Shown piece after piece: positions 1 to 28,922 of a stretch of 28,922 nt of DNA. Under the pieces are notes generated by a model that did no database searches, was not told the origin of the DNA, and saw nothing but the letters and a program-made list of their open reading frames with translations. Position 1 is the stretch's first letter; every line of letters begins with the position of its first letter. The DNA is from Ignavibacteriales bacterium (GTDB taxonomy: Bacteria > Bacteroidota > Ignavibacteria > UBA10030 > UBA6906), in the NCBI GenBank assembly GCA_037441705.1, contig JBBIRR010000046.1, forward strand, positions 1-28,922, given 5' to 3'. The position numbers were made by a program, and so were the translations under genes.

Positions 1-43
1 TTCTCAGACAGGCGCGCTGAATGCCGAATGAAAGCGTTGTGAG

Positions 44-74
44 GAGGGAGTTGCTCGGCTCCCTCTTTTTCTTT
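44..74 (+). terminator. Rho-independent terminator of an upstream (out-of-window) gene
   Basis: GAGGGAGTT-gctc-GGCTCCCTC stem followed by TTTTTCTTTT. Confidence 0.7.
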
Positions 75-97
75 TGGATGATCGAAGGAAGAATGTC

Positions 98-2512
98 ATG
101 AATGCCCTGCTCACACTTCTTGCCGCTCTCGCCCTTCTCACCAACTCCCTGCATGCCGGTGACAGGTACTCGACCTACTCCAAGGTGAGAATCCACGTTC
201 GCGAGGCGACTGACATTGAAACCATGCAGCGGCTGGGAATCGACCTCGATCACTACACCGGTACGCTGCAGGAAGGAATTGATGTTGTGATCAATCGGGA
301 TGCCGTGGAGACACTCCGCGCGGCCGGCATTCCTCATACCATTCTCATTGCGGATATGGACGAATACCACCGCAACCGGCCGTCGGCGACGGAGAGTGCG
401 ATGGACCTGAGCCGACGCATTCTCGAAGAGAATGGAGTCCGAGACTTCCGGTACGGCTCGATGGGCGGATATCTGACGTACGCCGAGGTTGTTGTGCAGT
501 TGGACTCCATGCGCTTGCTCTTTCCGAACATCATCACTCCCAAGGAATCGCTCGGCGTCACGGAACAGGGCAGAGTGATTTGGGGGGTGGAGATTTCGGA
601 CAACCCCGGGCAGGCTGAACCCGGCGAAGCGGTGGTCCACTTCGACGCGCTGCACCACGCACGCGAGCCCCAATCAATGGCCACCATCATGTACTACCTC
701 TACTGGCTGTTGGATAACTATGGCACCGATCCCGAAGCGACCTACCTGGTGAATAACCGGCGCATCTGTTTCGTTCCCGTTGTGAATCCCGATGGCTACT
801 TTTACAACCAATCCATCAGTCCCAACGGCGGCGGCAGCTGGCGCAAGAACCGTCGCAACAACGGGGACGGCAGCTTCGGGGTTGACCTGAATCGCAACTA
901 CAACTACATGTGGGGGTACGACAACGTCGGTTCGAGTCCGATGCCTTCCTCGGACACCTATCGCGGGCCTGCGCCGCTTTCGGAGCCTGAGACCCGCGCC
1001 ATCCGCAACTATACGATGCAGAAGCTTCCGTCCATTGCTATGTCTGCACACTCGGTGGCGGGACGCTACCTCAATCCCTACAGCTACAAGGATACTGTCA
1101 TCTCCTACGAGTATTATGCCGAGTATGCCAGCGACTTCACGCGAGAGAACAATTATCTGTACGGGACGGTGTATCAGATGCTCTCCTACAATTCGAACGG
1201 AACGACACGCGACTATCTCCACCATGATCTCGGCTGCTATGCGTGGACGCCGGAGATGGGAGGAAGCGGCTTCTGGCCCGCGCGGGCCGAGATCGTTCCC
1301 ATCGCGCAGGAAAATCTCCTCGCGTGCAAATACATGACGTGGATTGCTGGCGCCTTTGCCGACTATCACGCATTCGAGATTGTCGGACGCGGCTACTGTC
1401 TACGAGGCGATACGCTCCGCTTTACCATAACCGTGCGGAACAAAGGCGTATCCCTGCCGGCACAGAACGTCACCGTTTCCGTCCAGTCGCTCTATCCGCA
1501 TGCGACGGCCATTACCTCTAACGCCGCCTATCCGACGATTGCGCCACGCGCTGCAGCGGTCAATGCCGCGCCGTTCGAGTTCAGCATCAGCGCCTCCGCT
1601 GCAACCGGCGACGAGATGAAATTCATCGCAATCACGACGCAAGACGGCATCGAGACGTCTCGCGACACGCTTTCAATCGTTGTCGGCTATCCGGCAGTTG
1701 CGTTTTATGAAGATGCGGAAGCCGGCATCGGCCGATGGACGCCGGCCGGTAACGGCGTGCAGTGGGATACGACGTTCGTGATGGCCTACAGGGGCACTCG
1801 CTCCATTGCGGACAGTCGCTACGGCAACGTTGCCAACAGTACGAACAACACACTCACGCTCACAACGCCCATCAACCTTGCCGGCATCTCCAACCCGCGC
1901 CTGGAATTCTTTGCCCGGTGGGCCAATCAGGCTGCATCCGATTACGTCCGACTGCAAATCAGCACGAACAACGGCTCGACATGGACGGCCCTTGCGGGAC
2001 GATTCACAACGTCGGTGGGCGGTCAACCCGCGTACACAGGAAACATGGGAACGTGGGGTTGGGAATCCATCAGCCTTGCGCCGTATGCAGGCCAGCAGAT
2101 CAAGCTCCGATTCAATCTTGTCACCAATAGCAGTCTGCGCGGCGACGGGTTCTATTTTGACGAGATGCGGGTGGTGGAGTATCGGGACTCTACGGTGAGC
2201 AGCGTCGCCGGCGGAGAAGAACTCCCCGCGGCGTTTGCACTCGAGCAGAACTATCCGAACCCGTTCAACGCGCAGACACGGATTCCGTTCACGGTTCCTA
2301 AGCTACCGGCAGGGAAGCAGGAGTCGGGACGCGCGTCGCTGAAGATTTATGACGCTCTGGGCCGTGAGGTTGCGGCGTTGATCAACGCGGACCTGAAACC
2401 GGGGAGGTATGTTGTTGCCTGGGATGCCGCCGGGTTTGCTAGCGGCGTCTATTACTACCGGCTGATCGTCGGGGCACATTCATCAACGCGAAAGTTGGTC
2501 TTGATCCGGTAA
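98..2512 (+). CDS. Secreted M14 zinc carboxypeptidase (carboxypeptidase T-like) with Ig/beta-sandwich domains and T9SS C-terminal sorting domain
   Basis: HARE zinc motif, NPDG, WRKNRR, GVDLNRN, catalytic TPE; C-terminal LEQNYPNPFN...GVYYYRL...RKLVLIR. ATG at 98 (signal peptide MNALLTLLAALAL) preferred over TTG at 74. Confidence 0.9.
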   Translation: MNALLTLLAALALLTNSLHAGDRYSTYSKVRIHVREATDIETMQRLGIDLDHYTGTLQEGIDVVINRDAVETLRAAGIPHTILIADMDEYHRNRPSATESAMDLSRRILEENGVRDFRYGSMGGYLTYAEVVVQLDSMRLLFPNIITPKESLGVTEQGRVIWGVEISDNPGQAEPGEAVVHFDALHHAREPQSMATIMYYLYWLLDNYGTDPEATYLVNNRRICFVPVVNPDGYFYNQSISPNGGGSWRKNRRNNGDGSFGVDLNRNYNYMWGYDNVGSSPMPSSDTYRGPAPLSEPETRAIRNYTMQKLPSIAMSAHSVAGRYLNPYSYKDTVISYEYYAEYASDFTRENNYLYGTVYQMLSYNSNGTTRDYLHHDLGCYAWTPEMGGSGFWPARAEIVPIAQENLLACKYMTWIAGAFADYHAFEIVGRGYCLRGDTLRFTITVRNKGVSLPAQNVTVSVQSLYPHATAITSNAAYPTIAPRAAAVNAAPFEFSISASAATGDEMKFIAITTQDGIETSRDTLSIVVGYPAVAFYEDAEAGIGRWTPAGNGVQWDTTFVMAYRGTRSIADSRYGNVANSTNNTLTLTTPINLAGISNPRLEFFARWANQAASDYVRLQISTNNGSTWTALAGRFTTSVGGQPAYTGNMGTWGWESISLAPYAGQQIKLRFNLVTNSSLRGDGFYFDEMRVVEYRDSTVSSVAGGEELPAAFALEQNYPNPFNAQTRIPFTVPKLPAGKQESGRASLKIYDALGREVAALINADLKPGRYVVAWDAAGFASGVYYYRLIVGAHSSTRKLVLIR

Positions 2513-2521
2513 CGTCGTTCC

Positions 2522-3916
2522 ATGATCGTCATGAAATTCGGCGGCACCTCGAATGAGGATGCTGCCGCGATGCGCAATGTCATTCGCATTGTGCAGGCGC
2601 ATCTCGCCCATCGGCCTGTTGTCGTCATTTCAGCCATCGCCAAAGCGACCAATGAGTTGGAACTGACGGCGCGTACGGCCGCCGCTGGAAATGAACAGGA
2701 TGCAATCCGCATCGTCACGAAGCTGTTCGAACGTCACAACACGATTCTCGACAACCTGCTCAACAACCGCTCGCTTGCCGCCGAGCTTGAGGAGACGTTT
2801 TACAACCATCTTGCCGACATCAAGACGATTGTCAAGGGCATTGCCATTCTCCGAGAGCTGACGCCGCGGACGATGGACGCCATCTGTTCGTACGGCGAGC
2901 GGCTTTCCAGCCGCATTATCGCTGCGGGGTTGCAGGAAGCGGGAGTTGATGCCGTGTGGATTGATGCGAAGGAATTCATGATAACGGATGACAACTTCGG
3001 TCGCGCGCAGCCGGTGACCGAACTCGTCGTCGCACATCTGGAGAAGACCGTGCGCCCCCTGCTGAACGCGGGGAAGGTTCCTGTGACGCAGGGGTTCATC
3101 GGTATGACGCGGAGCGGCGAGTACACAACGATGGGTCGCGAAAGCTCCGATTATTCGGCCTCGATTATCGGCGGAGCAATGAATGCCGAGTGTGTGCAAA
3201 TTTGGACCGACGTGGACGGCATTCTCACCGCTGATCCGCGTGTCGTTCGTTCGGTCAAGAAATTGAAGCGCATGTCCTTTGAAGAGGCGTTCGAGCTGTC
3301 GTACTTCGGCGCAAAAGTCCTCCATCCTCGCACGATGCTGCCGGTCATCGAAAAGAACATTCCCGTGCAGATTCTCAACTCAAAGCGTGACGGGAGCGGA
3401 ACGCTTGTGGACTTTCATGCCTGGAGTGATTCCGCTGGACAGGCGTTGGTGAAGTCCGTTGCCCACAGGGGCAACGTGGCCGTCGTAGCCGTCTCGCCAC
3501 ACCGCCGGTTCAGCCAGTACGTCTTCTGGGAAGAACTCTTCAACGTGCTCACCGGCCACGGCATCACCACCGGTGTCGCCACGACGTCCGAGTATGAGCT
3601 TGCCTTCTCGATGGATTCGGCTCTCCTGACTGATGGGCTGGTGCATGAACTCGAGAAGTTCGGCCGCGTCGAAGTCCTGCAACATAAAGGCAGTGTGTGT
3701 TTGGTCGGGAAAGGCATGCGCCGAACAACAAGCGTCCTCCCACGAGTCTTCCGCGCACTGGAGGGGATAGAGATTTCGATGGTCTCGTTCGGTGCGTCGG
3801 ATGTGAATATCACGCTGGTCATCGAGGGCGAGCGTCTCCATGAGGCCGTCAACAGACTGCACGCGGAGTTCTTCGAGAACGTCTCGCTGCCCGACGTCTT
3901 CGAGGAAGTCACGTGA
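2522..3916 (+). CDS. lysC: Aspartate kinase (monofunctional, ACT domains)
   Basis: MKFGGTS, VVISA, GERLSS, TQGFIG, WTDVDGILTADPR, ELSYFGAKVLHP, C-terminal LVGKGM ACT domain. Confidence 0.9.
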   Translation: MIVMKFGGTSNEDAAAMRNVIRIVQAHLAHRPVVVISAIAKATNELELTARTAAAGNEQDAIRIVTKLFERHNTILDNLLNNRSLAAELEETFYNHLADIKTIVKGIAILRELTPRTMDAICSYGERLSSRIIAAGLQEAGVDAVWIDAKEFMITDDNFGRAQPVTELVVAHLEKTVRPLLNAGKVPVTQGFIGMTRSGEYTTMGRESSDYSASIIGGAMNAECVQIWTDVDGILTADPRVVRSVKKLKRMSFEEAFELSYFGAKVLHPRTMLPVIEKNIPVQILNSKRDGSGTLVDFHAWSDSAGQALVKSVAHRGNVAVVAVSPHRRFSQYVFWEELFNVLTGHGITTGVATTSEYELAFSMDSALLTDGLVHELEKFGRVEVLQHKGSVCLVGKGMRRTTSVLPRVFRALEGIEISMVSFGASDVNITLVIEGERLHEAVNRLHAEFFENVSLPDVFEEVT

Positions 3917-4656
3917 TGTCCGACGCTCGTTCGCGGCTGCGGGCCAAGACTCTCCGCGTTGCCCGCGTCCTCGAACGCCACCTCGGCGTTCCCAGGCAGA
4001 AGCGTTCCCTTCCACCGCCGCTCGATATGCTCATTGCCACCATCCTCTCGCAAAACACCAACGACAAGAACAGTTACCGAGCGTATACGGAGTTGCGAAA
4101 GAGATTTCCCACGTGGCAGCACGTGGCGGCCGCCCCGCTGAAACGCGTTCGTGCGGCTATTCGCGTCGGCGGCATGGCGCACCAGAAAGCCGGTCGCATT
4201 AAAGAGACGCTGGCGGCGGTGCAGCGCCGCTACGGCAGGTTCGACCTGTCCGCGCTGCGACGGAAATCCGATGAGCAGGTGATTGAGGAGCTGACCGCAC
4301 TTAACGGTGTCGGCTTCAAAACGGCGTCGTGCGTTCTGCTGTTTTCGTTAGGGAGAGATGTGTTTCCTGTGGACACTCATGTGCATCGCATCTGTAATCG
4401 TCTTGGACTCGTCAACGGCGTGGCAACGCCGGAGAAAACATACGAGCAGATGAAACCGTTGGTGCCGAAAGGCAAAAGCTATTCTCTCCACACAAACCTC
4501 ATCCGGTTCGGACGCGCAATCTGTCGGTCGGCTCATCCTCGCTGCGATGTGTGCCCGCTGTTCGAGGAATGTGTGTATGAGGAAAAGACCAGGCAACGGC
4601 GTTCGTCTGCAGCAAACGCCGACTACACGTTCATGCTGTTGGATAACGTACGATGA
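3913..4656 (+). CDS. nth: Endonuclease III / HhH-GPD DNA glycosylase with 4Fe-4S cluster
   Basis: LIATILSQNTND, GVGFKTA HhH, PVDTHV, C-x6-C-x2-C-x5-C; start overlaps lysC stop. Confidence 0.85.
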   Translation: MMSDARSRLRAKTLRVARVLERHLGVPRQKRSLPPPLDMLIATILSQNTNDKNSYRAYTELRKRFPTWQHVAAAPLKRVRAAIRVGGMAHQKAGRIKETLAAVQRRYGRFDLSALRRKSDEQVIEELTALNGVGFKTASCVLLFSLGRDVFPVDTHVHRICNRLGLVNGVATPEKTYEQMKPLVPKGKSYSLHTNLIRFGRAICRSAHPRCDVCPLFEECVYEEKTRQRRSSAANADYTFMLLDNVR

Positions 4657-5675
4657 CGATTCCGCCCGAGGCTGTCCGAAAAATTCTCATCATCAAGTTA
4701 GGGGGACTGGGCGACGTCTTTCTCTCCACGATTGTTCTCGAGAGTTTGAAGAATTATTTTCCGTCGGCGCAAATTGAGTATTGTGTGGAGAAAGCAGGGA
4801 AGGAAGCAATTGCACGAGAGACGCGCGTGGATGCCGTTTTCGTCCTGGAGAAGGAAACGATGCATCCCCTCTCCGTCATTCGGCACATTCGGAGACAGCG
4901 CTACGATCTGGTGATCGATCTTTTCGGCAACCCCCGCTCGGCGGTGATGACGTTTTTCAGCGGGGCAAGGTACAGGGTGGGACTCGACTACGGATGGCGC
5001 CGCCATCTCTACTCGATCGTCGGTGAAGCACAGCGCGAAAAACTGCACGGGGCAGAAGTCAACCTCCAGGCGCTGCGGGCCATCGGCGTCCCGGTTGTGA
5101 ACACCGGCGTTTGCTATCCTCTCTCGGAACAGGATTGTGCGTACGCCACGGAGTTCTGGAACGCATATCAACTCAACGGCAGATTCGTTCTCGGCATCCT
5201 GCCGGCGGGCAGTTGGCCCTCCAAGCGATGCGAGCCGGAGAAATTTTCGGAGATCGCGCGGGCCTTAGCAGAGGAATACAACGCTCGTGTTCTCATCGTG
5301 TGGGGTCCCGCCGACGAAGCCGACGCGGTCGAGATTCAACGTCTCTGCGGCGAAGCGGCCCTCCTCGCACCTCGAGCATCTCTCTCCAACAATCTTGCCT
5401 TGCTCGCGCGCTGTTCGGCGATTGTGGCGAACGACTCCGGCCCGATGCATCTCGCTTCGGGCTTTGGCGTGCCGATCCTCTGTCTATACGGACCGACGTA
5501 TCCGGAAGGGCCGTACGGTACAATTCACGGTTGGGTGAGAAATGAGCAGCTCGATTGCCTCGTCTGCAATCTCCTTCACTGTCCGATTGACCATCCGTGC
5601 ATGCGCCAGTTGCCCCTCGAAGAGGTACGAACGGCATTCCGTCGGATGATGGAAACGGGAAAGCAGAAAGAGTAA
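4653..5675 (+). CDS. Glycosyltransferase family 9 (LPS heptosyltransferase-like)
   Basis: KILIIKLGGLGDV, YDLVIDL, NDSGPMHLA, C-terminal Cys cluster. Confidence 0.88.
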   Translation: MTIPPEAVRKILIIKLGGLGDVFLSTIVLESLKNYFPSAQIEYCVEKAGKEAIARETRVDAVFVLEKETMHPLSVIRHIRRQRYDLVIDLFGNPRSAVMTFFSGARYRVGLDYGWRRHLYSIVGEAQREKLHGAEVNLQALRAIGVPVVNTGVCYPLSEQDCAYATEFWNAYQLNGRFVLGILPAGSWPSKRCEPEKFSEIARALAEEYNARVLIVWGPADEADAVEIQRLCGEAALLAPRASLSNNLALLARCSAIVANDSGPMHLASGFGVPILCLYGPTYPEGPYGTIHGWVRNEQLDCLVCNLLHCPIDHPCMRQLPLEEVRTAFRRMMETGKQKE

Positions 5676-5831
5676 GTCATGGGGGATCCCGAATCTCGCC
5701 TGCAGCAACGGCGCGACGCGAGGCACATTGCGAACAAGTGAGTTGCGCGCTGAGTTCACGAATGAATGAGGCGTGCCGTAACGTCGTGCGCTTTCATCAC
5801 CTTAGAACTGGGCCGTCTCATCACAACGTGT

Positions 5832-6317
5832 TTACTTCCTTCCGGCAACATAATCCTGAAACTTCGTTGTCAGGTAGTGATCCTCGGCGATGAAGGAGAG
5901 AACGTTCATGAACAGCTTCGCATCGGCGAAACCGGGGTAGATGGTAATCGGCTCGCCGTCGGCGCGGAGGAAGAGTGTGCTGGGGTAACCCTCAATGCCG
6001 AAGGCCGCGGCGAGTTCTCGCTCGGTGTATTGCTGGCCCTTGTACGTGAGCGTCCGGTCGGATTCGGCGTTGAGTTTGATAACGACGTACCGCTTCTGCA
6101 GGTAGCCCGCAACGTCGCCGCTCACATAGGTCTGAGAATCCATTCTCTTGCACCACCCGCACCAATCCGTGTACACATCAACCAGGACTTTCCTGTTCGT
6201 CCTCTTCGCCTCAGCAAGTCCATCGTTGAAAGAGAACCACTTCAGTGACTTCTCGCCGGCCTGAAGATTCAGCGCAACAGCGACAAGTGCAAGAAGAACG
6301 GAACGTCTCTTCATCAT
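5832..6317 (-). CDS. Exported thioredoxin-family protein (SoxW/DUF255-like)
   Basis: Signal peptide, YTDWCGWCKRMD, GYPS cis-Pro motif. Confidence 0.88.
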   Translation of the reverse strand: MMKRRSVLLALVAVALNLQAGEKSLKWFSFNDGLAEAKRTNRKVLVDVYTDWCGWCKRMDSQTYVSGDVAGYLQKRYVVIKLNAESDRTLTYKGQQYTERELAAAFGIEGYPSTLFLRADGEPITIYPGFADAKLFMNVLSFIAEDHYLTTKFQDYVAGRK

Positions 6318-6326
6318 TTCTTCCCT

Positions 6327-7253
6327 TCAGAATGTGACGGTAATGGAAAACGTGTGGGCGCTTCCGAGGTTCTCCGAGAGCGGAGCGAAGCCGTAATCAA
6401 TCCCGAACATCCCGTGACGAACGCCAAGGCCGCCGGCAAATCTGCGCGCGCTCGATCCCGCCTGCAACCCGATGCGTGCCGCGACCATATCGTTGATCAG
6501 CAGCTCCGCGCCTGCATTGACGTACGATCGCTTTTCTGGAACGATGTAGAGGAAATCGGATGCGATCATCAGCTGCGCCGTCAGGCTCTCGATGTCCAGC
6601 GTGTAAGCCGGGCCAAGGCGAAGGAGAGAGGGGAGCGTGATCTTCTCGGTGCGCAGCGCATTCATGCTTCCCAGGTTTGCGAGCGCGATGCCGACACGCA
6701 GGTTTTCTATCGGCGTCCGGTACTGCGCGCCGACGTCGAAGGCAAGGCCGTGGGCGTCGTCTACAAAAATTTTCTCGAAGAGAAACTTTCCCGTTACGCC
6801 GAGTTGGAATCGGTCGGAGAAGCGTCGCGCGTACGACGCCGCGAGGACGTAGTCGCGAGACGTGAACGTTCCTTCGGCGCTTCCCGGTCGCGTGCGGATT
6901 TGGATGTCAGAAACGGTTGCCGTGTTGATCGAGAGGCCGAGGGCGTTCTCATCGTCAAGCTGCACGCTGACTCCGAGAAACTGCGTGCGGATGTCCTGAA
7001 TCCATTCCCGATGCATGAGGAGGAATTGGGTTGATCCGTTCTCCGGACCGAGAAGACCGGCGGGATTGTAGTAGGTGGCTGCTGCGCCGTTGGCACTTGC
7101 GCTCATGGCATCACCCAACGCAACAGCGCGGCCCGAAACGCCTAACTTCAAAAATGCCATTCCCGATTTTCCCGCCTGCGCATACCCGCCGTGCGTGCCA
7201 AGCAGAAGACATACAGCGAAAGCTGATAGCAAAGGAAAGCGTTGCCGGTTCAT
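6327..7253 (-). CDS. PorV/PorQ-family outer-membrane beta-barrel
   Basis: FLKLGVSGRAVALGDA...YYNPAGL N-terminal motif, amphipathic strands, terminal Phe. Start moved to ATG 7253 (MNRQRFPLL signal peptide) to avoid overlap with the upstream gene. Confidence 0.8.
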   Translation of the reverse strand: MNRQRFPLLSAFAVCLLLGTHGGYAQAGKSGMAFLKLGVSGRAVALGDAMSASANGAAATYYNPAGLLGPENGSTQFLLMHREWIQDIRTQFLGVSVQLDDENALGLSINTATVSDIQIRTRPGSAEGTFTSRDYVLAASYARRFSDRFQLGVTGKFLFEKIFVDDAHGLAFDVGAQYRTPIENLRVGIALANLGSMNALRTEKITLPSLLRLGPAYTLDIESLTAQLMIASDFLYIVPEKRSYVNAGAELLINDMVAARIGLQAGSSARRFAGGLGVRHGMFGIDYGFAPLSENLGSAHTFSITVTF

Positions 7254-7261
7254 ACGTTCTC

Positions 7262-8302
7262 TCAAAATCTCACCGAAATCGAAATCATATGCATGCCCGA
7301 ACTTGTGAACGGCTCCACGACGAAGGCATAGTTCAGCGCCGGCGTCCATGCATCGAAATCTCTTCTTGCCGAGAAGCCGAAGGACGGACGGACGCCCATG
7401 CCTTTTTCCTTCAGGTCAATTCTATCGAGTCCGGCTCGTACAGTAATCTCCGGAAGGACAGCGATCTCGACTCCCACTTTGAGCTGAAGCGTGGACTGAT
7501 CGCTCAACTCCATATCCACGGCAGCGACACCGAGCGTGTCGGGCAGCCGGTACGCCGCCCCGATGGTGTACAGACGCGGGAATTTGTCGGTCGTTGTCGC
7601 CGCGCGCTGCTCGCCATAAACGCCTTTCGTATCCCAACTGTACTTGGAGCTGAAATCCCGTGCCGTCGCCCCGATCGTGAGGTGATCAGAGATGGGATAG
7701 AGAAGGCCGAGATCGAATCCGAAGGTTGAGGAGTTGACGCTTGTGTACAGATGGTGATACAGATACTTGATAGTGACGCCGAGAGCAAGCCGGTTTTTCA
7801 GACTCGTCCCGAAGCTGAGAAACGCCTGATTCTCCGACGTCTGCAGCAGTCCTGTCGGTTCGCCATCGGAATCTCGGCCATCAATTCCTGTCACGCCGGA
7901 GTTGATGATGCCGACGGCCAGACCGGCACGCGGGCGGTTTGTCACAGTGTCGTTCCCCTGTCCCAGCGGCTGGACAAAGCTGAGGAAGTTCAGTCTTCTA
8001 TCAAGAGAAAGAATGCCAAAGGAAGCGGAGATGGTGCGATACTCGGCAAACGGCAGCGTTGCCGGATTGTAGTAGCCGACAGCGTCACCGGTCGTAACTG
8101 CCGTGAGTGCGTTGCCCATGCCCAGGCCACGGGCGCCGAATCCCATGCGACTGTACGCGCCGGCTTTCCCGCCAATCTGAGCAATTGCGGAAGTGATTGA
8201 CCCAACGATGATGACTACGACGATGGCTCCGGCCATCACTCTCAGAAAGAGGGCGGCGAGCTCCGATGCCGTTTGTCGCATCGAATGAAGTCGAAGGATC
8301 AT
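7262..8302 (-). CDS. PorV/PorQ-like outer-membrane beta-barrel (second paralog)
   Basis: MGFGARGLGMGNA...YYNPA motif, terminal Phe. ATG at 8302 forms an ATGA overlap with the upstream stop. Confidence 0.75.
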   Translation of the reverse strand: MILRLHSMRQTASELAALFLRVMAGAIVVVIIVGSITSAIAQIGGKAGAYSRMGFGARGLGMGNALTAVTTGDAVGYYNPATLPFAEYRTISASFGILSLDRRLNFLSFVQPLGQGNDTVTNRPRAGLAVGIINSGVTGIDGRDSDGEPTGLLQTSENQAFLSFGTSLKNRLALGVTIKYLYHHLYTSVNSSTFGFDLGLLYPISDHLTIGATARDFSSKYSWDTKGVYGEQRAATTTDKFPRLYTIGAAYRLPDTLGVAAVDMELSDQSTLQLKVGVEIAVLPEITVRAGLDRIDLKEKGMGVRPSFGFSARRDFDAWTPALNYAFVVEPFTSSGMHMISISVRF

Positions 8303-9843
8303 TGCAGCACCATCACCTTTCCCCACGACGCCTCGCTGCCGTCAACGATTACGCGGTAGAAATAAACTCCGTTGGCAACCTGACGTTTCGCGTCATCTAG
8401 GCCGTCCCAGATTTCATCATGCTCGCCGGAACCTGAACGCTGCGCGTCCTTGATGATCGTGCGGACGCGGTTCATTCCAAAATCGAAAACCTCTACCGTG
8501 ACGAGGGCACTCCGCCCTCCGGTACTGTAATGGACGCGAGCAACTTCCTGCTTGGGCGAGAAGGGATTGGGATAGACATACGTGCTGTTTGTCGTTCCGA
8601 CAGAACGAAATGCGCGCAGAACCTGCCACGACTGGCCGAACGGATGCGTTGCATTGTCCACCGTCTTCACCAATCCCTCACCGCTGCCGCAGTACACAGT
8701 GTCGCCGATGACACCGACGGAAAAGAACTGTCGGCTCACCAGTCTGTGTCCCGAGACCCGGTCAACGATAGTGCCCGATTGCGTCCACGACTCGCCGCCG
8801 TCGGAAGATCGGAACATCCCTTCGTCGGTTGCGATATAGACGATCGAGTCTTTGAAAGCGAAGTCGTACGCCTTGATGCCGTGCAGGAAGGTGTGCCAGA
8901 TGCGCCCGCCATCGTCGGTATAGCTTACGCCAAACTGTTCGTTGGGGTCTTCCGCCTTCCAGTTGGTGCACCAGATGCGTTTGCGTGTTCCGATCTGCTG
9001 TCCGTCAATGGCGATCACCCAGTTGCCGAGGATGTGTGCGACTTGATTCTGTGCGGAGAACTTCACCCAGCTCACGCCGCCGTCCGTTGATTTGTTGATG
9101 CCGCCGGCGGTGCCGGCCCAGATGGTTGTGTCATCCTCCAGATACACGGCAAAGCCGAGGAAGTTGTTGTTGCGGCGGGGGTCCATGATGTACCCGCCGA
9201 GTTGATCGGCAGGGGAAATGGAATTCCGATTGTCCGCGGGAAGAACCGTCCGAATCCACGTTTGTCCGCGGTTGGTTGATCGTCGTATGCCGCTGGACCA
9301 GCTTGCAATCCACACGACGCTGTCCGTGAAGGCAAGATCGAATGTCACATTCTGCTCAGGCACGATGATGGGAAGAAAGTTGATCCGATTCGCTCCGTAC
9401 ATCACGATACTGTCGTCGGGGGCATCAAGGGGTTGCGGCACATGCGTCCAGCTTGCCCCGCCGTCGAGGGAATACGTGTAGCCTGAGCCGGTCTGGACTG
9501 TCCGGTTAGGTTCGTCTTTGAGAGGCTTGTTGAAGCCGGTGGCTGTCCAGATGGTACTGCCGCGAACGGCGAGCGAGAAAATGCCGTCGTTCGCGAACTC
9601 AGGAACGGAACGAAAGCTTTCCCATGTTGCACCGCCATCGCTTGTCCGGGCAAGTCCTTTGCTTGTACCGATGTAGAGCTCGGTACCCTGTGCTGCAATC
9701 TGAGAGATAGAGTTGCTCGGCAGCAGATTGCCTAACGATCCTGAAGTGGAAAGCCGTGGAGAACTCAATGCCTCAACCTGAGCTGCTGCGCTTGGGGCCA
9801 GGACTATGAAATAAACGAGGATGCTTGCTGCACGTCTCATCAT
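8299..9843 (-). CDS. Secreted BNR/Asp-box beta-propeller protein with C-terminal FlgD-Ig / T9SS-type domain
   Basis: Repeated S-x-D-G-G-x-(S/T)-W motifs; YPNPFSP...WDGLD...VANGVYFYRV. Confidence 0.8.
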   Translation of the reverse strand: MMRRAASILVYFIVLAPSAAAQVEALSSPRLSTSGSLGNLLPSNSISQIAAQGTELYIGTSKGLARTSDGGATWESFRSVPEFANDGIFSLAVRGSTIWTATGFNKPLKDEPNRTVQTGSGYTYSLDGGASWTHVPQPLDAPDDSIVMYGANRINFLPIIVPEQNVTFDLAFTDSVVWIASWSSGIRRSTNRGQTWIRTVLPADNRNSISPADQLGGYIMDPRRNNNFLGFAVYLEDDTTIWAGTAGGINKSTDGGVSWVKFSAQNQVAHILGNWVIAIDGQQIGTRKRIWCTNWKAEDPNEQFGVSYTDDGGRIWHTFLHGIKAYDFAFKDSIVYIATDEGMFRSSDGGESWTQSGTIVDRVSGHRLVSRQFFSVGVIGDTVYCGSGEGLVKTVDNATHPFGQSWQVLRAFRSVGTTNSTYVYPNPFSPKQEVARVHYSTGGRSALVTVEVFDFGMNRVRTIIKDAQRSGSGEHDEIWDGLDDAKRQVANGVYFYRVIVDGSEASWGKVMVLQ

Positions 9844-10688
9844 CAGCGGACCGAAAGTGAATCAATGATAGAGCGGCTTGTATCACCAAACGAGTCGACC
9901 GCCTGGAACAAAAACACATTTGTCCTGCGCGTAGCCGATGGGGTGATAGGAATGAGGAAGGAATATCGGCCGTCGCCGGCGACATCGTCGCCGCTGCCCA
10001 CAAGAATGCCGCCGATGTTAACCGGAGGCTCACGCCCTCCATCATCTTTCATAAAAAATTTTGTGGGATCGGGAGGCGCAATGCGGCGGAAGGCCACCTC
10101 GCGGATATCGGCCAGCCCGTCGGAGTCGGACACCGTCGCCGTGAACTGAACTCGAAGTGTGTCGTTCACCGGAACGCTGATCGAATCCGGCATCTCGACG
10201 CTGCGAAGGAGAGGAGGTGAGTTTCGTCTTCCTAACTTCAACGCGCGTTCAAGGATATTGCTGATCGCGCCCGAGGCGGTCGTCGCCTGAAACCGAACGC
10301 GGTAGCGTCCCGCACGTGCCCGCTCGATCGTGAACGCAACCTGCGCCGTGAACGTACTATCTCGAGCGGTTTGATCGGGATTGACCCCATCATCTCGAAG
10401 CGTGACTTCGGCGACGGCCTCCGTGCTGCCCGGCCGAACCACCGTTGCAGTCACCGTCGGAGCCCCGTCGGCCGACGCAACGTGGACGCTGACAACTGCG
10501 CTGATTGGGTAGCGGCCGTTCTGAGGAGTGAGGGCGTCTATGTAGATGCTGTCCGGCGTTACAACGGGACTGCTGACAACAGGAACATTCAGGTTGACAT
10601 CAACGGTCCCCAATTGAGAGTCCTCACATCCCGTCATCGTCATGAGGGCGAACGCGACGGGCGAAATGAGACGAGAGAGCTTTGGCAT
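9843..10688 (-). CDS. Lipoprotein with two DDG...D-x-x-A-x-D (choice-of-anchor X-like) motifs
   Basis: MPKLSRLISPVAFALMTMTG-C lipobox from ATG 10688 (ORF track starts at 10781); LRDDGVNPDQTARDSTFT and MKDDG...GDDVAGDGRYS. Confidence 0.7.
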   Translation of the reverse strand: MPKLSRLISPVAFALMTMTGCEDSQLGTVDVNLNVPVVSSPVVTPDSIYIDALTPQNGRYPISAVVSVHVASADGAPTVTATVVRPGSTEAVAEVTLRDDGVNPDQTARDSTFTAQVAFTIERARAGRYRVRFQATTASGAISNILERALKLGRRNSPPLLRSVEMPDSISVPVNDTLRVQFTATVSDSDGLADIREVAFRRIAPPDPTKFFMKDDGGREPPVNIGGILVGSGDDVAGDGRYSFLIPITPSATRRTNVFLFQAVDSFGDTSRSIIDSLSVR

Positions 10689-10866
10689 AGATGTCGTCGG
10701 TAATGCAAAAGCCGAGGATTCATGTATCGAGCTGCGACAATGAATGCTCGGCTTTCTGCTTGCGTGTTTTGTCGAACTCATATGCCGGCACGTTGAGTTT
10801 GCTGAATGATGAACCGTACCAACGCGCCGATAGAGATTCCTTTTATTCTACTGAATGAGTGTTGAA

Positions 10867-10895
10867 AAGGTATCCAAATCGATTCCGAATGTCAA
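10867..10895 (-). promoter_or_regulatory. sigma70-type promoter for the lipoprotein/PorV-like operon
   Basis: Minus strand TTGACA-N17-TACCTT. Confidence 0.6.
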
Positions 10896-10899
10896 GAAC

Positions 10900-11883
10900 C
10901 TACTGGAGGGGCCATGTCATCGGAACAAGCGAAAAGCATCCGATGAAGATTGCGGCGCACAACCACCCGAGCGCCATGCGCGTCGGATCTAACGGTGTGT
11001 CGTCTTCGAGCGGCGGACGCCGAAGGTTGATCGATCGCATCATGAAAATCAGAATCATCGCCCAGATGAACCACCCGAACCAGCCGTATCTGAAGTCTAT
11101 GCCCAGTTCCGGCAGCAGGCTCGACAAACCGAGCAACACGAGAATGACCAATGCAGTTTGCGCAATGGTATGATAGCGGTTGCCGAACATGGCGTAGGAA
11201 ATGTGTCCGCCGTCCAGCTGTCCGATGGGGATCAGATTCATCGCGGTCACCAGCATGCCGAACCAACCGACGCACAGAAACGGGTAATGGTAGATTTCAT
11301 TCATCGGAGGAATGAACGCACCGCTTGGGGCAAAGAGATACTCGAAGAGTTTGAGAAAAGCCGTCTCGCCAAAACGGAGACCCGTTTCAGGGATGGCGGG
11401 AAGCAAAGCGTACTCGGGATGAATCGTGTAGAGATATTCTTTGGAGGGAAGAGTGCTATAGCCGATCGCCAGCGTGATAGCCGTGACGACGAATCCTGCG
11501 ATAGGCCCTGCCGCGCCGATATCAAACAGGACTTTGCGCGACGGGATGGCAGAACGAATGCGGATGACAGCTCCCATCGTTCCGAAATTATTGATCAACA
11601 GAAACGGGGGAAATGGAATGAAGAACGGCAGGGTGGTCTTGACGCCATGATACCGCGCGGCAAAGTAATGCCCAAACTCATGCGCGCTCAACATCGCGAG
11701 GATGAGCAGGGAGTAGGTCAGTCCCGAGGGGAAATTCGAAAGCTCGAACGGATTCTTGACGAGCCACTCGACGCCGGCAAGCGTTGTGGTGAAGAACGTG
11801 AGAACGAAGAGTGTAATATGCACAGCGTAACGTTTCCACCGTATCTCCGCCTCCTGCTGAACAACGACGAAATCCTGGTCCAT
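10900..11883 (-). CDS. Site-2 protease (M50 intramembrane zinc metalloprotease)
   Basis: HEFGH, FDIGAAGPIAG, NLIPIGQLDGGH, multiple TM segments; GAGGA RBS. Confidence 0.92.
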   Translation of the reverse strand: MDQDFVVVQQEAEIRWKRYAVHITLFVLTFFTTTLAGVEWLVKNPFELSNFPSGLTYSLLILAMLSAHEFGHYFAARYHGVKTTLPFFIPFPPFLLINNFGTMGAVIRIRSAIPSRKVLFDIGAAGPIAGFVVTAITLAIGYSTLPSKEYLYTIHPEYALLPAIPETGLRFGETAFLKLFEYLFAPSGAFIPPMNEIYHYPFLCVGWFGMLVTAMNLIPIGQLDGGHISYAMFGNRYHTIAQTALVILVLLGLSSLLPELGIDFRYGWFGWFIWAMILIFMMRSINLRRPPLEDDTPLDPTRMALGWLCAAIFIGCFSLVPMTWPLQ

Positions 11884-11972
11884 TCCTCAAGCGAAAGAAA
11901 TCTGAAACAAAACTGTCTCGCATGTGTCTTCAATATAGTGAAAAAGTCTTGAACGTGCGCTGCGCGTACGAC

Positions 11973-12012
11973 AAAAAAAAGCGCCGCCCGATCATGCAAC
12001 CGGACGGCGCTT
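11973..12012 (-). terminator. Rho-independent terminator of the repeat-peptide gene
   Basis: Minus strand AAGCGCCGTCCGG-ttgcatga-TCGGGCGGCGC followed by T8, about 20 nt after the stop at 12033. Confidence 0.85.
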
Positions 12013-12032
12013 CAAATACCCTTGGTGCTAAT

Positions 12033-12281
12033 TCAGGGGCGCGGCGAGTCGGGCATTGCTGCGACGCCACTCTTGGGACGCGGCGAGTCAAGCATTGCAG
12101 CCACACCGCTCTTGGGGCGCGGTGAGTCGGGCATAGCCGCAACTCCGCTCTTGGGCCGCGGTGAGTCGGGCATTGCTGCGACCCCACTCTTGTCCGCGAT
12201 TCTTGAAATGGCAAGGTTGGTGCCTGCCACAAGCGACAAAACGACAACCAGCGAACGGAAACGCTTTCCTGTTTGTGTCAT
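12033..12281 (-). CDS. 82-aa putative secreted peptide precursor with four KSGVAAM(P/L)DSPRP repeats
   Basis: ATG with AGGGGG RBS, basic plus hydrophobic N-terminus (KRFRS-LVVVLSLVAG), repeat differences nearly all synonymous, own promoter and terminator. Confidence 0.8.
   Translation of the reverse strand: MTQTGKRFRSLVVVLSLVAGTNLAISRIADKSGVAAMPDSPRPKSGVAAMPDSPRPKSGVAAMLDSPRPKSGVAAMPDSPRP
12036..12191 (-). repeat. 4 x 39-bp coding tandem repeat
   Basis: Units 12153-12191, 12114-12152, 12075-12113 and 12036-12074; differences at third codon positions except one CCC>CTT. Confidence 0.95.
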
Positions 12282-12525
12282 GAGAGTATCCCCCTAATTG
12301 TTGGATTGTTGGTTATATGAGTTATCGGTAAGGCGAGTTCACATCCTTAGTGGGTGAAGACCTTCGATGGCACTGCGCGAGAGGCGTTTTCCCCTCCTTG
12401 AAGGCATGACAGCACATGCTGCGATTTCACGAGACACATTCCCCGGCCCTGCTTATCGGAACGTAAGGTGAGAGGCACGGCTAAGGTCCCCCTGTCTTGC
12501 TGTGCTTGTTGTGGTAACGCTGAAA

Positions 12526-12554
12526 AATATAGGTAATGCCAATGGGAGAGTCAA
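12526..12554 (-). promoter_or_regulatory. sigma70-type promoter of the peptide gene (about 240-nt leader)
   Basis: Minus strand TTGACT-N17-TATATT. Confidence 0.65.
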
Positions 12555-12593
12555 TAGAGGATTCTACGTAGTGTCACCTATGTCCTGATTTAT

Positions 12594-12610
12594 CCAATCA
12601 CAAAGATTGG
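12594..12610. promoter_or_regulatory. Palindromic candidate operator between divergent promoters
   Basis: CCAATC-acaaa-GATTGG perfect inverted repeat. Confidence 0.45.
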
Positions 12611-12640
12611 CACACTTGACGTAAGAAATAGCGTTTTCTC

Positions 12641-12669
12641 TTGACTTGCTTGTTGGTGTTCGATATATT
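12641..12669 (+). promoter_or_regulatory. sigma70-type promoter of the membrane protein / AAA+ regulator operon
   Basis: TTGACT-N17-TATATT; AAGGAAG RBS before ATG 12699. Confidence 0.7.
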
Positions 12670-12698
12670 TCAAACGCATTTCTTAAGGAAGCAACCGA

Positions 12699-13844
12699 AT
12701 GAGTCTCGCCAAGAAGATAAGCCTCATCTGGAGTTTGCTCATAGCGGCATTTCTCGCGTCGTTTTTGCTTCCCCATTACGAGGTAACAACGGCAAGTTTT
12801 CTCAGCTATTCGATACAATTGTTGTTGCTTGTCCTTTCGGTCTACCTGGTCAAGCATGAGACGGTGAGAAAGACGAGATTTATTTTCATGAACTTTGCAG
12901 CGTTCTTTAGCACATCATTCCTCTTTCATCTTTACAACTTCGTCGGGACGGTTCTGTTTCCGCGTGCAGAGATGGCGCGCCATTACTACTTCCAATACGT
13001 CCCGCTTGGTTTGTATTTCTTTTTGCTAACATTTGCGATCTGTTACCTCACAGTGGATTTGCTCTTCCGCGACTTCAAGATCGGACAGAAATATCTTCTC
13101 ACCTTTGTGATCGTCGGAGGGTTCTTCGGTTACTACTATCACCCGTACTTTGCGAATCCGCGTTACCTGTACACGGTGCCTGCAATTGCGGAGTGGAAGC
13201 AACTGGATCAAGCCAGTGGAGAGTTTCAGCAGCTGTACGGCGCAATGCCCACCGAGCAGCAGTTGGTGGAGTTTCTCCAGAATAAGGCAATTGTACCTGG
13301 CGTGAATGGTGCGTACGCAGAACCACTCGAGATACGTGTACGAGAATTGTATCCGTACCTTCCGGGGTCGAACTACATGATCTTGCTTCTGAAGCCGATC
13401 TACCTGAATACGATCTACATGTGTGTCCTCTGCGTCGGCCTGATCCTGCTCTTTTTCGGATACCAGTACAAGAAAGATCCGCCGCAGGGTGCGTACATCG
13501 AGAAGATGATGTTTTTCTTTTTGCTCTTCTGCACGCTCGAGGTGTTCCACGCGTGGAGTTTCATCAAAACGATCGAGTGGCAGGAGTTTTCCCAGTTTGT
13601 GATCATCGGACAGTATCTTTCCGCGGGTGTGCTCGCCTGTGTTGCCGTGTTGTTCGGATTGCGTCTCCGCTTCATCACGTCAGCCTACGGCGAATTCTAT
13701 GAGCACGAAATCGCGGAGCGACCGAACACCATCACCCGCTGGCGTGATGCCGTTGACAATCTGATGCTTGCGCATTTCTTCAGCCGCAACCAGTTTGTCG
13801 GAAGATTTCTTGTGATGCCGAGACTTCGAAACAAACATCAATAA
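12699..13844 (+). CDS. Uncharacterised polytopic membrane protein (about 8 TM, one large loop); candidate peptide receptor
   Basis: About eight hydrophobic segments, ~80-aa hydrophilic loop after TM5, ~55-aa C-terminal tail; no recognisable catalytic motif. Confidence 0.8.
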   Translation: MSLAKKISLIWSLLIAAFLASFLLPHYEVTTASFLSYSIQLLLLVLSVYLVKHETVRKTRFIFMNFAAFFSTSFLFHLYNFVGTVLFPRAEMARHYYFQYVPLGLYFFLLTFAICYLTVDLLFRDFKIGQKYLLTFVIVGGFFGYYYHPYFANPRYLYTVPAIAEWKQLDQASGEFQQLYGAMPTEQQLVEFLQNKAIVPGVNGAYAEPLEIRVRELYPYLPGSNYMILLLKPIYLNTIYMCVLCVGLILLFFGYQYKKDPPQGAYIEKMMFFFLLFCTLEVFHAWSFIKTIEWQEFSQFVIIGQYLSAGVLACVAVLFGLRLRFITSAYGEFYEHEIAERPNTITRWRDAVDNLMLAHFFSRNQFVGRFLVMPRLRNKHQ

Positions 13845-13925
13845 GTACAGGGAGCTCCGCCTCCATATCCCCTGGAAGGCGCGACCGGGGTTCCCAAAAA
13901 CCATTTTATCAGTGAGGAAGGTTCT

Positions 13926-14960
13926 ATGGAAGCAAAAACCACTCATGGAGAAAAGAAAGCCGGGGGTGCTTTCGAATATCCAATCGTTGGGAAAAGCAAA
14001 GCAACCGAGCAGTTGATTCGCTCGATACAGAAACTTGCGAAAATCCGTCGTGACGTTGTCATTGTTGGGGAAGCCGGAGTCGGCAAGGGCGCGGTCGCAA
14101 AGAATATCTACCACCTCAGTAAGGGCGAATCGAAGAACGGAGATCAAGAACAGCCGTTCATGTCGATCAACCTCTCGGTGGTGGACGACCGCGAACTGGA
14201 AGCAACGCTCTTCGGCTTTGACCGCGGCGTTGAAGGGCTTCCCTACACCTCGAAGCGCGGACTGTTCGAGCAGGCCAACGGCGGTACGGTTCTCATCGAA
14301 GAGATCGAGGAAGCGAGCTTCCGGAACCAGATGAAGATTCTCAACTTCATCAACGAGCGCAAGACGCGGCGCATCGGGGGCGAGACGAAGGAGAGCGTCG
14401 ACATTCGCCTCATCATCACGATGAAGGAAGATCCGGCACAACTCGTGGAAAAGCGCAAGCTGCTGGAAGACCTCTACGCCAAGGTGTTGGAGTTTGAGAA
14501 GATCGAGATTCCACCGTTACGACAACGACCGGAAGACATCCCTCTTCTGGTCAAGCACTTCACCAGCGAGATTTGCAGAGACCTTGGCCTCGGAGAACTC
14601 GTCATTGACATCAATGCCATTGATGTCCTCGTCCGCCAGCCCTGGAAAGAAAACATCCGCGAGTTGAAAGCCGTTGTCGACAAATCCGTTCTCTTCTCGA
14701 ACGAGGGGCGCTTCTCGTTGCCGCCCGAGCTGGTCGATGAGAAGACCGAAGTGGTGAAGATGATCAACAATATCATGGCGGGGCAAGAGTTCGTGCTCGA
14801 TAAGTCGCTCGACGTCATTGAGAAAGGAATCATCGAGCGGTCGCTGGATCGGTTTGGCTTCAATCAATCCAAAGCGGCGGCCTTCCTCGGCATGACGGAG
14901 CAAACCTTCCGCTACAAACTGAAGCGCCTCGGCATTGCCAGCGCACGGTCGAGAACGTAG
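13926..14960 (+). CDS. NtrC/Fis-family AAA+ transcriptional regulator without input domain, degenerate sigma54-interaction motifs
   Basis: GEAGVGK Walker A, LFG, GLFEQANGGT, IPPLRQRPEDIPLL, NIRELK, NQSKAAAFLGM...YKLKRLGI HTH; GAFTGA replaced by GVEGLP. Confidence 0.88.
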   Translation: MEAKTTHGEKKAGGAFEYPIVGKSKATEQLIRSIQKLAKIRRDVVIVGEAGVGKGAVAKNIYHLSKGESKNGDQEQPFMSINLSVVDDRELEATLFGFDRGVEGLPYTSKRGLFEQANGGTVLIEEIEEASFRNQMKILNFINERKTRRIGGETKESVDIRLIITMKEDPAQLVEKRKLLEDLYAKVLEFEKIEIPPLRQRPEDIPLLVKHFTSEICRDLGLGELVIDINAIDVLVRQPWKENIRELKAVVDKSVLFSNEGRFSLPPELVDEKTEVVKMINNIMAGQEFVLDKSLDVIEKGIIERSLDRFGFNQSKAAAFLGMTEQTFRYKLKRLGIASARSRT

Positions 14961-14984
14961 CGTTCTCGCCAACAGAGAAACCGC

Positions 14985-15022
14985 AATGGATGCGGAACGT
15001 TGAGTTCGCATCCATTTTTTTT
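14985..15022 (+). terminator. Rho-independent terminator
   Basis: AATGGATGCG(G)AAC-loop-GTTCGCATCCATT followed by a T run. Confidence 0.8.
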
Positions 15023-15044
15023 GTTCCTCCGGCGGCACTGTGTC

Positions 15045-16154
15045 TCATCGTTGCTCAAACGTTCGTTCCTTCCAGCTGACGTTTCGACTGAAGATGACAA
15101 GCGGGGGGAACAGAAGAACATAGACCATGTAGTAGATTTCAAACGGCAGGAAATACCACAGCAGGCGTCTCGCGTTGAAGGCGCGGAGCGCAGGCCAGGC
15201 GAGGACGGCGTCGAGGAGTGTTTTCAAGGCGAAGGCGGAAAGAAACGCTGCCATGTGCCCAACGGCAAGCGTCACGACAAGCAGTGCCTTGAAGGCATAG
15301 CCCAACCCGAACAGCGACAGGCTCTTCCAGTCCATCTCCGCTCCACCGGTAAACCAGCGTTTTTTCTGATTGAACAGATGCTTCCACGATTCGCACGGCA
15401 GGCTGAAGACGAGCGTGCGCGCGTCGATGGGGAATCGGGCGACGTACCGCTTTGTTCGAGTGATGGCATGAAAGAGCGCGTAATCTTCGGTAACGCTGAA
15501 CGGGATTGTGCGGTATCCGCCAACGGCATCGTACGCCTCTCGGCGCACGGAGAGGTTGTTGCCCACTGCGGTGACGGGAAAGCGCAAGCGGTTCGTTCCG
15601 GCAGCGATTGAAAAGAGCACGAACCAGTCCAATGCTTGAATTGCCTCAAACGGCGTTCGCGCGCGCAGCGACGTGAAACCGGCAACCAGACCCACCGAGG
15701 GCTCGTTGTAGTACTTTACCGTTTCCTCGACCCACCCTTTCTGGACGACGCAATCGGCATCGGTGAACAGGACGATCTCTCCCGTTGTATGTTCGATGCC
15801 TTGCGCAATGGCGTTTGTTTTTCCATGCAGCTTTCCGCTCGGGTCATCCACGGCATTGAGCGAATGGATGAAAGAGTAACGACGCGCAAAGTCGTTGATG
15901 ATGGAGCCTGTTCCATCGGTGGAATGATCGTTCACTACAAGGACTTCGAGCTTCTCTTTCGGGTACGTCAGACGCGAGAGGGAGTCGAGACAGTGCCGCA
16001 GGTTTGCTTCCTCGTTTCGTGCTGCAACGATAACCGAGACGGTCGGTCGGTATGCAGCGTCCGACCGGTAGCGTGCCTTGGAGGCTCCTATCGCAAAAAA
16101 AAGAATCTGAAGAGTGTAGAGAAGGGCGAAAAGAAAAAGCAGATCGAGAAGCAT
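15045..16154 (-). CDS. Glycosyltransferase family 2, membrane-bound
   Basis: VSVIVAARNEE, NDHSTDGT, FTDADC, TED, QKKRW motif, terminal TM helices. Confidence 0.9.
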   Translation of the reverse strand: MLLDLLFLFALLYTLQILFFAIGASKARYRSDAAYRPTVSVIVAARNEEANLRHCLDSLSRLTYPKEKLEVLVVNDHSTDGTGSIINDFARRYSFIHSLNAVDDPSGKLHGKTNAIAQGIEHTTGEIVLFTDADCVVQKGWVEETVKYYNEPSVGLVAGFTSLRARTPFEAIQALDWFVLFSIAAGTNRLRFPVTAVGNNLSVRREAYDAVGGYRTIPFSVTEDYALFHAITRTKRYVARFPIDARTLVFSLPCESWKHLFNQKKRWFTGGAEMDWKSLSLFGLGYAFKALLVVTLAVGHMAAFLSAFALKTLLDAVLAWPALRAFNARRLLWYFLPFEIYYMVYVLLFPPLVIFSRNVSWKERTFEQR

Positions 16155-16183
16155 GCAGTAGCGGTGGCAAATATTTCGCCATC

Positions 16184-16268
16184 AACTTACCAAAAAAAGA
16201 TGCGGCAAGCAATGCGCGGGGATTCCCCGTGCGAGCATCTTGCTTTTCACGCGCACGTTCAATATGTT
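16184..16268. promoter_or_regulatory. Divergent sigma70-type promoters
   Basis: Plus TTGCTT(16240)-N17-TATGTT; minus TTGCTT(16212)-N17-TAAGTT. Confidence 0.45.
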
Positions 16269-16296
16269 GTGTACGCCGTAAGACCAATTCTCCCCT

Positions 16297-16791
16297 ATGA
16301 ACTGCACACGGTCTGCCGTACTTCTCGTCGTAACGGTTGCTCTTGTTCTGTCCGGCTGTAATGAGGGCCTCGCGCCGCGTATTGAAACGAGCGGCATCTC
16401 AGGCGTTATTCGCTACAAGAACTGGCCGCCGGCGGACAGCCTGCGCGATTTGAGGCTGGTCGCATTCAAACAATTTCCCCCCACCAACATAATTCTCGAC
16501 GTTCTGCAGGGAAGAGCAATTGTCTATCCGGGGATCGGCGATACGGCCCTCGTGCCCTTCTACGTTGATTCGTTGATCTATTCAGCACCGCTTCCCGCAG
16601 GGCGCTATGAGTATGTTGTGATTGCCCAGCAATATGGGCCAAACGTTTTCACAGATTGGCGTCCCGTCGGCCAGTACGATCTCGATTCCAATTATGCAGT
16701 CCCTTCGCCGGTGATCGTGTACGAAGGGGCGACCACACGGTTCATTGATTTTAACGTAGATTTCCGGAACCCACCGCCTTTCCCCCGATGA
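16297..16791 (+). CDS. Uncharacterised lipoprotein
   Basis: LVLSG-C lipobox; ATGA overlap with the downstream receptor gene. Confidence 0.75.
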   Translation: MNCTRSAVLLVVTVALVLSGCNEGLAPRIETSGISGVIRYKNWPPADSLRDLRLVAFKQFPPTNIILDVLQGRAIVYPGIGDTALVPFYVDSLIYSAPLPAGRYEYVVIAQQYGPNVFTDWRPVGQYDLDSNYAVPSPVIVYEGATTRFIDFNVDFRNPPPFPR

Positions 16792-18971
16792 GAATCTTTG
16801 TTTGTGTAGCAATCCTGCTCCTGCCTCCACTCCGTGCTGCAACCGCGTACGCACAAGGAGCAACATTGATCGGCCGCGTTACGGACCGGGCCGACGGACA
16901 GCCGTTGCTCGGTGTGAATGTTTTGCTGAAAGGGACACTGCGCGGTACGACTACGGACAGCAAAGGTGAATACAAACTCTCCAACATTCCCGCAGGAACC
17001 TACACGGTCGTGTTCTCTCTCGTCGGCTATCAGCGCGAAACGCGTGCTGATGTCCTGTTCGCATCCGGGCAAACGATTGAGCTGAATGTTGCGCTCGAGC
17101 CATCGGAGATCGAGACGGAGCAGATTGTTGTCACGGCGGCAAAGCGCACGCAATCGCTGGAGGAAGTTCCTGTGAGCGTCTCATTTGTGGACGCAAAGGA
17201 AATCTCGTATCGCAACTCCATAACGATCGACGATGCGCTGCGGTATGTGCCCGGCGTGAACATGACCGAGTGGCAGGTCAACATCCGCGGCTCCAGCGGG
17301 TACAGTCGCGGTGCCGGCAGTCGTGTGTTGATGTTGGTGGACGGCATACCGCTGCTTACGGGAGACACGGGTGAGTTGAACTTCGAGACGGTTCCTGTGG
17401 GCCAGGTCGAACGCGTTGAGGTGGTGAAGGGCGCCAGCTCGGCCCTCTATGGCTCCAGCGCCCTCGGAGGCGTCATCAATGTCATCACGCGTCCGATTCC
17501 GCCTGAGCCGGAGACGCGCCTGCGACTGTACGGGGGCATGTACAGCCGGCCCGCCTATCCGGAATGGGACTGGGGCGGGGGCGATCGGCTGAGCGACGGT
17601 GAGTCGGTCAATCACTCGCGGCGATTCGGGGACCTTGGCCTGTCGCTCTTTCTCTCGCGCGCGGCCGACGATGGATACCGCCAGAATGATTATCGCCGCC
17701 GCTACAACGCGTTCGTGAAGATGAACTACGGTCTCTCCGACGCTGAGGCTTTGAACCTCTCGTTCAGTTTCCTTCATCAAAAGCGTGGCAGCTTTCTGTA
17801 CTGGAAAGCGCTCAACTTCGCGCTCACGCCCCCCGAAACACAATTGGGCGATGAAGTGCAGTCGACGCGCTTCTATCTTGCATCGCAGTACAATCGGATT
17901 GCATCGGACAAACTCTCCTACTCCGTGCGCGCGTTGTGGTATAGGAATCGCTGGGAGGATACCATCGACCTCGGCTCTCGGACGTCCCGATCCGATGTGC
18001 TGCGAGCCGAAGTGCAGGCGACAATGTTGCTCGATGACCGTCACACCGTGACCGCCGGGATTGAGGGAACGCTCGACCGCGTGCGTGCAGATTTGTTCGG
18101 CAAACGATCGGGCGGCGGCGTTGCGCTGTATGCACAGGATGAGATTCGTCTTGCCGACGGACTTACGCTCACGCTCGGCGCACGGTATGATTTCCACGAT
18201 CTCGACTCTCTCGAGTCAAACAGCCAGTTCAATCCTAAAGCCGGACTTGTGTATATACCCGCGGAGGGAACGACCCTGCGCGCATCGTACGGACGAGGGT
18301 TTCGCGCTCCAGCCGTGGCTGAAGCGTTCATTGCAACGTCCATCAGCGGACTGATTGTTGACCCCAACCCGAACTTGAAGCCCGAGCGCAGTTCGTCGTA
18401 TGAAGTCGGCGCGTCGCATCTGTTCGGCGATGCAGTCTTGACCGACGTTGCGCTGTTTCAAAGCGACTTCGATAACCTGATTGAGCCGGGCTTCACGGCC
18501 AGCGGGCGCGGACAGTTCTTGAACGTCACACAAGCCCGCATTCGCGGCGTCGAGATTTCGGCCAGGGCAAGTTTTTGGGAACGGCTCCTCACGCTCGGCT
18601 TCGGCTATACGTATGTCTATCCCAAGGATATTTCCCGAAACGACATCCTCAAGTATCGCCCTCGCCACCTCTTCTACGCCAACACGCTTCTGGGCTTCGA
18701 CATCTTTACCTTCGGCGTGGATTTCCGATACATCAGTCGCATGGAACGCATTGACGAGGAGTTTGTCCGCCTCGGCATCGTGCGGGACGGCGATCAGCGC
18801 GTGGCGGCGTACGTTACCGACTTCCGGCTGGGCGCCGACTTCTCGAAGCTCGGTCACCCGATGATCGCAACGCTCAACATTACCAACGCCTTCCAGTACA
18901 ACTACGTCGAGCTGATCGGGAACCTGATGCCGCCGCGCAACATTGTGCTGGTGTTGGAGTGGCGGTTCTGA
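16788..18971 (+). CDS. TonB-dependent outer-membrane receptor with N-terminal CarboxypepD-like domain
   Basis: GRVTD...PLLGVNV, IVVTA TonB box, VERVEVVKGASSALYGSSALGGVINVIT plug motif, NPNLKPE, terminal WRF. Confidence 0.93.
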   Translation: MRIFVCVAILLLPPLRAATAYAQGATLIGRVTDRADGQPLLGVNVLLKGTLRGTTTDSKGEYKLSNIPAGTYTVVFSLVGYQRETRADVLFASGQTIELNVALEPSEIETEQIVVTAAKRTQSLEEVPVSVSFVDAKEISYRNSITIDDALRYVPGVNMTEWQVNIRGSSGYSRGAGSRVLMLVDGIPLLTGDTGELNFETVPVGQVERVEVVKGASSALYGSSALGGVINVITRPIPPEPETRLRLYGGMYSRPAYPEWDWGGGDRLSDGESVNHSRRFGDLGLSLFLSRAADDGYRQNDYRRRYNAFVKMNYGLSDAEALNLSFSFLHQKRGSFLYWKALNFALTPPETQLGDEVQSTRFYLASQYNRIASDKLSYSVRALWYRNRWEDTIDLGSRTSRSDVLRAEVQATMLLDDRHTVTAGIEGTLDRVRADLFGKRSGGGVALYAQDEIRLADGLTLTLGARYDFHDLDSLESNSQFNPKAGLVYIPAEGTTLRASYGRGFRAPAVAEAFIATSISGLIVDPNPNLKPERSSSYEVGASHLFGDAVLTDVALFQSDFDNLIEPGFTASGRGQFLNVTQARIRGVEISARASFWERLLTLGFGYTYVYPKDISRNDILKYRPRHLFYANTLLGFDIFTFGVDFRYISRMERIDEEFVRLGIVRDGDQRVAAYVTDFRLGADFSKLGHPMIATLNITNAFQYNYVELIGNLMPPRNIVLVLEWRF

Positions 18972-19076
18972 TCGCCGCATACGGTTTGGGAAACCTCGCC
19001 CGCATCCTCCTTTTTGTTTCTGATTCGCCTCTTCGCTACTTTGTGTGCAGAAAGTTCCATGCCTTGACGCTTGCTC

Positions 19077-20483
19077 ATGTTTATTGATACGCATGCCCAT
19101 ATCACTGCCGAGCAGTTCGATCAAGATCGAGATGACGTGATCCGCCGCGCGCTCGATGCCGGCGTTCACGCGATTGTCAATCCTGCCACCGATCTCGATG
19201 ACAGCAGGCGCGCCGTCGCGCTCGCCGAAAAACATAACGGCGTGTACGCGTGCGTCGGCTTTCATCCACACGAAGCACGAAAAGCCGATGACGCCTCGCT
19301 GCGCCAACTCGAAGAACTCAGCACGCATCCCAAAGTCGTAGCCATCGGCGAGATCGGGCTGGATTTTCACTACGACTTCTCTCCGCGCGACGTACAGCAG
19401 CGCGTGTTTCAGGCGCAGCTTGAGATCGCCCGTCGGCGGAATCTACCCGTCGTGATTCACACTCGAGAATCGGAAGAGGAGACGGTCGCATTGGTGGAGC
19501 TGGCCGTTGCTGCTGCACCGTCCTGGCGGAACCATCGCGCCGGAGAGCGCTTCCCCGGTGCACGAGGCGTCTTCCATTGTTTTTCGGGCGACACCGCCTT
19601 AGCCTGGAAACTGATTCACATGGGATTCTTCATCTCGTTTCCCGGCGTCGTGACGTTCCCCAACGCTGCACGCACCGCCGACGTAGCCTCCGCCATCTCG
19701 CTCGAGCACATCCTTCTGGAGACCGACAGCCCGTATCTCACCCCGCATCCGCTGCGCAAGAAGGAGAAGCGCAACGAGCCCAAGAACATTCCCCTCATTG
19801 CCGAGAAGCTCGCCTCTCTTCAGCATCTTTCAGTGGAAGATGTTGCGCGCACAACGTGCTTCGGCGCGTACAAACTGTTCGGCATCGGCTCGCCCGGTGA
19901 ACCACGATTCACCTACACGCTGCGCAACGCGCTCTACATCAATCTCACCCTGCGATGCAATGCCGACTGTGTCTTCTGCGATCGGAAAGGAGAAGCAGTC
20001 ATCAAAGGCCACAACCTGAAAATCGAGCGTGAGCCTTCCGTGCAAGACGTTATCAACGAAATCGGCGACCCCACGCGCTACGACGAAATCGTCTTCTGCG
20101 GTTACGGCGAACCCACCATTCGCCTCGACGCCGTGAAAGACATTGCACGCTGGGTGAAAGCCCACGGCGGCCGCACGCGTCTCAACACCGACGGCCACGG
20201 CAACATCATCAACAAACGCAACATCGTGCCCGAGCTGGTGGGCCTGATTGACGCCGTCTCCATCAGCCTGAATGCAATCGATCCCGTTCAGTATGGCGAG
20301 CTGATGCGCATTGACGGCAAAACATTCTTTCCGGCGATGCTGGACTTCGCGCGTGAAGCACGCCGCCTCCTGCCGCGCGTCATCATGACGGTGGTCGACA
20401 TGGATGGCATCGACATCGCGCAAGCCCGGCGGTTCGTCGAGCACGAGATCGGTGCAGAGTTTCAAGCGCGGCCGTACTTTTGA
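19077..20483 (+). CDS. tatD: TatD-family hydrolase fused to a TatD-associated radical SAM domain
   Basis: DTHAH, GEIGLD, HTRE, HCF, ETDSP; then LYINLTLRCNADCVFC (CxxxCxxC), FCGYGEP, RLNTDG. Confidence 0.9.
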   Translation: MFIDTHAHITAEQFDQDRDDVIRRALDAGVHAIVNPATDLDDSRRAVALAEKHNGVYACVGFHPHEARKADDASLRQLEELSTHPKVVAIGEIGLDFHYDFSPRDVQQRVFQAQLEIARRRNLPVVIHTRESEEETVALVELAVAAAPSWRNHRAGERFPGARGVFHCFSGDTALAWKLIHMGFFISFPGVVTFPNAARTADVASAISLEHILLETDSPYLTPHPLRKKEKRNEPKNIPLIAEKLASLQHLSVEDVARTTCFGAYKLFGIGSPGEPRFTYTLRNALYINLTLRCNADCVFCDRKGEAVIKGHNLKIEREPSVQDVINEIGDPTRYDEIVFCGYGEPTIRLDAVKDIARWVKAHGGRTRLNTDGHGNIINKRNIVPELVGLIDAVSISLNAIDPVQYGELMRIDGKTFFPAMLDFAREARRLLPRVIMTVVDMDGIDIAQARRFVEHEIGAEFQARPYF

Positions 20484-20500
20484 AACACCGATGAAGAAAA

Positions 20501-20644
20501 AAATTGGGCGTTCCGGCGCTAAGCGCTTCGCAGCGCCGTCGGTGTCCTGCGGGCTCCGCTGTCGCTTCGGTGCTTCGCTGAACAACGCTCAGCACTGCCC
20601 GCCCAAAAACGGCGGGCACCCTTCGGCCGCCTAACGCAAAAGCA
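20501..20644 (+). repeat. 144-bp structured dispersed repeat, copy 1
   Basis: 8 mismatches versus 28772-28915; internal hairpins; TTGGGCG...CGCCTAA ends. Confidence 0.9.
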
Positions 20645-20648
20645 GAAC

Positions 20649-21839
20649 ATGGCAGCACATCACCTCAACCCACAACGCATCCTCTTCCTCGCCGAAGGGC
20701 AACTCGGCGATCTACTCTTACTCACGCCCGCTTTACGCGCAGTCAAGGAATCATTCCCGCAGTCGTTTGTTGCCGTTCTCGTCGTCGAGCGACGCACAGC
20801 GGAACCGACGCATTCCCCTTCGCCTGAGGTGCAGGTTGCCTCGCACGCCGAGCGCGAACGTCACGCCCTCGGTACCAATCCCCATGTGGATCACCTCTAC
20901 CTCCTCGATCGTCAGATGCTGCGTGCACAGCGCGGCATCGCGCGGCTGAAAGCCGAACGCGCCGTCATCAAGTGCATCCGCGAAAAAAAATTCGATACCG
21001 TCATCTGCACTTTCCCCGAAGATCGCTTCGTCCAGTGGGCATTTGCCGCGGGAGCAAAGGTCCGCGTCGGACAGAAAAACCAGGGCCTTGGTTGGCTTCT
21101 CACCCATAAACTCGACAGCGACAAGTCCGCAAGAGGAGTCCTGGAGTACTACTGCGATCTTGTGCGCCTCATCGGCGCTGACGTTCGTACCACACACACC
21201 GAATATCCGATTCCCCCCGCCGCCGTGCAATGGGCGGATACGAAGCTGAGTGCGCTCGGCGTGCACCCGGGTTCCCGCATCGTGGCAATTCATCCCGGCG
21301 CCAGCGGCGATTACAAAATCTGGCCCCCCGAACGTTTCGCGCAGCTTGCCGATGCATTGTCGAAACCCGGCACTATCGTCCTCCTTGTCGGCAGCTCGTT
21401 CGATTACTCAATTGTTGAAGCAGTCATCGCCGCCTCTCGTAGCCGCATCGCACAGGTTCACACCGGAACGAGTGTCGCGAACCTTGCTGCAATTCTGCAT
21501 CGTGCCCATCTGTGCATCTCCAACGATTCCGGGCCTCGACACCTTGCCGTCGCCGTCGGCACGCCGTCGCTCGCGCTGTTTCGTCAGCATCACGACAAGG
21601 AATGGGACGTGTATCCTCACTCCTCCCGCATCGCAATCCTCAAAGGAAGCGAAGCCTGTCCTGCGTGTCCTGCCGGCGTGTGTCGCGACCTGATTCCGCC
21701 CGGCGAACGCTTCGGCGCCTACTGCCTTCGGCAGATCGCCGTTCAGGCGGTGCTGGATCGTGCCGCCGACATGCTGCACGCGAACGATGAACCGGACGAG
21801 CCTTCTCCTGCACCACACGATTCGTCGAGGACACGATGA
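20649..21839 (+). CDS. Glycosyltransferase family 9
   Basis: GQLGDLLL, IHPGA...KIWP, SNDSGPRHLA. Confidence 0.87.
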   Translation: MAAHHLNPQRILFLAEGQLGDLLLLTPALRAVKESFPQSFVAVLVVERRTAEPTHSPSPEVQVASHAERERHALGTNPHVDHLYLLDRQMLRAQRGIARLKAERAVIKCIREKKFDTVICTFPEDRFVQWAFAAGAKVRVGQKNQGLGWLLTHKLDSDKSARGVLEYYCDLVRLIGADVRTTHTEYPIPPAAVQWADTKLSALGVHPGSRIVAIHPGASGDYKIWPPERFAQLADALSKPGTIVLLVGSSFDYSIVEAVIAASRSRIAQVHTGTSVANLAAILHRAHLCISNDSGPRHLAVAVGTPSLALFRQHHDKEWDVYPHSSRIAILKGSEACPACPAGVCRDLIPPGERFGAYCLRQIAVQAVLDRAADMLHANDEPDEPSPAPHDSSRTR

Positions 21840-23872
21840 AATCCTTCCTCATTCTTTTGCTGCTGCATCCGATACTCGCCGCGCCGCAAGCGCTGCCCGA
21901 AGAGACCTACCGGGCAATCGTGACCGCACAGGACTTGCGCGATGCGGAAGCGCTCGTGCCGTTCCTCAAGGACAACGATTCGCAGGTACGCGCACGCGCA
22001 GCGATTGCCTGCGGCTCCGTTCAGGATACGCTGCACATCCCTCATCTTCTGCCACTGCTTGCCGATAGGAATCATCATGTTCGTATCGCAGCGGCGTTTG
22101 CCCTCGGGCAGTATCATCCGGTCGTGGATACACTGCAACGGGAGGCAGTCTCACGTGCGCTTACCAAACGGCTCGGCCTCGAGCCGAATCGTGCCGTGCT
22201 CCTCCGTGTGCTGGAAGCCCTCGGCAAAGTCGGCAATGAGGCAAGCCTCAGCGTTGTGGTTGCCGCCGGAGAGACGGCGCCATCTCCGCTGATCAAAGGA
22301 GAGGCGGCGCTTGCCGTGGGGCGGTACGCCTATCGCGGGATCAGAAGCAAGAGTGCCACCGCCTTTGCTGCAAAATGCCTCGCGCTGCGCGCGGACAGTG
22401 AGACATGGAAAGCCGCCTACGCGCTGATGCGCATTGCCGATGCGAACCTTCTGGCTCCGTACGAAGAGGAAATCGTCCGGTCGTCCTCACACCGCTCTGC
22501 CGATGTTCGCATGTTCATCGCAACAACTCTCGGCGAGTTCGGTTCGTCACGCAAAGCATTCAACGCTCTGCTTTCTTTCGCGCGGGCGGAGAAGGACTGG
22601 CGGGTGAAGGTGAACACACTCCGAGCGCTTGCACATGTCGATACGGCATTCTACCCGCGCATGATGTCCGTGCTGCTGCATGCCGCTGCCGATAGCAACG
22701 AGCACGTGGCGCTGAGTGCGCTCACGACCATCGGCGCACTCCGTCTGCGCGGTTCGTCGTTCGCAGCAGAGTGCTGCACGGTTCTTGTCCGGTTCTTGCG
22801 AAGCGGGCATCACTCGCAGCAGCGAAAACAGGCGGCGGCAGTCTCCCTGGCCCGCATTCTGGGAGAGGAGGCGTACCCTTTGTTGCTCGAGCACTGGCGC
22901 GCCGGCAACCTGACGAACGAAAATCTTGCTGCTGCGCTCGCCCATGTTCCGACGCGTGAGGCGGCAGGGCAGCTTCTGCAGCTTTATCCTGAAGAAGAAA
23001 TCCCGGGCAAAGTACGCGTGATTGAATCACTCCTCTCCATTGCGCGCGCTGTTCCGGAGCGCGCGGAAGTTGTGCAGCTTGTGCGCCCGTTGCTTGCTGA
23101 AGCAATACAATCGAATGATATCGCGCTTCTCAGTACTGCGGCTACTGCCCTCGCCGATTCGACATTCGCCGATGACGAAACACCCGTGTTCCTCCTGAAC
23201 GCACTCCGCCGACTGAAACCGCCTGACGATACCGAAGCGATGATCACGCTGATGCAACTCCTTGCCGATCTCAATGCTCAGAACGCCATTGCCCCGCTCG
23301 AGTCGTACCTGCTTGATGCCGACGCGGCGGTTGCTCGTGCTGCCGGCAGCGCCTTACATCGTCTGACGGGCAAGGCCTATAGCGTCATCACGCCCGGCAA
23401 ACGTCAGCCGGCGTATCGTAACTTCGATTGGACCTTGCTCGCGTCCCTTCGTCGCAATCCGTATGTCCGCGTCCAAACGACGAAGGGGGAGTTCACGATC
23501 GTCTTGCTTCCGGAAAACGCGCCGCTCACATGCGTGAACTTTGCGATGCTGATCGAGAAGAAGTTCTTCGACGGCTTGACGTTTCACCGTGTCGTGCCCA
23601 ACTTCGTGATTCAGGGCGGCGATCCGCGCGGCGATGGCTGGGGCGGACCCGGCTATGCGATTCGGTCGGAGTTCGGACTTGAGCGCTACGAGCGAGGGAG
23701 TGTCGGCGTTGCAAGTGCCGGGAAGGATACCGAGGGGTGCCAGTGGTTTGTCACGCACAGCTACACCCCTCATCTGGATGGCCGGTACACCATCTTTGGA
23801 AAAGTTATTTCTGGAATGGAGGTCGTCGACACGATTCACATCGGTGATCGTATCATCGCCATGCACCGCTGA
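21836..23872 (+). CDS. Exported HEAT-repeat protein with C-terminal cyclophilin peptidyl-prolyl isomerase
   Basis: Signal peptide, VRxxAAxALG repeats; FHRVVPNFVIQGGDP...PHLDGRYTIFG. Confidence 0.9.
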   Translation: MKSFLILLLLHPILAAPQALPEETYRAIVTAQDLRDAEALVPFLKDNDSQVRARAAIACGSVQDTLHIPHLLPLLADRNHHVRIAAAFALGQYHPVVDTLQREAVSRALTKRLGLEPNRAVLLRVLEALGKVGNEASLSVVVAAGETAPSPLIKGEAALAVGRYAYRGIRSKSATAFAAKCLALRADSETWKAAYALMRIADANLLAPYEEEIVRSSSHRSADVRMFIATTLGEFGSSRKAFNALLSFARAEKDWRVKVNTLRALAHVDTAFYPRMMSVLLHAAADSNEHVALSALTTIGALRLRGSSFAAECCTVLVRFLRSGHHSQQRKQAAAVSLARILGEEAYPLLLEHWRAGNLTNENLAAALAHVPTREAAGQLLQLYPEEEIPGKVRVIESLLSIARAVPERAEVVQLVRPLLAEAIQSNDIALLSTAATALADSTFADDETPVFLLNALRRLKPPDDTEAMITLMQLLADLNAQNAIAPLESYLLDADAAVARAAGSALHRLTGKAYSVITPGKRQPAYRNFDWTLLASLRRNPYVRVQTTKGEFTIVLLPENAPLTCVNFAMLIEKKFFDGLTFHRVVPNFVIQGGDPRGDGWGGPGYAIRSEFGLERYERGSVGVASAGKDTEGCQWFVTHSYTPHLDGRYTIFGKVISGMEVVDTIHIGDRIIAMHR

Positions 23873-23977
23873 GCGCTCTCTGCAGCAAGCAGATGGTTCC
23901 GGGCGACGTGAAGAATGCTGAATGATTCCGACGCCGATGCGAGGTGCGTGTGGAAGCCGTGACGGACGAACGCCGCC

Positions 23978-24027
23978 GTCACCCTGAGCGCAGTCCCGCC
24001 GCTTTCCAGGCGGGACGGAGTCGAAGG
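23978..24027 (+). repeat. REP-like palindrome GTCAYYCYGAGC...CGAAG, copy A
   Basis: Near-identical to 24359-24407; internal TCCCGCC/GGCGGGA hairpin. Confidence 0.75.
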
Positions 24028-24153
24028 ATGCTCTGCGCAAATCTGTAGGGACACGGCTCCGCCGTGTGCTGATGTGAGGAATGCTGAATGATTGCGTTGA
24101 CGATGTGCGGTGTCTGCATGCCCACTTCGTTCGCGACAGTCCCGGCACTTGTT

Positions 24154-24339
24154 GTTACTTCTCTTTGGAAGAGAAGTAACCAAGAGAACATCCAAAATCG
24201 TAACGCACGATTCAATCGCTGCCCGCGTGCCGTACGTTTCGGTGGGAGAGGGCATAGTTGTCCGAACGCGATGTGCACGTTCACCGAAACGTAACCCCTT
24301 CGATTGAATCTTCCCACCGCACCCGCACGACGATTTTGG
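24154..24339. repeat. Hairpin plus triple nested inverted-repeat element
   Basis: GTTACTTCTCTT-tgg-AAGAGAAGTAAC; nested pairs 24192-24201/24330-24339, 24209-24218/24301-24310, 24233-24244/24282-24293. Confidence 0.8.
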
Positions 24340-24358
24340 CGGGCGCGGGTTCTGCCTC

Positions 24359-24447
24359 GTCACCCCGAGCGCAATCCCGCCGCCTTTCAGGCGGGACGGA
24401 GTCGAAGCGTGGATGCTTCGCGCTTGGAAAGCAGCCCTCAGCATGAC
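24359..24447 (+). repeat. REP-like palindrome copy B with inverted partner half
   Basis: GTCACCCCGAGC...GTCGAAG followed by CTTCG...CTCAGCATGAC. Confidence 0.7.
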
Positions 24448-24521
24448 GGAGTAGTCCACTTCCCGCCCTTCCGTCACGGCGCGGGGTGTCAGGCGCGTAA
24501 GCCGTGACGTCCGATCGCTCC

Positions 24522-24558
24522 GTCATTCTGAGCCTCGCTGTTCAGAGGCGAAGAATCC
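24522..24558 (+). repeat. REP-like palindrome copy C (diverged)
   Basis: GTCATTCTGAGC-CTCGCTGTTCAGAG-GCGAAGAATCC. Confidence 0.6.
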
Positions 24559-24572
24559 AGAACGAGAATCAT

Positions 24573-24663
24573 TCCGAATCCTGCATCCTGAAGCCTGAAC
24601 CCTGAACCTTGAACCCCGAACCCTAAACCTCAAACCTCACACCTCAAACCGCATCCTGCATCC
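24573..24663 (+). repeat. Degenerate heptanucleotide tandem repeat (CCTGAAC/CCTCAAA-like)
   Basis: cctgcat cctgaag cctgaac cctgaac cttgaac cccgaac cctaaac ctcaaac ctcacac ctcaaac... Confidence 0.85.
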
Positions 24664-24695
24664 GATGGCGGACGATGGAAGTATTCACTTGCCTC

Positions 24696-24724
24696 TTGAC
24701 TTCGTGCTTTACGCTTGCGATATT
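24696..24724 (+). promoter_or_regulatory. sigma70-type promoter with no downstream ORF
   Basis: TTGACT-N17-GATATT with extended TGn. Confidence 0.55.
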
Positions 24725-24730
24725 GCGGCG

Positions 24731-24850
24731 TTCCATCTGCGGGGCCGAGAGCGTACGACGCTTGTCAACGAGCAGCATGACAGCTCGTGCGGGGTAGAGC
24801 GGTCAGTTCCCGAGCGTGAGCGTCGCGACCGCTCGGGCTATTTCTGTTTC
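24731..24850 (+). ncRNA. Candidate small structured ncRNA, family not identified
   Basis: Promoter upstream, 5'/3' complementary arms, two internal hairpins, T-rich tail; no credible ORF. Confidence 0.45.
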
Positions 24851-25731
24851 TTTCTGTACTCTTCGTATGTTGTTTGATGGGTGGGGTCGATGGTGGCGAG
24901 ATCGAAAAAGACCTTCGGGTCGGGATAGCCCACAAACAATTCTGCAAGCTCTTTGTACTTCGTATCAAAGAACACACGGATGATCTGGTTGCGTGCATCG
25001 GCAGTCTTCTTCACATCACCAATCATCCGGATTGCCTCAAGAATATTCCGATAGGCTTGATCGGGGGCAGTCGCAAGCGAATCCAGTCCGGTGAAATGAT
25101 AGATGTACGACGCGCTGCGCACGGGCGCGAACCGGGCATTCAAAATCTCCTCTATCAACTGCAAACGACTGAAGCCGCTTGTCACCGGCTGCCAGCCTTT
25201 GGCGCCGGCTGAACGGCCCAGACTCGCAATGTCCGCGGCTTTCTGGAAGTGCGGCGTGCCGTTCAGATTGTCGTACGTGTCGTAGTCGTATCCAATAATC
25301 AAGTACGCATAAAAATCGAGGAAGCTCGCAAGGTCGTTGAAGGTGTACGGGTTGTGATTGATCGGCCGCGCCTTCACGTAGGTGAACTCCCACATATCGT
25401 CCTTCAGGCGCAGCACCGCGCTGGTTTGGTTGCCGTTGTAGATGGGGCGGCTGCTGCCGACGAACACCTGCGCCGAGTAGCGGTTCTCGCCGACGACGTT
25501 TTGCATGAAGATGTCCATCGTGCAACGGATGGGTTCGTCCAGGTTGTCGTTCCCCCAGTTGTAGTTGTTGACGTAGTCGCGGATGTCCGACTCAAAGTTG
25601 ACTAACAAATCTTTATGGGTGGATGGGATGGACTCGTAGTTGACCCGTATTTCACACTGCAACTGCTGGGCAAAGAGGAACGACGATGAAGCATGAAGGA
25701 TCGTGAGAGAAAGCAGCAGAGCCCTGAGCAT
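24838..25731 (-). CDS. DUF4835-family protein (T9SS-associated, PorD-like)
   Basis: AQQLQCEIRVN, QVFVGSSRPIYN, FYAYLIIGYDYDTY, YHFTGLD resemble recalled DUF4835 motifs; ATG 25731 gives a signal peptide and lies downstream of a promoter. Confidence 0.8.
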   Translation of the reverse strand: MLRALLLSLTILHASSSFLFAQQLQCEIRVNYESIPSTHKDLLVNFESDIRDYVNNYNWGNDNLDEPIRCTMDIFMQNVVGENRYSAQVFVGSSRPIYNGNQTSAVLRLKDDMWEFTYVKARPINHNPYTFNDLASFLDFYAYLIIGYDYDTYDNLNGTPHFQKAADIASLGRSAGAKGWQPVTSGFSRLQLIEEILNARFAPVRSASYIYHFTGLDSLATAPDQAYRNILEAIRMIGDVKKTADARNQIIRVFFDTKYKELAELFVGYPDPKVFFDLATIDPTHQTTYEEYRKKQK

Positions 25732-25761
25732 TGTCGAGTCCGGATAGTTGTACCTGTCTGC

Positions 25762-25790
25762 AATATAACCGTTTTGACTGCGGCGTTCAA
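25762..25790 (-). promoter_or_regulatory. sigma70-type promoter of the DUF4835 gene
   Basis: Minus strand TTGAAC-N17-TATATT. Confidence 0.6.
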
Positions 25791-25869
25791 GATGAACGTC
25801 GGCGTCCCATCGTTCTACCACTGAAATCAGTGTAGGGGGGAATCACGATGATCACATAAGGAGGTCACG

Positions 25870-26688
25870 ATGAAAACCTGCGTCGTCCTGCTGATGATGC
25901 TGCAGAGCATGCATGCCTTTGCGGCGTTCGAGCGGATTGCCTACGGTGCGCGCGGAGCGGCAATGGGCGGATCGTTGGTTGCCGTGGGCGGCAATGCGTG
26001 GTCGGCGTTCGTCAATCCTGCTGCACTGCGGACTGTCGAGGAGCGAACGGTGTCCCTTTACTACGCCCCGCGGCCGTTCGACATGAAAGAGCTCAGCTTC
26101 GGCGCGGCGGCGTACGTCGAGCCGACTTCTCTGGGTGCCTTTGGCTTCGCCGCAACACGATTTGGCTTTGACCTCTACCGCGAAACGCGTGCTGCTCTTT
26201 CATTTGCCGAGGAGTTCACGTCGGGGTTTCGGGCGGGTGTCAACGTCACCTACTACGGACTTGCCATCCGCAACTACGGCAGCGCTTCGGCGATCGGGTT
26301 CGATGTGGGCGTGCTCGTGGATGTGTCCGAAAGTGTGCGCTGGGGATTCGGCGCACTGAATCTTAGCGCACCAACCATTGGCGCCGCGCACGAGAAGCTG
26401 CCCCAGCATTTCACCACCGGCGTTGCGTACATGCCGTTTCACGGAGCACTCGTTACCGCAAGCGTGATCAAAGATGTCCGCTATCCGGTCGAGCTACATG
26501 TCGGCATCGAGTATACAATGCTCGAAATCCTCGCGGTGCGTGCAGGAACCACCAGCGACCCGAACACACTCAATGCCGGGCTGGGCGTGCGCGTGGAGTT
26601 TGCAGATTTCGACTACGCTTTCTCCTCGCATACCGAGTTGGGAGTGACGCATCAGGTTTCCGTGTCGTTGCGTTTGGGGATGTTCTAG
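25870..26688 (+). CDS. PorV/PorQ-like outer-membrane beta-barrel
   Basis: AAGGAGG RBS, signal peptide, GARGAAMGG...NPAAL, DYAF..H..LG.THQVS. Confidence 0.75.
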   Translation: MKTCVVLLMMLQSMHAFAAFERIAYGARGAAMGGSLVAVGGNAWSAFVNPAALRTVEERTVSLYYAPRPFDMKELSFGAAAYVEPTSLGAFGFAATRFGFDLYRETRAALSFAEEFTSGFRAGVNVTYYGLAIRNYGSASAIGFDVGVLVDVSESVRWGFGALNLSAPTIGAAHEKLPQHFTTGVAYMPFHGALVTASVIKDVRYPVELHVGIEYTMLEILAVRAGTTSDPNTLNAGLGVRVEFADFDYAFSSHTELGVTHQVSVSLRLGMF

Positions 26689-26711
26689 AACACGCACGAG
26701 GAGCCGACCTC

Positions 26712-28769
26712 ATGGATTCTTTATTGACACGATCTGCTCAGTCTCTGATGCTTCTTGTTTGCATCATGCTTCTATCCGCCGCGCCGGGGCGGGCACAGAA
26801 ACCTCAGGACACCACCACGATCACCGATCGAAGCGAGCAACAGATAGAGTCACTCCTCGAATCCGATGAACGCGAAACGGATGATTCCGAGACGCTCGAT
26901 TTTGTGGAATGGCTCAGCGATCATCCGCTCGACTTGAACACAGCTACAGCAGCCCAGCTTTCCATCATTCCCCAGCTCACGCCTGCGGAAGTTTCTGCGA
27001 TCACCCATTATCGAGCGTTGGTGAGGCGTTTCCAATCCGTCGAGCAGCTCGGCGCAATCCCCGGCAACGGCGAAGAGATCCTCACGAAAGTGTGCCCCTT
27101 CGTTGTCGTCAACGAGAGTGCCGAACGGAAGCGAACACCTTCGTACGACCGTACCGCCATAGCGCTGCGCTCGCGTGCTGTGCGTGACTTGCAGCCGCGC
27201 AAAGGGTTCCGCGACAACTCGTTCGCAGGCTCGCCTCTCAAAAGCTACAATAGACTGACGCTCTCGCAGGGGCAGCACCTTCAGGCGGGAGCGCTGTTCG
27301 AAAAGGATGCAGGCGAGCGAGCAGCCGATGGGTTTGTCTCGGGCTATCTCGCGCTCAATGATTGGTCCTTCATTGCGCAGGCTGTTCTCGGCGATTATGT
27401 TATCGAAGCCGGACAGGGGCTTGTTCTGTGGCGGTCCAGTGCGCCGGGTAAAGGAAGCGAGGCGATCGCTGTGACGAAGCGACACGGAGGCGCGATTCAA
27501 CCGTATCGGTCAACGGACGAATTTCATTTCTTGCGCGGCGCGGCGGTCACCTCACAGCTTGCCATCGGGGAGCAGACCATTGCGGCAACAGCATTTTATT
27601 CGCAGCGCGCGCTTCATGCAAGCGGCACCGATAGCTCCGTATCCAGCTTCTACGAGGAGGGATTGTTTCGAACGGACCATGAGCGTGCGCGCAAAGGATC
27701 TCTACAGGAAAAACTGTTCGGAGGACGACTGCACCTTCGCTCGGGCAACGATTGGGCCGTCGGTGGATCGTTCTATCGCTCGACGTTCGACAAGCCCATT
27801 ATCGCCGAACGCCTCTTTGAATTCGGCGGGCGATCCGCATCGGCGGCGGGACTTGACGCGGAAGTGAACTTCGGCGGAGGTGCCGGCTCGCGGTCACACT
27901 TCACGCTCTTTGGCGAACTTGCACGCGCCGACGGCATGGCGGGAATTGCAGGAACCATCCTCTCGTTCGGCCGAAGAACGACCATGGCGATGCTCTTCCG
28001 TTCCTACTCGCCTCGGTTCGTATCGCTGCATGCGTATGGATTCGGCGAAGGCACGAGCACCAAAAATGAGCGCGGCTTCTATCTCGGCGCAGAAGCCGAG
28101 TTGACGCGCGGGCTCCGCATCGCCGGCTACCTCGATCACTACACGTTCCCATGGCGAACCTTCAGCAATCCGCTGCCGGCTACCGGCAGAGACTACCTGC
28201 TGCAGATCCTTGCCTCGCCAACGCGCTCGCTCGATCTCGTTCTCCGGTACTCCAACAAAACACAGGAGGCAACCGAGGCGGCAACCGACAGTCTCCTCCG
28301 CTCCATCCGACCCATGGTTGACCGACAGCAGCACAAGCTGCGCCTTACCGCGATTCTGCAGGTGAGCAAGAATCTCCGCCTGAAGGGGAGAGTGGAAGCA
28401 ACCGAAGTTGAGTACGCCCCGCTCGAGAAGAACGAACGCGGCTTCCTCTTCTATCACGATCTTCGGTACGCGCCCTCTCGATCGCTCACACTCGAAGCCC
28501 GCGCCATCTTCTTCCACACCGACTCCTACGATTCACGTGTCTATGAGTATGAGAACGATCTGCGCGGCGTCTTTGCAAACCCGGCTCTCTACGGCAAGGG
28601 CTGGCGATGGTATTTGCTGATGCGGTGGAGCGTCGCAGACTTCATCTCGTTGGCTGCAAAGTACGCCGAGACAAGGAAGGACGGTGTCAGCTCGCTTGGC
28701 TCCGGGCCGACGGAAATTGCGGGAGATCTGGATAACCGTCTTGCGCTGCAACTGGAGATTGTTCTCTGA
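26712..28769 (+). CDS. Helix-hairpin-helix (ComEA-like) domain fused to a predicted beta-barrel
   Basis: GAGGAG RBS, signal peptide, PLDLNTATAAQL...FQSVEQLGAIPG HhH, EKDAGE, GQGLVLW, NERGFY, YEYEND. Confidence 0.82.
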   Translation: MDSLLTRSAQSLMLLVCIMLLSAAPGRAQKPQDTTTITDRSEQQIESLLESDERETDDSETLDFVEWLSDHPLDLNTATAAQLSIIPQLTPAEVSAITHYRALVRRFQSVEQLGAIPGNGEEILTKVCPFVVVNESAERKRTPSYDRTAIALRSRAVRDLQPRKGFRDNSFAGSPLKSYNRLTLSQGQHLQAGALFEKDAGERAADGFVSGYLALNDWSFIAQAVLGDYVIEAGQGLVLWRSSAPGKGSEAIAVTKRHGGAIQPYRSTDEFHFLRGAAVTSQLAIGEQTIAATAFYSQRALHASGTDSSVSSFYEEGLFRTDHERARKGSLQEKLFGGRLHLRSGNDWAVGGSFYRSTFDKPIIAERLFEFGGRSASAAGLDAEVNFGGGAGSRSHFTLFGELARADGMAGIAGTILSFGRRTTMAMLFRSYSPRFVSLHAYGFGEGTSTKNERGFYLGAEAELTRGLRIAGYLDHYTFPWRTFSNPLPATGRDYLLQILASPTRSLDLVLRYSNKTQEATEAATDSLLRSIRPMVDRQQHKLRLTAILQVSKNLRLKGRVEATEVEYAPLEKNERGFLFYHDLRYAPSRSLTLEARAIFFHTDSYDSRVYEYENDLRGVFANPALYGKGWRWYLLMRWSVADFISLAAKYAETRKDGVSSLGSGPTEIAGDLDNRLALQLEIVL

Positions 28770-28771
28770 TG

Positions 28772-28915
28772 AAATTGGGCGTTCCGGCGCTAAGCGCTTC
28801 GCAGCGCCGTCGGCGTCCTGCGGGCTCCGCTGTCGCTTCGGTGCTTCGCTGAGCAGCGCTCAGCACTGCCCGCCACAAAGCGGCGGGCACCCTCTGGCCG
28901 CCTAACGCAAAAGCA
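28772..28915 (+). repeat. 144-bp structured dispersed repeat, copy 2
   Basis: Near-identical to 20501-20644, immediately after the stop of the HhH gene. Confidence 0.9.
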
Positions 28916-28922
28916 CGCGTAT

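What the first reader, a model, noticed from the sequence alone, without database searches (positions are those of the whole stretch)
12033..12281. Polyprotein-like precursor with four KSGVAAM(P/L)DSPRP cassettes under codon-level selection
Seen: a 30-aa leader, then four 13-aa units ending exactly at the stop. Gly uses GGG/GGA/GGT/GGC, Val GTC/GTT/GTG, the first Ala GCA/GCG/GCT, Arg CGG/CGC/CGT, and there is only one amino-acid change (P>L in copy 3). The protein sequence, not the DNA, is therefore conserved. Known: multi-core precursors occur in yeast alpha-factor, cyanobactins and some Bacillus Phr peptides, and Phr cores often follow a hydrophobic-Ala context like VAA. Inference: the mature product is MPDSPRP or (K)SGVAAMPDSPRP, amplified four-fold, and the Leu copy could be a variant signal.
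Basis: partly seen in the sequence, partly recalled or inferred. Interest (0 to 1): 0.85.

Follow-up and report, generated by a model that had tools for sequence, protein, structure and literature searches.

The report
Multi-copy secreted peptide precursor gene
A small gene in an uncultured Ignavibacteria-like bacterium encodes an export leader followed by four copies of one 12-residue peptide, and it sits next to a new kind of membrane protein and a regulator, so it may be a peptide signalling system in a bacterial group where none is known.

Summary
ORF 12033..12281 (-) encodes a 30-aa Sec-type leader plus four 13-aa units ending at the stop, and 8 of 9 variable nucleotide columns are at codon position 3.

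It belongs to a real family: 68 proteins and 108 representative clusters. All have a conserved leader and hypervariable cores, usually ending P-[RK]-P. Family boundaries point to a functional unit of 12 residues, SGVAAMPDSPRP, with Lys as the linker. Pooled over 17 loci, pN/pS between units of one gene is 0.038.

The gene is part of a three-gene cassette with an 8-TM protein that has no known family or solved fold (TM381) and an AAA+ regulator lacking GAFTGA. The cassette is present or absent as a unit. The adjacent M50 peptidase is near-universal in the class (185 of 201 genomes), so it is not a dedicated partner.

Best reading (about 0.45): an exported multi-core propeptide whose 12-mers act as a lineage-specific signal sensed through TM381 and the regulator. 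Export, processing and sensing are all inferred. The Leu copy is a private change at a position invariant in the distinct majority units (52 of 52), not a likely variant signal.

The parts
12033..12281 (-). Precursor gene (82 aa plus TGA stop)
   Evidence: ORF list; translation; 68 homologs; 108 representative clusters
12192..12281 (-). Leader, 30 aa: basic n-region (K-R-F-R), hydrophobic core, then TNLAIS and RIAD. Probably a Sec signal peptide; by the -3/-1 rule, which I recalled, cleavage would fall after A-I-S.
   Evidence: Coordinates. Family consensus and nearly invariant K6 R7 R9 N22 A24 S26. No signal-peptide predictor was available.
12153..12191 (-). Unit 1: linker Lys plus core SGVAAMPDSPRP
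12114..12152 (-). Unit 2: linker Lys plus core SGVAAMPDSPRP
12075..12113 (-). Unit 3: linker Lys plus a core with Leu at core position 7 (codon CTT at 12090..12092). This is a private change at a family-invariant Pro.
12036..12074 (-). Unit 4: linker Lys plus core SGVAAMPDSPRP, followed directly by the stop
12289..12295 (-). Ribosome-binding site AGGGGGA, 7 nt before the ATG
   Evidence: By my reading, a GGAG/GGGG-type site precedes the ATG in 17 of 17 parsed orthologs.
11968..12013 (-). Intrinsic-terminator-like hairpin (16 pairs, 9 G-C) with a T-run, starting 19 nt after the stop
   Evidence: By my reading, a hairpin plus T-run follows the stop in 12 of 17 parsed orthologs, with 2 weaker and 3 without.
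12526..12554 (-). Sigma-70-like promoter candidate TTGACT-17-TATATT, about 245 nt upstream of the ATG, which would imply a long 5' leader
   Evidence: 10 of 12 matches. The TATATT is visible in the genus orthologs in the alignment. This is a consensus match only, not shown to function.
12699..13844 (+). TM381: a divergently transcribed 381-aa membrane protein with no known family, proposed here as the sensor. By my positive-inside reading it has 8 TM helices, with N and C termini inside and a variable loop of about 85 aa between TM5 and TM6.
   Evidence: No Pfam or NCBIfam hit. Adjacent to the precursor in 20 of 20 loci. AF2 model with pLDDT 85.7. No PDB match at E<=0.001. Alignment A2.
13926..14960 (+). 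AAA+ / Fis-HTH regulator of the bEBP family. It has no N-terminal sensor domain, and its loop reads GVEGLP where GAFTGA should be.
   Evidence: Pfam Sigma54_activat 3.1e-37 and HTH_8; alignment to NifA; non-canonical loop in 21 of 27 parsed orthologs, the other 6 not parsed
10900..11883 (-). M50 (site-2-protease family) peptidase downstream on the same strand. A constant neighbour, but a class-wide housekeeping-type gene.
   Evidence: Pfam PF02163 6.7e-20; downstream of the precursor in 19 of 20 loci, the 20th ending at a contig end; present in 185 of 201 class genomes

Best explanation
This is a real minus-strand gene for a small exported propeptide. A Sec-type leader is followed by four copies of the 12-residue core SGVAAMPDSPRP, each preceded by a single Lys.

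Shown: it belongs to a family with a conserved leader and hypervariable cores. Within one gene the cores are kept identical by strong purifying selection, while they differ between lineages. The gene forms a three-gene cassette with an 8-TM protein of no known family (TM381) and an AAA+/HTH regulator that has no sensor domain and no GAFTGA loop.

Inferred mechanism:
1. The Sec pathway exports the precursor.
2. Signal peptidase removes the leader.
3. An extracytoplasmic endopeptidase cuts at the Lys/Arg linkers or spacers, with trimming of the linker residue. This releases four 12-mers per translation product.
4. The 12-mer acts as a lineage-specific extracellular signal that binds TM381.
5. 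The conserved cytoplasmic loop and tail of TM381 control the partner AAA+ regulator, and through it transcription. This possibly includes the divergent promoters of the cassette itself (autoinduction).
For: Gene reality and strand:
- The family comprises 68 proteins and 108 representative clusters at E<=0.001.
- The antisense frame is broken in 3 of 16 orthologs.

Selection:
- 8 of 9 variable columns are at position 3.
- Pooled pS is 0.622 against pN 0.0237, so pN/pS is 0.038, over 17 loci.
- 50 of 67 homologs have all units identical, yet there are 52 distinct majority units and 42 distinct central tripeptides.
- A natural control exists in G020. There the leader lies in another frame, the units differ non-synonymously at 7 of 13 codon columns, and pN is 0.27.

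Unit boundaries:
- The residue before unit 1 is A (32), K (25), R (8) or T (2) of 67.
- Internal linkers are K (149) or R (18) of 169.
- Distant members keep identical cores separated by unlike spacers.

Cassette:
- TM381 is adjacent in 20 of 20 loci.
- The regulator sits next to TM381 in 16 of 16 loci where the contig reaches that far.
- All 11 credible precursor-positive genomes of 201 are TM381-positive.
- 6 of 6 same-order precursor-negative genomes keep the M50-to-PorV block but lack the trio.
- TM381 and regulator also travel as paralogous pairs.

Binding:
- Complex prediction of TM381 with precursor residues 27-82 returned 'weak support', score 0.52 (runs 0.52, 0.59, 0.51), with the best of 3 controls at 0.00.
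- The pass mark was reached by 58 of 80 solved complexes and 2 of 110 mismatched pairs. At 0.60 or under, only 7 of those 80 solved complexes reached it, and so did both mismatches.
- The runs agree in at least 48% of contacts, and partner pLDDT is at least 36. By the tool's own wording, such a pass is more often wrong than right unless the guess was likely beforehand.

Co-divergence:
- Peptide core distance tracks TM381 (outside the loop) beyond the regulator's divergence: partial Mantel r=0.58, p about 0.002, 15 taxa.
Against: - No expression, secretion or processing data exist, and no RNA run was listed.
- No signal-peptide predictor was available.
- The co-variation is not specific to the TM381 extracytoplasmic loop: r=0.25, p=0.059 when controlling for the regulator, and r=-0.14 when controlling for the rest of TM381. 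Related taxa are also not independent.
- The complex score is only a weak pass, and the peptide is modelled with low confidence.
- Linkers are not universal. Some members use D, H, or spacers that do not end in a basic residue, so no single protease rule holds.
- No protease or exporter is dedicated to the cassette.
- No sigma-54 promoter or clear regulator-binding site was found upstream, so the autoinduction loop is pure inference.
- Paralogous TM381-regulator pairs in four genomes had no repeat-peptide gene beside them by my scan.
- All carriers are uncultured MAGs.
Confidence: 0.45

Rival explanations
1. The precursor is exported and cut into 12-mers, but the peptides are not sensed by TM381. 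They could be bioactive products such as a protease inhibitor, an inter-species antagonist, or the substrate of an unlinked modifying enzyme (a RiPP). TM381 and the regulator would then only control or accompany their production.
For: A conserved leader with hypervariable cores is also the pattern of RiPP and toxin-like peptide families. The family layout matches fungal KEPs, which include both pheromones and modified toxins (PMC7329392, abstract and outline seen). The complex prediction is only a weak pass.
Against: No modifying enzyme, dedicated protease or ABC exporter lies in the cassette; its only members are TM381 and the regulator. The cores are short, proline-rich and near neutral in charge, and most lack Cys or aromatic residues, which I would not expect of lytic or cross-linked peptides (inference). 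The strict cassette co-occurrence fits a cognate pair better.
Confidence: 0.2
2. The protein is not cut into units. After export it stays whole, either free in the periplasm or tethered by an uncleaved leader. It then acts as a multivalent repeat ligand or anti-activator of TM381, for example as a bait whose degradation by envelope proteases reports stress.
For: The leader is unusually conserved for a signal peptide. Copy number is tightly held at 4 in 43 of 67 homologs. Linker rules are not universal. A single-core member with a C-terminal tail exists (L050). The cassette partner is a membrane protein.
Against: In 32 of 67 homologs the first core starts directly at an S-[YF]-A signal-peptidase-type site, and the last core ends at the stop. 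In distant members the spacers are free to vary while the cores are identical. This is as expected if the cores are excised and the spacers discarded.
Confidence: 0.2
3. The small protein is a substrate of the adjacent M50 site-2 protease. Intramembrane cleavage of its leader would be the functional step, as in regulated intramembrane proteolysis or the Eep-type maturation of pheromones (the Eep comparison is recalled, not tested).
For: M50 lies directly downstream on the same strand in 19 of 20 loci. The leader has a conserved Asn inside or at the end of the hydrophobic stretch. That helix-breaking residues favour S2P cleavage is recalled knowledge.
Against: M50 is found in 185 of 201 class genomes, against 11 for the precursor. 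6 of 6 precursor-negative relatives keep M50 and its downstream block without the cassette. A strong terminator separates the two genes. The adjacency therefore looks like ancestral gene order.
Confidence: 0.07
4. The minus-strand ORF is not the functional gene. The repeat would be non-coding, or the plus-strand ORF 12022..12297 would be the real one.
For: The antisense frame shares the wobble positions and is open in the window and in 13 of 16 parsed orthologs.
Against: The antisense frame has stops in 3 of 16 orthologs and would start with TTG inside the terminator hairpin. The minus-strand reading keeps its ribosome-binding site, leader, exact end and terminator across the family.
Confidence: 0.02

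Closest known systems
Tandemly duplicated Phr propeptides of RRNPPA quorum-sensing systems (Bacillota and their phages); PMC11343458, abstract and outline seen
   Same: A Sec-exported small propeptide carries more than one copy of a short linear peptide, is matured by extracellular proteolysis, and is encoded next to its receptor/regulator genes. Peptides diversify between lineages.
   Different: The phylum differs (Ignavibacteria-like, diderm). There is no TPR-type cytoplasmic receptor beside it; the partners are an 8-TM protein and an AAA+ regulator. The cores are 12-15 residues in up to 5 exact copies, with a family-wide P-[RK]-P end. No import system is evident.
Fungal Kex2-processed repeat proteins (KEPs, including yeast alpha-factor and the ustiloxin precursor); PMC7329392, abstract and outline seen
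   Same: A signal peptide is followed by tandem identical cores separated by basic processing sites or short spacers. The repeats are highly diverse between lineages. The fungal family includes pheromones.
   Different: This gene is bacterial, so there is no Golgi or Kex2. The linkers are single K or R (167 of 169) rather than the dibasic sites I recall for Kex2. It is much smaller (50-120 aa).
Multi-core RiPP precursors such as cyanobactins (recalled, not searched)
   Same: A conserved N-terminal leader is followed by several hypervariable cores in one precursor.
   Different: The leader here looks like a Sec signal. No modifying enzyme or dedicated protease was found in the cassette.
PspF-type bEBPs without an N-terminal sensor domain, controlled in trans by a partner protein (recalled; the NCBIfam pspF model scores 180.7 bits, below its 443.55 cut-off)
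   Same: The regulator consists only of an AAA+ domain and an HTH, and is always paired with a non-DNA-binding partner gene.
   Different: The partner is an 8-TM membrane protein of no known family. The GAFTGA loop is replaced, so action through sigma-54 is doubtful.

Membership tests
RRNPPA (Rap/Rgg/NprR/PlcR/PrgX/AimR) propeptide-receptor pairs | The propeptide gene lies next to a cytoplasmic TPR-type receptor gene | tested here: not met
   The neighbours are TM381 (no Pfam or NCBIfam hit), an AAA+/HTH_8 regulator and an M50 peptidase.
RRNPPA (Rap/Rgg/NprR/PlcR/PrgX/AimR) propeptide-receptor pairs | A small Sec-exported propeptide whose C-terminal part yields a short linear pheromone | tested here: inconclusive
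   The leader and unit boundaries fit, but neither export nor maturation was measured, and no predictor or RNA data were available.
Fungal Kex2-processed repeat proteins (KEPs) | Signal peptide plus tandem repeated cores | tested here: met
Fungal Kex2-processed repeat proteins (KEPs) | Cores separated by dibasic Kex2 sites (KR/RR) in a eukaryotic secretory pathway. The dibasic rule is recalled. | tested here: not met
   The linkers are a single K (149) or R (18) of 169. The host is a bacterium.
Multi-core RiPP precursor (cyanobactin-like) | Co-located modifying enzymes or dedicated proteases that act on the leader and cores | tested here: not met
   None was found among the cassette genes or the conserved block. 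The cassette that comes and goes with the precursor holds only TM381 and the regulator. Unlinked enzymes were not excluded.
Substrates of site-2 proteases (M50): RIP substrates and Eep-matured pheromones | Functional dependence on, and co-occurrence with, a dedicated M50 protease | tested here: inconclusive
   Adjacent in 19 of 20 loci, but M50 is present in 185 of 201 class genomes against 11 with the precursor, and it stays in place without the cassette in 6 of 6. Cleavage is not testable here.
Sigma-54 enhancer-binding proteins (for the cassette regulator) | AAA+ sigma-54 interaction domain plus a C-terminal HTH | tested here: met
   PF00158 3.1e-37 and PF02954 7.8e-12
Sigma-54 enhancer-binding proteins (for the cassette regulator) | GAFTGA loop that contacts sigma-54, and a -24/-12 target promoter | tested here: not met
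   The loop reads GVEGLP where NifA has GAFTGA, and it is non-canonical in all 21 orthologs parsed of 27. No -24/-12 pattern was found upstream of the precursor in 17 orthologs with my three patterns. rpoN itself is present in the genome.

The most novel reading that the evidence does not exclude
This would be the first linear-peptide, pherotype-diversifying cell-cell signalling system in the Bacteroidota/FCB lineage, and one of very few in diderm bacteria. A Sec-exported propeptide delivers four identical 12-mers per molecule. These are read by a new receptor class, an 8-TM protein with no solved relative, which controls in trans a sensor-less, GAFTGA-less AAA+ transcription regulator. Peptide and receptor co-diversify between species.
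Probability: 0.3. Interest if true: 0.9.

Novelty: new variant of a known kind. Interest (0 to 1): 0.72.

Why it matters
As far as I recall, peptide-based communication is textbook biology for Bacillota and fungi but barely documented in Gram-negative lineages, and not at all in Ignavibacteria. My three searches listed nothing on such a system.

This family offers a compact, testable three-gene module:
- a precursor whose product can be predicted to the residue from comparative boundaries
- a candidate receptor with a confident model but no solved relative
- an unusual AAA+ regulator

It is also a clean natural example of selection on each copy of a tandem peptide. Synonymous sites between copies are near saturation, yet the protein copies stay identical. 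A frameshifted relative shows what relaxed selection looks like.

If the signalling reading fails, the family is still an unannotated class of exported hypervariable peptides in abundant, uncultured sediment and groundwater bacteria.

Tried and rejected
- Pfam, NCBIfam and PADLOC gave no family for the precursor or TM381.
- The protein atlas gave no usable hit for TM381 and only sub-threshold hits (0.79) for the precursor.
- Rfam over 11700..12800 gave only sub-threshold, terminator-like matches.
- A sigma-54 promoter upstream of the precursor was not found with three patterns in 17 orthologs.
- The conserved GGGGGA-N7-9-GTG motif does not start a conserved small ORF.
- RNA evidence: no RNA holder was listed.
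- Foldseek of the TM381 model against the PDB gave 0 of 173 matches at E<=0.001. The top rows are peptide-hormone GPCRs, but with TM-scores of 0.38 or less. I reject these as generic helical-bundle noise.
- Loop-specific co-variation between the peptide core and TM381 was not supported.
- M50 as a dedicated maturation enzyme was downgraded by co-occurrence.
- The class-sample hit in G172 is a repeat inside a long open frame with no leader. I dropped it as spurious.
- P0068 was dropped before the counts because it reads as a frameshifted gene call.
- L019 was skipped by the script, and L021-L023 were not included in it.
- The long proteins (over 215 aa) match only the repeat part of the profile. 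I do not count them as family members.
- Literature searches listed no paper on this family or on peptide signalling in Ignavibacteria. I saw only the listings, plus the abstract and outline of two papers. Supplements were closed.
Full report
**1. The observation**

The minus-strand ORF 12033..12281 encodes 82 residues. These are a 30-residue leader and four 13-residue units, each a Lys followed by the 12-mer SGVAAMPDSPRP. The last unit is followed directly by TGA. Tandem Repeats Finder sees the array at 12036..12192 with period 39, 4.0 copies and 82% matches.

The four units differ at 9 nucleotide columns, 8 of them at codon position 3. The only amino-acid change is Pro to Leu in unit 3 (CCC to CTT). 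The binomial P for at least 8 of 9 columns in one named position is 0.00097.

The antisense frame 12022..12297 (+) shares the wobble positions and is equally open. The codon pattern alone therefore cannot choose the strand.

**2. Strand and gene reality**

Several lines of evidence favour the minus-strand reading:
- An AGGGGGA ribosome-binding site lies 7 nt before the ATG.
- A 16-bp hairpin with a T-run starts 19 nt after the stop.
- By my reading, a purine-rich site precedes the ATG in 17 of 17 parsed orthologs. A hairpin plus T-run follows the stop in 12 of 17, with 2 weaker and 3 without.
- The antisense frame is interrupted by stops in 3 of 16 parsed orthologs, and its TTG start lies inside the terminator.
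- The minus-strand protein has 68 relatives of 45-144 aa in the 5.8-billion-protein collection.
- A profile of 35 of these relatives finds 108 representative clusters at E<=0.001 among 1.84 billion proteins, 43 of them at E<=1e-10.

No Pfam, NCBIfam or PADLOC model matches it. It is single-copy in its own 3.83-Mb, 92-contig genome.

**3. Anatomy of the family**

The leader is conserved. K6, R7, R9, N22, A24 and S26 are nearly invariant in alignment A1.

The repeated part follows the pattern S-[GNTS]-[VIAL]-x-x-[LIVM...]-P-[DE]-x-P-[RK]-P. Positions 1, 7, 10 and 12 are invariant in 52 of 52 distinct majority units.

Of 67 homologs (P0068 was dropped as a frameshifted call):
- 43 have 4 units, 14 have 3, 8 have 2, 1 has 5 and 1 has 1
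- 50 have all their units identical, yet there are 52 distinct majority units among 66 and 42 distinct central tripeptides
- internal linkers are K (149), R (18), G (1) or Q (1)
- the residue before the first unit is A (32), K (25), R (8) or T (2)

In those 32 cases the first unit starts directly after an S-[YF]-A site, which fits the -3/-1 rule for signal peptidase I (a rule I recalled).

The comparative boundaries therefore define a 12-residue core. Its N-terminus is set by the leader cleavage site or a basic residue. Its C-terminus is set by the stop or the next linker.

More distant members sharpen this. They keep identical cores but separate them with unlike spacers of two to thirteen residues, and some add a short tail after the last core. 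Cores reach 15 residues and differ widely, but nearly all end in P-[RK]-P. One member has a single core with a C-terminal tail (L050).

No fused or much longer form carries the leader. The long hits match only the repeat part of the profile.

**4. Selection and repeat dynamics**

In orthologous genes the units are identical in protein but recoded at 5 to 13 of 13 codons.

Nei-Gojobori counts pooled over all within-gene core pairs of 17 loci give pS 0.622 (407/655) and pN 0.0237 (41.7/1757), a ratio of 0.038. This pool includes two degenerate loci, which raise pN.

G020 serves as a natural control. There the leader lies in a different frame from the units. The three units differ non-synonymously at 7 of 13 codon columns, and pN is 0.27.

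Units within one genome are somewhat closer to each other (2-8 differences) than to any unit of the sister genome (7-11). There is no orthologous diagonal in that comparison. Two units of G001 are identical in DNA, and G006 has the same core as G001 in only two copies.

I read this as slow unit turnover by duplication and loss. That turnover lets a new core spread through the array, and long purifying selection on every copy follows.

The Leu of unit 3 is private to this genome. The 96%-identical sister gene has Pro in all four units, and it changes a Pro that is invariant in the distinct majority units (52 of 52). It is more likely a damaged copy than a second signal.

**5. Context**

In 20 loci from related genomes the gene always lies between a divergently transcribed 381-aa membrane protein (TM381) and a co-directional M50 peptidase. 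TM381 is adjacent in 20 of 20 loci. M50 is adjacent in 19 of 20, with the last locus ending at a contig end. An AAA+/HTH regulator follows TM381 in 16 of 16 loci where the contig reaches that far.

The two neighbours behave differently across genomes:
- M50 occurs in 185 of 201 genomes sampled from the class.
- The precursor profile hits 12 of 201, one of them spurious.
- TM381 hits 20 of 201, including all 11 credible precursor carriers.
- The other 9 TM381 carriers mostly have contig ends next to TM381, or distant paralogues; one has the single-core variant.

In 6 of 6 same-order genomes without the precursor, the block from M50 to the PorV-like genes is intact. The trio of regulator, TM381 and precursor is missing, and another gene takes its place.

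The precursor therefore belongs to a three-gene cassette. M50 is an ancestral, housekeeping-type neighbour.

In a 301-genome sample of the phylum, TM381 was found in 17 genomes, all in the window's own order. Public records holding the family are MAGs labelled Ignavibacteria, Ignavibacteriales, Bacteroidota/Bacteroidetes, and in a few cases Chitinophagales or Chlorobiaceae.

**6. The partners**

TM381 has no family. Its AlphaFold2 model is confident, with mean pLDDT 85.7 and pTM 0.83. The model has no PDB match at E<=0.001 and no TM-score above 0.38.

By the positive-inside rule I read TM381 as 8 TM helices with both ends in the cytoplasm. A variable loop of about 85 residues lies between TM5 and TM6. 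A cytoplasmic loop and the C-terminal tail hold most of the invariant residues. This topology was not computed by a dedicated tool.

The regulator has the sigma-54-interaction AAA+ domain and a Fis-type HTH but no N-terminal sensor domain. Where NifA has GAFTGA it reads GVEGLP. The loop is non-canonical in all 21 orthologs that could be parsed of 27.

rpoN is present in the genome. My patterns found no -24/-12 element upstream of the precursor in 17 orthologs. A sigma-70-like TTGACT-17-TATATT lies about 245 nt upstream of the precursor, and its TATATT is kept in the genus.

TM381 and the regulator also occur as paralogous pairs in four genomes. This supports their working together.

**7. Tests of the sensing idea**

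The single complex job used TM381 with precursor residues 27-82, both as alignments. It returned 'weak support':
- score 0.52 (runs 0.52, 0.59, 0.51), best of 3 controls 0.00
- contacts agree in at least 48%, and partner pLDDT is at least 36
- the pass mark was reached by 58 of 80 solved complexes and 2 of 110 mismatched pairs
- at 0.60 or under, only 7 of those 80 solved complexes reached it, and so did both mismatches

The tool states that such a pass is more often wrong than right unless the guess was likely beforehand.

A co-divergence test over 15 taxa gave mixed results:
- Peptide core distance tracks TM381 outside the loop after controlling for the regulator (partial Mantel r=0.58, p about 0.002).
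- It does not track the loop specifically (r=0.25, p=0.059; and r=-0.14 after controlling for the rest of TM381).
- The loop is 46-70% different even within the genus, where the regulator differs by 7-8%.
- Related taxa are not independent.

I count this as weak evidence.

**8. Most likely mechanism**

- Shown: the gene, the family, the selection on each copy, the unit boundaries by comparison, and the cassette.
- Inferred: Sec export, leader removal, cutting at the linkers or spacers with trimming, release of four 12-mers per molecule, binding to TM381, and control of the AAA+ regulator by TM381's cytoplasmic parts.

I put the full chain at about 0.45.

The rivals are:
- exported peptides with another role (0.2)
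- an uncut, multivalent or tethered periplasmic partner of TM381 (0.2)
- a substrate of M50 (0.07)
- a non-gene or antisense gene (0.02)

**9. Comparison with known systems**

The layout is that of multi-copy secreted propeptides.

The closest bacterial case is the tandemly duplicated Phr propeptides of RRNPPA systems in Bacillota (PMC11343458, abstract and outline seen). The closest in architecture are the fungal Kex2-processed repeat proteins, which include alpha-factor (PMC7329392, abstract and outline seen).

It is a member of neither. There is no TPR receptor nearby, the linkers are monobasic rather than dibasic, the phylum differs, and the partners are new.

It also lacks the co-located enzymes of multi-core RiPPs.

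My searches listed no paper on this family. I saw only the listings, and supplements were closed.

**10. Verdict**

It is a lineage-restricted family of precursors with a conserved leader and hypervariable multi-core repeats, set in a three-gene cassette with a candidate receptor of unknown fold and an atypical AAA+ regulator.

I rate it a new variant of a known kind, with interest 0.72. The function is open but directly testable.

Noticed in passing
window 13926..14960 (+): The bEBP-family regulator has no N-terminal sensor domain, and its sigma-54-contact loop reads GVEGLP instead of GAFTGA. The loop is non-canonical in all 21 parsed orthologs of 27. It may therefore act without sigma-54.
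   Followed up: partly
window 12699..13844 (+): TM381 folds confidently (pLDDT 85.7) but has no Pfam, NCBIfam or atlas hit and no PDB match at E<=0.001. Invariant residues cluster in a cytoplasmic loop and the C-terminal tail.
   Followed up: partly
window 12282..12698 (intergenic): Two motifs are conserved upstream of the precursor in genus orthologs: CCGATAA about 45 nt before the ATG, and GGGGGA-N7-9-GTG about 150-200 nt before it. In several orthologs the second is followed by the palindrome CTTCGAAG. It does not start a conserved small ORF. Divergent TTGACT-17-TATATT promoter-like sites face both genes.
   Followed up: partly
window 74..2512 (+): An 812-aa M14 zinc carboxypeptidase carries a T9SS C-terminal sorting domain. 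I recall that enzymes of this type remove C-terminal Lys/Arg, so it is a candidate for trimming linker residues. Linkage to the cassette was not tested.
   Followed up: no
L035 / L017 (G020:C4 about 44957..45194): The precursor ortholog looks frameshifted, with the leader and the units in different frames. Its three units have diverged in protein sequence (pN 0.27). This is a natural example of relaxed selection.
   Followed up: partly
L044, L045, L046, L047 (G039, G031, G072, G028): Extra TM381-regulator pairs occur, some with two TM381 genes in tandem, and no repeat-peptide gene was detected beside them. In L047 a 92-aa ORF (7213..7491) with a similar basic-hydrophobic leader lies divergent from the TM381 paralogue.
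   Followed up: partly
window 6327..7349 (-) and 7262..8326 (-): Two adjacent PorV/PorQ-family outer-membrane genes follow a BNR/sortilin-like protein with a T9SS-type C-terminal domain and a 312-aa protein with a 'choice-of-anchor X' domain. This block is conserved with M50 across the order, with or without the cassette.
   Followed up: partly
window 24576..24650: A degenerate heptanucleotide tandem array (GAACCCT / AAACCTC units, about 10 copies) lies in the intergenic space between a HEAT-cyclophilin gene and a DUF4835 gene.
   Followed up: no
window 19071..20483 (+): A single 470-aa ORF combines a TatD-type hydrolase domain with a radical SAM domain.
   Followed up: no
L054 (G172:C118 about 16014..16166): A 39-nt-period repeat is open in several frames on both strands, has no leader, and hit the precursor profile spuriously.
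   Followed up: partly
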